A stretch of 64,000 bases of DNA from positions 160,001 to 224,000 of the forward strand of contig CAVRFW010000009.1 of the NCBI GenBank assembly GCA_963720565.1. Direction: 5' to 3'. Numbering within the stretch: position 1 is the stretch's first letter; the number at the start of each line of letters is the position of its first letter. Shown in pieces: positions 1 through 64,000 of this stretch. The position numbers and the translations under genes are program-made. The DNA comes from Candidatus Bathyarchaeota archaeon (GTDB lineage Archaea > Thermoproteota > Bathyarchaeia > Bathyarchaeales > Bathycorpusculaceae). The notes below the pieces were generated by a model, which was given only the letters and a program-made list of their open reading frames with translations, was not told the origin of the DNA and did no database searches.

Positions 1-184
1 TCGGGTACATCATGAAGAACAAGAGTACGCCGATCGGAATAGACAGGTTGGCAAATTTGAGGGAATCCATGAATTCGCCAAACGCAGGGAGAAACCTTCC
101 GACAAGCAAACCAACAATAATGCATATCGCGATCCATAATGTCAAGTATTTCTCCCATATGCCGAGAGAAAGTTCTTGTTTCAC
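1..184 (-). CDS. acr3: ACR3-family arsenite efflux transporter, N-terminal part (runs off the window edge)
   Basis: Own minus-strand translation: (V)KQELSLGIWEKYLTLWIAICIIVGLLVGRFLP...LSIPIGVLLFFMMYP. This has the EKYLTLW and MMYP motifs of Acr3 and lies downstream of arsR. The GTG start is uncertain. Confidence 0.85.
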   Translation of the reverse strand, partial: MKQELSLGIWEKYLTLWIAICIIVGLLVGRFLPAFGEFMDSLKFANLSIPIGVLLFFMMYP

Positions 185-246
185 GTGTTCAGTATGTTCT
201 TTTTCTGGTTTCCATTTTCTCGACTTCCAATTTGGCGAAATGCTTA

Positions 247-405
247 CTACATTGTTCCTGTTATTGCGTCCGCTTTTAATCGGAGAAAATCCATCGCGTC
301 TTCGTAGTCTAAGCAGGAATCTCCTGTTTTCTCAGGGTCTTTGAGGTTGCAATGTCCATTTTTCCAATTTATGCAGTTTTTGTGCTCACATAGAGGGTAA
401 TTCAA
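247..405 (-). CDS. Small 4-Cys protein (52 aa, DUF1540-like spacing), not in the ORF track
   Basis: TTG start preceded by GAGAGG. MNYPLCEHKNCINWKNGHCNLKDPEKTGDSCLDYEDAMDFLRLKADAITGTM*. Co-oriented between arsR and acr3. Confidence 0.65.
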   Translation of the reverse strand: MNYPLCEHKNCINWKNGHCNLKDPEKTGDSCLDYEDAMDFLRLKADAITGTM

Positions 406-444
406 TAGCCTACGCCTCTCATGCTTCTGTTTCTCTATTCAGGT

Positions 445-756
445 TTACATGATCTGTTCGAGCATCTTTGCCCTAAATGTATTAATGAACTCGGGATTTG
501 CATCATCGACAACTTTGAATATGCTTTGGTCTGTTACTGAGTACAGTCTTCTGTTTCCATCTTTTCTATCTCGGAGTATTCCACTTTCTTTGAGGATTTT
601 TAGGTGACGAGATACCACTGGCTGAATAAGCTTCACGTGCGGGATTATTTCGCACACGCATTTCTCTCCGTCACGCAGAAAATCTAGTATGTTAAGCCTT
701 ACTGGATCTGACAGAGCTTTGAAGATTTTGGCCTTGAACTTGTTGTTTTTCTCCAT
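445..756 (-). CDS. arsR: ArsR/SmtB-family metalloregulator
   Basis: FKALSDPVRLNIL, EKCVCEI metal-binding box, VSRHLKILKESG helix-turn-helix; upstream of acr3. Confidence 0.92.
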   Translation of the reverse strand: MEKNNKFKAKIFKALSDPVRLNILDFLRDGEKCVCEIIPHVKLIQPVVSRHLKILKESGILRDRKDGNRRLYSVTDQSIFKVVDDANPEFINTFRAKMLEQIM

Positions 757-789
757 TTGCGGGACACTAACAAAGAGTAAGACGCGGAA

Positions 790-803
790 AATATTTAAAT
801 ATT
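790..803. promoter_or_regulatory. Perfect palindrome over the arsR TATA region; possible ArsR operator
   Basis: AATATTTAAATATT about 35 nt upstream of the arsR start. AT-rich, so it may just be the TATA box. Confidence 0.3.
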
Positions 804-1002
804 GTTATGAAGCTATCGTTTAAAAACGCTACACCGCTCATTTTGTTATCCCCCAATTTCTTGTTGAATCCATCAGCCTGGTCATCTGAGTTGACGCGCA
901 CTAAACTTCCGAGAAGAAGAAAAACAAGAAGCCTTTGCATAAAACGCAGTTTTTCTTCTTTCAAATGAATGATGGCAAAAGCTGTCTCTGCAGACATTGA
1001 AT

Positions 1003-1026
1003 TGTTGATGGCTAGACACAGTCACA
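1003..1026. promoter_or_regulatory. 24-bp inverted-repeat site, copy 1
   Basis: TGTTGATGG-CTAGAC-ACAGTCACA, then TTATAA after 5 nt, upstream of the ferritin-like gene. Confidence 0.65.
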
Positions 1027-1087
1027 TATTCTTATAATCTATAGAAGACTAGTGTTTAGTTGAGGATTTTTAAGGAGTTGTGAAGAA

Positions 1088-2068
1088 TTGGTAGTTGAAA
1101 TATCTAAAGATTACTTTAGTTTGTTGAATCAAGCCGTATCGCGAGAATTTCAGGTCTCAACCCAATACATACTGCAGCACGCCAAAATGGAGAAGTTGAT
1201 TCGTAGGTGCATCCCCGAGAATATTCTCATGGACAAGACAACCTACGATGCAGTCGGGAAATTTCTAAAGGAATTTGCAATTCATGAAATGAAACATGCA
1301 GCCGCCATTATGGAACGAATATATTATTTGGGCGGAGATGCAACCACCTATTCGGATAAACCAAACATCGGAGATTCATTGAGCACGTTCGCTAAAAACG
1401 GTTTGAAAGCTGAAGAGGAAGCGCTGGCGCTCTACCGCAAAATAATCGAGGAATCGGGCAAAATCGGAGACTGGGAGACTCGAGAGCTATTCGAGAAAAT
1501 TTACGGAGAAGAAGAAAAACACCTTTTCAAGTTCCAAGAATACGTCAACATACAAGACGAAGCGGAAGGACCATCCAAGGTACCGATTTCGGAATGGCGA
1601 AAGATATTCACCGACGACTACTATACTCTGTTAAACAAGGCTGTGCAAGCTGAGATCTCAGCAATTATTCAATATATAGTGCAACATGAAAAAGCAAGTT
1701 TACTTGCTCTAAGAGAGAAAAGCACAGCGCTCGAAGTGATTACTGAGTCTAACAAGCCCAGCGTAGTGAGCAAAATGCTGAAAGAAATTTTCCTGATTGA
1801 GATGGAGCACCTTGAGAAAATTGCTGAGAGGATATACTTGATTGAGGGCGAAGCAGTTCTTACACCTGAACCGATACCGCAAATTGGCGCAGACGCAGAC
1901 GACTTCCTAAAACTGGATCACGAAGCTGAGAACTACGCCGTCGTGCTCTATCGGAAAATCATTGCTGAAGCTCTGAAAATAGGTGACACCAAGACAAGGC
2001 GTATGTTCGAAGACATCGTCATTCAAGAAGAAGAGCACTACTGGAGATTCGACGACTACCTAAGATAA
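1088..2068 (+). CDS. Tandem two-domain bacterioferritin/ferritin-like protein
   Basis: Two repeats, each with E..QY..QH, EM(K/E)H...ERIY and EE..H di-iron motifs. Confidence 0.85.
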   Translation: MVVEISKDYFSLLNQAVSREFQVSTQYILQHAKMEKLIRRCIPENILMDKTTYDAVGKFLKEFAIHEMKHAAAIMERIYYLGGDATTYSDKPNIGDSLSTFAKNGLKAEEEALALYRKIIEESGKIGDWETRELFEKIYGEEEKHLFKFQEYVNIQDEAEGPSKVPISEWRKIFTDDYYTLLNKAVQAEISAIIQYIVQHEKASLLALREKSTALEVITESNKPSVVSKMLKEIFLIEMEHLEKIAERIYLIEGEAVLTPEPIPQIGADADDFLKLDHEAENYAVVLYRKIIAEALKIGDTKTRRMFEDIVIQEEEHYWRFDDYLR

Positions 2069-2195
2069 GCAGATTCTCTTGTCCAAAGACAAGGATAGCC
2101 TCAGAATACTTGAAATCACATTGTCAAAGAAAGAGCCTAAAGGAATCAAGAAACTCGCAATTACATAGAATTCAACTGTGAGGTCGGTTTCTTTG

Positions 2196-2585
2196 TTATT
2201 CTATGTTTTCTCTTTTGTTCTTAATTTTTTCTTTAATAAGAATCAATAAATCCTCTGGTCTTACCGGTTTTACCAAATAAGCGTCTGCTCCCACGTCTAA
2301 AGACTTTATGCCCGTCTCCAATGTAGGAAAACCTGTGATTATGATTTTTACGGCGTCGGGAAGGCTTTTCTGGAGTTTAGGTAACAAGTCGGTTCCATCC
2401 ATGTCTGGGAGCCTAACATCGATAAGCGTCGCGTCATATTTTCCCACTTCAGCCTTCTCTAAGGCTTCTTTCCCAGTCTCTGCAATATCTACTTCGTAAT
2501 CATCTTTCTTTAGAATAAGTGTGAAAGTCCTCAAGACAGACTTATCGTCATCTATGACGAGAATCTTCTTCTTACTCGCATTCAT
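2196..2585 (-). CDS. Stand-alone response regulator receiver
   Basis: ILVIDDD, phosphoacceptor D in LIDVRLPDMDG, ITG, YLVKP. Confidence 0.92.
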   Translation of the reverse strand: MNASKKKILVIDDDKSVLRTFTLILKKDDYEVDIAETGKEALEKAEVGKYDATLIDVRLPDMDGTDLLPKLQKSLPDAVKIIITGFPTLETGIKSLDVGADAYLVKPVRPEDLLILIKEKIKNKRENIE

Positions 2586-2671
2586 TTTCTAAACTTCCAG
2601 TCAGAGCTTAATTGTTCCGTTTTCCAAGCCCATGAACTGAACAAATAAACCGAGCTACCTTAATATGGATT

Positions 2672-2695
2672 TGCAGTTGTGTTTACACTACAACA
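2672..2695. promoter_or_regulatory. 24-bp inverted-repeat site, copy 2
   Basis: TGCAGTTGT-GTTTAC-ACTACAACA. On the minus strand ATATTAAG follows after 5 nt, upstream of the receiver gene. Confidence 0.6.
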
Positions 2696-2877
2696 ACCAC
2701 GGTTTGCTTCTGTTTTCAGGGGTCTTCAATTTCGAAACCCTGTGTCTTATGCTGCTTCCATATTGGTCTATGGTCAGTTAGGACTTCCAAGACTAACTAA
2801 CTAGCTAACTTGAGGTTGCGTATCCATTAGGCCGCAATTATGCTTCATTTTATAAACACCTATGAACAAAATAGTGT

Positions 2878-4572
2878 TTGCTTCGAGCTTCTGCACTTAA
2901 TCTTCGGAGAAATATAAACGTGAGTGGAAATGATATAATTCAGTTTTTACGGAACCTTGGTTTATCTAAAAGAGAAACAGACGTCTACCTATTCCTTGCA
3001 AAGAGCGGAGTCGCGTCAACAAGCTTCGTCGCCAAGAGACTCAAGATAGAACGAGTCCAAGCTTACCGTATATTCAAGAAAATGCAGGATAAAGGCTTCA
3101 TCGCAACAACATTAGAAAGGCCAACTCGTTTTACTGCCGTTCCTTTCGAGGAGCTTCTAGAGTCCTTTATTAGCACCAAGAAGACCGAAGTCCAAAATCT
3201 TGTTGACCAGAAGGAGAATCTAACTGCATCTTGGCGGGCAAGCAGTGCCCCCGAATCTGAGCAAATGATTGCAAAATTCTCCATAATCACTGGCAAGAAG
3301 AAAATTCATACAAAAATGTTGAACATGATTCATGAATCAAAAGAAGACATCTTGGTCTTAACGACGAGCACGGACTTTGTGCAAGAGGACATTGCCGGAA
3401 TTTTTGACGAGATACTACGCGCCGCTCAGAAGCGCAACATAAAATTCAAGATTATTGCAGACATCTCACCAGAAAATCTCAAAACCGCTGAGAGCATAAA
3501 CAAGAAAACGTCTGCGACGAAGCTGAATGTGGAATTTCGGCATGTAGATTTGAGTTCCAGGTTTTTCCCTTGCTTCCTAATTAAAGATGAAGAAGAAGCC
3601 ATTCTACATGGATCATTCAGCAACGAGTCGTCCCTATTAGACCTAGAGGATAGCGGTCTCTGGATATATGACAAGATGTTTGTTTCAGTCTTGAAAGGTT
3701 TCTTCGTTCAGCTATGGCAGAAAGCGGTAGATGCCAAAAGCCGCATACAGGCGTTGAAAACAGGAATACCGCTTGGGGAGACCTTTGTTATTAGGGACCA
3801 TGAAGAGGCTTTGGCTAAAATCGATGACGTATTGGGGACTGCAAAAGAAGATGTGATTGCAATTACTTCGTCCGAAGGCATAAACAGACTTTTGGAAAAC
3901 GATCCTTTCATGAAATACCGGAAGAAAGACTTGAGATTTCGCATTATGTCATCGATTGATTTGGATAACCTTGAAACTGCGAAGAAACTCGTGGCTGCTT
4001 ATCAAATAAAGCATGTTCCAGTTAACTATTTGTCAATGATTATTGTCGATAAAAAAGCTCTCTTCATGTTCAAAAGCCTACCTCTAGAGGGAAGTAGCTT
4101 TGGAGCACCATTCTATTTGGATGACACGTTCTACACGGATGACCCCCATACGGTTGAAAGGGCTGACGAAATGCTCAATGACATGTGGAGGAGAGGCGTA
4201 GAAATCTCGGAATTAGACTCACAGGCAGGCATCAATCTACCCACGGTTGATGTTGCGAGTGAAGAGAAAGTATCGGAGCTGATTAATGTAATGCTTCAAA
4301 ACAATGTTGACACTGCCCTCGTAACAGAGAACCGCAAGCCGATTGGAATAGTGACTCAGCGAGACATTCTTAGAGAGATGGCTAAACCTCAAATTGATCC
4401 AAGGAAAACCCTGATAAAAGATTTGAACTACACTCCGTTGATAGAGATGGAAAACAACGAATCCCTATCGAAAACTATGAAAAACATGCGCAAAGAAGGA
4501 TTAACCCGAATAGCGTTGGTTAAGAATGGTCAGCTAGTTGGAATGCTAAATGAAAACTTGGGAAAAAAATAA
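2878..4572 (+). CDS. TrmB-family transcriptional regulator with two effector-type domains and a C-terminal CBS pair
   Basis: LGLSKRETDVYLFL...KGFIATTLERPTRFTAVP TrmB HTH; C-terminal PIGIVTQRDIL and LVGMLN CBS motifs. Real start may be GTG 2920. Confidence 0.85.
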   Translation: MLRASALNLRRNINVSGNDIIQFLRNLGLSKRETDVYLFLAKSGVASTSFVAKRLKIERVQAYRIFKKMQDKGFIATTLERPTRFTAVPFEELLESFISTKKTEVQNLVDQKENLTASWRASSAPESEQMIAKFSIITGKKKIHTKMLNMIHESKEDILVLTTSTDFVQEDIAGIFDEILRAAQKRNIKFKIIADISPENLKTAESINKKTSATKLNVEFRHVDLSSRFFPCFLIKDEEEAILHGSFSNESSLLDLEDSGLWIYDKMFVSVLKGFFVQLWQKAVDAKSRIQALKTGIPLGETFVIRDHEEALAKIDDVLGTAKEDVIAITSSEGINRLLENDPFMKYRKKDLRFRIMSSIDLDNLETAKKLVAAYQIKHVPVNYLSMIIVDKKALFMFKSLPLEGSSFGAPFYLDDTFYTDDPHTVERADEMLNDMWRRGVEISELDSQAGINLPTVDVASEEKVSELINVMLQNNVDTALVTENRKPIGIVTQRDILREMAKPQIDPRKTLIKDLNYTPLIEMENNESLSKTMKNMRKEGLTRIALVKNGQLVGMLNENLGKK

Positions 4573-4648
4573 ACAAACTGCTGAAAACGTGTCCGTTTTC
4601 GCATTTCCTGTTTCTGCCATGTAACGAGAGAAACGGCATTCAAAAATG

Positions 4649-7600
4649 TTAACTTTGAACGTTTGAAGGAGGTTTTGCGATGAACCGCAACCTAAACTTT
4701 GTACCCCTGCCTTTTTCACTTTCAAATGTAACGGTTCCGTTTAACGCCTCAGTTAAGCGCTTGACGACAGCTAGACCAAACCCTTGTCCTCTGGATTTGG
4801 TGGTGAACAGTGGCTGGAATAGCTTTGACTTCACTTCGTCAGGAATGCCCTCTCCTGTATCCTCGACCGTTATCACCGTGTCACTGTTGTCTCTATAGGC
4901 ATGCAATCTTAGTTTTCCACCTTTAGGCATAGCTTGCACGGCATTTGTGATTAGGTTACCGAGGATACGTTTAATGTAAGCAGAATCGGCTATGATTGTT
5001 CGTGAATCGTCGCTAACGTTGGCCTCGGTTTGGATGTTATCTGGCAGACCATTTGTGGCCAACAGTTCGGCAATGATGAGTTCTAGGTCAACTTCTTCAG
5101 ACATCGGCTTGAGGGGTTTGGCAAAGTCTTGAAGGTCCATTATGATTTTGTTAATGTACTCTGTTTGATTCTGGATGGCATCAAGGCTTTCTCTCAGATT
5201 TTTCTTCTCTTCACCTTCTGAGAAAGAATCTATACTCATTTTCGCCAGATAGACATCTCCGATTATAGCTTGCAACGGGTTGCGAATATCATGACCAACC
5301 ATTCCTGCAGTTTGACCAATAACGGCTAACCGTTGAGCATTCTTGCGCTCGGTAACATCTAAATTCGACTCGAAGATCTCGACCATTTGGCCATTCTCGT
5401 CAAATTTGGCTAGCCAGTAGCTTTGAACTACAATAGTGCGTCCGAAGCTTGTTTGGTGAGTAAGCTCTCCTGACCATTTGCCCTCACGTTTGAGTTGGCT
5501 TTCTATTTTGTCAAATGGTACTATAGAACTGGTTTTAAGAAGCGTATTAAGCTTTTTTCCGATGGCCTGAGCCTTGGTCCACCCGTATAGTTTTTCAGCG
5601 CCCATGCTCCAAAATGTGATAGTTCCTTCCGGCTTCTTTATAATAATGCCGTCAGGGCTGAGGTCGAGAAGAGCAGCTTGTTTGCGGAGTATTTCCTCAT
5701 TCTTAAGGCGTTCCGTGATGTCTCTCGCAGCTGCAAATACGCCGCTAATTTCGCCAGTTTCGCTTCTAAAGACTGTAGCATTATAGAGCACATCTGTGAT
5801 TCTTCCTGCCTTGTGCTTAATCGCTAGAGGATAATCTTTGACAAACCCCTTGGTGAAAACTTCTTGGTATCCTTGTCGTGCCATTTCAGGTTGAGTGAAA
5901 TAATTCGAAAAGTCGCTACCAATCAACTGTGTTCGATTGTAACCTGTCACTTTTTCTGTGGCTTCATTAACATCTGTGATTTTTCCGTTCGCGCTGATCG
6001 TAACTAGGGGATCAAGACTTGCCTCGATGAGATTTCTAGCGTAAAAAGCGGCAGCGTGTGCCTTTTCGCTTTCGCGTTTTTCGTATTCTGCCTTTTTGCG
6101 TTGGGTGATATCTGTGCAGATTCCGGTCATTCGAATCGGCCGGTCTTGATCGTCGTATTCACCCTGTCCAAGGGCACTAATCCACACTATTTTGCCGTCC
6201 GGACGCACAATTCTATATTCATTATCGAGAAAAGAATGCATTTTCAATGCTTGATTTACCTTAAAATTAGCTGTCTCCCGGTCCTCTGGATAAATGACAG
6301 AATTCCAACTTTCAAACGAAGCTATATCTTTCTGTGGGTTAAGGCCAAACAATCTAAACATTTCAAGTGTCCATTCGATTTTGCCAGTTTTGAAATCCCA
6401 GTCCCAGACTCCAACTCCGGCGGCACGTTGCGCCATTTCGAATCGCACATTTAGACGGTGAATTGCTTCTTCAGCGCCTTTGCGTTTCGTGATATCTTCA
6501 CCGTAAATATTGACGTATTTTTCTTCGGGGAACGGTACCACGAGCAACGAATGCGTCTGGTCTCCCAGCAAAACCTCAAACTTGGTTTTTTCATTTAATC
6601 TCAACGCATCAGCAATAACTAGGCTTATGTGACTAGGCGCGCGCTCACCGACTTTGCAGTTCCATTCTGTCAGCAAAGGCTTCCCGGGAGGATTGCAGTA
6701 CAATATTGTGCCATTTCCATCGATGCGGATTACGGTATTTGGGTTTTCAGCGGGAAACTTCGCCAGCCCACGGATTTCCTGCTCAGCTACCTTTCTTTCA
6801 GTAATGTCAAAACTTACACCTATCATGCGAACCGCTTTGCCCCTTTCATCCGAGACAGTTCTGGCCAACGCCCTAATCCACCTCAACCCCTTCGACGGAC
6901 TTACTATGCGGAATTCCTTTGTCCATGGAGCAGCAGCGTTTTGCATCGAGTTAAGAACAGACTCTTCTAATTTCTCTCGATCTTCTGGATGAACGAGCAA
7001 CAGCCAATCTTCAAGAGTAATGACCGTCCTGGGATCAATTCCATAGAGTTCATAGTTTTCCACAGACCACACCTGGGTGTGTTCAAGCAAATCCAAATCC
7101 CAGGTTGCTCCTCCCACGGCCTTCAGTGCCAAAGAAAGTCTTTCGACTACCTCTTTAATTTTAGCTTCATTTTCCTTTCGTTTTGTAACGTCATGTAAGA
7201 AGACAAAGAGTCTTCCTTGCCCGTCATCAGTGTGACTGACAGTTACTTCAAAACTACGAGTTGAACCGTCTTTGCAATGGTGTTCGGTCTCAAACCGATC
7301 ATATCCGCGTTTGACTACTTCAGACATATGACGCGATATTTCCTCAGGTGTTTCTTTTGCCTCCACTTCCCGAACATTCATCTGAAGCAGTTCATCTCGA
7401 CTATAGCCAATCAACTCCGAATAAGACGTGTTAACATCAAGAAAACGGCCTTCCCGATCCAAAACCCAGAAACCATCAATAGACGTCTGAACAGTATTCC
7501 TGTAGAGCGTTTCAGTCGCTTTTCGCTGTACCGCGTCCTCAACCACAACCCACTCTCTTCCCTTCTTCACAAGAGTGCCTACATGGTTTCTAACAACGTC

Positions 7601-8143
7601 AACAACATCGTTTCCACTGCATTTGCCCAGGCAGTAAGTACAAAGAGCAATCATGCGTCGAGAAAGGATTCTGTCATTGATTGCCGCCTCATATTCCGTG
7701 AAGTCTTTCCAAAGACTCTTCTCAACCCAAAAAGTGTTTCCTGAAAGACGCAAACCATCAAAACCACGACGAATAGCGGATTTTTCCTTGTCAATCCAAG
7801 CTTCCAATACTCGGTTAGAGTCAAACCGATTTTCTTTTAGATACCAATTCTCATACGAAATTATCTCAATCTGCCCTTTCCTAAAATAATCGTCCAACTC
7901 GGGAACAGCTTTGCCCAGTTCCTCTCTCGCCTTGTCAGCGTCAAGAGGCGGAGAGGTGATCCACATGCAAAACTCATTATTCCGCAAACCTTCAGAAAAA
8001 TACGGAATCAGAATCTCAACCAGGTCTTCCATGGTGTCATAAAACTGGCAAAGATGTGTACCCCATGGAATACCTCCGACAATATCCAATCCAAACTTTC
8101 GAACAGAAGTCTCTTCTTGTTTCACTGTTCCCTTATTCCCCAT
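4649..8143 (-). CDS. MEDS + multi-PAS/PAC sensor histidine kinase
   Basis: N-terminal PWGTHLCQFY...GLRLSGN MEDS domain, several PAS/PAC repeats, H-box GHDIRNPL, N-box NLITNAVQA, G-boxes DTGEGI and GQGFGL. Start placed at ATG 8143 (the ORF track extends to 8197). Confidence 0.92.
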   Translation of the reverse strand: MGNKGTVKQEETSVRKFGLDIVGGIPWGTHLCQFYDTMEDLVEILIPYFSEGLRNNEFCMWITSPPLDADKAREELGKAVPELDDYFRKGQIEIISYENWYLKENRFDSNRVLEAWIDKEKSAIRRGFDGLRLSGNTFWVEKSLWKDFTEYEAAINDRILSRRMIALCTYCLGKCSGNDVVDVVRNHVGTLVKKGREWVVVEDAVQRKATETLYRNTVQTSIDGFWVLDREGRFLDVNTSYSELIGYSRDELLQMNVREVEAKETPEEISRHMSEVVKRGYDRFETEHHCKDGSTRSFEVTVSHTDDGQGRLFVFLHDVTKRKENEAKIKEVVERLSLALKAVGGATWDLDLLEHTQVWSVENYELYGIDPRTVITLEDWLLLVHPEDREKLEESVLNSMQNAAAPWTKEFRIVSPSKGLRWIRALARTVSDERGKAVRMIGVSFDITERKVAEQEIRGLAKFPAENPNTVIRIDGNGTILYCNPPGKPLLTEWNCKVGERAPSHISLVIADALRLNEKTKFEVLLGDQTHSLLVVPFPEEKYVNIYGEDITKRKGAEEAIHRLNVRFEMAQRAAGVGVWDWDFKTGKIEWTLEMFRLFGLNPQKDIASFESWNSVIYPEDRETANFKVNQALKMHSFLDNEYRIVRPDGKIVWISALGQGEYDDQDRPIRMTGICTDITQRKKAEYEKRESEKAHAAAFYARNLIEASLDPLVTISANGKITDVNEATEKVTGYNRTQLIGSDFSNYFTQPEMARQGYQEVFTKGFVKDYPLAIKHKAGRITDVLYNATVFRSETGEISGVFAAARDITERLKNEEILRKQAALLDLSPDGIIIKKPEGTITFWSMGAEKLYGWTKAQAIGKKLNTLLKTSSIVPFDKIESQLKREGKWSGELTHQTSFGRTIVVQSYWLAKFDENGQMVEIFESNLDVTERKNAQRLAVIGQTAGMVGHDIRNPLQAIIGDVYLAKMSIDSFSEGEEKKNLRESLDAIQNQTEYINKIIMDLQDFAKPLKPMSEEVDLELIIAELLATNGLPDNIQTEANVSDDSRTIIADSAYIKRILGNLITNAVQAMPKGGKLRLHAYRDNSDTVITVEDTGEGIPDEVKSKLFQPLFTTKSRGQGFGLAVVKRLTEALNGTVTFESEKGRGTKFRLRFIAKPPSNVQS

Positions 8144-8340
8144 TAATATTACGCAGAATTTATTTAAAAACCTCGAGGACCCCGAGCATGAACTCACGTT
8201 CTCAACTATCGAGAAGAGAGTATCAAGTCGTCCGGAAAACTGAAATAAGTTTTCGATGTAACTATCGAAGACGAATTATCTTTCCGGGAGTGCCATCAGA
8301 CGTGGTCGAAGAAAAAAGTTGTAAGCATTTTCATTCCGTC

Positions 8341-8562
8341 TTAGTTTTTGGTCTTTAATCTCTTTTGTTTCGGAATTCTAAGCTTCTGCGAATTCTTGCT
8401 CGTGATAAACACAGATCCACCTCTTTCTAGGTGATTCCAAAGCCGCAGAAAATCGACTTCTTCACTCTCATGTAGCTCAACTTCTTGACTAGAGTCGTTG
8501 TACAAAAGCAACACCTGAAAAACTCGTTGTTTCAACAGCTTACTTTCAGCAACTTCTAACAT
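8341..8562 (-). CDS. Small hypothetical protein
   Basis: 73-aa ATG ORF in the signalling cluster, preceded by GAGG and by a copy of the 24-bp site. Confidence 0.65.
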   Translation of the reverse strand: MLEVAESKLLKQRVFQVLLLYNDSSQEVELHESEEVDFLRLWNHLERGGSVFITSKNSQKLRIPKQKRLKTKN

Positions 8563-8617
8563 ATTTTGCCTCTTCTTAGCTACTTGAGCATTATGCTACA
8601 AACTAAAGAAAAGACTA

Positions 8618-8641
8618 TGTGGTTGTCACACTACAACAACA
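8618..8641. promoter_or_regulatory. 24-bp inverted-repeat site, copy 3
   Basis: TGTGGTTGT-CACACT-ACAACAACA upstream of 8341..8562 (-). Confidence 0.65.
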
Positions 8642-8760
8642 ACTTCGCTTCGGCTAGCACGCCTTGCTTGGTCTATGAGCAGCTCTGGGAAAAAAAGCAA
8701 ACCCGTTCATACAAGAAGACTCCTAATACGGGTTTTTGGGTGGCCATTTTCTTTTTCCTT

Positions 8761-8784
8761 TGTGACTGCAAAGCCACAACAACG
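8761..8784. promoter_or_regulatory. 24-bp inverted-repeat site, copy 4
   Basis: TGTGACTGC-AAAGCC-ACAACAACG; no adjacent TATA identified. Confidence 0.55.
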
Positions 8785-8819
8785 TAACAGTGTGTCAGAT
8801 AAGTGTAACGCGGGTTAAA

Positions 8820-9221
8820 CTATGTTTTTTGGCTAACTGCTGCCAGTCTATCGCGTATTGTATCAAGTAGTTCTTTGGGTTGAACGGGCTTAACCAGATA
8901 GTCGTCTGCTCCGAAATCAGCCGCTTTCTTTCCCACTTCTTCAGTGGAGAAACCAGTAACGATAATTTTGACTGTTTCATGGCTGTCCGATGTAGTCAGG
9001 AGTTCTATCCCGTTTGAATCAGGGAGCTGGACGTCGAGCAATAGCACGTTGGGATTTTCTTTTTGTATTTTTTCAAGTGCTTCTTTTCCAGTTCCAGCTG
9101 TTTCAACCATATATCCTGCTCTCCCTAAGATATTACTAAATAAATCCCTTATTCTTGCGTCATCGTCCACGACTAAAATCCGTTTTCTTTCCTCACTCAT
9201 TTCGCTCATCTCAAATGCCAA
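8820..9221 (-). CDS. Stand-alone response regulator receiver
   Basis: ILVVDDD, LLDVQLPDSNG, VTG, YLVKP. Confidence 0.92.
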   Translation of the reverse strand: MAFEMSEMSEERKRILVVDDDARIRDLFSNILGRAGYMVETAGTGKEALEKIQKENPNVLLLDVQLPDSNGIELLTTSDSHETVKIIVTGFSTEEVGKKAADFGADDYLVKPVQPKELLDTIRDRLAAVSQKT

Positions 9222-9377
9222 AGGTGTGCCATAATGCAGCTTCTGATTCGGGGCATCTGCACAATTCTAAAGTATCGGCGAAAATTTCGTTGTGTCTTCT
9301 CTTGCTTGCAGTTGGAAAAGCTCTGATCAACTTTTGTTCCCACCCATAATACCAGGGCTACGCATTTTATATGACTG

Positions 9378-9401
9378 TGTGACTGTATCGTAGCTACAAC
9401 A
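9378..9401. promoter_or_regulatory. 24-bp inverted-repeat site, copy 5
   Basis: TGTGACTGT-ATCGTA-GCTACAACA. On the minus strand ATATAAAA follows after 5 nt. Confidence 0.65.
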
Positions 9402-9477
9402 TTGAACATGTTGTTTTGCAGTCGAATTTCTATACTTGGCCACGAATGGTTTGAGAAGTCCCCGCAGAAACGTAAAT

Positions 9478-9501
9478 TGTTGTTGCTCTGTTACAGTCAC
9501 A
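9478..9501. promoter_or_regulatory. 24-bp inverted-repeat site, copy 6
   Basis: TGTTGTTGC-TCTGTT-ACAGTCACA, then TTATGAA after 5 nt. Confidence 0.65.
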
Positions 9502-9556
9502 TTTATTTATGAACTACTTCGAGAAGAATAAGTTACGCGTCAGAGGTTTCTTCGTA

Positions 9557-9802
9557 ATGAGCAGCAGCAACATAGTTGAGAATTTTCCTAGAATTGTGAG
9601 CTACTGCAAGAAATTTAGAAGAAAAGACCAAATCATGACAGCAATGAATTTTAGCGATCTAGAGACCGAAGCCTACACAACAATTCTGATTCATCAAAGG
9701 TTGATTGAACATAATTTCAACAAATACCAAACGACAATGAAGGGAAATTCGTACCTGGATACTAGGACTAGAATAGAAGTTGCCCTGAGGAGACGGTTTT
9801 AA
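9557..9802 (+). CDS. Small archaeal winged-helix protein
   Basis: RKDQIMTAMNFS...LI...KYQTTMKG..YL pattern of small archaeal wHTH proteins. GAGGT precedes ATG 9557 (ORF track start 9509). Confidence 0.7.
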   Translation: MSSSNIVENFPRIVSYCKKFRRKDQIMTAMNFSDLETEAYTTILIHQRLIEHNFNKYQTTMKGNSYLDTRTRIEVALRRRF

Positions 9803-9893
9803 CGCGCGTCAAATTGCCAAAAAACTTTTTTTCAAGGGAAAAAACATGCGCAAAAGAAATCGGAATGGCGATGGGTTGGAGCCATAAAGCACA

Positions 9894-12050
9894 GTGGTCA
9901 TAATGGGCGCGCCTCGACTAAAAGCACTTGCCGTTCTCTTGCTGCTTCTTCTGTCGTCCCCTTTCTTGTTTGTAGATGTCCAGTCGGCGTCTCCTAAACC
10001 CTCGTTTCTAGATCCATTGACAATTCCGAAATGGACAAACCAGCTTGAGAGACCTTTGCCTGTGTATTTGCCCAAAAACGTAACAGATCATCAAGGTAAT
10101 GTCATTCGCCAGGAATACACTGTTAGTGTTGGGGAGTTCTATCAGCAAATACTTCCAACAATCGACGCGAATGGTGAACCAACTGGGTATGGGCTCAGTA
10201 AAGCTTGGGGATACGGTGGTGAGGCCGTAGATGCTATTACGGGTGAAAATCTTGGCTTCGTAAGAACAATTCCCGGGCCAACTTTCGAAACAACGCGTGG
10301 GATTCCAGTCCAGGTGAAATGGGTAAACGACCTCGTGGACGACGAAGGAAAACCGCTTCAACATAACTATCCTGTTGATCCCACAATTCACTGGGCTAAT
10401 CCAAACAACATTGACATGGAAGAAGCTATGAAGCAAACCGTGGAAGGGCTGTCTCCGCCGTTCCCCCCTGGTTATAACGGGGCACCGTACACTATTCCTG
10501 GAACTTCAACAGTAACAAACCCTGAAGGCTGGAATGCCCAGTCGCCCGTTCCGTTAGTTACGCATCTGCATGGTGGTCAAATGCCGTCTGATTATGATGG
10601 TAATCCTGATCAATGGTATACTCCCAACGGGCTTCACGGAGAGGCTTACCGGACTGCTTCAGCGACTGAATCGAACGCTGCGGTATTCTATTATCCTAAC
10701 GCTCAGGATCCCACGACCTTGTGGTATCATGACCATGCTTTGGGTATGACACGCATCAACGTGTTCTCCGGGTTAGCAGGATTCTACATTGTGCGCGACG
10801 CTTATGATCCTATGGCTAAACTCTTGCCGAGCGGACGATACGAAATGCCGCTAATAATACAAGATCGAACTTTCACGGTTGACGGCTCCATGTACTACTC
10901 TCCTGAAGGGTATTACCCCAACTACGACCCGCCACCTTTCAATTACACAAAAGAAAACCCCTATTCCTTGGGAGCCTCATTGGGCAACACCATAATGGTT
11001 AATGGCAAAGTCTGGCCGAACATGAACGTTAACCGTGGTCAATACCGCTTCAGAATCTTGGATGCTTCAAACACACGCTTTTACAACATCAGCTTCTCGA
11101 ACAGCATGCCTTTCACCCTTATCGGGAGCGACGGCGGCTACGTCAAAACTTCGGTTTCAGTTACGTCAGTCCTCTTTTCGCCGGCAGAGAGGATTGACAT
11201 CTTGGTGGATTTCTCCGAAATCACTCCTGGCGAAAAAGTAATTCTCAAAAACAACGCTTTATTCAACACTTCCAGCTCCAAATTCCCTGACCAACTAGAA
11301 ACCGTTGGCCAAATAATGCAGTTCACAGTTACATCCGACTTGGGCTTCGAACCAAAACCATTGCCTTCATTGCTTAACCCAACTCTTGCAGGAGAGTACC
11401 CAAATCTGCCGTCTCCAACAAAGGTGCGAATACTCACTTTGGGCGAAGACATCTCGGTAAGCCCAGCCTTGCCGATGGACTTGTATTTGGATGGGCAGAA
11501 ATGGGCAGCGCCTGTCTCAGAAACACCAGAGTTGGGAACAACCGAAGAATGGGTTTTTGTCAACACTTTTGACACTCACAACATTCACTTACATCTGGTT
11601 CAGTTTCAACTGGTTTCGCGGCAAGACTTCAATTTAACTTCGTACTGGAATGACTGGCTATCTCTGAATGGCGAACCCCCTCTCAATCATACAACCATCA
11701 ACGTCCCGTCTTTAGACGATTATCTGATTGGTCAGCCCAGACTTCCGGGGCCAGCCGAGCAAAGCTGGAAAGACACAATAATAGTGTATTCTCGGCAAAT
11801 CACAGTTATCAGGGTTCGTTTTGCACAGCAAGATGGAGAAGATTTTCCTTTTGACGCGACAAGCGGTCCTGGATACGTTTGGCACTGCCACATTCTAGAG
11901 CATGAGGACAACGAGATGATGCGTCCCTACGTATTGACCTCGATATCAGGTGCAGCCTCATATGGACTTCTCATTGCCATAGGTGTGATAGTTGCAATCA
12001 CTGTAATCTTGCTTGTGGGTGCAAGGAAACTGCGTTCACGTTCTGGATGA
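9894..12050 (+). CDS. Secreted, membrane-anchored multicopper oxidase (CotA/bilirubin oxidase-like)
   Basis: All four Cu motifs: THLHG, WYHDH, HNIHLH, WHCHILEHEDNEMM. N-terminal signal peptide and C-terminal TM helix. Confidence 0.92.
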   Translation: MVIMGAPRLKALAVLLLLLLSSPFLFVDVQSASPKPSFLDPLTIPKWTNQLERPLPVYLPKNVTDHQGNVIRQEYTVSVGEFYQQILPTIDANGEPTGYGLSKAWGYGGEAVDAITGENLGFVRTIPGPTFETTRGIPVQVKWVNDLVDDEGKPLQHNYPVDPTIHWANPNNIDMEEAMKQTVEGLSPPFPPGYNGAPYTIPGTSTVTNPEGWNAQSPVPLVTHLHGGQMPSDYDGNPDQWYTPNGLHGEAYRTASATESNAAVFYYPNAQDPTTLWYHDHALGMTRINVFSGLAGFYIVRDAYDPMAKLLPSGRYEMPLIIQDRTFTVDGSMYYSPEGYYPNYDPPPFNYTKENPYSLGASLGNTIMVNGKVWPNMNVNRGQYRFRILDASNTRFYNISFSNSMPFTLIGSDGGYVKTSVSVTSVLFSPAERIDILVDFSEITPGEKVILKNNALFNTSSSKFPDQLETVGQIMQFTVTSDLGFEPKPLPSLLNPTLAGEYPNLPSPTKVRILTLGEDISVSPALPMDLYLDGQKWAAPVSETPELGTTEEWVFVNTFDTHNIHLHLVQFQLVSRQDFNLTSYWNDWLSLNGEPPLNHTTINVPSLDDYLIGQPRLPGPAEQSWKDTIIVYSRQITVIRVRFAQQDGEDFPFDATSGPGYVWHCHILEHEDNEMMRPYVLTSISGAASYGLLIAIGVIVAITVILLVGARKLRSRSG

Positions 12051-12094
12051 CAAAATCACTTCCCTGCACGTCTAAGATCAAGATACTTCGTAAA

Positions 12095-12118
12095 TGTGAC
12101 TGTGCGGTCACAACCACA
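12095..12118. promoter_or_regulatory. 24-bp inverted-repeat site, copy 7
   Basis: TGTGACTGT-GCGGTC-ACAACCACA, the most symmetric copy. Confidence 0.65.
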
Positions 12119-12195
12119 TAGTTTTTTCTACTTTCAATCCCATACAAATTTTAGCGCACAAACTGTGAACAATTGAATACTAACGCGATGAAGGC

Positions 12196-12525
12196 TTGGC
12201 GTATGAAAATGACCAAGACTTTGAATACCCCATCTTCCCCCAAGAGAAGGGCTACTTCTTACAGCGAAGTCTTAGTCGAGGAAAGAACCTGCTTTCTAAA
12301 TCGCCAAGCCCGACGCGAAACGTCATTAAGCAAATTAGGCAAGAGAGGGGAACCGACGTGAATAGAAAACTTGGAAGAGAGCTTTACAGGAAAAGGCAAC
12401 AAACATTCGAAAGCAGGGAACCGTCTGCACAAGATAAGTCTGCTAATGACCCATTTCCTAAGAATATCTCTGCAGAAGTGCGAAAAAGGGAGGCATCCAA
12501 GCCTCTATATCTATGTTACGAGTAA
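12196..12525 (+). CDS. Hypothetical basic protein
   Basis: 109-aa ORF downstream of a 24-bp site; no recognisable family. Confidence 0.4.
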   Translation: MAYENDQDFEYPIFPQEKGYFLQRSLSRGKNLLSKSPSPTRNVIKQIRQERGTDVNRKLGRELYRKRQQTFESREPSAQDKSANDPFPKNISAEVRKREASKPLYLCYE

Positions 12526-12962
12526 AAGATTGAACTCGAAGTCGTTTCGTGTTTTCACGCAACAACCTGTGCCTAAAACCGCTATTACAAGGTCATTTTC
12601 TCTTTGCCAGTTTAGCGAACAGTTCAGGCAATGCAAGCTGTTCTATCACCGATTACTTCAGGAATTCCACACAAGATAACCTGCATTGGTTACACGCTGT
12701 ACCATAGAATGAAAAATTCGAAAGAAACTTTGCGACAGATATACAATTGTGCCAGTACTCTCTAGGACACAAAGTGTGCTGGTTGGAAAAAATAGATAAA
12801 GATGTCGCGTATCTCTCTCATCTCGATGCACATAACCAACTTTCAAGGGCTTTTTTGGCGAAATAGGTTTAATTGTCGGATATTTTTGAGAGGACCCAAG
12901 TTATTGGGCTCTTTTGTCGCAGAAGCGTGCGCAGTATTGCCCTGTCTAAACAAACCATCGTT

Positions 12963-13751
12963 CTAGCTGAGTGCGTTCTCTTCTCTTGGTCGAAGACGTT
13001 TCTTGGAGCTAATAGCAAGACCGGTTACGATTATGGTTGCCGACGCTGCTCCCACAATCAAGACTGCTGGGTCTGGTTCTGAAATGGAGTTTGTAGTTGG
13101 AGGAGATGTAGACAAAGGAGCTTGCGAAGGCTGCTGGGTTTGTTGGGGTCGGGGCGTTGGAGATGACTGCGGAGTAGACGTGGGCTGTGGTGTAGGTGAC
13201 TGTTGGGGAACGGGCGAAGGCTGAAGAGCCCGCGGGTTGAACCCCGTCCACGGGGAGGTATATATGGTTCCGGCTGGGTTTGTGCCGATTGTTATTTGGC
13301 TAACCATGCTTACCCAAAGATCGCCATTCGCGCTGGGAAGCACCAGACGGAGCGTCTCCGGCAAGGGCTGCCCATTTAACTCGTAGGCTAGAATCACGTC
13401 TTCTCCCATGGCTTCGGCAATCGAGATTTCTCTCACATATCCGTCTGCGGCGTGGAATCCTAGAGACATCGCACTTTCGTCAGGTCCGACCTTGTCAAGT
13501 AGAAGGCTGAGGCTTACGCCGGTCCAGTTTCCCCCACCAACGAAGGCTCCGTAGCAGTAAATTTCGCCGTACACCGTAGTCTTCGGTTGTGCCATGAGTT
13601 CGCTAAGGGTTAGGACGGTGGGGTTGGATACGGCTCCGTCAATTCCTAATTTCCATTCTGAGGAGGCTCGTACCGTGATGGTGGATCCGAGGAGGATGAA
13701 TCCGAGAGTGAAGGCAAATAATAAGGCTGGAACAATTTTCTTTTTCATCAA
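12963..13751 (-). CDS. Surface-anchored molybdopterin-binding oxidoreductase-domain protein (sulfite oxidase/MsrP-like fold)
   Basis: WKLGIDGAV, IYC (Mo-ligand Cys position), WTGVSLSLLL, AADGY, LAYELNGQPLP..LRLVLP. Signal peptide, Pro/Thr/Gln-rich linker, C-terminal TM. Confidence 0.8.
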   Translation of the reverse strand: MMKKKIVPALLFAFTLGFILLGSTITVRASSEWKLGIDGAVSNPTVLTLSELMAQPKTTVYGEIYCYGAFVGGGNWTGVSLSLLLDKVGPDESAMSLGFHAADGYVREISIAEAMGEDVILAYELNGQPLPETLRLVLPSANGDLWVSMVSQITIGTNPAGTIYTSPWTGFNPRALQPSPVPQQSPTPQPTSTPQSSPTPRPQQTQQPSQAPLSTSPPTTNSISEPDPAVLIVGAASATIIVTGLAISSKKRLRPREENALS

Positions 13752-13978
13752 GACACCCTTATGGTTCGCTACAGTAATATGACACGCGTCATACTATTAA
13801 GTCTTCAGCCCAACCCACGCCAAAAACACCATCAACCAACCACTCCAACGCGCCCAAAGTTTGGACACAGGCCTCTCTGTCTCACCAAGGTTGCCCTCTA
13901 ATACCTATGATAAAAAAACCACTTTCTTTCAGATAAATTGGCATTTTTCTTCTTTCAGACGCCAGCTGCTGATCAATT

Positions 13979-14560
13979 TCAGCAAGGTTTTCCCAAAAGA
14001 CTATCCGTCAGAGTCTTTTCGCGTACGTTGTCCGCAGTTGCCTTGCCAGCCAGTCTTTCGGCCAGTTTGAGGGCGAACAGAAGCGCTGTAGCTGGTCCTT
14101 GACTGGTTACTATATTCCCATCTTCCACCACCAAATCCGACTTCGGCTTCCCTCCACCCTTTTTCAACTCATTCTCCATTCCAGGAAAGATAGTGCAATT
14201 CCTATTCTTCAGTATTCCAGCGTCAGAAAGCACCGCCGGGCCCGCGCAGATAGCAGCCACCAGTTTCCCAGCCTCAAAAGCATCTTTCACGATTGCCAAG
14301 ACCCTTCTATTCTTTCTGAGGTTCTTGTAGCCTGGATTACCTCCAGGGCATATGACCGCATCGAAATCTTTCACAGCTATTTCATCAACGGATTTGTCAG
14401 CAACAAATTTCATTGCGTGACCACCTTCTATCGCGCCGCTAACTAAACCTGCAACCGTGACTTCCACCCCGGCTCTTCTAAGAACATCCACCACAGTAGC
14501 AGTTTCAATCTCTTCGAACCCAGGAGCCAGAAAAACCAACGCTTTGCTCATACCTAACAC
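13979..14560 (-). CDS. DJ-1/PfpI (YajL/ThiJ-type) protein
   Basis: GFEEIE, PGG, AAICAGP nucleophile elbow, TSQGP. Confidence 0.92.
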   Translation of the reverse strand: MLGMSKALVFLAPGFEEIETATVVDVLRRAGVEVTVAGLVSGAIEGGHAMKFVADKSVDEIAVKDFDAVICPGGNPGYKNLRKNRRVLAIVKDAFEAGKLVAAICAGPAVLSDAGILKNRNCTIFPGMENELKKGGGKPKSDLVVEDGNIVTSQGPATALLFALKLAERLAGKATADNVREKTLTDSLLGKPC

Positions 14561-14667
14561 TCACACTTATGAAACTCATGACTCTATATAAATTTCTTCA
14601 AGGCCCACAGCCTCAATAACGCCAGACTTAATGTTTTTGCCGTATTTTCTTGGTGCAGCATTGTTGT

Positions 14668-15696
14668 TTATCCGAAGAATATCTTAGCAAGGTCATAAAG
14701 TTGCAGGTCAACGGTTTTTCGTTTGCCAATAACCGTTTTCAAGGGGACAGAAGTGATGTCTTTTCCCTTGAGGGCAACCATATGCCCATATTTTTCTTCG
14801 TTGATAAGATCTATTGCGGCTTTGCCGAATCTTGTCGCAAGCACTCTGTCATACGCAGTGGGCGACCCTCCACGTTGAAGGTGCCCCAACGTGACCACTC
14901 GGGTTTCAATTCCTAGCGTCTTCTCTATTTCATTTCCAAGATAGTACCCAACTCCGCCAAGCTGCGGATGCCCAAACTCGTCCACGTTAGTGCTGTGCAA
15001 TATTTCTTTGCCGTCTTTCGGCTTGCACCCTTCCGCAACAACAATTAGACTGAACTTCTTGCCCCTCTTCTGCCTGTGTCTTATGTACTCGCAGACTTCC
15101 TGGGTGTCAAACGGCTTTTCAGGAATCAGGATCACATCTGCTCCTCCAGCGATTCCTGTTTCAATCGCGATCCAACCAGTGTATCTTCCCATAACCTCAA
15201 TTATCATTATTCGGTGATGTGCTTCTGCAGTCGTGTGCAATCGGTCTAGTGCGTCAGTGGCTATGGACACTGCAGTGTTAAACCCGAAGGTAGTGTCCGT
15301 TTCCGCCAGGTCGTTGTCGATGGTTTTCGGGACAGCCACACACTTCAACCCCAAATCAACCATCTTCGAAGCCACAGTCAATGTGTCGTCACCGCCGATG
15401 GCTACGACTGCATCTATGTTCTTGCGTTTTGCATTTTGAAGTGTTTTTTCTGGGCCATCTTGGGTTTTAAAAGGATTTGTCCGTGAAGTTCCCAGGATTG
15501 AACCTCCCCTGGGCAGAATTCCGGAAATAACATTCAAGTTTAACGGTACATATCGGTTTTTGAGAAGCCCATTCCAACCGTCCTTTATTCCAATCATCTC
15601 ATAGCCGTAGGTCTGTATTCCATGCCTAACAGCCGCACGTATGACCGCGTTTATTCCGGGTGCATCGCCGCCCCCGCTTAGTATTCCCACTTTCAT
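14668..15696 (-). CDS. pfkA: PfkA-family 6-phosphofructokinase, probably PPi-dependent
   Basis: GGGDAPGIN, GGSILGTSR, GGDD, PKTIDND, EVMGR, LGHLQRGG. Start set at ATG 15696 after AGGTGG. Confidence 0.9.
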   Translation of the reverse strand: MKVGILSGGGDAPGINAVIRAAVRHGIQTYGYEMIGIKDGWNGLLKNRYVPLNLNVISGILPRGGSILGTSRTNPFKTQDGPEKTLQNAKRKNIDAVVAIGGDDTLTVASKMVDLGLKCVAVPKTIDNDLAETDTTFGFNTAVSIATDALDRLHTTAEAHHRIMIIEVMGRYTGWIAIETGIAGGADVILIPEKPFDTQEVCEYIRHRQKRGKKFSLIVVAEGCKPKDGKEILHSTNVDEFGHPQLGGVGYYLGNEIEKTLGIETRVVTLGHLQRGGSPTAYDRVLATRFGKAAIDLINEEKYGHMVALKGKDITSVPLKTVIGKRKTVDLQLYDLAKIFFG

Positions 15697-15841
15697 CTGT
15701 TCCACCTGATTAGTTGGATAAACCATAAAAGCCACTGCTCATTGCCTTAAGAGTCTTCCGCTATCAAAACTTGAAGGAAATTTAGTTTCATGAATTCAAA
15801 AAGGTTTATTTTACCTTGAAAATAATGCTTCTTGATTTGCT

Positions 15842-16611
15842 ATGAATATACTTGAGGTTGAAGGTTTATCAGTCAAGGTCGAGGACAAGCTTATCCTCAA
15901 CAATGTACATTTCAGCCTGAAAAGTGGAGAAAGTCACATTCTCTTTGGACCCAACGGCTCCGGGAAAACCACGCTAATCAGCACGCTTATGGGTCTTCCA
16001 ACGTACGAGGTGGTTTCCGGCAAAATCCTCTTCATGGGCATAGACATCACCGAAAAGAGCGTTGAGGAAAGAGCACGTCTCGGTATGGTTGTGAGCTTCC
16101 AGAATCCTCCCGAGATTGCAGGCGTAAAGCTGGGTGATCTGCTCAAACTATGTTTGGGCTAAAACTCCCGCTGACGATTTCAGTGAAGAAGAGAAGGACC
16201 TAATAACTGCCTTCAGACTCAATGACTTTTTAAACAGAGACATTAACGTGGGTTTTTCAGGCGGAGAAAGAAAACGATCAGAGATTCTTCAATTAATATT
16301 CCTGAAGCCAAAACTTCTCCTTTTGGACGAGCCTGACTCCGGCGTTGACGTAGAAAGCCTAAAACTCATCGCCACTGAATTACAGCGCTACGTCGAGAAG
16401 AGCGGAGCTCTCGTCTCTGATAATCACGCATAAAGGCGACATACTCGAATACGTCAAAGCCAAATACGGTTGCATATTACTATCTGGACAATTCCACTGT
16501 TACACGCAACCCATGAAAATATACGAAGATATCAAGAAAATTGGCTACGAACAATGTGTAGCTTGCAGACGAAGAACAAAGGAAGGATGGAAATTTGAGC
16601 AAACAAAATGA
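15842..16611 (+). CDS. sufC: Fe-S assembly ABC ATPase SufC, interrupted by two apparent 1-nt insertions
   Basis: Walker A GPNGSGKTT; FSGGERKR and LLDEPDSGVD in a second frame; LIITHKGDILEY...YEQCVAC in a third frame ending at TGA 16611. Shifts at about 16160 and 16410. Confidence 0.85.
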
Positions 16612-17719
16612 ACTTGAAAAAATACCACACCAGATTCTGGAAGAAACTTACAAGGCAGGCATAGACGCGGACGACAAGAACCGTTCCGCCACCTTTTTCC
16701 ACGTAGACCAGTCCACGCTCTACTCAAAGGTAAACGAACTCTACGAAGGAAAAATTGAACTCATGGACACAAAAGCAGCCCTGCAAAAGTATTCATGGCT
16801 CAACGATTACATGTGGAAACTCGTCGACAAAAACAAAGACGAATACACCCGCAAAGTAGCAGAAAACTGGAGCGGCGGATACTTCATGCGCATACTACCC
16901 GGAGCCGAAGTAACCTTTCCTCTGCAATCATGCCTTCTAATTACCCAGAAAAACCTGGAACAACGAATCCACAACATCATCATCGCCGAAGAAAACTCGA
17001 AAGCACACATAATCACAAGCTGCCTCCAACACTCCAGCGTTCCCAACGCCTCGCACATGGGCATCTCAGAAATATACGTCAAGAAAGGTGCAACCCTCAA
17101 CTTCACCATGATCCATCAATGGAGCGAAAGCACTCTTGTACGCCCAAGAAGCGCCTCAGAAATAGGCGACAACGCCACATTCGTCTCAAACTACGTCTGC
17201 ATGCGACCCGTCCGAGACATTCAAATGTACCCCGCAGCATTCTGCAACGGAGAAAACTCCACAGTAAGCTTCAATAGCATAATCTACGCTCACCCAAAGT
17301 CCAAGCTGGACCTCGGGTCAAAAGCGGTACTCAAAGGAAAAGGAAGCAAAGCAGAAATGATCAGCCGCTCAATATCACGCGAAGGCTCCAACATGACAAT
17401 CCGAGGCCTAATCGACGGTTCCAGCCCCGACTGCAAAGGACACCTAGAATGCCGCGGCCTACTGCTAGACGAAAACGCAGTCTTGGAATCAATACCGGAA
17501 CTGATCGCCAGAAAGAAAGGCGTTGAAATCACACATGAAGCGGCCGTAGGCAAGATTTCGGAGAAAGAAATAACATACCTAATGACGCGCAAGCTCTCAC
17601 GCGATCAGGCTGTCTCACTGATAATTCGAGGCTTCATGGACGTAGGCATACTTGGTCTCCCTGCTGCATTAAACGCAGAAATCAAACGCATAGTCGACGC
17701 GTCAACAGAAGCCAACTGA
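16595..17719 (+). CDS. sufB: SufB/SufD-family Fe-S scaffold (archaeal minimal SUF/SMS type)
   Basis: PLQSC, GHLECRGLLL, ITHEAAVGKI, LIIRGF; follows sufC. Confidence 0.9.
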   Translation: MSKQNELEKIPHQILEETYKAGIDADDKNRSATFFHVDQSTLYSKVNELYEGKIELMDTKAALQKYSWLNDYMWKLVDKNKDEYTRKVAENWSGGYFMRILPGAEVTFPLQSCLLITQKNLEQRIHNIIIAEENSKAHIITSCLQHSSVPNASHMGISEIYVKKGATLNFTMIHQWSESTLVRPRSASEIGDNATFVSNYVCMRPVRDIQMYPAAFCNGENSTVSFNSIIYAHPKSKLDLGSKAVLKGKGSKAEMISRSISREGSNMTIRGLIDGSSPDCKGHLECRGLLLDENAVLESIPELIARKKGVEITHEAAVGKISEKEITYLMTRKLSRDQAVSLIIRGFMDVGILGLPAALNAEIKRIVDASTEAN

Positions 17720-17769
17720 ATAGCCAGTCGCCTAGCACCAAATGAAACTTGAAGAGAGATTAACAGCCC

Positions 17770-18027
17770 CTATAGTCTCTTGTACACAACATCTCTTTCT
17801 TTGACCGGCTCAGCCATCTTCATACCTACGCTCTGTCCTGCTTCGGCTTTCTGGATGTTCGCGTGTTCAATCTGCATGGACTCAACAACTTGTTCAAAGT
17901 CAGTAGAAGGTCCTTTGACTAAGATACGTTCCCCGACAGAGAGAGGTGCAGTCAACTCGACTACGGCGACGCTGATTTTCGAGAAGAAATGCGCAATATT
18001 GCCAACCTTTACTATTTCTTCACTCAA
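17770..18027 (-). CDS. Small beta-barrel protein (translation-factor domain II-like / U32 C-terminal-like)
   Basis: VGNIAHFFSKISVAVV...QVVESMQIEH...AGQSVGMK pattern. Confidence 0.75.
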   Translation of the reverse strand: MSEEIVKVGNIAHFFSKISVAVVELTAPLSVGERILVKGPSTDFEQVVESMQIEHANIQKAEAGQSVGMKMAEPVKERDVVYKRL

Positions 18028-18106
18028 ACGCTACAACCTCACAAACACTATAGAAGAGAGAGCATAAAAAACTTGCCAACACCCCGCCAGAACAAGGAAA
18101 AAAGTT

Positions 18107-18746
18107 TTGAGCCAGGGGAGCAGAGTTGAGAGCATGCTAGATATTGAGAAAAGGACTCCACAACAGCAAAAGACCGCGGAAAACGCCATTAAAAGCCCCC
18201 AAGCACTAACAGAACTGCTGGAAGGTTTACGATCCAAGAAATGCGCAATCAGATACGCCGACTTCAAAGCCGTTTATCTTATTAGCGAAGACCACCCCGA
18301 AATGCTCTATCCAAGATGGACCTTCTTCGAGGACTTGCTCAAATCCAAAAACAACACCTTCGTGTTCTACGCAATCCATGTTCTGGCTAACTTGGCAAAA
18401 GTCGACGAAGCCGGAAAATTCGGAACAATATTTGATCAGTTCTTCAACATCCTAGATGGCGACGCGCTAATCCCAGCATGCCATGTCGCCTACGTTTCAC
18501 ACAAAATAGCCAGAGCTAAACCCAAACTAGCAGACAACATAACGAGAAAACTACTTAGACTTCGAGGGAACCCAATACAAACACAGAGAACTCGTTCAAG
18601 CCAACGCTTTAAGATCCTTCTCAGAATATTTCGACCAGATAGAAAACAAAGACCCAATATTCAGCCTAGCCAGGGAACTGCAGAAAAATAGAAGTTCAAG
18701 AGCGAAAAAAGAAGCCGCAGAATTCTTCAAAAAACACCCGCCCTAG
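18107..18746 (+). CDS. HEAT/ARM-repeat-like hypothetical protein with an apparent 1-nt insertion
   Basis: Helical protein. The plausible C-terminus LDFEGTQYKHRELVQANALRSFSEYFDQIENK...AKKEAAEFFKKHPP* lies in the +1 frame after about 18554. Confidence 0.6.
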
Positions 18747-18827
18747 CTTACTAGGAAATTTGCGCGTGCGCTTGAGCAGAAAAGTTTTTCACCTCAATGA
18801 TAATCATTCTATAGAGATGTGATTTGA

Positions 18828-18929
18828 ATGGAAAAGAAATGTCCTGTCTGCAAAAAAGTATTCACAACTTTTGACAGCAAGAAGAAATACTGTAGCGATC
18901 AATGCTCCAAGAAAGCCAATAGAAAGTAA
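18828..18929 (+). CDS. 33-aa zinc-finger microprotein, not in the ORF track
   Basis: MEKKCPVCKKVFTTFDSKKKYCSDQCSKKANRK*: CPxC plus YCSxxC; GTGA upstream. Confidence 0.75.
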   Translation: MEKKCPVCKKVFTTFDSKKKYCSDQCSKKANRK

Positions 18930-19021
18930 AGGAGCGAAAACGGGGGACAACGCCCGGAAAAGTCGCTGGAAGCTTCCTAAGCGGAATTTAGCTCGCAATC
19001 CTATCTTGCAAGTAGCCTGGG

Positions 19022-20341
19022 TTACGTGTTCACTTGACTGCTTAAGGGCTGAATGTTTGCGACCTCTCCGGTATCTGCCCAGATTCCAACCGTTATGCTG
19101 TTGACTCCGCCTGGGTATACCTTGTCAAGATACAGCGTGATGTACCAATAGGGTACCAAGGTCAACGGTATATTTCTGGGGTGAGGATAGAACACTGCCG
19201 AAACCGGTTCAGTTTGTACGGTAAAATCGGATACAGTTGCTCCGTCAGCGGTCCATTCAAAGTTTTGGGCGGCGTTTCTCGCAATTTGTATAGCTTCTTG
19301 TTCAGAAATATTCATTTGGGCGTCGCTAACCGCAAAGAGGAACCAGTCATCACTCAGTTCTTTGAGCACGTTACTTTGAAACAACATGCGCAAGCTTTTG
19401 GCTGAATAGTTATGCTCGTTCGAAATGTACGTTAGCAAGAGTTCTACGTTGTCTCCGTAAGCCGTCATTTTCAACTTGATATTGCCCAAAGTTTGTTCAT
19501 TGCTGGTTTCGTTGGCTGAAGCCAGCAGCCTACTCATTTCTTCCAAGTAAGTCTCACCTGAACTAGCACCGTATCTGTCAATTAGACTCTTGGCCGCCTC
19601 CAGCACATTAGCTGATTGGGGCTGAACGTAGATTGGGGCGAAGGGCGGTATGCCTTCAACCAAGGACAGTTGAAAGAGGGAAAAGTGGTTGTTTCTAAAC
19701 CTCAGAACCAGGTCGATGTAGCTTTTTTCGTTTCTAAGAGAATACCTCAGTATCTCCTCGCCGATGTGGCCCATATCTGAACGGTTCCCCGAAGTAACGC
19801 TTAGCAAGGTTGTTTCATACTTCGTGGTGTCAATCTGAGCCACGTCCCTAATAATTATCATAGCCCTCTCCGCGGAGCTCCACGGAAGTATTTGCTGATT
19901 CTGGGCCTTCAATTTCTCATATTCGTCCTCCAAAAATTCGTAGTCCTTAGACAACTGGCTAAGAGAAGCGAACTGAACAACAGAGATGCTTGCGAAAAGA
20001 ATCATGCCAACCAAGGAAAACGCAACAATTGCCCTCCACCTCAAAGGCAAAGACCTGAACTTCTTTGCCTGAATGCTAGGAATCTCTTCTGCACCCTTCA
20101 TAATGGAAACAGAGGATTCTCCAACACTTGACAGCTTGTATTTTCCATCCTCCGTCTTAACTATGAATTCCCCAAGATTTTCAAGATGATAAGTCAAATG
20201 GGAACCTGGAATTCCCAGTTCCTCAAGCATCTGCGAGAAGGTCATTGGGTTTTCGGAGAGCATTCTCAGGATCTTGCGACGCGCCGGATGCCGCAAGGAA
20301 CCAAACATGGCCGAGTACGCATCTTCCGCTGAACTTGCCAT
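19022..20341 (-). CDS. Membrane-anchored ArsR-like wHTH regulator with a large extracytoplasmic domain
   Basis: SLRHPARRKILRML...LTYHLENLG, one TM helix at about aa 103-125, coiled coil, then about 290 aa C-terminal domain. Confidence 0.82.
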   Translation of the reverse strand: MASSAEDAYSAMFGSLRHPARRKILRMLSENPMTFSQMLEELGIPGSHLTYHLENLGEFIVKTEDGKYKLSSVGESSVSIMKGAEEIPSIQAKKFRSLPLRWRAIVAFSLVGMILFASISVVQFASLSQLSKDYEFLEDEYEKLKAQNQQILPWSSAERAMIIIRDVAQIDTTKYETTLLSVTSGNRSDMGHIGEEILRYSLRNEKSYIDLVLRFRNNHFSLFQLSLVEGIPPFAPIYVQPQSANVLEAAKSLIDRYGASSGETYLEEMSRLLASANETSNEQTLGNIKLKMTAYGDNVELLLTYISNEHNYSAKSLRMLFQSNVLKELSDDWFLFAVSDAQMNISEQEAIQIARNAAQNFEWTADGATVSDFTVQTEPVSAVFYPHPRNIPLTLVPYWYITLYLDKVYPGGVNSITVGIWADTGEVANIQPLSSQVNT

Positions 20342-20562
20342 TCCTACCCACCAACTAATACTCTATACTAATAGAATACGTTTACAATTAGAACTTAACT
20401 GGTGAACGGGTATTTTTAGCTAGTCATAACGTGTTAGTCAAGAAATATTGACCAAAAATTGATGATACTTTTTTTCTTGAGTCAAGAAACCTTTACAAAA
20501 ACGGTTTTATCCCAAAATACCCCTAGATTAACTTGCGCTTTCAAACACAGGTGTGATCAAAC

Positions 20563-20934
20563 GTGAAAAGTGCAAGTCACCAAATCCAAAATCTTGTTGC
20601 CAATCCCTACACAACGTTTGACCCTAAAGTGAAATGCGTTCTTGTGGCAATATACAATAACGAAGGAAAGACCATCCTGCAGCCTCTCACAACAAAACAG
20701 GAACTAGAAACAATCCAAGACCTGTTTCAGAACAAAACATTGGAAGTATGGTTATCCAACGGTGAAACAAGCATGGCACAATTTGATGTTGCCAAACTGA
20801 AGTATAAGCAAATGCAGCAGCCCTTCGCAAATTGCCAAAGAGCAAAAACTCGAGTAAGTTTAGAGAATGCCAACTCCTATGAACAACGACCCTTAGGCCT
20901 CAGTTCAGGTGAAATTACAGATGAAAAGTGTTGA
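20563..20934 (+). CDS. Hypothetical protein
   Basis: GTG start after AGGTG; 3' end overlaps the radical SAM gene start. Confidence 0.5.
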   Translation: MKSASHQIQNLVANPYTTFDPKVKCVLVAIYNNEGKTILQPLTTKQELETIQDLFQNKTLEVWLSNGETSMAQFDVAKLKYKQMQQPFANCQRAKTRVSLENANSYEQRPLGLSSGEITDEKC

Positions 20935-22027
20935 AACAACAATTTCAGTTGAAGATCTGGTACGCCCACCTATGACCAGCAAAGCGCCATTATACATGGT
21001 GACATGGCGATGCACAAGAAAATGCGTCGGCAACTGCCTGTACTGCAGCTACACGCCTCCAGTGAAACCAGAAGACGAGGAAGTCAACACCAAAACAGGC
21101 TACAAGATCGTCGACGAAATCTACGATTTTGGGTCGCCTTGGTTTGGAATAAGCGGCGGAGAACCCCTGGTACGCCAGGACATTTTTGACATTATAGAAT
21201 ACGCGAAAGCAACAGGATTTGAAGTCAGCCTAATAACAAGCGGATTCGCCTTTGACCAAAAACGACTCGACAAACTCGTGCGAAACGAAGTTCACACCGC
21301 AGTCAGCATTGACGGCACAAGAGAATCAAACGACAAAATCAGAGGCAGAGGAAGCTACGACAAAGCCCTTTTCGCGATGAAGAAACTCAACGAAAACGGT
21401 ATACTAGACTGCATAGTAACTACCATGACCAAGTACAACATCAAGGACATGGAACATCCGGCAAAACTAGCAGAAGAATTCGGGGCAAGAATGGTCGTTT
21501 ACCACAACCTTGTCCCCGTAGGCAGGGCAGGCACCAACATGCCGGACTTGGCACCCACGCCAGAAGAGTACGAGGCCGCATTCAACCAAATATACGACCT
21601 GCAGGTAGCCTACTCTGGAAAACTAAAAGTCAACGTTTACGCGCCCTTCTACGCAAGAATAGTACGCCAAAGAAACCCAGTAGACTTTTGGGATTGGTTC
21701 CAAAAAGGTTATCTGGGAAAATGCACTATCGGAGGAAACTACATCAGCATAACCGAAAACGGCGATTACAGGTCATGCGGATTCCACGAAGGATACAGAC
21801 TCGGAAACGTAAAGAACAAGAAACTAACGAAAACCTGGAACGAACTCCAGCACTCGGAATTCCACCTCAAACTAAGAGACAAAAGCAACCTCAAGGGCAA
21901 ATGCGGAGTCTGCGAATACCGCGAAATCTGCGGCGGCTGCAGAACCCGCTCAGAATACTACACCGGCGACCTGCTTGAATCCGACCCAGCCTGCGCCTAC
22001 ATACCTAAAGTGCTTCGAGAAGCATAA
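20921..22027 (+). CDS. Radical SAM/SPASM protein (NirJ/AhbCD/PqqE-like)
   Basis: CVGNCLYC, SGGEPL, SPASM CTIG...SC...KCGVCEYREICGGCR...DPAC. Confidence 0.9.
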   Translation: MKSVETTISVEDLVRPPMTSKAPLYMVTWRCTRKCVGNCLYCSYTPPVKPEDEEVNTKTGYKIVDEIYDFGSPWFGISGGEPLVRQDIFDIIEYAKATGFEVSLITSGFAFDQKRLDKLVRNEVHTAVSIDGTRESNDKIRGRGSYDKALFAMKKLNENGILDCIVTTMTKYNIKDMEHPAKLAEEFGARMVVYHNLVPVGRAGTNMPDLAPTPEEYEAAFNQIYDLQVAYSGKLKVNVYAPFYARIVRQRNPVDFWDWFQKGYLGKCTIGGNYISITENGDYRSCGFHEGYRLGNVKNKKLTKTWNELQHSEFHLKLRDKSNLKGKCGVCEYREICGGCRTRSEYYTGDLLESDPACAYIPKVLREA

Positions 22028-22201
22028 GAGTAGAACAAGCAAAAGCATTCGCCTCCCCATTCTGAACAGATCGAAAACCAGTATTACTTATTTTCTTTCC
22101 TGCATTTCAGGCGCTTTGCCCGCTTGTTCTAAAACATATCGAAAAACATATGAGACGTTTAAAACAACTTAAGCATACTATAGGCATAAGAAAACACGTT
22201 A

Positions 22202-22792
22202 ATGAAGATTGGTGAAAAAATGAGTAATACATCTCCGAAAAAGAGTCTAATTGATGAGCTGCCAGGCGGCGTGAAAAAAAACCTTTCGCCGGGAGAAGAA
22301 ATAGTCCGCTACCTCAAAACCTTCGAAGTAACTCAAAAACCAGACTATATCATACTCACAAACCAACGCTTAGTCTATTTCGATGAAAAACACTTAGGCC
22401 GTTACGCTTTCAAATCCATACCCCTCCAAAAACTACTCCAAATAAAAGCCCACAAAGGCGCAATAATATGGGGAGAAATCTCATTCAAGAGCGAAGACGG
22501 CACCACGTTTGTTCTGGAGAGAGTTAACCGCCACGACCTAGAAGGCTTCATAGACGCATTAGAAGCCGCATATAACCGCATAGCGGTGGAGCCAGTATCA
22601 ATGAAACACGAAGGAGACCTCCTCGGCATGGCCGAATGGGAATACAACAAACCCGAAGAAACAGTTTTCAGACAACTCCCTACCGAGCAGCCAAAACCCG
22701 TTGAAGATCCACTACATGAACTAAAAATGAGGTTCATCAGAGGAGAAATATCCGAAGAGGAATACAAGGCCAAACTCCGCGTACTGCAATAA
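22202..22792 (+). CDS. Bacterial PH-domain protein with C-terminal SHOCT domain
   Basis: IILTNQRLVYF PH motif; LKMRFIRGEISEEEYKAK SHOCT motif. Confidence 0.8.
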   Translation: MKIGEKMSNTSPKKSLIDELPGGVKKNLSPGEEIVRYLKTFEVTQKPDYIILTNQRLVYFDEKHLGRYAFKSIPLQKLLQIKAHKGAIIWGEISFKSEDGTTFVLERVNRHDLEGFIDALEAAYNRIAVEPVSMKHEGDLLGMAEWEYNKPEETVFRQLPTEQPKPVEDPLHELKMRFIRGEISEEEYKAKLRVLQ

Positions 22793-22945
22793 AATGAATT
22801 GCAGCCCCACCTAAAAGCTAAAAATGGAACATCGCGCAACTGCAATAGAAGCCCTATTCCATGCACCAAGCAACAAGCTAGCTGTGGAACAAGACTTAAG
22901 CAAAATGCGCAGCCACACCTATGCTTTTTTCTGAGAACACGCGGG

Positions 22946-23290
22946 CTATCTTACCATTCTCTTGTTATCTTGCGAACTATGTGACCGCCTGAACGCGGTT
23001 CGCATTTGCATTTTCTTGTATTCCTCATAAGTCCACACATTCTCCGGATACAACTGCTTGAATCGCCTGAAAGGCAATCTCATGTCAATCTCCATTTGCT
23101 CGCTGAATTGACCCGGAACGTACTTGCGCCTGACACTGGAATAGCCCTTCACAGCATATTTGCTCTTTGAGGTGCTAGGGTTTGCATTCTTGATATTGTT
23201 CAAGGCCACGGCAATCATAGCAATAACGATGATAAAGATGACAAAGCCGGGAAAGAGGAGAGTTAAGTCCATGTTGATCTCTCCCTTCAT
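22946..23290 (-). CDS. Hypothetical single-TM protein
   Basis: N-terminal hydrophobic helix; overlaps the SPFH stop codon, so probably co-transcribed. Confidence 0.65.
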   Translation of the reverse strand: MKGEINMDLTLLFPGFVIFIIVIAMIAVALNNIKNANPSTSKSKYAVKGYSSVRRKYVPGQFSEQMEIDMRLPFRRFKQLYPENVWTYEEYKKMQMRTAFRRSHSSQDNKRMVR

Positions 23291-24216
23291 TTGTTCGTCG
23301 TTTCTTCATCATTTTTAGTCTTTATTGGCAAGACGGTTGCGCCTTCAAGTCCGATGACGTTCAATATATCTGCAGACGCAGGAACAACAATCTTGGTTTG
23401 CTGGCTAAACGTGTCACGAACCACGTCAAGCCTCTTGTTCAGTTGCGCATTTTCTTTGAAGTATTGATTCGCTGCTTCCGAGACCGATTTGATTGCCTTA
23501 GCTTGTGCCTCAGCCACCAACTCCACTGCGCGCGCTTCCCCTTCAGCCTGCAATATTGCGGATTGTTTTGCTCCTTGCGCCTTAAGTATTGCACCTTGTT
23601 TTTCCTGTTCTGCCGCTTCTTTTCGCCCAGTAGCTAGCAAACGCAACTGGCGCCTTTCTTGTTCAGCTGTTTTCTGTTTGTGCATGGCTGTTTGTATATC
23701 CGATGGCGGGTCAATGCGCTGAAGTTCAATACGGTTCACTTTGGTACCCCACTTGTCAGTCGCTTGATCAAGCACACCTCGAAGTTCCACGTTTATTTTT
23801 TCTCTAGAAGTCAGGCATACATCAAGGGACATCTCACCTACGATGTTTCTCAGGGTTGTTTGTGCAAGTTTGACTATGGCTAGTTCGAAATCCTCTATTT
23901 CGTACAACGCTCTTTTCGCGTCCACAACTTGGTAGTATATCACCGCGTCTATAGTAACAACAACGTTATCTTCAGTGATAATCTCTTGCGGCGGTACATC
24001 TATCACCTGTTCACGCATGTTGACACGGTAAACTCTCTCTATGAAAGGCGTTATGAATCTCAGCCCAGGGTCAACGGTCTTCTTATAGGCATTGAATCTT
24101 TCCACCAAACCTTTTTCGTACTGATTGACTTTCTTAACTGACTGCGACAGCAAAATTAACACAACTATCGCAATCGCCAAACCAATTAATCCTATGGTAA
24201 TTTCTAACTGAAACAT
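23287..24216 (-). CDS. SPFH/Band 7 (stomatin/QmcA-like) protein
   Basis: N-terminal TM, QEIITEDNVVVTIDAV, AQTTLRNIVG, KWGTKVNRIE, Ala/Glu coiled coil. Confidence 0.92.
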   Translation of the reverse strand: MFQLEITIGLIGLAIAIVVLILLSQSVKKVNQYEKGLVERFNAYKKTVDPGLRFITPFIERVYRVNMREQVIDVPPQEIITEDNVVVTIDAVIYYQVVDAKRALYEIEDFELAIVKLAQTTLRNIVGEMSLDVCLTSREKINVELRGVLDQATDKWGTKVNRIELQRIDPPSDIQTAMHKQKTAEQERRQLRLLATGRKEAAEQEKQGAILKAQGAKQSAILQAEGEARAVELVAEAQAKAIKSVSEAANQYFKENAQLNKRLDVVRDTFSQQTKIVVPASADILNVIGLEGATVLPIKTKNDEETTNK

Positions 24217-24668
24217 TCTTTCTCACCCACTCCCTCAACTATGAGGCTAACACCCTCTGTTCGAATCACTCTAACTCTTGAACCCTCCTTAACAATTTCC
24301 CCGTCCTCAGTCCGGGAAAGCCAAAGTTCTCCCATCAACTTGGTAACTCCGCCATCTAAAGAGTCAATATCGGTTTTCGCCAAAGCATCTTTGCCGACCA
24401 ACGCGTCAGCATTAGTACGGGTCAGACTAACGTTAAATGTGTCAAGTAAGCCACCTCCACGTAGCTCCTCAATCTTGTAGGTTGCGTCCTTAAGATGGTT
24501 AAAGCGCCGCACGAACTCGCCGAAGTCATCCCCGTTCAACTCCACTTCAAGCAGGAACCCTTTTGGTTTGCGGTTCAGCCTGTATGACATTCTGTATTTT
24601 TCCGCGAACTTTGAAAGCAATTGCGCGAGCTTTAATTCATCTCCTTCCACGGTCAGAGTGACTTTCAT
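24204..24668 (-). CDS. NfeD-like OB-fold protein with an unusual soluble N-terminal domain
   Basis: LVGK...GELWLS...GSRVRVIRTEGVSLIVE NfeD C-domain; adjacent to SPFH. Confidence 0.78.
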   Translation of the reverse strand: MKVTLTVEGDELKLAQLLSKFAEKYRMSYRLNRKPKGFLLEVELNGDDFGEFVRRFNHLKDATYKIEELRGGGLLDTFNVSLTRTNADALVGKDALAKTDIDSLDGGVTKLMGELWLSRTEDGEIVKEGSRVRVIRTEGVSLIVEGVGEKECFS

Positions 24669-24932
24669 TGTTGCCCCATAATTACTATCATCAATTAGTA
24701 TATAAGGTTATTGTTAATCATCGACCTGTATTGAAACTCATCGACTTAAGAAATTTTTTTGACGTGCGCGCACATAGACGGAGATACAATGAGTAACAAA
24801 AGAAATGTTGTTTTGTAACTCAGCAATAACACAGTTGAAAGTGTCCGTCAATTGGGATTCAACTTGTCAAGAACCTTGGAAAACAATTCAGAAAGCTTAG
24901 TTTCACAGTTTTCAAAAGGTGAGAACGGACTT

Positions 24933-25038
24933 TGGTGCGGTCACCGGGATTTGAACCCGGGTCGTCAGCTTGGGAAGCTTTCACAGTGCTGAGCGAGTCA
25001 GTCACTTTGATGTTCTAACCAAACTATACCATGACCGC
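24933..25038 (-). tRNA. tRNA-Gly(CCC) with a 29-nt non-canonical intron at 29/30; CCA encoded
   Basis: Acceptor GCGGTCA/TGACCGC, T-arm CCGGG-TTCAAAT-CCCGG. The anticodon arm TCAGC-TTCCCAA-GCTGA forms only after removing 24979-25007. Confidence 0.92.
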
Positions 25039-25141
25039 AACTAAGCGCCACGTCATTTCGCTGTTAGAGTCTGAATTAGGTATATTTGTGTTTAGGCTCT
25101 TCTAGGCAGTGTTCTCTAAAGTAGTCTCTCTTGTCCTGGAG

Positions 25142-25666
25142 CTACTGTCGAACTTGCCTTCGGATTTTCAGCCTTGAACCAACGTATAGTCCGACCAAAC
25201 TTACGCCCATAATGATTAGTACGCTGAAAAACATGTTTCCTCGTCTAGACAAATCATAAAGAAACCATTCGGTTGTTGTCACCACAGTTCCATCAAACGA
25301 CCCCTTGGGCTTGTCTACTGCAAAAGGCACCCAGTCTGCAAGAGTAGGCTGAAACACCATAACTAGCAACTCATAGAATGCGCCAAGGACAATTATCCTC
25401 GACATAGCCTTTCTGCTCTCTTTTCGTATCTTTTCACCGAACAAGTAACCAACAATTAACATGCTGAGAAAGACAGCGATGAGCCCCGAACTGTAATAAG
25501 AATACATGAACACCCCCACGGTTTGAATCAACAATATCGACAAGGGAAACGCTATCAAAACCTGCAACACAGCATACAATGCCACAGAGGTTACGGTATC
25601 GCCAAACTTCACTCGGTCACCTCCTGCAAAACAAAGAACTGAAAGAAAATATATCCCAAAAACCAT
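25142..25666 (-). CDS. Hypothetical multi-pass membrane protein
   Basis: About four hydrophobic helices; real start probably GTG near 25612 after AGGTGA. Confidence 0.7.
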   Translation of the reverse strand: MVFGIYFLSVLCFAGGDRVKFGDTVTSVALYAVLQVLIAFPLSILLIQTVGVFMYSYYSSGLIAVFLSMLIVGYLFGEKIRKESRKAMSRIIVLGAFYELLVMVFQPTLADWVPFAVDKPKGSFDGTVVTTTEWFLYDLSRRGNMFFSVLIIMGVSLVGLYVGSRLKIRRQVRQ

Positions 25667-25727
25667 TTATGACTTGCGGAAGATACCAACCCAACAAGAC
25701 AACAACCAAAACGGGGAAGAAACGCTC

Positions 25728-26808
25728 ATGACCAAACATTACACTTACACTGACGCTGGCGTTGACCGTGAACAACGCCATGAATCAAAAAAGGCACTCA
25801 AAAATCTGCAGGACACCTACAGGTTCAGCCGTTATGGACCAGTAATGCACCTCCCTTACAGCAACATTTTCCCTTTTTCACAAGACAACTACCTTGACCT
25901 AACAATCGAGGGAGTCGGAACCAAAGTTCTCCTAGCACAACTCGCAGGCAAATACGATACAATCGGCATTGACGCCGTCGCCATGGCTGTAAACGACGTC
26001 ATCCGTTCAGGCGCAACGCCACTAGCTATCTCAGACAACATACACGCTCAAGCCAGCAACCCGCAACTTGTAAAAGAATGGCTAGAAGGCATAACCCAAG
26101 GCGCCAAGGAATCAGAATGCCCAATCGTCAGCGGAGAAATCGGCGACGTAGCAGAAATACTTAAAGGGCATAGCGGAAGGTGCGGGATTCGACATGATAG
26201 TCGCCGCCATAGGACAAGTCACCAAACACAAAATAATCACCGGAAACGGCGTACAACCAGGCGATCCCATAATCGGCTTGCCAAGTTCAGGCCTACACAG
26301 CAACGGCATAACCCTGGCAAGAAAAATCCTCCTCAAACAATGGGGCGGAAAATATGAACCACAAGACACACCCGATACACTCGACAGAGAAATAATTTAC
26401 GAGATGCTCAAACCCACACGAATCTACGTCAAACCCGTACTCAAAGCTGCAGAAGCAGCCAGAATCAAAGCAGCCGTACACATAACCGGCGACGGCTACC
26501 TAAAATTCAACAACATCACAAACTTCTCGCCGGGAATAGGCTTCGAATTCAACAACTTCAAACCTCAACCAATCTTCAAACTAATCCAGAAAACCGCACT
26601 CGAGCTGGGATTCACCATAACCGACGAAGAAATGTTCAGAACATTCAACATGGGCTGGGGCTTCGCCATAATCGTAGACAAAACAGACAAAGAAAAAACA
26701 ATAAACGCTCTCGAAAAAGCAGACGCAAATCCGGAACAAATCGGAACAGTAACAAACACTCAAGAAATAAGAATATCTCATGAAAACATGAGATTATTTC
26801 TGAAATAA
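25728..26808 (+). CDS. purM: AIR synthetase PurM, split by one apparent 1-nt insertion
   Basis: YTDAGVD, EGVGTK, AMAVND, SGE in frame 1; SSGLHSNG, HITGDG, TFNMGWG in frame 2. Extra G in AAAGGGCATA at about 26167. Confidence 0.9.
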
Positions 26809-26865
26809 CGCTTTGCAGTTTTACTGATGAAAGCGTTTAAATTCCCTGCACAAGCAATTTAGCCC

Positions 26866-27117
26866 ATGAAATACCGCGCAAAAATAGAAGTCAGCCTCAA
26901 ACCAGGCCACAGCGACCCTGAAGGGGAAACAACCTCAAGATTACTCAAAGAACTCGGCTACACCGTAGACTCCGTCAACGTAAGCAAAGTGTACGCCGTA
27001 ATTATTGAAAGCTACACTGCAGAGGATGCTAAGGCAAAAGCTGAGGAAATGGCAAAAAGACTTCTCGCAAACCCAACCAAAGACAATTATACAATCAGTG
27101 TTGGGGAGCTTAAATGA
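26866..27117 (+). CDS. purS: FGAM synthase subunit PurS
   Basis: LKPGHSDPEG and LLANP motifs. Confidence 0.95.
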   Translation: MKYRAKIEVSLKPGHSDPEGETTSRLLKELGYTVDSVNVSKVYAVIIESYTAEDAKAKAEEMAKRLLANPTKDNYTISVGELK

Positions 27118-29498
27118 CTCTAAGCAGCCTTTACATCCGCAGGAACACGCCTTTCAACCTGCACGATATTAACACTCAAGACGCCACAGATCAACAACTC
27201 GCAGAACTAAGCGGCGAACTCGGTCTAGGCCTAAATCTGCAAGAAATGAAGCAGGTTCAAGCCTACTTCAAAAAACAGAAACGAAACCCCACAGACTTAG
27301 AGCTCCAAACCATCGGACAAACATGGAGCGAACACTGCTGCCACAAAACCTTCAAAGGCAAAATCCTGCTGAATGGAAACGAAATCGACAGCCTCTTCAA
27401 AACCTACATTGCCCGAGCCACAAAGGAAATCAACCCACGATGGTGCATCAGCGTCTTCGAAGACAACGCTGGCATAATAAGCTTTGACAAAGGCTACGGC
27501 ATAGCTGCCAAAGTCGAAACTCACAACCACCCCTCCGCGGTTGAACCATTCGGAGGCGCAGCTACAGGAGTTGGAGGAGTAATCCGCGATGTACTCGGCG
27601 TCTGGGCGGATCCGATAGCTTGCACTGACGTTCTGGGTTTTGGGCCTCTAGACTACGATTACAAAAAACTGCCGTTAGGCATGAAACATCCCAAGTACGT
27701 TTACATGGGCGTCACCGCAGGTATAGGCGCCTACGGAAACAACATGGGAATACCAACCGTCAATGGAGCCATATACTTCGACGAGAGCTACACGGGCAAC
27801 GTCGTCGTGTACTGCGGCTGCATAGGACTGCTTCCGCTTAAGAAATTCAAAAAAACAGCAGAAGCTGGCCACATTATTCTTGTTGCAGGAGGAAAAACAG
27901 GCCGCGATGGTATCCACGGCGTAACATTCGCCAGCGCAGAACTCACAGAAAAATCCGAAGAAGTATCCAGACCAGCTGTGCAAATTGCAGACCCAATTGA
28001 AGAGGAAAAAGTGAAACGCGCGCTGATGAGGATTAGAGACCTTGGTCTCGGATCAGCCACAACCGACTTGGGAGGAGGAGGAATGTCCTCAGCCATCGGC
28101 GAAACAGCGGAAAGATTCGACTGCGGCGCTACAGTTGACCTGGACAAGGTTCCTCTGAAATATGCTGGACTGGCACCTTGGGAAATCTACATTTCAGAGT
28201 CTCAAGAAAGAATGCTCTTGACTGTTCCACCTGAAAATCTGGAAAAAGCCTTAGCGGTATTTGAAAAGGAGGATGTGGAAGTCACCGCGGTCGGAACACT
28301 CACCCGAGAAAGGCGCCTGCAGATTCGCTACCAAGGCGTCACGGTAGCGGACATGGATATGCAGTTCCTTTTTGAACCTGCAAAGAGCGTGAAAAACGCG
28401 ACAATTGAACCCGTCAACCTATCCGAACCTGATTTTCCTGAACCTTCAAATCTAACGGAAACGCTGCTGGAGTTGCTCTGCGCACCAAATATTGCCAGCA
28501 AAGAAAGCGTCGTCCGAACATACGATCACGAAGTTAAAGGTAATACGGCCTTAAAGCCTCTTCAAGGCGAACATGCAGGACCCAACGACGCTTCAATCAT
28601 AAAACCTCTCGACAACTCTTGGAAAGGCATTTCCATATCCTGCGGCATGAACCCGAACTACGGGAAAATCGACCCGTACTGGATGGCGGCCTCCGCCATA
28701 GACGAAGCAGTAAGAAACAACGTTGCCGTAGGCGGACGCAGAATAGCGCTGCTGGACAATTTTGTTTGGGGCAACCCTGAGAAACCTGAACGTTTAGGTT
28801 CACTTGTAAAGGCATGCGAGGCATGCTATGACGTTGCCACCGCTTACAAAACTCCCTTCATTTCTGGCAAAGACAGTCTATACAACGAATCGCCATTAGG
28901 GCCAGTCACGCCTACCCTGCTAATCACGGCCGTAGGTGTTGTACCAGACATAAGGTCAGCCGTATCGGTTGATCTGAAAAAACCGGACAACCTACTGTAC
29001 ATCGTAGGCAAGACGTCCAAAGAGCTTGGAGGCTCAGAATACTTCAAACTCAAAGGCTTCTTGGGTAAATCCGTGCCCAAAGTACGCGCGACGCAAGCAC
29101 GGAAAACCTACTATGCTTTGACAAAAGCTATTGGCGCAGGATGCGTAAAAGCCTGTCATGACCTATCCGAAGGCGGACTAGGAGTGGCAATCGCAGAGAT
29201 GGCAATAGCTGGAGGCTGGGGGGCAGAGATTGACCTGGCAAGAGTTCCCACTGACGCTTTGAAACGCGACGACTACACCTTGTTTTCAGAATCAAACAGC
29301 CGCTTCGTCGTTGAAGTTGCAGAGAAAGACCGGGAAACATTTGAAACATTCATGAAGGGCAGAACTCATGCTGAAATCGGCAGAGTCACCAAGAACCCGC
29401 GTCTAGTAATTGGAGGACTAAACCGATCAGTTATAGTGGACGCGGCGATTGCGGATTTGAATGCAAGTTGGAAACGGACTCTAAGCAGCGAGGCGTGA
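27114..29498 (+). CDS. purL: FGAM synthase subunit PurL
   Basis: WSEHCCHK, KVETHNHPSAVEPFGGAATGVGG, GRDGIHG, SESQERM, HDLSEGG. Confidence 0.97.
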   Translation: MTLSSLYIRRNTPFNLHDINTQDATDQQLAELSGELGLGLNLQEMKQVQAYFKKQKRNPTDLELQTIGQTWSEHCCHKTFKGKILLNGNEIDSLFKTYIARATKEINPRWCISVFEDNAGIISFDKGYGIAAKVETHNHPSAVEPFGGAATGVGGVIRDVLGVWADPIACTDVLGFGPLDYDYKKLPLGMKHPKYVYMGVTAGIGAYGNNMGIPTVNGAIYFDESYTGNVVVYCGCIGLLPLKKFKKTAEAGHIILVAGGKTGRDGIHGVTFASAELTEKSEEVSRPAVQIADPIEEEKVKRALMRIRDLGLGSATTDLGGGGMSSAIGETAERFDCGATVDLDKVPLKYAGLAPWEIYISESQERMLLTVPPENLEKALAVFEKEDVEVTAVGTLTRERRLQIRYQGVTVADMDMQFLFEPAKSVKNATIEPVNLSEPDFPEPSNLTETLLELLCAPNIASKESVVRTYDHEVKGNTALKPLQGEHAGPNDASIIKPLDNSWKGISISCGMNPNYGKIDPYWMAASAIDEAVRNNVAVGGRRIALLDNFVWGNPEKPERLGSLVKACEACYDVATAYKTPFISGKDSLYNESPLGPVTPTLLITAVGVVPDIRSAVSVDLKKPDNLLYIVGKTSKELGGSEYFKLKGFLGKSVPKVRATQARKTYYALTKAIGAGCVKACHDLSEGGLGVAIAEMAIAGGWGAEIDLARVPTDALKRDDYTLFSESNSRFVVEVAEKDRETFETFMKGRTHAEIGRVTKNPRLVIGGLNRSVIVDAAIADLNASWKRTLSSEA

Positions 29499-29501
29499 AT
29501 C

Positions 29502-30320
29502 ATGAAGCGAGAAGACATAAAAGTATGCGTTTTGCGTGTTGGCGGAACAAACTGTGACATGGAAACACAAAGGGCATTCCAAGAAGTAGGCGTTCAGGCT
29601 GAAACACTGCATTTGAATGAAATCCTCAAACAAGGAACTCTAATGAATTACCAGGTTCTGGTTTTTCCAGGAGGCTTTTCATACGGCGATTACGTGCGAG
29701 CAGGGGTCATCTTCGCACGAAGGCTCTCAGCCAGACTTGATAAAGAACTAAAAGCATTCGTCCAGGATAACCGGCCTATACTGGGAATATGTAATGGCTT
29801 TCAGATCATAGTCGAATACGGTTTGCTCCCGGGATTCAAAGGGGTAAGCCCAATCCCAGAGGCTACTCTCGCCACTAATATTCCCCAAGGTTACAATTGC
29901 CGTTGGCTCTACCTCAAGTACGAGAACAAAGGAAACTGCGTGTTCACAGGCAAAATCCCCCGAGGAAAAGTGCTCAGGATACCCGTCGCTCACTCAGAAG
30001 GCAGGTTTCTATTTCCGAGAGAAAAAGAACAACAACTTCTCGAAGAGTTATACGATAACGACATGATAGTGTTTCGATACTGCAACGAGAACGGCGAATA
30101 CGCGAACGGTCATTACCCGACAAACCCAAACGGCTCATTCCACGACATCGCTGGAATCTGCAACAAGGAAGGAACAATATTTGGCTTAATGCCGCACCCA
30201 GAAAGGGCATTGTACTGGTGGCAACAACCAGACTGGACGCGCCACGAATGCGTGCCCCAGTATGGAGATGGAAAGCTAATCTTTGAAAGTCTAGTTGACC
30301 ATTTAACCAAGAAACTCTAG
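29502..30320 (+). CDS. purQ: FGAM synthase glutaminase PurQ
   Basis: GTNCD, PGGFSYGD, GICNGFQ, MPHPER. Confidence 0.97.
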   Translation: MKREDIKVCVLRVGGTNCDMETQRAFQEVGVQAETLHLNEILKQGTLMNYQVLVFPGGFSYGDYVRAGVIFARRLSARLDKELKAFVQDNRPILGICNGFQIIVEYGLLPGFKGVSPIPEATLATNIPQGYNCRWLYLKYENKGNCVFTGKIPRGKVLRIPVAHSEGRFLFPREKEQQLLEELYDNDMIVFRYCNENGEYANGHYPTNPNGSFHDIAGICNKEGTIFGLMPHPERALYWWQQPDWTRHECVPQYGDGKLIFESLVDHLTKKL

Positions 30321-31217
30321 GTCCTTAGAGAAAGGCAGGCCTGTTCTGGCACCCATCTTCATCACGCATCTTGAAGCCACAAAGTTACCCAACTTACCGC
30401 ACTCTCCAAGGCTCTTGTCCTTCAACAACCCATATAGGAATCCCGCACAGAAAGCATCTCCAGCGCCGGTCGTATCAACAGCTTTCACTTTGAATGGTTC
30501 TATCAAAAGTTGCTCTCGACCATTCGTAACATAGCAGCCGGAACTGCCAAGCTTCACAGCCACTATTTTCACACCCTTACTAATAATGTGCTCAGCACCC
30601 TTGCTATAATTGGTCTCGCCAGTCAAGAGCTCAAGCTCCACAGAGTTAGGCATTAAAACATAAGTCCGTTTGATTATCGGTTCTAACCCGATAAGCCCCT
30701 TCCGCGCATACAAGGCTCCTGGGTCAAAGCTAACCTTGACACCTCGCGGAAGCGTTTCCAAAAGTCTCTTCTGTGTTTCGAAGGATTCTTCCCCTACGAA
30801 GGATGACAAATGCAAAAACCGTGTCTGAGAAGCGTATTCAACATCAATCTCGCTAAATCTTACCGTGTCATTAACACCTGAATTGATGTACAAAGCACGA
30901 GCGCCCTTTTTGTCAACGAACCCCATCACTAAACCGCTTTTTCCTTTCGTTGCGCGGATTACACCTTTGGCGTCGACTTTTTCCTTGTAGAAATCGTTTG
31001 CGAGCAATTCGCCTTCCTTGTCAGGACCCACTTTTCCGATGAAACCTGTTTTGCAGCCGAGTCTAGCGAGTCCAACTATGGCGTTTGCCGCTGAGCCCCC
31101 ACAAGTCTCTGTTGAATCAGTAATCCAGCTTTCCTCTTCCTGTTTGGCAAGCCTGTTGACTTTGAAAAGTCTATCCACGTTGAGCGCGCCAAACCCGACA
31201 ACGTCAAAGCGACTCAT
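30303..31217 (-). CDS. PfkB/ribokinase-family kinase (EhaT-like; nucleoside-kinase-like)
   Basis: GALNVD, GGSAAN, DTTGAGDAF signature; ATGA overlap with the ftr-like gene. Confidence 0.9.
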   Translation of the reverse strand: MSRFDVVGFGALNVDRLFKVNRLAKQEEESWITDSTETCGGSAANAIVGLARLGCKTGFIGKVGPDKEGELLANDFYKEKVDAKGVIRATKGKSGLVMGFVDKKGARALYINSGVNDTVRFSEIDVEYASQTRFLHLSSFVGEESFETQKRLLETLPRGVKVSFDPGALYARKGLIGLEPIIKRTYVLMPNSVELELLTGETNYSKGAEHIISKGVKIVAVKLGSSGCYVTNGREQLLIEPFKVKAVDTTGAGDAFCAGFLYGLLKDKSLGECGKLGNFVASRCVMKMGARTGLPFSKDLEFLG

Positions 31218-32143
31218 GTTAGCAGCTCACGTAGACTAATCTTGAATTCTCCCAATTTACCGCCGTAGTTGCCAGCGGAAACTCGAACCACACCGTCAAC
31301 GTTGATGACCGCTTCTATTCCATTCTTAGTAGCTGCTTTGACAGCTTCAATAGAAACCCCGTTTATTACAATCTCCGGGATATAACGCACATCTTCAGGG
31401 ACCAATAATGCTTTTCCCAACCCCGGCTTGAGACTTGGACAATACGTGTGATTTGTCGTGGGGCCTATTTCGGGATAACGCGTTTCAGGCTTTGAACCAG
31501 CCGAGCAAATATCAAACGGCGTAATAACCCCCTTCACTCTGTGTATAGCTTCTAAGGCCTTTTCGCCTGCTTTTCGCATTGCCTCTTTGGTTCTGCACAT
31601 GACCCAAAAGTTGGCGCCCATCACCCCACGTGAATAGCCCAAGTATCTTTCAATTACAAAGTCAGGAACCATAAGCGGCACCACAATCACCTCTCTACCA
31701 TGACGCGTTTCAACCCACTCATAACCATCACCGCAATGCCCCACCCGCGTCATCATATCCAGTTTTCCCTCAGCATAAGACAACGCATCAAAAACTGCAG
31801 TAAAGGGCTTAACCAAAATGTCCTGACGAATCCGATAGGAGAACTCTCTCTCAAACTTCCGTAAAGAATCAGCAAACCGTTTCTTCGGGTTTAGTCCACC
31901 CCAAAACTGCAGGACAGCACCTATGCGATGATCAGGAGTTTCTTCTTCACTCAGCCATTTTTCCACTCCGCCTTCAACTCTGCCAATAACAACAGAAGGC
32001 GTAGCAGTGGAGTCTTCAGCCGCATGACGCAATGTTCGCTCGTCATCAGCCGTTACGATGACCCTGCTGAAAATTCCTGCGAAAGCTTCAGCGTAAGTAT
32101 TCTCAACCTTATCAATATCTGATATTTTATCCAAGCCTCCCAA
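31214..32143 (-). CDS. Formylmethanofuran:H4MPT formyltransferase paralogue (Ftr-II/EhaS-like)
   Basis: ENTYAEAF, ETPD, GDGYE, GSK, TTNHTYCPSL, EIVING, SAGNYGGKLG Ftr motifs. Has RIRQDILVKPFT where canonical Ftr has a GQCVLT-type motif. Confidence 0.9.
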   Translation of the reverse strand: MGGLDKISDIDKVENTYAEAFAGIFSRVIVTADDERTLRHAAEDSTATPSVVIGRVEGGVEKWLSEEETPDHRIGAVLQFWGGLNPKKRFADSLRKFEREFSYRIRQDILVKPFTAVFDALSYAEGKLDMMTRVGHCGDGYEWVETRHGREVIVVPLMVPDFVIERYLGYSRGVMGANFWVMCRTKEAMRKAGEKALEAIHRVKGVITPFDICSAGSKPETRYPEIGPTTNHTYCPSLKPGLGKALLVPEDVRYIPEIVINGVSIEAVKAATKNGIEAVINVDGVVRVSAGNYGGKLGEFKISLRELLT

Positions 32144-33209
32144 CGGCTTCTCCCCTGACTTCCTTTCTAAACTTACTGCTTTCCTTAACCAACGTATCCA
32201 TATTTTGAGCTGTTACTATTTGAACCTTGGGAAGGACAGAAGAGTAAACAGACAGGTATTGTTCGAGTAACGGTTCGACCACTCCTGCTCGTTTAAGAGC
32301 ACGGCTATTCCAGTTTTCACACAACCTCAGAGTGTTTCTCTTCCCTTTCTTGAAGAAAAGACTGGCTATTACGGCAGTCACTATGCTGCTTTCAGACAAC
32401 ACCGCTATTTCCGAGTTTTCAACCGCGTAGCCATTGCCGTTAAAAGAGACAGTTAACCCGCCGTTTTCCTTCACAAGTTTGAAGGCTTCAACGTCTGTTA
32501 TGCTGTCTCCAACATACATAACGTCGCTCAAGTTCGCATGCAACTTTGCCACAGCATCTTCTATAGCTTCAGCCTTTTGGCTACCGCCGACCGTTTTGAC
32601 TTCCGAGAAGACTCTGCCAATGCTCATTTTCGGAATTTCACTCCAAAAAATCCTATCTAGCTGAGCGATTATCTCCTGATCCCTAGCTGAAAAATCTCCT
32701 ATCGCCTTTGCCCCTCTGGGAATACAAATCAATGGCGTTTGAACGATTTCATCTGCGATTTCTCGAAGCCTCCCCTTCTCTTTAGAGTTAACCGAGTACT
32801 TGTCAATACTCAATCTGGTGCAGTACGTGTTGGCATAGGGGAAATCTAACGCTTCGCAGAGAGCTTCTATATAGTGTTCGTAACTCGTACTGACGATAAA
32901 GGCACTAGCCATTGCTCTTACATGCTCCAGTGTGCTTTTGCTGTTGGCGATAAGCAACAGATTCTCAGCTGAGAATTCTCCGATTTGACCATCTGTTACG
33001 CCGTAGGCTTTCAGGAAGGGCAATATCAGTTTTAGCGTGCTGCCGGCAGAGTAGCCCTGCCTTTTAAGAACGTCAGCAAGCACATCATCATACTTGCTGA
33101 TGACCGTGAAGAGCTTATCGCCGTTTGGAACAAAATGAGCGGTTATCTCGAAGGCGTTATCGTTTCTGCTTATGGGTCCCTCACAGTCTGACATAAAAAC
33201 AGGTTTCAA
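32127..33209 (-). CDS. HAD-superfamily hydrolase (EhaR-like)
   Basis: Motif I variant SDCEGP, motif II VSTSY, motif III K, motif IV YVGDSITD, SFNGN. Its start overlaps the purD stop. Confidence 0.85.
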   Translation of the reverse strand: MKPVFMSDCEGPISRNDNAFEITAHFVPNGDKLFTVISKYDDVLADVLKRQGYSAGSTLKLILPFLKAYGVTDGQIGEFSAENLLLIANSKSTLEHVRAMASAFIVSTSYEHYIEALCEALDFPYANTYCTRLSIDKYSVNSKEKGRLREIADEIVQTPLICIPRGAKAIGDFSARDQEIIAQLDRIFWSEIPKMSIGRVFSEVKTVGGSQKAEAIEDAVAKLHANLSDVMYVGDSITDVEAFKLVKENGGLTVSFNGNGYAVENSEIAVLSESSIVTAVIASLFFKKGKRNTLRLCENWNSRALKRAGVVEPLLEQYLSVYSSVLPKVQIVTAQNMDTLVKESSKFRKEVRGEAVGRLG

Positions 33210-34621
33210 GGCTTACGCCTCAACTTCTCCATATGGCTCAAACTTTTAGCTATATGCTGTTTCGAAGCCACATCGCTTCTATTCCACAAAGCTCCACCTT
33301 CAATCGCCCTCGCAGCCTCCAACGAATTCTGCCGTGCTTCCTCAATGGTTTCGCCAACGCCTAAGACGCCAACAGCTCTGGATTTCAACGCGTAGTTCTT
33401 GCCGTTTCTGACTTCCATGGATCCCGGATAAACACGGATCTTTCCACGGCACTTACTAACGAGAGAATTCGCTTTGGAAAGATCGACTGGAGTGTCAACC
33501 TCAGCAGCATTCACCAGGTCTGGAAAAACATTCGAGTATCCTCCGTAACTTGGCGGAACCTTGTAGGTCAAGACGGTGGCGGCTTTCTCCATTTCCAAGC
33601 GGGTCAAATTTCCATCAATAATCTTGAGGCAAACGTCAACGAAATCGTCCTTTAAAACTGGAAGAATATTCATGATTTCAGGATCTCCAGGGCGACTATT
33701 GTTCTCGAGAACTTTGATGCCGGAGCCTGTATGCATGAAAGCCAAGTACAACGGAACACCCCTCAAGGCCGAATCATCGCTAATCTTAGCCTTCCATTCT
33801 TGGAAGATTCTTGTGGCAAGCGCTAACTCGTCTTCCCGATCGGATATGGTTAGAAAAGGCAGTTTGTCACTTGCATCTTTGTAGGAACCCATCCCGCCAG
33901 TGTTTGGTCCCTTGTCGTCGTCAAATGCTCGTTTGTAGTCTCGCGTGTCAGGTAATGGAATAAAATGCCTGCCGTCGCATAGAGCTTGAAAACTTGATTC
34001 TTCACCATCAACTTTCTCTTCAATAATCACGGTGCCATACTGGAAGTTCGACATGAAATGCTCGAAGAGTTGCTCCCGAGTAGCGAAGTGATCGCCCCAG
34101 ACTCCCACTCCCTTTCCAGCTGCTGGTTTATCAGGCTTTACAACCGCCTTGTTCTCAAGCTCATCAAGCCAACTATTAACCGCCTTCTTAACGTCGCCAA
34201 TTCCTTCATAGTCGTCGCGATTGAAAATCTTGAAACGCGGGTTAGCTTCCGGCGCTATCTCTTCGAAAAGCAAACGTTGCTGAACCTTGCTAATTTCTAT
34301 CGCGTACTCTTGAGTGGGGCATATGACAGGTATGCCTGTGCGTTTCTCAATTAGGTCTCGAACGCCCTCTATTATAGGCTTTTCCGGACCAACCATGGCA
34401 AAATCGATTCTGTCCTTATTATCCTCAGCGAACTTGCAGATATCTTCGATATTCAAATCCGGTATAACCGCGTGTTTGAACGCTTTCTCCACGTTGAAAG
34501 GATTGCGTTGCTTGTCTGCGACGTAAAGTTCAACTTTGTGGTTCGGGCTTCTGGCGAAGGCATCAACTATTGCTGCCTCGCGTGCCCCGTATGAAACGAC
34601 TAGTATGCCTACTCTGTCCAT
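33206..34621 (-). CDS. purD: Phosphoribosylamine-glycine ligase PurD (divergent)
   Basis: GAREAA, VGPE, GKGV, IEEKVDGEE, DYKRAFDDDKGPNTGGMG, ENNSRPGDPE. Confidence 0.9.
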   Translation of the reverse strand: MDRVGILVVSYGAREAAIVDAFARSPNHKVELYVADKQRNPFNVEKAFKHAVIPDLNIEDICKFAEDNKDRIDFAMVGPEKPIIEGVRDLIEKRTGIPVICPTQEYAIEISKVQQRLLFEEIAPEANPRFKIFNRDDYEGIGDVKKAVNSWLDELENKAVVKPDKPAAGKGVGVWGDHFATREQLFEHFMSNFQYGTVIIEEKVDGEESSFQALCDGRHFIPLPDTRDYKRAFDDDKGPNTGGMGSYKDASDKLPFLTISDREDELALATRIFQEWKAKISDDSALRGVPLYLAFMHTGSGIKVLENNSRPGDPEIMNILPVLKDDFVDVCLKIIDGNLTRLEMEKAATVLTYKVPPSYGGYSNVFPDLVNAAEVDTPVDLSKANSLVSKCRGKIRVYPGSMEVRNGKNYALKSRAVGVLGVGETIEEARQNSLEAARAIEGGALWNRSDVASKQHIAKSLSHMEKLRRKP

Positions 34622-34682
34622 GACAGATCGCCTGTTTACATAGAGAATTAACTGGAACGCTTAATTTGTTTTTTCGCTTGGT

Positions 34683-36164
34683 CTATTGGGAATCTTCGTG
34701 TTGCTCGTAGATTCTGCTTTTCTCTTCGTAACCGTTGAGGAATTTCTGTTTCATTTCGTCAGCAATCTCCTGCGCTAAGGGCGTAGGATACTTGCCCGTG
34801 ATGCATGCCAGACACAATTCATCCTGCGTCTGGCCTGTTGCGCGAACCAATCCGTCTATTGACTGGTAGCAAACCGCATCTGCACCAATGATTCTGGCAA
34901 TTTCATCTGGACTATGCTTCGAACCGATCAATTGCCCGTAAGTAGCCATGTCTATGCCATAAAAGCACGGTCCAATAATACGTGGAAAAGTAACGAACAT
35001 GTAGACTTTCTTAGCACCTGCTTTACGAATTTTTTCTATTACTACCTTAGTTGTGTCGCCACGGACTATGCTGTCCTCGGTTAGTATCACGCGTTTCCCA
35101 TCAACTTTTGGACCTAAAATGTTTACTTTGCGGTCTATCGTATTGAACCTCTCTTCGTTGAGGAGAATGAAAGCTCTTTCGGTCACGTACCGATGCCTGC
35201 GAGACGCCCGTTCCCACCTGAGTCCAGACTCTTCATGAACTCCCATTGCAGGGTCATCTCCAGTCTCAGGCACCGAAAGTACCACGTCCGCATCTTTCGC
35301 GATTTCAGGATACTCATGCACGATGTTTCTTCCGAAGTCTTCACGGATTTCATAAACGTATTTTCCGTTAAACCGCGAGTCAGGTCTAGAGAAATATGCA
35401 TACTCAAATGCGCAAAACGCCCTGCGTGGGTTATTGATTATCTGTGTTCGTTTGAACCCTTTTTCTGAAACCGTTACGAGTTCGCCTGGCTCCAATTCAA
35501 AATCTCTTGTGAAATTGTTAATGTCCAAACTCACAGTCTCCGACGAAAAAGCAAAAGTAGTTCCGTCTTGGCTGCGCCCAGCGCATAAGGGTTTAATGCC
35601 ATGGGGATCCTTGAAAGCGAAAAAGTCACCGGTTCCAGTTATGCCGGCCACAGAGAATGCTCCATCGACACTCTGCATACAAGCTCCAACAGCTGCCGTC
35701 AGGTCTTTTCCCTTCTCAAATTCAAGTAACAGTTTATGGCATAGCAAGTCTGAATCGCAACTGCAAACAAAATCTTGGAAGTTATCATTAATTTCATGTT
35801 TAAGTTGAAATGTGTTAACTATGTTGCCGTTGAACGAGAGTGCAATCTTCAAGTTTCCCATCGAGGCTAAAACTGGCTGGGTCCCCTGAATTATACTCAC
35901 ATCGTCACATTTGCCAGATGTTGTGTATCTGATGTTTCCGATGCCGATGTGACCAGGCAAGCGCTCGAACCATTCATGCAGAGCACTAGTTTTCAGTTTT
36001 GGGACTAGGTCGAGGTTTCTGTAAACGTGAAATTTCTCTTCGTTGAAAGTGAGGAAACCATGTGACTGATGTCCCCGGTGGTTTTGGGCGCGAAGACCCC
36101 AGTAAACGTGTGGGAAGACAGATTGCTTTTCAAAGTTTATTGCACCGAACACGCCACAGCCTAT
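34683..36164 (-). CDS. purF: Amidophosphoribosyltransferase PurF (start extended to a probable ATA to include catalytic Cys)
   Basis: CGVFG N-terminus, HRG, RYTTSG, NGNI, CAFEYAYFSRPDS, EDSIVRGDT, PCFYGID, CLAC. Confidence 0.93.
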   Translation of the reverse strand: MGCGVFGAINFEKQSVFPHVYWGLRAQNHRGHQSHGFLTFNEEKFHVYRNLDLVPKLKTSALHEWFERLPGHIGIGNIRYTTSGKCDDVSIIQGTQPVLASMGNLKIALSFNGNIVNTFQLKHEINDNFQDFVCSCDSDLLCHKLLLEFEKGKDLTAAVGACMQSVDGAFSVAGITGTGDFFAFKDPHGIKPLCAGRSQDGTTFAFSSETVSLDINNFTRDFELEPGELVTVSEKGFKRTQIINNPRRAFCAFEYAYFSRPDSRFNGKYVYEIREDFGRNIVHEYPEIAKDADVVLSVPETGDDPAMGVHEESGLRWERASRRHRYVTERAFILLNEERFNTIDRKVNILGPKVDGKRVILTEDSIVRGDTTKVVIEKIRKAGAKKVYMFVTFPRIIGPCFYGIDMATYGQLIGSKHSPDEIARIIGADAVCYQSIDGLVRATGQTQDELCLACITGKYPTPLAQEIADEMKQKFLNGYEEKSRIYEQHEDSQ

Positions 36165-36310
36165 TTTTAATCCCTTCTGTTAATGTCGAATGATGCCAAA
36201 AGGAGCTTTATCTACTTTTAGCACATTTTTAGTTAAAAGCCTCCTATTAATGAGGCGACCGAGGAACTACAGCATTCCGCAAATGCGGGCGTACGTGTGG
36301 CGAGTTTGCT

Positions 36311-37630
36311 CTATGGCGTCAGTCTGACTCTGTCCCGCGGATACAGAGTCACTTCGCGGATGTTCTTCTTGCCAGTCAAAACCATCGTAAGCCTTTCTAA
36401 GCCTATTGCCCAACCCGCATGGGGCGGCATCCCATAGTCAAAAGCTTGAAGATGATGCTTGAAGGCTTCAGGATTCAATCCTCTCTCATTTAGGCGGGAA
36501 ATTAGAAGCTCTTTCTCAGCGATTCTGGTTCCGCCAGACACCAATTCTATCCAACGCCACATCAAATCAAACCCTTCGCAAAGGTCGGGCTTGTCCCCGC
36601 GCGGTTTTATGTAGAACGCTTTAGAATGTGTTGGCCAATCGGTGATGAAATAGAAATGTGGGTATAGTTTTCCCAGAACCCTGAAGGCTTCAGTGGGTAT
36701 GTCCTCGCCCCATTGCACCTCAACGCCTTTTCCTTTCAAGTCGTCTAGCACATTGTCGTATGTTAAGCGTTTGAAAGGAATAACTGGAACCTCGATTCTG
36801 TGCTTAAGTATAGCCAACTCATTTGTGCAGTCTTCTTTTACGGTTTTGCAGGCGTGGTGTACAACCTGTTCAAGAAGCGCCATTACATCTTGGGCGTCGG
36901 CGAAGGCTTGTTCAATATCAACTGAAACGAATTCACTTAGATGTCTACGAGTGTGTGACTCCTCAGCCCTGAAAAAAGGCCCTACCTCGAAGACCTTCTC
37001 CAGACTCATTACAAGCTGTTCTTTGTACAATTGTGGACTCTGAGCGAGGAACGCTTTTTCGCCGAAGTAGTCTACGTTGAACAGCGCTGCACCGCCTTCG
37101 GTTGCTGATGCGATGATTCGCGGCGTGTGAACCTCCAAGAAGCCTTTTTCGAAGAGAAAATTTCGTATTGCATCCAAAGCGTGGTGTTGAATTTTGAATG
37201 CTGCAACATTCGCTTCTTGGCACAAGTCTAATGCTCTCGCATCTAAACGAGCTTCTATGTTCGCAGGCGTTTTACCCGTAATGTCAATTGGCAACTGGGC
37301 AGTGGCTGTGCTCAGAATTTTTATTTCCTTCGGAACCACTTCGACGCCTCTGGGAGTCATGTTGGTGTTCTTTACAGTCCCTTTCACGCCAATGCTGTAG
37401 CGTTTCTGCAGGGCGTCAGACTTCGATAATACTTCGGGACTAACTCTCTTTTTCGGTATGGTGATTTGAATTGTGCCTTCCCTATCTTGCATGATAACAA
37501 AGCGGATCCCGCCCAAATCACGAACTTCCCAAACCCAACCAAAAAGCGTAACCTCTTGCCCATCCAGTTTCGGCGTAACATTCGAAGAATAGTGGGTTCT
37601 GACCCATCCATCAAGGGAGTCCACGTTCAT
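36311..37630 (-). CDS. aspS: Archaeal-type aspartyl-tRNA synthetase
   Basis: N-terminal OB fold, LAQSPQLYK, FRAEESHTRRHLSE, YGMPPHAGWAIGLERL. Confidence 0.96.
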   Translation of the reverse strand: MNVDSLDGWVRTHYSSNVTPKLDGQEVTLFGWVWEVRDLGGIRFVIMQDREGTIQITIPKKRVSPEVLSKSDALQKRYSIGVKGTVKNTNMTPRGVEVVPKEIKILSTATAQLPIDITGKTPANIEARLDARALDLCQEANVAAFKIQHHALDAIRNFLFEKGFLEVHTPRIIASATEGGAALFNVDYFGEKAFLAQSPQLYKEQLVMSLEKVFEVGPFFRAEESHTRRHLSEFVSVDIEQAFADAQDVMALLEQVVHHACKTVKEDCTNELAILKHRIEVPVIPFKRLTYDNVLDDLKGKGVEVQWGEDIPTEAFRVLGKLYPHFYFITDWPTHSKAFYIKPRGDKPDLCEGFDLMWRWIELVSGGTRIAEKELLISRLNERGLNPEAFKHHLQAFDYGMPPHAGWAIGLERLTMVLTGKKNIREVTLYPRDRVRLTP

Positions 37631-37648
37631 GAGTCAATGAGCTCCTCC

Positions 37649-38158
37649 TCAGTCTGCAAACTCGACACGTAAGGACATTTTACGCACTTTGCGGGCAATT
37701 TCCTTTAAAGCCTTCAGGTCAAAGGGTAACTGGGCACCGCGTTTTCTTTTCAGTATCACGCGCGTCTCCGTTGTTCCATCCGGCAGCCAAATCGTGTTTA
37801 TCGTGAGTATGTTGAAAGGAACGAACAAGTCTTCTAAGAACTTACGGTCGTCAACACCATATTCGAGAATGCGAACGGATTTGCCAGTTTCCTCACCTAG
37901 CGCCTTAATAATCTTGCCACCGTAACCCAGAAGTCGGGGTACGTCGCCGTGCCCAACGATTACGGCTAGGCTTTTCTCAACACTAATTGCCCTGTGAAAA
38001 CAAACGTTTTGCAGAGAAGGATACTTCTCCTCTAAAGAGAGCAGCAAGCGGGCTATTCTTAGGTCTAACTCGCTGATTTCGCCAGCCTTAACTTTTGCTG
38101 AACATTTTTGGCAAAGTATGCCGCTCTTAAGACAGAAGCTACATAGTTCCGTTTTCAT
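37649..38158 (-). CDS. NusA-like KH-domain protein with N-terminal Cys4 motif
   Basis: CSFC...CQKC; KH loop LLGYGGKII. Confidence 0.75.
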   Translation of the reverse strand: MKTELCSFCLKSGILCQKCSAKVKAGEISELDLRIARLLLSLEEKYPSLQNVCFHRAISVEKSLAVIVGHGDVPRLLGYGGKIIKALGEETGKSVRILEYGVDDRKFLEDLFVPFNILTINTIWLPDGTTETRVILKRKRGAQLPFDLKALKEIARKVRKMSLRVEFAD

Positions 38159-38226
38159 GTTGGAAGATGCCCTCTTGCGAACGAAAGAAGGAGCGGCGAG
38201 GTATTACTCTTCAAGTGGGTAGGTAC

Positions 38227-38505
38227 TTACCTTTCAAGCGTTATTTCTATACTGCTGACGTTAGTCAACTGACTGCCTTCTTCTAGAGGCATGATTTTGT
38301 CCGTTCCGATGCCAACATTCTTGACTTTTACATCAGGCAGAAATCGACGTCTTACTACTTCGGCTACATCGATTGCGCGACTTATGGATTGTCCACGAGC
38401 TTTAATGCTTACTTCTTTAGCTCCGCCGTGAAAGAAAGTAATGCACGCAAGTACATAGTTCATTACTGGTTTTTTGCCGATTAGCACCGTGTTGTCATCT
38501 GGCAC
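38227..38505 (-). CDS. albA: Chromatin/RNA-binding protein Alba
   Basis: [32 protein letters not shown]. Confidence 0.95.
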
Positions 38506-38757
38506 GCCCTTCGCTTGCTCCTAGTTTCCCCTTTTGATGATGTTTCATTAGTTTTTTGGTCGGTAAATAAATACATTGTGGTATCCATTTCACGTTTATT
38601 TTTTTCCTTTTTCAAGATTCCTCTACGTGCCACAAAACAAGTTCTAATGCAATTGAGACCATTCAGAATCAGACAACAATTATGCTGTATCTGTAGACAA
38701 AAGGTATATTTGACAGCGGGCTATCTTGCTTTTAACACTTAAAAAGAGGACCATCCT

Positions 38758-38919
38758 ATGCCCATACTAGATCCAGTTAAGAAAGCCATTGCCCAAAAAC
38801 ACAGGCTCTATATGAAGATCTGTCGGGACTGTAGAGTCAGAAATGCCGCCACCGCAACTAAATGCCGAAAATGCAAGGGCAAAAACCTCAGATGGAAGAA
38901 ACGCGAACTAGTAAAGTAA
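38758..38919 (+). CDS. rpl40e: 50S ribosomal protein L40e, not in the ORF track
   Basis: MPILDPVKKAIAQKHRLYMKICRDCRVRNAATATKCRKCKGKNLRWKKRELVK*. Confidence 0.93.
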   Translation: MPILDPVKKAIAQKHRLYMKICRDCRVRNAATATKCRKCKGKNLRWKKRELVK

Positions 38920-38931
38920 CACTCCTGCGTT

Positions 38932-39546
38932 TTAAATCGTTTTAGCCAATGTGTCCATACTGAAAACTGTGTTTGCACAACCGTTCTTGATTAAAGGTAT
39001 GGCTTGTCCAGCAACATCCATGCTTCCTAGAATTTCGCCGCCAATTTTCACTTCTTCTCCACATGCAACACCGACAATGCCCTCGTATTGTACAGTCTTG
39101 AGAATCTTGGGAACGCAAGATCCTCCCGGCAATATGTATACGTCGTATCCCTTTTCCCTTGCTAAATAATCTGCCTTGCTAATCAAACAGTCTTGGGAGC
39201 AGTGCGCGCAAGTGTAAGAGGGAATGCTCGCGTCAAAACTAGCCTTGCATCGGCTATCCATAAATTTTCGAGAGCAGTGTGAGAGAAAAAGCGCCCTCTT
39301 CTTGGTTTTCAGAAACTCTTTCCTTTTTAGCAGATTGACCGCTTGTAGGTCAATGAGGTCTTGCAGGAGAACTAAGGCATCCGAGAGATTAAGTCCAGTG
39401 GCTTCTTGAATCCTGAATTTGGTGATAATATCCTGTAGCGTATTAAATAGTGTCTTGTGCATCCTCTTGTTGTAGCTGATTCGTGCTATCTCAGTGAAGA
39501 AGAAACGTGGCACTTTTGAAAGATCAAAGGTGAACTTGTAGGGCAC
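38932..39546 (-). CDS. DUF116-family protein
   Basis: LSHC, CAHC...C, YILPGGS, GVAC, GCANT pattern. Confidence 0.8.
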   Translation of the reverse strand: MPYKFTFDLSKVPRFFFTEIARISYNKRMHKTLFNTLQDIITKFRIQEATGLNLSDALVLLQDLIDLQAVNLLKRKEFLKTKKRALFLSHCSRKFMDSRCKASFDASIPSYTCAHCSQDCLISKADYLAREKGYDVYILPGGSCVPKILKTVQYEGIVGVACGEEVKIGGEILGSMDVAGQAIPLIKNGCANTVFSMDTLAKTI

Positions 39547-39614
39547 AGTCTTTAACTAGTATCATCAAACTTAAAAAAATACCTACCGTTTTGCCAGGAA
39601 AGTTTTTGCTGATG

Positions 39615-39887
39615 CTATTCTTTTAACTCAGCTGAACCCAAGAGTTCTTTCATAGCCTTAATTTCTTTTCTCAAATCGCTAATCTCAGTTTCAAGATTGT
39701 TTGCTCTTGTCTCACCAGCTTTCTTGAGCTTTTCAATCTCCAGGAGGAGGCTTCCACGTTCTGTCTCTAACATGTTGATTCTTTCCCTCAGAGTCCTTAA
39801 AGTCTGTACTAATCCTTCACGAATCTCGCCAACTCTGTCCACCAGATTTTTAACGCTAGCTGATTTCTTGGCTTCAGTCACAGACAA
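39615..39887 (-). CDS. Hypothetical coiled-coil protein
   Basis: Continuous heptad pattern over about 75 aa. Confidence 0.65.
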   Translation of the reverse strand: MSVTEAKKSASVKNLVDRVGEIREGLVQTLRTLRERINMLETERGSLLLEIEKLKKAGETRANNLETEISDLRKEIKAMKELLGSAELKE

Positions 39888-39986
39888 GCTCTCCTTGACC
39901 CGAATTCCGATGAATATTTCGAATGTTTTCCAATTCGTGGTTCCTCCAATATGTGATTACGTGAAAAAAGAAAGTAGGATATGATG

Positions 39987-40961
39987 TTAGATACTTATCT
40001 GGAACATCAATCTTTCAACAAGTTCTTTGTACCGATTCCGAATAGTGACCTCAGTAACCTGTGCAATCTCAGCGATTTCCCTTTGTGTTTTTCTTTCACC
40101 TGTCAAAACCGAAGCTACGTAACTTGCAGCCGCAGCGATACCTGTCGGGCCACGCCCCGAAGTTAGTTTAAGCTCTTTTGCTGCTGCCAGAATCTTGTGT
40201 GCGATTTCCTCAACCTTTCCCTGCATTGTCAACTGATTCGAAAATTTCGTTATGTACTGACTAGGCCTAAGCGGCGGAATGGAGTAGTTGAGTTCCTTGA
40301 TTAGGAAACGGTAGCTGCGACCCACCTCTTTCTTGTTCACAGTTGATGATTGAGATATCTCATCTAATGTACGCGGTAACCCGCACTGCCTGCACGCCAG
40401 ATAGATCGAAGCAGACGTTACTCCCTGAATAGAGCGACCGCGTATTAGCCGCTCTTTCACTGCTTTCCTGTAAATCACTGACGCAGTTTCCAGAATGTTC
40501 TTTGGAAGATTCAGGTTGTTCGAGATCTTGGTGATTTCAGACAAAGCAAAAGCCAAGTTGCGTTCCGTTGCGTCTGAAACTCTTATACGCCGCTGCCATT
40601 TTCTGAGACGATACACCTGCGCTTTTTGTCCAGGTGAAAGGCTTTTGCCATAGATATCCCTGTCATGCCAGTCAATCGTTGTAGACAAGCCTTTGTCGTG
40701 AATTGTATAGGTTAATGGAGCACCTACTCTTGTCCGTTTTGACCTTTGTTCGTCGTCAAAAGCTCTCCATTCGGGTCCTCTATCCGCTATCTTAGCGGCA
40801 ACCACGAAACCGCAATCCATGCAGACTATTTCTGCGCACTCGTAATCCCGCATTAGTCTTGTACTGCTGCATTCGGGGCACGATTGAACTTTGAAGGATT
40901 CAACGCGTTGCGCTGAAGATGAAGAGCCTTCATCTCCATGCATCTCGTTATCTTCACTCAT
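39987..40961 (-). CDS. tfb: Transcription initiation factor IIB
   Basis: CPEC...CMDCG Zn ribbon, GPEWRAF, two cyclin repeats, [13 protein letters not shown]. Confidence 0.97.
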
Positions 40962-40963
40962 TC

Positions 40964-41236
40964 TTATTTGCTCCGTTCCTTTTTCGAGAGAAGCATGTAC
41001 AGTTGCTTGCCAGCAAGTTTATCCGGTTCTCTAACTGTCGGTTTTACTATGGCATAAGGCGAAGAAACTGGACCGATTATGTCAAAGACTTTTCCAACTG
41101 TCTTTAAGTTCTCATCAACAACAGGGGCGCCGATTTTCGGGGTTTTATCGAGCTTGACAACGATGTTTTGGGACGGCGTTAGATTAGATACCCTTCCCAA
41201 TCTTTGCAACCACATTCCCCTCTCGAAAAACAACAA
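40964..41236 (-). CDS. gar1: H/ACA RNP protein Gar1/Naf1
   Basis: [15 protein letters not shown]; gar1-tfb synteny. Real start probably near 41207. Confidence 0.88.
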
Positions 41237-41368
41237 ACGACACCGTAATAGTTTATTTAAGTCTTTCTACGTCCACCGATCTATGATGGTCGGCACATCC
41301 CCTTTTCAGTAGAAACCTTCTTAAACAAGAAGTGTGGATAAGACTGTGCCTTTAAAGGGTGAGGCTAT

Positions 41369-41749
41369 ATGTCAAAACCATTCTATATAAAGTACGAAAT
41401 GCCGAAGGAAATAGTAGACGCAGCCTATGAAGCCCTCCAAATAGCTTCAAAAACAGGCGTAGTTAGAAAAGGAACAAACGAGGCAACAAAAGCTGTTGAA
41501 CGTGCAATAGCGAAACTCGTAGTAATATCCGAGGACGTTGATCCGCCGGAAGTCATAGCTCATTTACCTTTACTCTGTGAAGAAAGAAAAATCCCCTACA
41601 TATTCGTTCCAAACAAAGACAAAATAGGCATTGCAGTAGGAATTGATGTTCCATGTGCTTCAGCATGCATCATAAAAGAAGGCGACGCTGCAGGACTAAT
41701 CAAGGAAATAATCACGCGCATTGAGCAGGTCAAAAGAGGAGCTCAGTAA
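41369..41749 (+). CDS. rpl7ae: Ribosomal protein L7Ae
   Basis: [29 protein letters not shown]. Confidence 0.96.
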
Positions 41750-41979
41750 TGAGCAAAGAAGCGAAAGCGTCAGCAGAAGAAGAACTAGTACCTTCAGAAG
41801 TTATTCAAGTAATCGCGCGTACGGGAGTAACCGGAGAAATTTCACAGGTTCGAGTGCGCATCTTAGAAGGAAAGGATAAAGGACGCATAATCACACGAAA
41901 TGTTAAAGGACCCATCCGAGTCCAAGACATCTTAATGCTCAGGGAAACAGAAAGAGAAGCCAAGAAAATCAACAGATAA
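41749..41979 (+). CDS. rps28e: Ribosomal protein S28e
   Basis: [21 protein letters not shown]. Confidence 0.96.
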
Positions 41980-42007
41980 AAACAAAGCCATCTTAGAGGA
42001 ATCTTGA

Positions 42008-42205
42008 ATGCCTAAACCACGCAAATGTTCATTTTGCGGAACTGACTTTCCAGCGGGCACAGGGATGATGTTCGTAAAAAACGACGGAGCTCTTTTGTGG
42101 TATTGCTCAGGCAAGTGTAAGAAGAGTTCATTGGGCTTTAAAAGAGACGCACGCAAGCTCAAATGGACAAAATACTTCGGCAAAGAAGAAAAAGGGAAAG
42201 CCTAA
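42008..42205 (+). CDS. rpl24e: Ribosomal protein L24e
   Basis: CSFCG...GTG..FVKNDG...CSGKC...RKLKWT. Confidence 0.96.
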   Translation: MPKPRKCSFCGTDFPAGTGMMFVKNDGALLWYCSGKCKKSSLGFKRDARKLKWTKYFGKEEKGKA

Positions 42206-42363
42206 ATCTGCAATCAAGACTTACCATAAGTCCATTCCGCACATTTCTTCAGTATTGCATTTACCAAAGGCAGAACGCCCTAGTCTTTCCTATTTCTCAG
42301 CCATTTTTGCGTTTGCTAGTAAAGACTATTACGTCTCTGGTTTAGTCTTTTGGAAAATAGTTT

Positions 42364-42468
42364 TGGTAGCGGGGACTAGATTTGAACTAGTGATCTCTGG
42401 GTCTCTCCGAGCAGCATCTAAGTGCTCTTATGAGCCCAGCGGGTTAATCCTGGCTACCCCACCCCGCT
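42364..42468 (-). tRNA. Initiator tRNA-Met(CAT) with a 26-nt canonical 37/38 intron; CCA encoded
   Basis: A1-U72, G11-C24 and three G-C pairs in the anticodon stem. Intron 42403-42428 with GAGCA/TGCTC helix and BHB-like junctions. Confidence 0.92.
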
Positions 42469-42601
42469 GAATTCGCACCCAAAGCGTTTTTGAATCCTTT
42501 TTATTTACTACCCATTGTCGAATATTAATAGTTTCTTTTTCACTTCTCGGTAAAGCATTTTAGTATCAATCATTAACTCTCTAAGAATGGTGCAGCATTG
42601 A

Positions 42602-43246
42602 ATGGACAAGCCATATTTGCACGAAATATCCAAACCTGACCTCGAGAATCCAGTTTTCGTCCAAGGCTTACCCGGTTTCGGCAATGTCGGAAGGATAGCA
42701 GCGCATCTATTGATTAAATTCTGCGACGCCAAACCTTTTGCTGAGCTGTACTCGCCTTATTTCCCAGACTATGTATCCATAAGCTCAAATGGAATATGCC
42801 ACCTGCCAAAGTACGAGTTCTACTCTGCCCAGATTGAAAAAAACAATCTTGTCATTATGACTGGAGAAACCCAGCCTTCATTTGATGATGTCCTGGCACA
42901 CTACAACATCTGCGGAGACATTTTGGATTTTGCCCAAAAAATAGGTTGCGGCTTCATAGTAACTATGGGCGGAGTTCCAATAACAGAAGACAAAACACAG
43001 GTGTATGTAGCAGCTACATCGCCGAGTCTCGCAACCGAATTTATGGAGAAAGGGGCAGTAATATATAGCAAAGGCAGAATAGTAGGTGGAACTGGACTTA
43101 CTCTGGCACTGGCAAAAGAGCGAAAGCTTGAGGGCATTTGTTTGCTTGGGGCCACAACAGGTTTCAAGGCTGATCGCGGTGCAGGATTCATGGTTTTCAA
43201 GTTCTTAATGAAGACCTTAGGAAAAGAGATAAAAGAAGGGTTATAA
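42602..43246 (+). CDS. PAC2-family proteasome assembly chaperone-like protein
   Basis: GLPGFGNVG, LYSPYFP, TGETQ, VTMGG, IVGGTG. Confidence 0.85.
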   Translation: MDKPYLHEISKPDLENPVFVQGLPGFGNVGRIAAHLLIKFCDAKPFAELYSPYFPDYVSISSNGICHLPKYEFYSAQIEKNNLVIMTGETQPSFDDVLAHYNICGDILDFAQKIGCGFIVTMGGVPITEDKTQVYVAATSPSLATEFMEKGAVIYSKGRIVGGTGLTLALAKERKLEGICLLGATTGFKADRGAGFMVFKFLMKTLGKEIKEGL

Positions 43247-43286
43247 GAAAAACAGTGCACCTAGATAACAAGAGAGTTGTGTTAAG

Positions 43287-43517
43287 ATGAATGAGAATAG
43301 CAGTATTGGCGGGTTCGATTTGGACTCCAAATTCTGGAGAATCATAATGGTCATCGTGGCGGTTTTTCTAATATTTATCGGTCCAACATACGTATCCTAC
43401 CTGCTGAGCGATGTTCTTAGAATAGACTATGTTGCCTCATTGGTTGTCGGACTCGTCCTTTTCGCATTGGGCTTAGCACTGATAGTGTTTCTGACTCGAA
43501 AGAAAATCCTTACTTAA
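43287..43517 (+). CDS. Small two-TM membrane protein
   Basis: Two hydrophobic helices; ATG start. Confidence 0.65.
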   Translation: MNENSSIGGFDLDSKFWRIIMVIVAVFLIFIGPTYVSYLLSDVLRIDYVASLVVGLVLFALGLALIVFLTRKKILT

Positions 43518-43522
43518 TTTTT

Positions 43523-43578
43523 GCCTCAGATACCCCAGGGTGCATCATCACAATCAGCTTTTTGGATTCTTCATCGGC
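43523..43578 (-). ncRNA. Box C/D 2'-O-methylation guide sRNA
   Basis: gcc-g-ATGAAGA(C)-atccaaaaag-CTGA(D')-tt-GTGATGA(C')-tgcaccctggggtat-CTGA(D)-ggc. 56 nt with a terminal stem; TTAATAAA about 25 nt upstream. Confidence 0.85.
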
Positions 43579-43666
43579 GTACTCTAGGAACCAGAAACAG
43601 TTTTATTAACCATTCTTCGGCCTAACCTAGAAAGGCATATAAAATATTTCTGCAGATATACTTGTT

Positions 43667-44251
43667 ATGCAGCCAGGAAACAGGAAACGACTGGATGAAA
43701 TCACAAACAAGAATCAGGAAACGGCAAAAAGAACAACAATCATACTGGAAAAAGAAGAAAGAGAATACATAGACTCGCTTATAAGAGAAGGAAAAGAACC
43801 AGGGATTAAACCGCTCATCAGCAAAATGCTCAATATTCATAGAAACCTCACGATCTATGATTGGCGTTTTCCAGGAGAGTACTATTGCGGAATAAGCCGC
43901 ATAGCCATCGTAAACGTGGAACTACTGAACATTCTCACTCAACAAATCCCAAAGGAGAAATGGCGTGAAATCGGGAGAAAAATGGGCAGCGCCCTCAAAG
44001 TTTCACTCGAAACAACATTAGGACTTCAAACAACGCAACGCGAGAACTGGCAAAACGTGTTTGACAGATTAAAAGTTCAAGGCTTCGGGGACTTCTTTCT
44101 TAAAGACAAGTATCTCCTTCTAAAAACGCCATTTATTTCTGAGGTGGAAATTTGGCAAGGAATCTTAGAAAACCTTTTCGAGATAGAATTGGACATAAAA
44201 AACTCTGTGCCGCCAATGGTTTTTCAGATAAAAAACAAAGTCATTTCATAG
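43667..44251 (+). CDS. Hypothetical protein, possible ribbon-helix-helix plus V4R-like ligand-binding regulator
   Basis: RTTIILEKEEREYIDSLIREG (strand-helix-helix), then REIGRKMG...QGFG pattern. Confidence 0.6.
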   Translation: MQPGNRKRLDEITNKNQETAKRTTIILEKEEREYIDSLIREGKEPGIKPLISKMLNIHRNLTIYDWRFPGEYYCGISRIAIVNVELLNILTQQIPKEKWREIGRKMGSALKVSLETTLGLQTTQRENWQNVFDRLKVQGFGDFFLKDKYLLLKTPFISEVEIWQGILENLFEIELDIKNSVPPMVFQIKNKVIS

Positions 44252-44342
44252 ATAACACAAATAGTTCCTGGGCTGGTGCAGAAAATGTTAAGATGGAATA
44301 GTTTATTAGAGAGACATCAGCTTAAGGTGCTTTCCAGTGGTA

Positions 44343-44474
44343 AATGATGAGGGATTGTGTTCATCAAAGGCGATTGCATTCATCTCAAGCAGAGGCAATC
44401 CATATAACTCGTTTCTAAACGAAAAGAAATTTAGCAAAATAAGCCTAGTCCCTCATGAGATGTGGCGTTTTTTT
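44343..44474 (+). ncRNA. Unidentified structured non-coding element upstream of hisG
   Basis: 11-bp long-range stem ATGAGGGATTG (44347-57)/TAGTCCCTCAT (44446-56) enclosing the hairpins GATTGC..GCAATC and TCGTT..AACGA. TTTATTA upstream, T7 run downstream. Confidence 0.5.
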
Positions 44475-44539
44475 AACCAAGAATTTTGTTTAGTGTTAAG
44501 GTCAAATGTTAATACAAACATAAGAACAAGGTGCAAAAA

Positions 44540-45538
44540 ATGGAAAAAGTGAAGTTTGCAATACCTGCCGGCTCATTAGCCAAAGCGACTTTTGAAATAC
44601 TTCAGCGTTCCGGATACAAAGTGTCAGGACAGGAACGTACATATCGTCCTACGATAAACGACCCCAAAATCGAACTGAAAATCCTGCGACCTCAAGAAAT
44701 TCCCGTTTTCATCAGCGAAGGATTACAAGACGTAGGCATAACAGGTCAAGATTGGATTCGAGAAACCGGTGCTGATGTAGAAGTGCTTCAGAATTTGGAA
44801 TACGGAAAAATTAAGCTTATCGTAGCTGTTCCAAAAAGCTTCAAAACCAACTCGATCACTGACCTGATGGAACAATTATGGAGCAGAAGCAAGAATTTTA
44901 GAGTTTCAACCGAATACTTGAACATCGCCGCAGAATACATAAGGAATAATCCAGCTTACCGAAAGAGCTTCGGTGAATCAGAACCGTTGATTGTGACACC
45001 CTGGTGGAAGAAGGGTGACAACCCTCGAGCGAAAATATTCTTGTCATTCGGCGCTACGGAAGCCAAACCGCCGGAAAACTCGGACTGCATTATCGACGTG
45101 ACTGAAACTGGATCAACCATAGATGCAAATAATCTCAAAATTATCGACACAGTGATGAATTCTTCAGCAGTTCTGGTAGCAAACAAGAATTCATTAAAAG
45201 ACCCACAGAAGAAGGAGAAAATACTAGACATTCTAACTTTGCTCAAAGGAGTAGTTGATGGTTCTAAACGCATTCACATATTCGTCAACGTAAGAAAAGC
45301 CAACCTGCAGAAACTTCTCACGGAACTGCCTGCTTTGAAGAACCCGACAATAGCTCCATTGGCAGATGAAGCCTGGTGTTCAGTTAATACAATCGTCGAA
45401 AAAGATCTTCTAATTGAGCTATTACCCAGAATCCGCAAACTCGCTCAAGGGATAGTTGTTTACGAACCGAGGCAAGTGCTGGCTTTAGACCAGATAACCA
45501 AGAGAGAGAACACTAAATGTCCAACAAAGCCTACGTGA
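44540..45538 (+). CDS. hisG: ATP phosphoribosyltransferase (long form)
   Basis: AIPAGSL, RPQEIP, DVGITGQD, GATEAKPP, DVTETGST, C-terminal regulatory domain. Confidence 0.95.
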   Translation: MEKVKFAIPAGSLAKATFEILQRSGYKVSGQERTYRPTINDPKIELKILRPQEIPVFISEGLQDVGITGQDWIRETGADVEVLQNLEYGKIKLIVAVPKSFKTNSITDLMEQLWSRSKNFRVSTEYLNIAAEYIRNNPAYRKSFGESEPLIVTPWWKKGDNPRAKIFLSFGATEAKPPENSDCIIDVTETGSTIDANNLKIIDTVMNSSAVLVANKNSLKDPQKKEKILDILTLLKGVVDGSKRIHIFVNVRKANLQKLLTELPALKNPTIAPLADEAWCSVNTIVEKDLLIELLPRIRKLAQGIVVYEPRQVLALDQITKRENTKCPTKPT

Positions 45539-46821
45539 AGATCTGGAAAGCCTCGACGTTGCCTCCGTACTGGTTCAGAAGGCAACCCCCAGAGCGGAAA
45601 GTGGCAGAACAAATCGACAACGAGGTCAAAGCAATTATAGACAAAGTCGCGAAGAGCGGAGACTCCGCATTGTTTGAACTCGCAAACAGATTTGACAAAG
45701 CCCAAATAGACAGCCAAAATCTAAGGGTTTCCCCCAAAGAAATTGAAGAAGCCTATGATGAAGTCAGCGAAAAGCAGGTTTCCGCAATAAAGTTCATGAA
45801 AGATAAAGTAAGTTGCTTTGAAAAGAAAATCTTTAGCCAAGCCGGTTTCGAGACTTACAAAAACGATATCAAGGTCCAAAGCGTGCTTCGCCCAATCGAG
45901 AGTGTTGGTTGTTACGTTCCAGGAGGTCGAGCTGTTTATCCAAGCACACTAGTCATGACCGTGATCCCAGCCAAGGTAGCAGGAGTTCCGAGAATCGTTG
46001 TTTGCTCACCGCCAAACACCAGAGGCAAGGTGAATCCCTTAGTTCTGGTCGCGGCGGATATCTGCGGAGTGAACGAAATCTTCAAGGTTGGGGGAGCACA
46101 AGCAATTGCAGCCTTAGCTTATGGAACAAAAACTATCTCGCCGGTCAAGAAAATTGTTGGCCCTGGAAATAAATACGTTACTACGGCCAAGATTATGGTC
46201 TCAAAGGATGTGGCAATAGATATGCCCGCTGGACCCAGCGAGATATTGATTTTGGCCGATGAAACAGCCAATCCTGAGTTCATCGTTCTCGATATGATAT
46301 CTCAAGCTGAACACGGCTATGATAGCGTTGCTGGACTTATAACCACTTCGAAGGCAATCGCAGATGAAGTGCAACGTTCGCTTGAAGAAAAAACATGCGT
46401 TGTGAAACGTGCGGAAATTGTTGCAAAGTCTATAGAGAAATACGCTTTCATAATAACCTGCAACGAAATTGAAGAAGCCATCAAGTTAGCGAATGTTTTT
46501 GCTCCTGAACACATTGAAATAATGGCTTGTAACCCCCGAAAAATAGCAGAGAAAATTACATCAGCTGGACTTATCCTCATAGGACCCTATAGCCCTGTGG
46601 CTTTGAGCGATTACGGCAGCGGAACCAATCATGTTCTGCCCACAGGTGGTTTCGGGCATGTCTACTCAGGCTTATCTGCATTTGATTTCGCTAGAAGGAT
46701 AAGTATAGTTGAGAGTTCAAAAGAAGGATTGCTAAGCGTCGCCTCCCGTGTGAAGGTGATGACTGAAGCGGAAAACCTTCCTAATCACTACAAAGCCGTT
46801 GAAAAGAGGCTCAAGAAATGA
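45517..46821 (+). CDS. hisD: Histidinol dehydrogenase
   Basis: GCYVPGG, GGAQAIAALAYG, IDMPAGPSE, SQAEH, APEH, NHVLPT. Confidence 0.96.
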   Translation: MSNKAYVKIWKASTLPPYWFRRQPPERKVAEQIDNEVKAIIDKVAKSGDSALFELANRFDKAQIDSQNLRVSPKEIEEAYDEVSEKQVSAIKFMKDKVSCFEKKIFSQAGFETYKNDIKVQSVLRPIESVGCYVPGGRAVYPSTLVMTVIPAKVAGVPRIVVCSPPNTRGKVNPLVLVAADICGVNEIFKVGGAQAIAALAYGTKTISPVKKIVGPGNKYVTTAKIMVSKDVAIDMPAGPSEILILADETANPEFIVLDMISQAEHGYDSVAGLITTSKAIADEVQRSLEEKTCVVKRAEIVAKSIEKYAFIITCNEIEEAIKLANVFAPEHIEIMACNPRKIAEKITSAGLILIGPYSPVALSDYGSGTNHVLPTGGFGHVYSGLSAFDFARRISIVESSKEGLLSVASRVKVMTEAENLPNHYKAVEKRLKK

Positions 46822-47939
46822 ATCTGCAAAGCCAAAAGTGGCTGGATGAAAAGCTTGCAAGAATAGCTACACTCGAAAGCTATACCCCTGAAAAAACTGT
46901 TGAAGGCGTTGTGAAACAGTTCGGTCTTTCGCCTGGCGAGATTGTGAAACTTAACTTCAACGAAAACCTGTACATCCCAGGGGAAAAACTCGTTGTATTG
47001 ATGAAAGAAGTGGCGGAAGAGTGCGACTTGAGGCTCTATCCGCAAGAAGAAGAACAAAGACTGCGCGATGCCCTAGGTGACTACCTAAAACTTTCGCGGG
47101 TTTGCACAGCTGTCGGAAACTCGAGCGATGAAGTAATGGACAGAATCACCAGACTCTTCCTGGAGAAGGGCGACACAGCTGTCACGTTCTCGCCAACATT
47201 CAGCGTTTTCAAGTATTGTGTCCAATATCAAGGTGCAGGCTACATTGCGGTTCCACTGAAGAAGAGATTCAACCTCGATGTTGAGTCTATGGTTGCCGCA
47301 TTCACTCCTAAAACGAAGCTACTCTATCTGTGTTCCCCGAACAACCCAACTGGAAATCAGCTTGAACTTAAGGATGTTGAGGCTCTTATCGAGGTGTTCC
47401 CAGGCATCGTTATGGTTGACGAAGCATACGGAGAATATGCAGACTACTCCGTGATTCCCCTGATTAACAAATACGAAAACCTTGTTGTGCTGCGAACGTT
47501 CTCGAAAGCCTTCGGACTGGCAGGGCTAAGGCTTGGCTACGCCGTAGCAAATCCGACACTTGCTAACGCCATTAACAAGATACCTGCTCCTTACGCCATA
47601 AACGCTGTCACATTGACTATGGGCAGGAAACTCTTAGAAAACATTGCAATGGTGAGAGAAGCAGTCTCCGCGTCAAAGATTGAACGCGAAAAACTGACAA
47701 GATCCCTTAACGAGATAGCAGGCGTTGAAGCGTTCGATTCTTCAGCAAACTTTGTGCTGTTCAATGTAGGAAAACCATTTGAGGGTGTCTACCTGAACTT
47801 GCTTGAAAAGGGCTTGATAATCAAGAAGCTCGGAAGGCTCTTAGACTACAATAACTGCCTCAGAGTAACGGTGGGATTGCCTGAAATGAACGTAAGAATT
47901 CTAAACGCTCTTAGAGAGTATTTGAGTGATACACCATGA
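46818..47939 (+). CDS. hisC: Histidinol-phosphate aminotransferase
   Basis: NEN, SPNNPTG, VDEAY, RTFSKAFGLAGLRLG. Confidence 0.95.
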   Translation: MNLQSQKWLDEKLARIATLESYTPEKTVEGVVKQFGLSPGEIVKLNFNENLYIPGEKLVVLMKEVAEECDLRLYPQEEEQRLRDALGDYLKLSRVCTAVGNSSDEVMDRITRLFLEKGDTAVTFSPTFSVFKYCVQYQGAGYIAVPLKKRFNLDVESMVAAFTPKTKLLYLCSPNNPTGNQLELKDVEALIEVFPGIVMVDEAYGEYADYSVIPLINKYENLVVLRTFSKAFGLAGLRLGYAVANPTLANAINKIPAPYAINAVTLTMGRKLLENIAMVREAVSASKIEREKLTRSLNEIAGVEAFDSSANFVLFNVGKPFEGVYLNLLEKGLIIKKLGRLLDYNNCLRVTVGLPEMNVRILNALREYLSDTP

Positions 47940-48511
47940 GAGAAGACCAAGTTTACAGAAAAACAAAGGAAACAGAAGTCAAGTTGAAAGTAAACCTTGA
48001 CGGGGAAGGAAAAGTAGAAGCTAAAACGGGGATATCTTTCTTTGATCATATGCTTACTTCACTCGCGACACACAGCCTAATAGACATAACAGCCGAAGTG
48101 AAGGGCGATTTGAGGCATCATTCAGTCGAAGACCTTGCCATAGGCTTGGGAGAGGCACTGAATAAGGCATTAGGCAACAGAGAAGGAATAACCCGTTTCG
48201 GATACGCAATAACTCCCATGGATTGCTCCTTGGCGTTTGCAGCTGTGGATCTAGTCAAACGTCCATACTTCAAGGTTGACCTGAAATTAAGAGGTAAGAA
48301 AATCGAAGACATGACCACTGAAGACATCAACCACTTCTTTGAAACGCTTGCAACTTCGCTTTGCGCGAATATTCACATTTTTGTTCACTATGGCAGTAAC
48401 GACCATCACAAGGCAGAAGCAGCAATCAAAGCGCTCGCGCTTTCTCTAAGGCAGGCAGTAGCTTTCGACCAGAGAAGAAGAGGTGTGCCAAGCTCCAAAG
48501 GAGTTATTTAA
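47936..48511 (+). CDS. hisB: Imidazoleglycerol-phosphate dehydratase
   Basis: RKTKET, FFDHML, HHSVED, NDHHKAEA. Confidence 0.96.
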   Translation: MREDQVYRKTKETEVKLKVNLDGEGKVEAKTGISFFDHMLTSLATHSLIDITAEVKGDLRHHSVEDLAIGLGEALNKALGNREGITRFGYAITPMDCSLAFAAVDLVKRPYFKVDLKLRGKKIEDMTTEDINHFFETLATSLCANIHIFVHYGSNDHHKAEAAIKALALSLRQAVAFDQRRRGVPSSKGVI

Positions 48512-49116
48512 TGCCGGAAGTAGTCATATTTGACTATGGCGTTGGCAACCTTCTCAGCTTGAAATGCGCTCTAGAAAAAGTTGGAGTTGAAGCAAAAATC
48601 AGCGTATTCCCAAAACACCTAAAAAACGCAGATGCCATAGCCTTACCCGGAGTAGGCAACTTTTCAGCTGCCATTTCAAGACTTGACACCGTAAAAGATG
48701 CGCTACTTGAAGCAGTTGAAAGAGGAACGCCACTCATAGGAATATGCCTCGGTTTGCAGTTGTTCTTTCAGCAAAGCGAAGAAGGTCCAGGAGCAGGCTT
48801 AGCACTATTTAATGGCAAGAATATTAAGTTAAAAGGTTCCGTTAAGGTGCCGCATATGGGTTGGAATACGCTCCGAATAACAAAACAAAACGAGCTTTTT
48901 GAAGGCGTTGGTGACGGGTCTTACGTGTACTTTGTCCACTCGCATTACCCGGTGCCTGCTGATGAACGGATTGTGGCGGCAGAAACGGAATATGACGTAA
49001 CTTTCACTTCAGCCGTCGTCAGCGAGAATGTTTACGGTACTCAATTTCACCCCGAGAAATCAGGCGACATAGGATTGAAAATTCTGAGCAACTTCGCCAA
49101 AATAATACGCAGGTGA
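48511..49116 (+). CDS. hisH: IGP synthase glutaminase subunit
   Basis: DYGVGNL, PGVG, GICLG, PHMGWN, QFHPEKS. Confidence 0.96.
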   Translation: MPEVVIFDYGVGNLLSLKCALEKVGVEAKISVFPKHLKNADAIALPGVGNFSAAISRLDTVKDALLEAVERGTPLIGICLGLQLFFQQSEEGPGAGLALFNGKNIKLKGSVKVPHMGWNTLRITKQNELFEGVGDGSYVYFVHSHYPVPADERIVAAETEYDVTFTSAVVSENVYGTQFHPEKSGDIGLKILSNFAKIIRR

Positions 49117-49850
49117 AACGTGACTTGCAGGTAATTCCGGCAATCGATTTGATGAACGGCAAGATTGTCCGATTATCCCGCGGCGACCCAAAAACCGCAA
49201 AGAGTTATGGTCAATTCGGCGGTCCTGTTGAAACTGCAAACAGGTGGAAACAAGAAGGTGCCGAGAAACTGCATATCATTGATTTGGACGCGGCTTTTGG
49301 CCTCGGGAACAATCTCAAGTCAATACTGGAAATCGCGAATAACTTGTCTTTGCCCATTCAGGTTGGTGGCGGTCTCCGAAAAACAGAAGACATCGAAAGA
49401 ATGCTTAGACTCGGAGTAAGCCAAGTCATTCTAGGCGCTTTGGCATTTAGCAAACCACAGACATTAACGCATATTCAAAAGAAATTTGGAGAGAGCAGAG
49501 TGATAGTCGCTTTAGATAATAGGGATGGACAAATAATGATTGAAGGATGGAAAACTCCAGCAGGTTCCGGTATGAAAGAAGCGATGGAAAGATTCACTGC
49601 ACTAGGTATTAGCACGTTTCTCGTTACTTCCATAACAAAGGATGGTATGCTTTCCGGACCCGATGTTGAAACACTAAGCGAAGCATGCAAGCACGTGAAT
49701 GCAAAGGTTATTGCTGCCGGCGGCATAGGTCGCTTGGATGATTTGACGATTTTGAAGAAAATCGGCATCGAAGGCGTCGTGATTGGCAAAGCCCTCTACG
49801 AGGGTAGATTCACGCTGAAAGAAGCTATAGAAACTGCGGGAGGAACTTAG
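49113..49850 (+). CDS. hisA: ProFAR isomerase
   Basis: [40 protein letters not shown]. Confidence 0.95.
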
Positions 49851-49851
49851 A

Positions 49852-50655
49852 GTGACTTTAGCGAAACGTATAGTTCCATGTTTGGATGTGGAATCTGGAA
49901 AAGTCGTGAAAGGAATAAACTTTCTGAACCTCAGAAGAGCAGGTGACCCCGTCGAGTTGGCCAAGAGGTACTCTGATGAAGGTGCGGACGAGCTTGTGTT
50001 TCTTGACATAACGGCATCGTCGGAAAACAGAGATATACTGCGAGTCGTCGTTGAGGGCGTGGCGAGGGCAATCAACATACCGTTCACCGTAGGTGGAGGA
50101 ATACGCAGTGTTTCGGATGCCAGGCTCGTACTTTGCAGCGGGGCAGACAAGGTTTCAGTGAATACGGCAGCGGTTGAAAACCCACAACTGGTAACAAAAC
50201 TCGCCGAAGTCTTCGGACAACAATGCGTGGTAGTGGCCATTGACGCGAAAAGAAGACGCGATCAAACTGATGGAAAGGTAACAGTGGAAACGCGCGAAGG
50301 TCCAGTTTGGTTTGAGGTCTACACGTATGGAGGAAGAAAACCGACCGGTAAAGACGCGGTACAATGGGCTCTCAATGCTGTGGAGCTAGGCGCAGGAGAG
50401 TTTCTAGTAACCTCCATGGATAGGGACGGAACAGAGGATGGCTACGACTTAGAACTGACCCGCACAATTTCAGAAAGAGTGAATATCCCGATAATCGCAA
50501 GCGGTGGAGCTGGCAGACCTGAACATTTCCTCGAAGTGTTCACGAAAGGCAAAGCTGACGCGGCATTGGCAGCGTCTGTATTTCACTACAACAAGTATCC
50601 TGTTCCTGTGTTAAAAGCGTTCTTGGAAAAGCAGGGAGTTGTGGTTAGACATTGA
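49852..50655 (+). CDS. hisF: IGP synthase cyclase subunit
   Basis: [42 protein letters not shown]. Confidence 0.96.
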
Positions 50656-50984
50656 AAAATGATGATTTGTTCAAAAAACTTGATTTCAATAAGGGTAATG
50701 GCCTTATCCCAGTGATTGTTCAGGAAGCAGATACGAAGGAATTGCTAATGCTAGCTTACGCGAACGAAGAAGCGCTTAGAAAGACTCTGAGCACGGGATA
50801 CGCGCATTACTGGAGTCGTTCTCGGAATAAGCTGTGGCTGAAAGGCGAGACCTCAGGGCACACGCAGAAAATCAAGAGTATCCTAACAGACTGCGACTAC
50901 GACACGCTGTTGTACATAGTAGAACAGAAGGGTCCTCCATGCCACACTGGGAAAGACACATGTTTCCATAACAAGCTAAAATAA
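50652..50984 (+). CDS. hisI: Phosphoribosyl-AMP cyclohydrolase
   Basis: [25 protein letters not shown]...CF. Confidence 0.95.
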
Positions 50985-51063
50985 TAGACAATAGTTTTAA
51001 AGAAAAAACACTATTCCTAGTGGGGAGAATAATTCAGCTTTTATACGGATTGGTGAAGACTAA

Positions 51064-52119
51064 ATGACACTTCATGAAGCGATGCTTTACAAAAAGCAGA
51101 ATGACAAAAAAGTCAAGTGCCATTTATGCGCTCGCCGTTGCCTCATAAATGAAGGTGCAACTGGGTTTTGTTTGGTGAGAAAAAATGAAGGTGGAACCCT
51201 TTTCACTCTTAATTATGGCAAAGCAGTGTCAGCAGCTGTCGACCCAATAGGCAAGAAACCGTTGTCCCACTTCCACCCTGGCGCTCAGGTGATGTCTATC
51301 GCTGCGGCCGGCTGCAATTTCCGCTGTCAATTCTGTGACAACTGGATGGTCAGCCAAGACAAGGAAATCGGCGGTAAACCTTTTTCTTCCGCAGATGTCG
51401 TGAAGATGGCAAGAGAGAGAAATTGCCACGGAATCAGCTACACCTACACAGAACCGACGATTTACATGGAGTACGCTTATGACACGGCGAAACTCGCCCA
51501 TCAAGTCGGTTTCTTCAACAATTTTGTGACTAATGGATACATGACGCCTGAAGCCGTTAAGGTAATCGCCCCATACTTAGATGCGGCAACAGTTGACTTC
51601 AAAGCAGGAGGAGACCCTGACTTCTACAAGAACGTCTCTGCCGTCCCTGATGTAACGCCCATTTATGAAGCATTAAAAGAACTAAAACTAAACGATGTCC
51701 ACATCGAAATCACGAATTTGGTCATACCTAAGACAGGCGATTCTCTGGATAAAATACGCGATATGGCCATGTGGATTAAGAACTACCTGGGAAAAGATAC
51801 ACCTTTTCACCTGTTGCGTTTTCACCCAGACTACAAAATGACAACAGTTCCCGCAACACCTGTAGAAACTTTGGAAAAAGCGTATATGGTGGCAAAGGAG
51901 GCTGGACTAAACTACGCGTATCTTGGCAATGTACCAGGGCATCCAGCAGAGAATACTTACTGCCCAAACTGCAATGAACTTTTGATTAAAAGGTACAGTT
52001 TTGAGATCACCCGCTGGAACCTGACGAAGGGTATGCAATGTCCCGTTTGCAATCATCAGATTCCAATTAGGGGGAATCTGCATCCAGCAGGCGCTTCTTT
52101 TCCATATGCCTTGTTTTAA
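51064..52119 (+). CDS. amrS: AmmeMemoRadiSam-system radical SAM enzyme
   Basis: CHLCARRC...GFCLVR, DPIGKKPL.HF.PG, GCNFRCQFC, RFHPDY, YLGNV, C-terminal CPNC/CPVC. Confidence 0.88.
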   Translation: MTLHEAMLYKKQNDKKVKCHLCARRCLINEGATGFCLVRKNEGGTLFTLNYGKAVSAAVDPIGKKPLSHFHPGAQVMSIAAAGCNFRCQFCDNWMVSQDKEIGGKPFSSADVVKMARERNCHGISYTYTEPTIYMEYAYDTAKLAHQVGFFNNFVTNGYMTPEAVKVIAPYLDAATVDFKAGGDPDFYKNVSAVPDVTPIYEALKELKLNDVHIEITNLVIPKTGDSLDKIRDMAMWIKNYLGKDTPFHLLRFHPDYKMTTVPATPVETLEKAYMVAKEAGLNYAYLGNVPGHPAENTYCPNCNELLIKRYSFEITRWNLTKGMQCPVCNHQIPIRGNLHPAGASFPYALF

Positions 52120-52172
52120 TACGTCAACAACTTCAATGTTAGAAGAGGCTTATATGGAGGCTTTGCGTTCTG

Positions 52173-53237
52173 ATGCTGTCGCTTTCAAATAACGAATCGG
52201 CGAAGAAAAGTCTAGCCAGATACTTCGCCGTTGTGAGGAACGAGAAACCAGCAAGGTTCCTACTGGCTAAAAAGCTTTCAGCCGAGTTCAGCAAAGACGA
52301 TTCGATTGAAGAGCTTTGGGCAATCCACGCAAGATGCATCGAGGAGTTAGCTAGAATTGAACGGGAAACAGGCGAAGGGGCAGTTTTTCCTGAAAGCCAC
52401 ACTCCGGAAAAGTCCTTCTTTGACCTTAAGATCGAAATTGCAGGAAGGCTTTTTCAAGTGTGTCATTTCTGCAGTCGTAGATGTAACGTTGATAGATCCA
52501 AGGGTGAGGTTGGCTACTGTAGATGTGGCGACTCGATGGAGGTGTCCAGCATTTTTGGACATTTAGGTGAGGAACCGGAGCTTGTGCCATCTGGAACAGT
52601 ATTTACGCTTGGCTGCAATATGCGCTGTTGTTTCTGCCAAAACTGGACAATCAGCCAATGGGTGGAAACCGGAGCAAAACTAAAGCCAGAAGACTTAGCT
52701 ATGAACGTCGCGCGTTTGCGTTTGGAAGGTTGTAGAAACGTAAATCTTGTGGGTGGAGAGCCAACGCCATGGATTTTGCAATGGCTAAAAACCTTCAAGT
52801 ACGTTAACGAGAATTTGCCTATTGTCTGGAACTCTAACGCTTACTATAGTCCAGAAACAGCCGAGCTCTTAGCGGGTTTTGCAGACGTTTACCTCTTAGA
52901 TTTCAAGTACGGACCAGGAAATTGCGCTCAAAGAATCTCTAGCGCTCCTGACTACTGGTCAACCTGCACCGAAAACCATGCGAAAGCCAAGAAGAACGGA
53001 GAATTAATAACACGAGTTCTCGTCCTTCCAAATCATCTGGATTGTTGCACCAAAGCGACACTCAACTGGATAGCTGAAAACTTGGGTGATGAAACGAGAG
53101 TAAACCTCATGTTCCAATATAGACCAGAATGGCGCGCTAATACCTTACCGGAGTTAAACAGAAGACTTACCGAGAAGGAACGCAAGAAAGCGATAGAAAT
53201 AGCTCAAGAATCAGGGTTGAAGAACTTCATAAAATAG
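52173..53237 (+). CDS. PflX-type radical SAM protein
   Basis: CHFCSRRC, HLGEEPELVPSGTVF, GCNMRCCFCQN, GGEPTP, DFKYG, MFQYRP. Start uncertain. Confidence 0.85.
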   Translation: MLSLSNNESAKKSLARYFAVVRNEKPARFLLAKKLSAEFSKDDSIEELWAIHARCIEELARIERETGEGAVFPESHTPEKSFFDLKIEIAGRLFQVCHFCSRRCNVDRSKGEVGYCRCGDSMEVSSIFGHLGEEPELVPSGTVFTLGCNMRCCFCQNWTISQWVETGAKLKPEDLAMNVARLRLEGCRNVNLVGGEPTPWILQWLKTFKYVNENLPIVWNSNAYYSPETAELLAGFADVYLLDFKYGPGNCAQRISSAPDYWSTCTENHAKAKKNGELITRVLVLPNHLDCCTKATLNWIAENLGDETRVNLMFQYRPEWRANTLPELNRRLTEKERKKAIEIAQESGLKNFIK

Positions 53238-53392
53238 TCCACGTCCAAAAATAATGACTGTACAGCCCAACAAGCAGCTATCCTATTACTGTTCGCCCGA
53301 GTATAATGAACACACTAATTTGACTCAGGAGCCAATTAAGCCTTTTATAATAATTGGCGCAAGAATGTGCTTCTGTGTAAGTGATTGTATCA

Positions 53393-54250
53393 ATGGTGAA
53401 GTATCATGCGCTGGCTGTAGCTACAAAATTCTGGAAGCCAGGGGACAATTACCTAGACATAATTATCACCGCCGTAGACAAAAAACTGGAAAACGGTGAC
53501 TTCGTGGTTGTTTCAGAAAAGGCTCTCTCAACCTCCATGGGCAGAATTGCTGATGAAAGCACCGTCAGCCCAAGCCTAACTGCGAGGCTTCTCTCTCGGT
53601 TGTGGATGCAAATAATGTGGGGATATATTCTCGGAGCACTATGCCACTTTGGACAACGTTTGCTGCAGAGGCTTAGGCGATACCCACTCGAATATGGAAG
53701 CCGCCACAAACAAGTCACGCTGCAAAACGCTGGATTTCTCCAGTCACTGATGTTTGGTTCTGAAGGGGGAATCGACGGCTCCAATCTGCCTTACTCTTAC
53801 GTCAGTTTACCCTTAACCGAAGCATCTTCAGTAGCGGAAACAATTCAGCGTCGAATCCTGCGAGATCTCAAAAAACGCGTTTGCGTTATAATAGTGGACA
53901 CGGACAAAACCTACACCTTCAGGAACTTCAATTTCACTCCGCGACCAAAACCGTTGAAAGGCATTCACTCTTCTGCAGCTGTAGCCGCGTATATCATTGG
54001 TCGCGCGTTAAGGTTTAAGAAGAGATCAACCCCTCTTGCTGTAGCTGGATGTCACCTGCAGGCAATAGACGCTTTGAGAATCTCCAACATCGCTGACAGG
54101 ATCAGAGGTCCTGGTTCAGGCGCGACGGTTTGGGACATGGCTTCAAGGTTTAACGTCTCTGTTACAGATGTAAGCTGGGAAATGCTTGAGAAAGTCTGCC
54201 ACAAACCCATAGTCATCGTGAGATATGAGTCAACTGATCAACAAAAGTAG
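53393..54250 (+). CDS. F420-0:gamma-glutamyl ligase (CofE)-like protein
   Basis: DFVVVSEKA, GGIDGSN, VIIVDTD, PIVIVR. Confidence 0.78.
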   Translation: MVKYHALAVATKFWKPGDNYLDIIITAVDKKLENGDFVVVSEKALSTSMGRIADESTVSPSLTARLLSRLWMQIMWGYILGALCHFGQRLLQRLRRYPLEYGSRHKQVTLQNAGFLQSLMFGSEGGIDGSNLPYSYVSLPLTEASSVAETIQRRILRDLKKRVCVIIVDTDKTYTFRNFNFTPRPKPLKGIHSSAAVAAYIIGRALRFKKRSTPLAVAGCHLQAIDALRISNIADRIRGPGSGATVWDMASRFNVSVTDVSWEMLEKVCHKPIVIVRYESTDQQK

Positions 54251-54301
54251 CGACGGTGATAGAGCAAAGAATAAACCTACCTTAGCCATAAAGGAAACGC
54301 T

Positions 54302-55816
54302 GTGACACTTATGGAAGAAACGAAGGAACTAGGTTTCTTCTTCAACCCCTGCTCAGTTGCCGTGGTCGGGGCAACCAGAAAAGAAGAAAAAGCTGGAAAC
54401 GTGATTTTTAGGAATTTTGCGACAAACAAATGTCGCGGAATCTTCAAGGGAAACATTTATCCTGTAAACCCTAACGAGAACTCAATCCTCGGGTTCAAAT
54501 GTTACCCGACCCTAATCGACATTCCTGAAGAACTCGACCTCGTCGTAATCGCTGTCCCCGCAAAAGTTGTTCCAAAGATTATGGAAGAAGCTGCCTCAAA
54601 CAAAGCCAAGACTGCAATAATAATCACTTCAGGTTTTAGAGAAATCGGAAATATTGAACTCGAAGAGCAAATTGTCGCCACTGCTAAGAAAAGCGGAATC
54701 CGCATTCTTGGACCCAACTGCCTTGGCGTTTTTTACTCCAAAACAGGCGTAGACACGCTCTTTCTGCCCGAAACGAAGATGTTAACCTCGGGCGATGAAA
54801 TAATCGCAACGCCAAGACCGCTCTTCGGAGACATAACCATAGTCACGCAGAGTGGAGCCTTCGGCGTCGCTGCCCTAGACTTCCTTACAGGACGCCAGAT
54901 TGGAATCAGCAAATTCGTCAGTTTTGGCAACAAATGCGACGTAACAGAATCTGAAATGATGCACTACATGCTATACGACAAGGAGACTACCGTCATACTC
55001 CTATACGTGGAAGACATTAAACACGGAAGAGATTTTCTTCGATTAGCCAAGAAAGTAACCCTGAAAAAGCCAATAGTAGCCCTAAAAGCGGGAAGAAGCG
55101 CCGCGGGCGCCAGAGCTGCCTCCTCACACACAGGAGCAATTGCGGGGTCAGACAAGGTGTATGACGCTGCTTTTGAAAAAACAGGGGTCATCCGAGCGAG
55201 AGACATGGAAGAATTCTTCGACAATGGAAAAGCATTGTCTATGCAGCCCCCAGCAAAAGGAAAAAACATCGGAATACTCACAGACGCTGGCGGTCCGGGC
55301 ATAATGGCCGTAGACGAATGCGAAAATAACGGCTTGAAAGTAGAAAGCTTTTCAGAAGATACACTGCAGAAGTACCAGAAACTCAAAGACCAAGGTGTGC
55401 TGCCTAGATTTGCAGCTGCCTCCAATCCAGTTGACCTCACTGGTTCAGCGACCGATGAAATGTTCGAAGTAGCGGCGGAGTTGATGTTTCAGGCACCTGA
55501 AGTTGAGGGAATAATCCTACTTGGACTCCACCACCTGCCGTCTCTCCAAGAAAAATACATCGATGGCGTCGCGAAAGTGGCCTGCAACTACGACAAGCCC
55601 ATTGTAATGTGCGACATCGGCGAGACAGAAATGGCTTTGTATACTCGTTTCAGATTTGACAAGTTAGGCATTCCTTCTTTTCCTTCACCGGAAGACGCTG
55701 CAAGGGCCATGGCTGCGCTGGTGAAATATGGTGCTTACTTGAAGAAGAACGGGTGTCTCGACGAACACATAAGCGAATTCTTAAAGAGAAAAGCCAAGCC
55801 TAGTTTCCTATTCTAG
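54302..55816 (+). CDS. acdA: ADP-forming acyl/acetyl-CoA synthetase alpha subunit
   Basis: SVAVVGA, YPVNP, GPNCLG, QSGA, SHTGAIAG phospho-His, NPVDLTG. Confidence 0.92.
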   Translation: MTLMEETKELGFFFNPCSVAVVGATRKEEKAGNVIFRNFATNKCRGIFKGNIYPVNPNENSILGFKCYPTLIDIPEELDLVVIAVPAKVVPKIMEEAASNKAKTAIIITSGFREIGNIELEEQIVATAKKSGIRILGPNCLGVFYSKTGVDTLFLPETKMLTSGDEIIATPRPLFGDITIVTQSGAFGVAALDFLTGRQIGISKFVSFGNKCDVTESEMMHYMLYDKETTVILLYVEDIKHGRDFLRLAKKVTLKKPIVALKAGRSAAGARAASSHTGAIAGSDKVYDAAFEKTGVIRARDMEEFFDNGKALSMQPPAKGKNIGILTDAGGPGIMAVDECENNGLKVESFSEDTLQKYQKLKDQGVLPRFAAASNPVDLTGSATDEMFEVAAELMFQAPEVEGIILLGLHHLPSLQEKYIDGVAKVACNYDKPIVMCDIGETEMALYTRFRFDKLGIPSFPSPEDAARAMAALVKYGAYLKKNGCLDEHISEFLKRKAKPSFLF

Positions 55817-56274
55817 AAATCAACAGTAACTGTAATACTGTTGCCATCTCGGAGCTTCAACTTCTCCCTCAGGTTTTCAGCGGCTATAATCTCTAAGCAG
55901 TCTTCGGGATAATTGGTTACTTCTGGAATTATAATTGCGCATTTCAGTTTGCCCAGTTGCGCTTTGTAGAGCATTCCGCTGGAATAGCCTTCGACAGGGC
56001 AAATTTCTGTCGAAGATACTGTTTCAAGCAGTTTTTTGCGTTTTGTACTTTCTTCCGAAAGAATCAGGTTCAGGGTCCCTGGGTAGGGAGCAAAGCAGAG
56101 TTTTTCTTCGATTTGATGTCTGACCCATGGTAGCGACACGAATTTTTCGCCCTCTCTTGCTCCCGAGAAAATTTTGCCCGTGAGTTTTATTCTCTTCAAC
56201 AAGGGAGAAAGCCCCTGAGAAATCATTGGTTTGCGTTCTTGTTCATGAATTGCTATTTTTGTTCTTTTAGCCAC
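55813..56274 (-). CDS. ribK: CTP-dependent riboflavin kinase (start probably further downstream)
   Basis: GKIFSGAREG, PYPGTLN, LEIIA..NLR..L.DG. Confidence 0.88.
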   Translation of the reverse strand: MAKRTKIAIHEQERKPMISQGLSPLLKRIKLTGKIFSGAREGEKFVSLPWVRHQIEEKLCFAPYPGTLNLILSEESTKRKKLLETVSSTEICPVEGYSSGMLYKAQLGKLKCAIIIPEVTNYPEDCLEIIAAENLREKLKLRDGNSITVTVDF

Positions 56275-56621
56275 TGTGCGACTTTTCTTAGAACGGGATC
56301 AGTGGATATGTCAATAACAGGGACAATCATTTTTTCTTTGGTTTCTATTGTTGGAGCGTACTTTGGCATAATTGAGTAACCAACAAACGTCCAGTAGACT
56401 CTGCCTGTCTCAATCAGCATCTTTGCGACTGTTGCTGTCGAAGCGGGAAGCGGAAAATAGAGAAAAACGACACCGTCTACCCAATAAAGTCCAGCTAATT
56501 TGCCGCCGGCGATTACGGATGTGAAGCGGGCAATATCATCGGGTGTGGGAAATTGGGTTTTTTCCATTATGACAATTTCTTTGAAGGGTTCATATTTGAC
56601 CGAGACTTCGTTTTTGTTCAT
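56253..56621 (-). CDS. Conserved-looking archaeal hypothetical protein
   Basis: 122-aa ATG ORF with GGTGA upstream, co-oriented with ribK. Confidence 0.7.
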   Translation of the reverse strand: MNKNEVSVKYEPFKEIVIMEKTQFPTPDDIARFTSVIAGGKLAGLYWVDGVVFLYFPLPASTATVAKMLIETGRVYWTFVGYSIMPKYAPTIETKEKMIVPVIDISTDPVLRKVAQWLKEQK

Positions 56622-56737
56622 AAACCGTTCACCGAGCTACCGTGATAGTGTGCGGAGTTCCCTTTTAATATTATTGTCTTCTAGAAAAAGTTATAGAGCA
56701 GACAACCATTAAGCCTTGAACAACAGAGGTTAACGGC

Positions 56738-57817
56738 ATGCCCGAAATTCGTGTAGCACTCGTAGGCGTAGGCAACAGTGCCTCCGCACTCATTCAGGGA
56801 ACACAATATTACAAGGATGCGAAAGAAGACACCACTGTTCCCGGACTCATGCACGTAAACTTCGGCGGATACCATATCCGAGACATAAGATTTGTTGCCG
56901 CCTTTGAAGTTAACCGAGACAAGATTGGTAAAGACCTCTCGGAAGCTATTTTTACTAAGCCAAACTGCGCTGTCAAGTTTGCAGATGTCCCCAATTTGGG
57001 CGTAAAAGTTTCTCCCGCACCAATAATGGATGGCGTTGCAAAACACATGGAGAAAGTCTTCAACATCTACGATGAGAAGAAGGAGGGTAGCGCCGACGTG
57101 GTTAAGGTTTTGAAAGAAGCAAAAGCTGAAGTGCTCGTGAACTATCTGCCTGTTGGCAGCCGAGAAGCAACGCGGTTTTACGCCCGAGCTGCGATGGATG
57201 CCGGATGTGCTTTTGTGAATTGCATGCCAGAGTTCATCGGTTCAAACACTGAATGGGCAAAAAAATTCGAAGAAGCTGGATTGCCCGTGCTAGGTGATGA
57301 CATCAAAAGTCAAGTTGGCGCCACAATTTTGCACAGGAACCTTGTTCGACTCTGCATAGACAGGGGCGTGATTATTGATGAAACCTATCAGCTTAACTTA
57401 GGCGGAGACACTGACTTCTTAAATATGACTGTTGAAGAACGGCTACACACGAAACGAATAAGCAAAACTGAGGCGGTTACAAGTCTGGTGCCCTATGAGT
57501 TACCGACTAGGATTGGACCATCCGATTACGTGCATTTCCTTAACAACAAGAAAATATGCTATATTACACTTAAAGGCAGGAAATTCGGTGACCGACCAAT
57601 AACGATAAACGTAAAACTTGAAGTTGAAGACTCGCCAAACAGCGGGGGAGTAGTCATCGATTTGATACGTGCAGCCAAGATAGCTTTAGACAGAAAAATA
57701 TCTGGATCATTACTAAGCATGCCTTCTTATGCGTTTAAACATCCGCCGATTCAGGTGCCTGACTCTCAAGCTAAACAATGGACTGAAGACTGGATCATGG
57801 GAAAAAGAGAACGCTAA
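56738..57817 (+). CDS. ino1: myo-inositol-1-phosphate synthase
   Basis: VGVGNSAS, NYLPVGS, GDDIKSQVGAT, NLGGDTDF, DSPNSGG, FKHPP. Confidence 0.95.
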   Translation: MPEIRVALVGVGNSASALIQGTQYYKDAKEDTTVPGLMHVNFGGYHIRDIRFVAAFEVNRDKIGKDLSEAIFTKPNCAVKFADVPNLGVKVSPAPIMDGVAKHMEKVFNIYDEKKEGSADVVKVLKEAKAEVLVNYLPVGSREATRFYARAAMDAGCAFVNCMPEFIGSNTEWAKKFEEAGLPVLGDDIKSQVGATILHRNLVRLCIDRGVIIDETYQLNLGGDTDFLNMTVEERLHTKRISKTEAVTSLVPYELPTRIGPSDYVHFLNNKKICYITLKGRKFGDRPITINVKLEVEDSPNSGGVVIDLIRAAKIALDRKISGSLLSMPSYAFKHPPIQVPDSQAKQWTEDWIMGKRER

Positions 57818-57912
57818 ACATCCACGAATGGATATCAAGAAACGAAGCGTTTCTATGAAACCTTTTAAAGGTCGAGATTCAAAGACTATTCCGAGTTTAG
57901 AGGTGCAAATGC

Positions 57913-58323
57913 ATGGTGAAAGTTGATAAGTATGAAGTGCCAGAAGGTCTTTACTACTCCAAAGAGTTTTCTTGGATAAAAATCGAAGACGACAAGGTCC
58001 GCATGGGCATAACCGACTACGCACAACAACAGCTCAGGGAAATAGTCTACGCCGAATTGCCTGAAGCGGGAACAGAGGTAAAGCAGAACGAACCATACGG
58101 TACTGTGGAGTCAGTAAAAGCCGTTTCCGACTTGGTCGCAGCTGTGAGCGGAACGGTGGAAGAAGTCAACTCTGAAGCACAGTCCAAGCCTGAGATTCTT
58201 AACGAGTCCCCATTTGAAAATGGCTGGCTTGTAATTGTCAAGCCTTCAAATCTGCAAGCTGAACTGCCGAACTTGATGAATTTTGATCAAGCTGTCGAAT
58301 GGCACAAAAACCAAGGAAAATGA
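57913..58323 (+). CDS. gcvH: Glycine cleavage H-protein family lipoyl carrier
   Basis: GITDYAQ, VESVKAVSD lipoyl-Lys, NESPFENGW. Confidence 0.92.
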   Translation: MVKVDKYEVPEGLYYSKEFSWIKIEDDKVRMGITDYAQQQLREIVYAELPEAGTEVKQNEPYGTVESVKAVSDLVAAVSGTVEEVNSEAQSKPEILNESPFENGWLVIVKPSNLQAELPNLMNFDQAVEWHKNQGK

Positions 58324-58334
58324 AGGAAGCCTCG

Positions 58335-59681
58335 ATGGTCAAGCGCATAGTAATAATCGGCGCCAACGCTGCAGGCGTTGAAGCTGCCTCAGCAGCGCGA
58401 AAAAAGGACCGTACAGCAGAGATTACACTTATAACTCAGGAAAAAACAGCCGGATACTCACGATGTGGCCTTCCATTCGTTATAGGCGGTCAGATACCAA
58501 ATTTCAAGGACTTGATAGTTTACCCGTCCGCATACTTCCAGATGCTGAAACTGATCTTGAAGAATGAAACAAAAGTCACAGCCATAAACACGAAAGAGAA
58601 GACAATCATAGCCATTGACAAGTCAGGCAACACTGAAACCCAGCAATACGACAGCCTGATAATAGCCACTGGAGCCGACGCCTTCATGCCACCGATAAAA
58701 GGAAGAGAGAAACAGGGAATTCTCTCTTTGCGAAACTTGGAAGACGGAGATAAAATACTGCAGGCCGTCCAAAATGGAGCTAAATCCGCTGTCATAATGG
58801 GCGCTGGTCTTATCGGGTTGGAAACAGGCGTAGCTTTGATCGAGAGAGGCCTGAAAGTAACCGTCGTGGAAATGTTGCCCCAGATTTTGCCCCAGATGCT
58901 GGACGCGGACATGGCTAAGCAGGTTCAGGAGCATCTGGTGGAGAAAGGCATGAGCATTCTAACTGGGAAAACAGTCGAAGAGTTTCTAGGTGACGACAAA
59001 GTAACTGGCATAATAGCAGGCGGAGAAAAAATTGAGGCAGACCTGTTCATAAGCGCCTTCGGCGTGCGAGCAAACACGAAACTGGCAGTTGACGCTGGAA
59101 TACCCTTGGGTGAAAGCCGCGCTATAAAAACCAACGCAAGAATGGAAACTGAAGTTAGAGACATATACGCCATCGGCGACTGCGCAGAAGCTCCCAACAT
59201 AATCACACACAGGCAGACGTGCGCTCAGCTTGGAACAGTCGCTGTTAGGCAGGGAAAGGTTGCTGGAATAAACTCTGCAGGAGAATACGCGCAGTTTGCC
59301 GGAGTCTTGGGATCCGCCGTAACACGGTTATTCGAGATTGAAGCTGGAGTAGTAGGCTTAACTGAAGCTTCAGCTGCTAAAGCCAGAATAGATGTAGTTA
59401 CTGGAGCCATCAGCTCCAAAACAAAGGCAGATTATTATCCTAATGCCAAACCTGTGAAGGTCAAGTTAATCGTCGAAAAAGAGTCACAGCGCATAATTGG
59501 CGCCCAAGTGGTCGGCGGTGAAGAAGTTACCCAACGCATAAACGCGGTAAGTTTTGCCATACAGAAGCAGATGACGATTCGAGAGCTCGCTAAAGCAGAC
59601 ACGGCTTATGCTCCCCCTCTGAATGAGACTTGGGAGCCCCTAGTGTTGGCTGCTGAAATGGTTCTTATGAAATTGCGTTAA
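58335..59681 (+). CDS. CoA-disulfide reductase / NADH oxidase-family flavoprotein
   Basis: IIGANAAG, YSRCGLP single redox Cys, GAGLIGLE, YAIGDC, AYAPP. Confidence 0.9.
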   Translation: MVKRIVIIGANAAGVEAASAARKKDRTAEITLITQEKTAGYSRCGLPFVIGGQIPNFKDLIVYPSAYFQMLKLILKNETKVTAINTKEKTIIAIDKSGNTETQQYDSLIIATGADAFMPPIKGREKQGILSLRNLEDGDKILQAVQNGAKSAVIMGAGLIGLETGVALIERGLKVTVVEMLPQILPQMLDADMAKQVQEHLVEKGMSILTGKTVEEFLGDDKVTGIIAGGEKIEADLFISAFGVRANTKLAVDAGIPLGESRAIKTNARMETEVRDIYAIGDCAEAPNIITHRQTCAQLGTVAVRQGKVAGINSAGEYAQFAGVLGSAVTRLFEIEAGVVGLTEASAAKARIDVVTGAISSKTKADYYPNAKPVKVKLIVEKESQRIIGAQVVGGEEVTQRINAVSFAIQKQMTIRELAKADTAYAPPLNETWEPLVLAAEMVLMKLR

Positions 59682-59754
59682 GCAAGCCTTTTCTTCTTTT
59701 TTCCTCATCTTGAGCGTACCAGAAAAAATCGTAGTAGGAAGAACTCTATTTCTC

Positions 59755-60210
59755 TCATAGTCCTGGTTGCGTGAACGGGCTTGTCATTCCGACTAGAAGC
59801 TTGCCAAAAGTGTCGATATGCGTTTCTTCTTCACTGAGAATTTCTTCAAGCAAACGCCTTGTAGTAAAATCGCCTTCTTCGCTAGCAACTTGCAGGGCTC
59901 GCTTGTACAGAACAATTGATTCTTCCTCGTCTTGCTCGTCCTGCTTCAGCATTTCGATTAAGCTACCGCCAACGAATATGGGGTCTGGTTTGCTTGTTGG
60001 CACTCCATTTAGGTAATTAAGTCTCTCAGCTAGTTTCTCGGCATGCTTCATTTCAGTGATGGAAATTTTTCTAAAAATGTCTTTGACTACTGCTCCATCC
60101 AGTCCGGTTACCTGGACATGTTGCCACATATACTGTATGCTTACCTGCAATTCCTTAGCAATGCCTTTGTTCAAGAGGTCTAACAATTTCTCAGAAGCCA
60201 AAGGAATCAC
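59755..60210 (-). CDS. Bacterioferritin/ferritin-like protein
   Basis: ELQVSIQYMWQH, EMKHAE..AER, EEETH. Confidence 0.88.
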   Translation of the reverse strand: MIPLASEKLLDLLNKGIAKELQVSIQYMWQHVQVTGLDGAVVKDIFRKISITEMKHAEKLAERLNYLNGVPTSKPDPIFVGGSLIEMLKQDEQDEEESIVLYKRALQVASEEGDFTTRRLLEEILSEEETHIDTFGKLLVGMTSPFTQPGL

Positions 60211-60342
60211 CCATAAACGATAGATTAGAATACGAATGAACGCTATTTAAAATGTGTTCCATTCCCGCCTAGGGAACGGATATTTCTGGGTTATAAACTC
60301 TCCACATGAAGGGATCAGGTGCTGATAATAAAGAAGTATTTG

Positions 60343-61551
60343 TTATGCCCAGAAGCTTTTTGAATATTCGCCTAAAACGCCCTCGTATATCTTCTTTGTC
60401 TGTTGCGCAATCTTTTCCCAATCGTACTTGTCCAGTATCTTCCTGTAGGCGTTTTCTACAAGGTTCTTCTTGTAGTTCTCATCTGTTAAAACTTTGACTA
60501 TTCCCCACGCCAGAGACTCAGGATTGTTCGGGTAAACCTTAACTCCTGTCCAATCATGATCTACGATTTCAGACAAACCACCTGTGTCTGAAACTACGAC
60601 GGGGCTCTTCGCTGCCATAGCTTCTAATGCAACTATGCCGAAAGGCTCAAAGAGTGAAGGTACAACCGAAACATCTGCGCATCTCTGAAGTCTGAGCAAT
60701 GTCGCATCGTCTGTGAATCCTGCAAAAAGCACTTTGTGCTCCATTTTCATGCTTCGCACTATGTTCAGGACCTGTTCTTTCATGTAGCCGCTTCCAACAA
60801 TAATGAATTTGGCATTGACCTTCTCTAGCACCTTAGGTACAGCATTAACCAAGACGTGAACTCCCTTCTCGTAAACTAGTCGTCCCACAAAAAGTACGAT
60901 CTTCTCTTCAGGCATAGCCCACCTTCTACGGAATGCTCCTAAATCCTCTTTTTGGAAGTCGCCAAAGACATGAGGCTTAACACCATTCGGAACCATAACT
61001 AGTTTATCTTGGGGAAGCCCAAAAGCCCATCGTACGTGCGAGACCATATACTCGCTGCAGCAGATCACTTTCCACGCCTCGTAAGTCAACCAAGCTTCTG
61101 TTTCGCTAATCATTTTCTCCGTATCTGTGTGGATTCCGTCCCTACGCCCAATCTCGGTCGAATGCATAGTAACCAGAAGCGGTTTCCTAAATACATGTTT
61201 CAGACCAATACCACAAGTGGCCACAAGCCAATCGTGAGCATGAAAGACATCAATCCCGCCAGGCAACTTTCTAGCTAACGCCGCCGCCTCTTTTTCCATG
61301 TTCAGGTTCATCAGATAAACCCAAGTTGCAAAATCCGGAGAGGGGTTCTTGTAGGAATCCACCCGATAAACCTCCACATCATCTATGACCTCGTGTGCAG
61401 GTGCGTCGGGAAAATCACATGTTATTACGTAAACTTTAACTCCTTTTTGGGCTAGGCTTTTGGAGAGGAAAAAGACATGAGGGGAAATTCCGCCTATAAC
61501 TCTGGGCGGAAACTCCCAACTTAGCATCATAACGCTCAACTCGTGTTTCAT
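60343..61551 (-). CDS. Glycosyltransferase family 4 (glycogen synthase-like)
   Basis: WEFPP..IGG, HAHDW, GRLVYEKG, EPFGIVALEAM. Confidence 0.92.
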   Translation of the reverse strand: MKHELSVMMLSWEFPPRVIGGISPHVFFLSKSLAQKGVKVYVITCDFPDAPAHEVIDDVEVYRVDSYKNPSPDFATWVYLMNLNMEKEAAALARKLPGGIDVFHAHDWLVATCGIGLKHVFRKPLLVTMHSTEIGRRDGIHTDTEKMISETEAWLTYEAWKVICCSEYMVSHVRWAFGLPQDKLVMVPNGVKPHVFGDFQKEDLGAFRRRWAMPEEKIVLFVGRLVYEKGVHVLVNAVPKVLEKVNAKFIIVGSGYMKEQVLNIVRSMKMEHKVLFAGFTDDATLLRLQRCADVSVVPSLFEPFGIVALEAMAAKSPVVVSDTGGLSEIVDHDWTGVKVYPNNPESLAWGIVKVLTDENYKKNLVENAYRKILDKYDWEKIAQQTKKIYEGVLGEYSKSFWA

Positions 61552-62183
61552 TTGTTTTTCAAGCCTCCGGATACTGCGCCGTATAGTGACAAAACTTCTT
61601 TCACCCAGGAGTTCGTATTAGGCTTGACAACCACTATTTTATCTCTCGGAACTTTGTATATCCTGATAATTTCATCGCGGATCCACTCTGTTTTTACGCT
61701 TATCTTTTTTGCTTCATAGAAGCCAAGCCACTCGATGCTTCTGATAGCCATGCTGTAGGGTGTGTTCGCTGCTGGAGAGCGATGGTCTTCAAGGCTTTCC
61801 ACTGAATAAACAAACGGTAAACCCAATCCGGTTTTCAAAATCACAGCAGCAGGCACGAAATGCCAGTCATATACATCAATAAGGTCGATCTGCCGGTTGG
61901 TGTTGAAGTAGATATTGGCTGCAACTCTCTCTACCTCTTGATTCAGGGTTAGAACCCATGTTAGTACGCCGATGTGAGTGCGAACAGGGTTGGAAACCCT
62001 AAAAACTTTCGTTCCGTTCGATTCTTCAGTTAAACCTGTCAGGAAGTCATGATATGTAACTAAATACGTTTCCACTTTATTCTTGACGAGTTGAGTTGTT
62101 AGCGCGCTTGTATATTCTGCAAGTCGGCCTACCACGCGTGGCGGGTATTCCCACGACAAAATCATAACGCGCATCAATTTCAC
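61548..62183 (-). CDS. Stand-alone GT4 N-terminal domain, paralogous to the adjacent GT4
   Basis: WEYPPRVVG, DVYDW; lacks the nucleotide-sugar-binding C-terminal domain. Confidence 0.75.
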   Translation of the reverse strand: MKLMRVMILSWEYPPRVVGRLAEYTSALTTQLVKNKVETYLVTYHDFLTGLTEESNGTKVFRVSNPVRTHIGVLTWVLTLNQEVERVAANIYFNTNRQIDLIDVYDWHFVPAAVILKTGLGLPFVYSVESLEDHRSPAANTPYSMAIRSIEWLGFYEAKKISVKTEWIRDEIIRIYKVPRDKIVVVKPNTNSWVKEVLSLYGAVSGGLKNK

Positions 62184-62446
62184 TACGTGAAAAGCGAGCA
62201 GACTTTAATTATTCCTCTTCCGTTTAGATAATAACGTTTTTTGCCTTCATTGTCATAGAAGCTTTCAGCGAAGCCCTCTGACTTATAGGTATCGAGGATG
62301 TTTTCGATTTCTGCTGGATCTCGTTGGAGAATCTGCGCTACATCGTCACCTCTTCTTGACAGGTCAGCTGCGGTCGCACATAAGTTATGTAGAGTCTGCA
62401 GGACTTTGTCCGGGAATGGAAGTTCTTCTCTCATATTTTGAGGCAC
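62183..62446 (-). CDS. Small hypothetical wHTH-like protein
   Basis: DVAQIL....EIENIL....GF...RYYL..RG; abuts the GT4-like gene. Confidence 0.6.
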   Translation of the reverse strand: MPQNMREELPFPDKVLQTLHNLCATAADLSRRGDDVAQILQRDPAEIENILDTYKSEGFAESFYDNEGKKRYYLNGRGIIKVCSLFT

Positions 62447-62507
62447 CCTGCCTTTCTTAATACTATTATCGATTTATCTTATAAACGCATATGCGTAACG
62501 GAAGCAG

Positions 62508-64000
62508 TTAGAAAAGCCTGAGTGCTTTCTTGACTTGCTTATTCAGTTTTACAAATCTCTGTTGTGCGGTCTGCGCAAGCGCTTTCCTGAGCAGCTTCCC
62601 TTTATTATTCAAGGTTTTTATAGTTCTCAATTGCTGCGCTAGAACTTGGTCGTGCAACGAATACTCTGCCCAACTCTCAAAATCTCCTCGGCAGTTGTGG
62701 AATTCAATTGATTTCTCATCCACTGATTGAAGGGCCTTTGCGAAACCTTTGAGGCTCCAGACCATTACGCCAGTGAAAAACTCTTTGCCGGCGTCTGTGT
62801 AGAATAAGAAGGGATCGTTTGCAGTGAAGATGGTGGTTCTGACTCGATTTTCAAAGTCAAGTATCGAAGATTGGGCAGTTACGAAAGCATCTGCAGCCGA
62901 CTGGTAGGGACTGAAGTAACTATGTACTTCGCCTGGTCCGCCGCCAGCTGTGAACATGTAATAGAGGTGGTCGCTTGTTTGGAAGTGTCGCCAAAGTCTT
63001 AGGTATTCTGGGTCCTCAGCTTCTTTTATGAAGGGTTCAAGTCTCCGCAAATTCGTATAGTAAGCCCATTGCATAGCGTTGCCGAGCCAACCGCTGCTGT
63101 CGCGTTCTAAGTCAGCCCATGAAACGGTTCCGCCCGATTCTGGTACGTTAATTTCTCCTTGAGCTTGATATTTTTCGATGACCTCTGAAGGCGTACTCAT
63201 TTGTAGATGTGGCCACTTGAGTATCTCTTCGGGCAGGTGACGAAGAAAGCTGTGGATACCTGTTTCTGGCCAGTGGTGTTCTCCAAAAGTTTCGTAGTCC
63301 GGGAAGATGTTTATGCAGTCGCCACGGGTATCTGCTAGCCAATGAGCGTATTTGTCTGCCGTAAGCGGCCACTCACTCCACCATCGGGCGCTGAAACGAA
63401 AGCCAATGTCGTCTGTGAGCTTGTAATTGCGGAGCAATATCCGAATCTTGCTTGAGCCTTTAGGCTTGTAGAGGTAGTTTGGGGATTTTTCGTGAAGTAT
63501 TTTTTCCACACCTTCAGTGAATATACCTTTGTATCCGAGATTTTCAACTACTTTTGCAATGGTGTTATTGTAGAGAAGTTCTGTATTCTCGAAAACGCTG
63601 GGTGAGTATCCGAGCAAGCTTTTGACTGCCTGGTGGTGCATTTTTACCTGTTCTATGAATTCTTCCTTCTCGGGGCAAAGGCTGCTAATCGAATGATAGT
63701 ATGTCTGATTTAGGAATTCGACGCACCCTGTGCTAGCGAGCTGTTTAAACGTTTCAAGGAGGTCAGCGTTGAACTTTTCGCACTGCTCCAAAAAAACGCC
63801 TGATACACTAAAAGAGACTTTTACTTTTCGTTTCTCCTTTCTGTACTCATCAATAACGTTGAGGAGTAATTCGTTCGATGGGAAATAGCATTTTTTTGAG
63901 GCGCGCTCAAAAATCTCCCTATCCACGCAATTGTCGAAATAATACTCAAAAAGTTCTTCCTTCTTCAACCGCCTAAAAACTTGGTTTTCCCAGAACAAAT
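62508..64000 (-). CDS. Glycoside hydrolase family 57 (alpha-amylase-like) with C-terminal DUF5752-like domain; 5' end outside the window
   Basis: QTYYHS, FENTEL nucleophile, DYETFGEH, SWAD, QTSDHLYYM; C-terminal SIEFH...GDFESW. Confidence 0.9.
   Translation of the reverse strand, partial: LFWENQVFRRLKKEELFEYYFDNCVDREIFERASKKCYFPSNELLLNVIDEYRKEKRKVKVSFSVSGVFLEQCEKFNADLLETFKQLASTGCVEFLNQTYYHSISSLCPEKEEFIEQVKMHHQAVKSLLGYSPSVFENTELLYNNTIAKVVENLGYKGIFTEGVEKILHEKSPNYLYKPKGSSKIRILLRNYKLTDDIGFRFSARWWSEWPLTADKYAHWLADTRGDCINIFPDYETFGEHHWPETGIHSFLRHLPEEILKWPHLQMSTPSEVIEKYQAQGEINVPESGGTVSWADLERDSSGWLGNAMQWAYYTNLRRLEPFIKEAEDPEYLRLWRHFQTSDHLYYMFTAGGGPGEVHSYFSPYQSAADAFVTAQSSILDFENRVRTTIFTANDPFLFYTDAGKEFFTGVMVWSLKGFAKALQSVDEKSIEFHNCRGDFESWAEYSLHDQVLAQQLRTIKTLNNKGKLLRKALAQTAQQRFVKLNKQVKKALRLF

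Follow-up and report, generated by a model that had tools for sequence, protein, structure and literature searches.

The window analyzed here, a 64,000-nucleotide stretch of a Bathyarchaeia genome, carries two convergent purine operons, purM-purS-purL-purQ on the forward strand and purF-purD-HAD-Ftr2-PfkB on the reverse strand, an arrangement that a sequence-only reading of this DNA had described and that the open reading frames bear out. The reverse-strand operon opens with purF (34683..36152), encoding the amidophosphoribosyltransferase of purine step 1 (GATase_7/GATase_6; TIGR01134 at 315.8 bits, below the cut-off of 350), followed by purD (33206..34621), encoding a somewhat divergent GAR synthetase of 471 aa for step 2 (GARS_A/N/C; TIGR00877 at 254.2 bits, with a cut-off of 288). 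Three further genes follow: an EhaR-type HAD-fold enzyme of 360 aa (32127..33209) with weak HAD matches in Pfam and NCBIfam (∼25 bits); Ftr2, an EhaS-type Ftr paralogue of 309 aa (31214..32143) that matches FTR and FTR_C at 143 and 184 bits and, at 335.5 bits, exceeds the cut-off of the NCBIfam subfamily NF002554 (297); and an EhaT-type PfkB kinase of the ribokinase family, 304 aa long (30303..31217; PF00294 at 177 bits; TIGR02152 at 172 bits, below the cut-off of 299.65). The forward strand carries purM (25674..26808) for AIR synthetase (step 5), purS (26866..27117; PF02700 at 74 bits), purL (27114..29498; AIRS, AIRS_C, and FGAR-AT_linker) for the FGAM synthase that uses FGAR in step 4, and purQ (29502..30320; GATase_5 at 226 bits) for the glutaminase subunit of FGAM synthase.

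The reverse-strand frames had been read as overlapping at three junctions. Direct reading of the junctions showed that the TTGA at 33206-33209 is common to the purD stop and the HAD start, and the ATGA at 31214-31217 is common to the Ftr2 stop and the pfkB start. At the third junction, the HAD stop codon (TAA, 32127-32129) overlaps the Ftr2 start by 17 or 8 nt, as the candidate start codons are the TTG at 32143 and the next TTG at 32134; the exact codon is uncertain, and the proposed overlap of 32127-32143 holds for one of the two. The converging pfkB and purQ overlap by 18 nt (30303-30320). The inclusion of purM in the cluster stands, but its reading frame is broken: the gene spans two frames (AIRS at 25674-26357 and AIRS_C at 26194-26808), and tblastn with the intact PurM of locus L007 matched frames 3 and 1, indicating a single frameshift near 26161-26189. 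Among 80 genome loci, Ftr2 is flanked by HAD and pfkB in 59 of the 68 with room, purD lies upstream of the trio in 61 of 70, and purQ/purL converge with the trio operon in 59 of 65; the remaining pur genes are intact and conserved in most of the 80. Because the array recurs in most of these related loci, it is not a product of chance, and repeated clustering of the trio with pur genes is seen across Bathyarchaeia.

In this genome (completeness, 88.8%), PurN had no match at an E value of ≤1, and the search for PurT returned weak ATP-grasp matches alone (best, 53 bits), so that the gap that the sequence-only reading had seen in the cluster extends to the genome. PurP, which serves the other purine formylation step, was found twice and PurH was not found; step 3 (GAR to FGAR) is therefore the sole formylation without an enzyme here. 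FwdA is present, and a canonical Ftr, expected by the same reading, is indeed encoded elsewhere in the genome; together they provide formyl-methanofuran and formyl-H4MPT. We consider it likely that the HAD-Ftr2-PfkB module supplies step 3 where PurN and PurT are absent. The support is comparative: it comes from which genes are present and linked, from their joint occurrence, from the way they complement PurN and PurT, and from the conservation of catalytic residues. The reaction, its formyl donor, and the sequence of the steps are inferred from it. If this assignment is true, the module would be a third GAR-formylation system, for one purine step that is without a known enzyme in many microbes. 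Our literature search found no paper proposing the trio in this role.

We examined a phylum sample of 301 genomes (44 Bathyarchaeia and 257 others). The HAD marker occurred in 40 of the 44 Bathyarchaeia and in none of the 257 others, counts that exceed the number of evolutionary events because related genomes are not independent. None of the 40 HAD-positive Bathyarchaeia had PurT (E ≤ 1e-40) or PurN above the cut-off. Three of the four HAD-negative genomes (G246, G002, and G117) have PurT and are without Ftr2 and the kinase; in G246, PurT adjoins purD directly and there is no Ftr of any kind, and G002 and G117 carry Ftr1 alone. A sister genus (G029) has the complete trio and two Ftr copies. 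PurT (EC 6.3.1.21), a formate- and ATP-dependent alternative for folate-poor organisms, is thus mutually exclusive with the trio among the sampled Bathyarchaeia; unlike the trio, it is a single ATP-grasp enzyme using free formate, and it has no homology to HAD, Ftr2, or PfkB. Two other genomes (G069 and G037) have only Ftr1, with a 278-aa Formyl_trans_N protein directly after purD and with HAD and the kinase retained within 18 kb. This pattern suggests nonorthologous displacement of Ftr2 by a PurN-like formyltransferase (TIGR00639, 72 to 75 bits; cut-off, 150). The persistence of HAD and PfkB despite the replacement of Ftr2 is a new observation, and it favors the idea of the sequence-only reading that a phosphatase and a kinase are part of the chemistry. 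We count only about three independent switches within Bathyarchaeia.

The fourth HAD-negative genome (G021, 98% complete) had neither PurN nor PurT; purS-purL-purQ is present, purD gave no match with the query used, and the pathway seems incomplete. This genome, the presence of MAGs in the sample, and the frameshifted purM of the window would be compatible with an unrecognized, unrelated step 3 enzyme or with purine uptake, the distribution of the trio then reflecting ancestry and ecology. We regard this as very improbable, given that most of the 80 loci retain conserved, undamaged copies of their remaining pur genes, that PurT substitutes in the same slot after purD, and that the same pattern appears independently in a bacterial phylum.

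In that phylum (the phylum of G301), full-length HAD homologues with 33 to 49% identity were found in 69 of 300 genomes, none of which had PurN (E ≤ 1e-30) or PurT (E ≤ 1e-60). PurN was found in 154 of the 231 HAD-negative genomes, and the other 77 also had no PurN or PurT match at the thresholds used, so a missing match is not rare in the bacterial sample. The expected anticorrelation of the trio with PurN and PurT therefore appears as complementarity in two separate phylum samples, and the other computational checks proposed in the sequence-only reading likewise turned out in its favor. Using tblastn, we observed the order pfkB-Formyl_trans_N-HAD in 11 of 20 bacterial loci. Pfam matches verified this order for L107, L113, and L118; the triad of L118 directly follows purM. 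The PurN-like protein and the kinase, which is orthologous to the PfkB of the trio, were each present in 20/20 HAD-positive and 0/20 PurN-positive genomes, and in seven genomes the parts are unlinked yet co-occur. The PurN-like triad protein matches PF00551 at 45 to 67 bits only, with N-x-H and D invariant. A distant member of the PurN superfamily would serve as the formyltransferase of the triad, both in these bacteria and in one Bathyarchaeia lineage, but it differs from PurN in its N-terminal motif and in always being accompanied by HAD and the kinase.

The trio also has a counterpart at the end of the eha operon of Methanothermobacter, where ehaR-ehaS-ehaT, from the same three families, presumably stand in the same order as HAD-Ftr2-PfkB. 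In contrast to that setting, the trio lies here in a purine operon, and searching the window with Pfam revealed no hydrogenase genes, as the sequence-only reading had maintained. Its naming of the trio after EhaR, EhaS, and EhaT is backed by the JGI name of close HAD homologues ("energy-converting hydrogenase A subunit R") and by Kaster 2011, which describes EhaS as Ftr-like, EhaT as ribokinase-like, and the trio genes as cotranscribed with the hydrogenase genes. Such cotranscription could mean that the trio serves methanofuran/methanopterin cofactor metabolism or the Eha hydrogenase and that its placement among pur genes is incidental; likewise, in a distant metagenome Ftr2 clade (judged from loci only), 30 of 44 loci with room lack HAD and pfkB and show unrelated neighbors, with no pur genes beside Ftr2, which also weighs against the step 3 assignment. 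A nonpurine role nevertheless seems highly unlikely to us, as it does not explain why, in two phyla, the trio or triad is complementary to PurN and PurT, as no Ftr-family gene was found in 20 bacterial genomes that have HAD and the kinase, and as these two genes adjoin purM or purD in some bacterial loci; the lack of hydrogenase genes in the window points the same way. In support of a step 3 role, Brown 2011 reports Archaeoglobi, Methanobacteriales-type methanogens, and M. kandleri to be without PurN and PurT, and Chadwick 2022 places Ftr2 in exactly those groups and in ANME-1. Chadwick 2022 also reports Ftr2 alongside PurN in ANME-2a/2b, which counts against assigning the module to step 3.

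Within the module, Ftr2 is the proposed formyltransferase of step 3. It is 36% identical to the canonical Ftr of the same genome and, as anticipated, forms its own clade in the Ftr tree, a quick tree on which the Ftr2 group was also defined. Canonical Ftr (EC 2.3.1.101; PDB 1FTR/2FHJ, 1M5H, and 1M5S; FhcD, 6S6Y) shares its two-lobe fold and length with Ftr2, which matches 1M5S at 3e-49. The catalytic Glu is kept in 170/170 Ftr2 sequences. Ftr2 also keeps 8 of 19 substrate-contact residues (with Q, N, F, G, S, and Y among those kept), whereas some other contacts are switched clade-wide (F to C in 170/170, T to V in 163/170, and S to A in 165/170). Unlike canonical Ftr, Ftr2 is linked to pur genes rather than C1 catabolism, and its acceptor would be a glycinamide riboside or ribotide instead of methanofuran or H4MPT. 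PurN (10-formyl-THF:GAR transformylase, EC 2.1.2.2) catalyzes the same net reaction as that proposed for the trio and occupies the same operon slot, but the folds are unrelated and Ftr2 has no PF00551 match.

The simplest scheme employing all three activities would be dephosphorylation, formylation, and rephosphorylation. HAD and PfkB would act at the ribose-5-phosphate end of the acceptor: HAD would convert GAR to glycinamide riboside, Ftr2 would add a formyl group, most likely drawn from the methanofuran/H4MPT C1 pool, and the kinase would use ATP to return formylglycinamide riboside to FGAR for PurL. The net cost would be one ATP per FGAR, as for PurT. We hold this riboside detour to be the actual mechanism only tentatively and with some doubt. 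Formyl transfer from a folate-type donor requires no ATP input thermodynamically, which counts against the need for a phosphatase/kinase bracket. Ftr2 or the PurN-like protein might instead formylate GAR directly, with HAD and PfkB as mere helpers, for example, in recapturing dephosphorylated purine intermediates or supplying ribose phosphate. The catalytic residues kept in both formyltransferases suit such a reading, as does the scattering of the trio genes in some lineages. We nonetheless find it unlikely: helpers would be expected to vary or vanish, yet HAD and the kinase follow the 20/20 versus 0/20 pattern, and Bathyarchaeia with PurT lose HAD, kinase, and Ftr2 together.

The strong conservation of HAD also speaks against a helper role. 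Among 12 aligned archaeal and bacterial members, 47 positions across two domains are invariant, including D8-x-E10-G-P, S-T-S, K212, G-D-S-I-T-D, and a C-terminal R..RG...LG; the catalytic set (nucleophile Asp, Ser/Thr, Lys, and GDxxxD) is thus among the invariant positions. The residue two positions after the nucleophile is Glu instead of Asp, which suggests that the enzyme may not be a plain phosphatase; we propose a GAR (nucleotide) phosphatase or phosphotransferase. Its sole relative with a solved structure is AF1437 of Archaeoglobus fulgidus (PDB 1Y8A; 3e-27 over residues 4 to 291), listed as a hypothetical protein, and both share D-x-E-G-P, STSY, and GDSI(S/T)D motifs. PfkB, the proposed kinase restoring the 5′-phosphate, matches ribokinase structures at ∼1e-28. 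More distantly (3e-12), it matches 1TYY (Salmonella STM4066), an aminoimidazole riboside kinase, a PfkB-family enzyme that phosphorylates the riboside of a purine intermediate. That enzyme offers a precedent for the kinase step of the trio, but its role is in salvage, which favors a helper kinase, whereas the trio kinase is proposed to act in the main pathway.

ORF listing and profile scans of the window confirmed two convergent purine operons. On the plus strand, purM (25674-26808), purS (26866-27117), purL (27114-29498) and purQ (29502-30320) run toward the minus-strand genes purF (34683-36152), purD (33206-34621), a 360-aa HAD-fold protein (32127-33209), an Ftr paralogue recognized by its FTR and FTR_C domains and by NF002554 (Ftr2; 31214-32143) and a PfkB kinase (30303-31217; PF00294). 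When the junctions were read directly, purD and the HAD gene had TTGA in common, Ftr2 and pfkB had ATGA in common, and pfkB and purQ overlapped tail to tail by 18 nt. The HAD and Ftr2 frames also overlap, but the 17 nt originally given for this overlap is uncertain, as its length is 17 or 8 nt depending on the choice of TTG start. The observation made in the sequence-only reading is therefore real. A single frameshift near 26161-26189 breaks purM into two ORFs (25674-26357 and 26194-26808), which the intact PurM of locus L007 matches in frames 3 and 1. Related loci have both halves in a single frame, and the break stems either from misassembly or from a recent frameshift. The RNA data consisted only of short wetland-metatranscriptome contigs, 90 to 99% alike, on parts of pfkB, HAD and purF, from which neither operon transcription nor co-transcription follows.

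The HAD, Ftr-like and PfkB genes are adjacent in the order of EhaR, EhaS and EhaT of Methanothermobacter. According to Kaster (2011), EhaS resembles Ftr and EhaT resembles ribokinase, and both are cotranscribed with eha. While the Methanothermobacter module sits in the eha operon, the trio of the window lies in a purine operon, and profile scans of the whole window yielded zero hydrogenase families, as had been claimed for the surroundings of the trio. The remainder of the window is unremarkable in gene content and includes a his operon. Two minus-strand ORFs had no Pfam match, one adjoining purM (25142-25666) and one adjoining an SPFH/NfeD pair (22946-23290).

The window's genome comprises 13 contigs and is 88.8% complete. 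As the earlier proposal would predict, it appears to lack both known enzymes for the formylation of GAR to FGAR: the PurN model TIGR00639 (cut-off, 150 bits) had no match at E ≤ 1, and the PurT model TIGR01142 gave only weak ATP-grasp matches. We rejected a PurT hidden among the latter, the best of which scored 53 bits and lay inside a 1,096-aa ORF. PurH was not found in this genome, and AICAR formylation is covered because formate-dependent PurP is present, as two tandem genes. Judged by these searches, GAR formylation is the sole purine step without a recognizable enzyme. Ftr2 is unlikely to serve AICAR formylation instead, given the two PurP copies and the position of the trio after purD. 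The canonical ftr (Ftr1) that was expected elsewhere is on contig C5 of the same genome; it scores 399 bits on the family model, higher than the window copy, and is 36% identical to Ftr2. A FwdA match of 815 bits was also found, and the gene content predicts that the organism can make formyl-methanofuran and formyl-H4MPT. Since absence is unprovable in an incomplete genome, the comparative tests weigh more.

We examined the 80 closest genome loci (Ftr2 73 to 84% identical; titles almost all Bathyarchaeota or Bathyarchaeia), counting only those whose flanks were long enough. Ftr2 lay between HAD and pfkB in 59 of 68 loci, and purQ/purL converged from downstream in 59 of 65. The purD gene lay upstream in 61 of 70, so clustering with pur genes is not confined to the window's genome. 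Ftr2 stood alone in five loci (L038, L040, L063, L082 and L084). The three genomes with a lone Ftr2 that were searched (G303 to G305) each have two Ftr copies and, elsewhere, a divergent HAD (29 to 34% identical) and an orthologous kinase (41 to 47% identical); the three genes thus persist though unlinked. In the one lone-Ftr2 neighborhood scanned, L038, a GMP-synthase subunit gene follows Ftr2. The divergent HAD of G304 lies between rpS6e and an amine-oxidase-like gene.

For comparison with PurN and PurT, we searched a 301-genome sample of the window's phylum, its own genome included. The HAD marker was present in 40 of 44 genomes of the window's class and in none of the 257 from the remainder of the phylum. 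The anticipated anticorrelation was seen within the class: none of the 40 HAD-positive members had PurN above the curated cut-off or PurT at E ≤ 1e−40, while across the whole sample PurN matches occurred in 95 genomes and PurT matches in 103. HAD was missing from four class members, G246, G002, G117 and G021. In G246, with no Ftr of any kind found, the operon reads purQ-purL-purF-purF′-purD-PurT, and PurT occupies the slot taken elsewhere by the trio. G002 and G117, which belong to one genus, have Ftr only as the canonical copy and a divergent purF-purF′-purD cluster with a PurT-like gene 15 kb away. The trio-type kinase was not found in any of these three genomes. G029, from their sister genus in the same family, has two Ftr copies and purF-purD-HAD-Ftr2-pfkB. 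G021 is an exception, with Ftr1 only and purS-purL-purQ present; neither PurN nor PurT was found in it, nor was purD with the query used. The pur genes of the PurT-bearing Bathyarchaeia are only 29 to 40% identical to those of the window. Their adjacent purF and purF′ before purD (L091:3493-12136 in G246; L092:84-4931 in G002) resemble the PurF/PurF′ pair described for Crenarchaeota by Brown (2011).

The sole class members with a weak PurN-model match (72 to 75 bits) were G069 and G037, of one genus, which have Ftr only as the canonical copy. A 278-aa Formyl_trans_N protein directly follows purF-purD in both, with HAD ∼12 kb and the kinase ∼16 kb away on the same contig. The G069 genes, all on the minus strand and the same in G037, are the PurN-like formyltransferase (L131:1798-2634), HAD (L130:7262-8320) and kinase (L130:3342-4292), the last adjoining FolD and a PurH-type AICAR transformylase. 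This layout suggests that in a folate-using lineage a PurN-superfamily enzyme displaced Ftr2 in the same slot, with HAD and the kinase kept. A CRISPR-Cas cluster lies between these genes.

An ESM-Atlas match gave the initial lead to bacterial homologues of HAD, and we searched 301 genomes from the phylum of G301, a metagenome-assembled genome (MAG) titled Desulfobacterales. The HAD match in G301 was only an 88-aa contaminant fragment on a Bathyarchaeal 1.2-kb contig, but 69 genomes of the sample carried full-length homologues (33 to 49% identical). PurN was found in 155 genomes at E ≤ 1e−30 (140 above the cut-off) and PurT in three at E ≤ 1e−60. The anticorrelation recurred here: PurN was present in 0 of 69 HAD-positive genomes versus 154 of 231 others (nominal P = 5e−27 by Fisher's test, which is overstated, as related genomes are not independent), and HAD had zero overlap with PurN or PurT.

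In 11 of 20 fetched bacterial loci, pfkB preceded HAD, with ∼0.9 kb between them; in all three such loci scanned with Pfam (L107, L113 and L118), this interval held a 265- to 289-aa Formyl_trans_N protein. This triad of pfkB, PurN-like formyltransferase and EhaR-like HAD spans L107:1580-4701, L113:6171-9036 and L118:5954-9746, with others in L106 to L125; in L106 the Formyl_trans_N protein abuts HAD. The order in L118 is purM-pfkB-formyltransferase-HAD, L117 has the same order by tblastn, and in L124 purD is ∼770 bp away from HAD, separated from it by one gene on the other strand. We compared the 20 fetched HAD-positive genomes with the first 20 PurN-positive genomes listed. The PurN-like formyltransferase and the trio-type kinase were each found in 20 of 20 versus 0 of 20, the formyltransferase being unlinked from HAD in seven, and Ftr-family genes were found in none of the 20 HAD-positive genomes. 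The bacterial formyltransferases are 38 to 50% identical to the G069 protein, and both are PurN superfamily members at 45 to 67 bits on PF00551; the bacterial proteins keep N-x-H and D, which we take to match the catalytic residues of PurN. The bacterial kinase matches the window pfkB at 36 to 37% (172 to 183 bits) versus 26% (57 bits) for the other PfkB of the window's genome. In small genomes (e.g., G409, G562, G335, G374 and G473), HAD adjoins a rhomboid protease and an SDH-type serine protease, and the other two genes are elsewhere.

The Ftr2 protein matches PF01913 (143.5 bits), PF02741 (184.2 bits) and NF002554 (335.5 bits; cut-off, 297), with its two FTR domains spanning the full length and no match to PF00551. 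A quick maximum-likelihood tree recovered the separate clade that had been predicted for it (13 rows; SH-aLRT, 93) versus a 40-row clade (99) with the Bathyarchaeia Ftr1. Ftr2 thus differs from Ftr (EC 2.3.1.101) in that it neither groups with the Bathyarchaeia Ftr1 copies nor is the only Ftr of its genome. In an alignment to 1M5S, E257 of Ftr2 aligns with the glutamate (Glu245 in Methanopyrus kandleri Ftr; Glu252 in FhcD) whose catalytic role is stated by Hemmann (2019). We took 19 substrate-contact residues from the supplementary Fig. S8C of that study, a list that does not assign them to either substrate, and counted them in 170 Ftr2-clade and 38 Ftr1-clade sequences by the same alignment. 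At the 19 Ftr/FhcD positions, Ftr2 has eight identical, six conservative and five nonconservative residues, so the full set is not matched. All 170 Ftr2-clade sequences retain the catalytic Glu, Q94, F197 and S206. F124 is switched to Cys in all 170 (Phe in 34 of 38 Ftr1), T98 to Val in 163, S204 to Ala in 165 and F123 to His in 141. Because the Glu is kept clade-wide and contact residues are switched, Ftr2 appears to have kept its catalytic machinery and remodeled part of a substrate pocket.

The HAD protein shares motifs I to IV with HAD superfamily phosphatases: the 12 archaeal and bacterial members compared all have D8, S107-T108-S109, K212 and G234-D235-S236-I237-T238-D239. Their alignment has 47 invariant positions, including D-x-E-G-P, F-N-x-N (N-G-N in 11 of 12) and a C-terminal R...RG.....LG. 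Of the last 13 residues, R-K-x-V-R-G-x-x-x-G-x-L-G (window 32127-32180), five positions are invariant from Bathyarchaeia to bacteria. In HAD phosphatases and mutases, an Asp two residues after the nucleophile is the general acid/base; the trio HAD has Glu instead (E10, in D-x-E-G-P), invariant in 12 of 12 sequences and in AF1437 of Archaeoglobus fulgidus (1Y8A; 3e−27), the only solved relative, which has no assigned function. By its motifs, the protein looks like an active enzyme with an unusual acid/base residue. The kinase matches PF00294 over residues 5 to 295 (177 bits). Its nearest structures are ribokinases (∼1e−28), and it scores 172.4 bits on the ribokinase equivalog TIGR02152, below the cut-off of 299.65. 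T-G-A-G-D (D254), with the GAGD anion-hole/catalytic motif, is invariant in eight orthologues, as are N13, D15, G41 and N45. These four residues and the GAGD Asp presumably correspond to ribose-diol and catalytic positions in ribokinase and nucleoside kinases, which would fit a 5′-kinase for a ribofuranoside.

The interpretation that the trio performs GAR formylation is supported as far as sequence comparison reaches, and we consider it probable that the trio supplies this step. The proposed dephosphorylation-formylation-rephosphorylation mechanism is plausible but held more tentatively. In this scheme, the simplest one, HAD would remove the 5′-phosphate from GAR, the formyltransferase would formylate glycinamide riboside, and the kinase would restore the phosphate, committing the product to PurL. 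If the donor has a low potential (N5-formyl-H4MPT or formyl-methanofuran), the expenditure of ATP would render formylation irreversible; the ATP cost would equal that of PurT. HAD and the kinase most likely act on the acceptor side rather than the donor side, because the same pair accompanies two formyltransferases without a common fold or cofactor and because both vanish where PurN or PurT is present. The riboside scheme has three weak points: a folate donor needs no ATP pull, the acid/base residue of HAD is unusual, and a coexisting phosphatase and kinase must tell formylated from unformylated forms.

A broader reading, which we offer as speculation and think rather unlikely to hold as a whole, is that conserved HAD and PfkB proteins with an interchangeable formyltransferase form a third GAR-formylation system of life, donor-agnostic, two-domain and working at the riboside level. 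The formyltransferase would be Ftr-type with methanofuran/H4MPT C1 units and PurN-like with folate. In its boldest form, HAD (D-x-E, not D-x-D) would be a phosphotransferase, not a hydrolase, passing the 5′-phosphate from GAR to formylglycinamide riboside via its aspartyl-phosphate with no net ATP use, and the kinase with its ATP would serve only for priming the cycle and repairing it. Eha serves anaplerotic ferredoxin reduction; under the same speculative reading, the eha-operon position in methanogens might couple formyl withdrawal for purine C8 to it.

The comparison with Euryarchaeota comes from Brown (2011) and Chadwick (2022), our own genome counts covering the two phyla above. The former reports purN/purT as not found in two Archaeoglobi, four methanogens of the Methanothermobacter/Methanobrevibacter/Methanosphaera group and M. 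kandleri. The latter lists Ftr2 in ANME-1, ANME-2a/b, Archaeoglobales, M. kandleri and M. marburgensis and both PurN and PurT as missing in ANME-1, Archaeoglobales and Methanobacteriales; ANME-2a/b, with PurN present, is a possible exception to complementarity. In these papers, the GAR-formylation enzyme is an acknowledged gap since at least 2011 in Archaeoglobi, Methanobacteriales, Methanopyrus and ANME-1. Within the full-text literature outside subscription journals, our searches turned up no paper in which Ftr2/EhaS, EhaR or EhaT is given a role in purine synthesis, and none describing a pathway with glycinamide-riboside intermediates. GAR formylation is central to a universal pathway, and a third, non-homologous solution would close this gap and assign a role to ehaR, ehaS and ehaT, methanogen genes that have long gone unexplained. 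The methanofuran/H4MPT C1 pool would then be tapped directly for nucleotide synthesis, and a main-pathway detour via nucleosides would be a new pathway logic. Thousands of genes now annotated as Ftr, ribokinase or HAD hydrolase would need correction, and metabolic models would change for Bathyarchaeia and many sulfate-reducer-type bacteria. The bacterial form brings the idea within direct test in E. coli.

Four distant Ftr2-clade proteins served as seeds for a metagenome scan, which gave 80 loci, 44 of them with room on both sides. HAD and pfkB flanked Ftr2 in 10 of the 44, mostly with purD, and neither was beside it in 30, where the neighbors varied (GcvH, purC 2.5 kb away, YcaO-TfuA and others); pur clustering is therefore frequent, though not a constant feature. 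In L189, Ftr2-HAD-PfkB occurs away from any pur genes. No eha genes were seen in these loci, and the 62 neighbor proteins scanned included no hydrogenase family. Lone Ftr2 genes 74 to 77% identical to that of the window (L038:9986-12232 in G304; L087:8647-9744) come from genomes titled Euryarchaeota, Acidiferrales or Bathyarchaeia. Bathyarchaeia-type Ftr2 (75 to 82% identical) also occurs in MAGs titled Desulfobacterales, Thorarchaeota and Acidiferrales (L010, L014 and L084), where the contigs are probably binning contamination or mislabeled.
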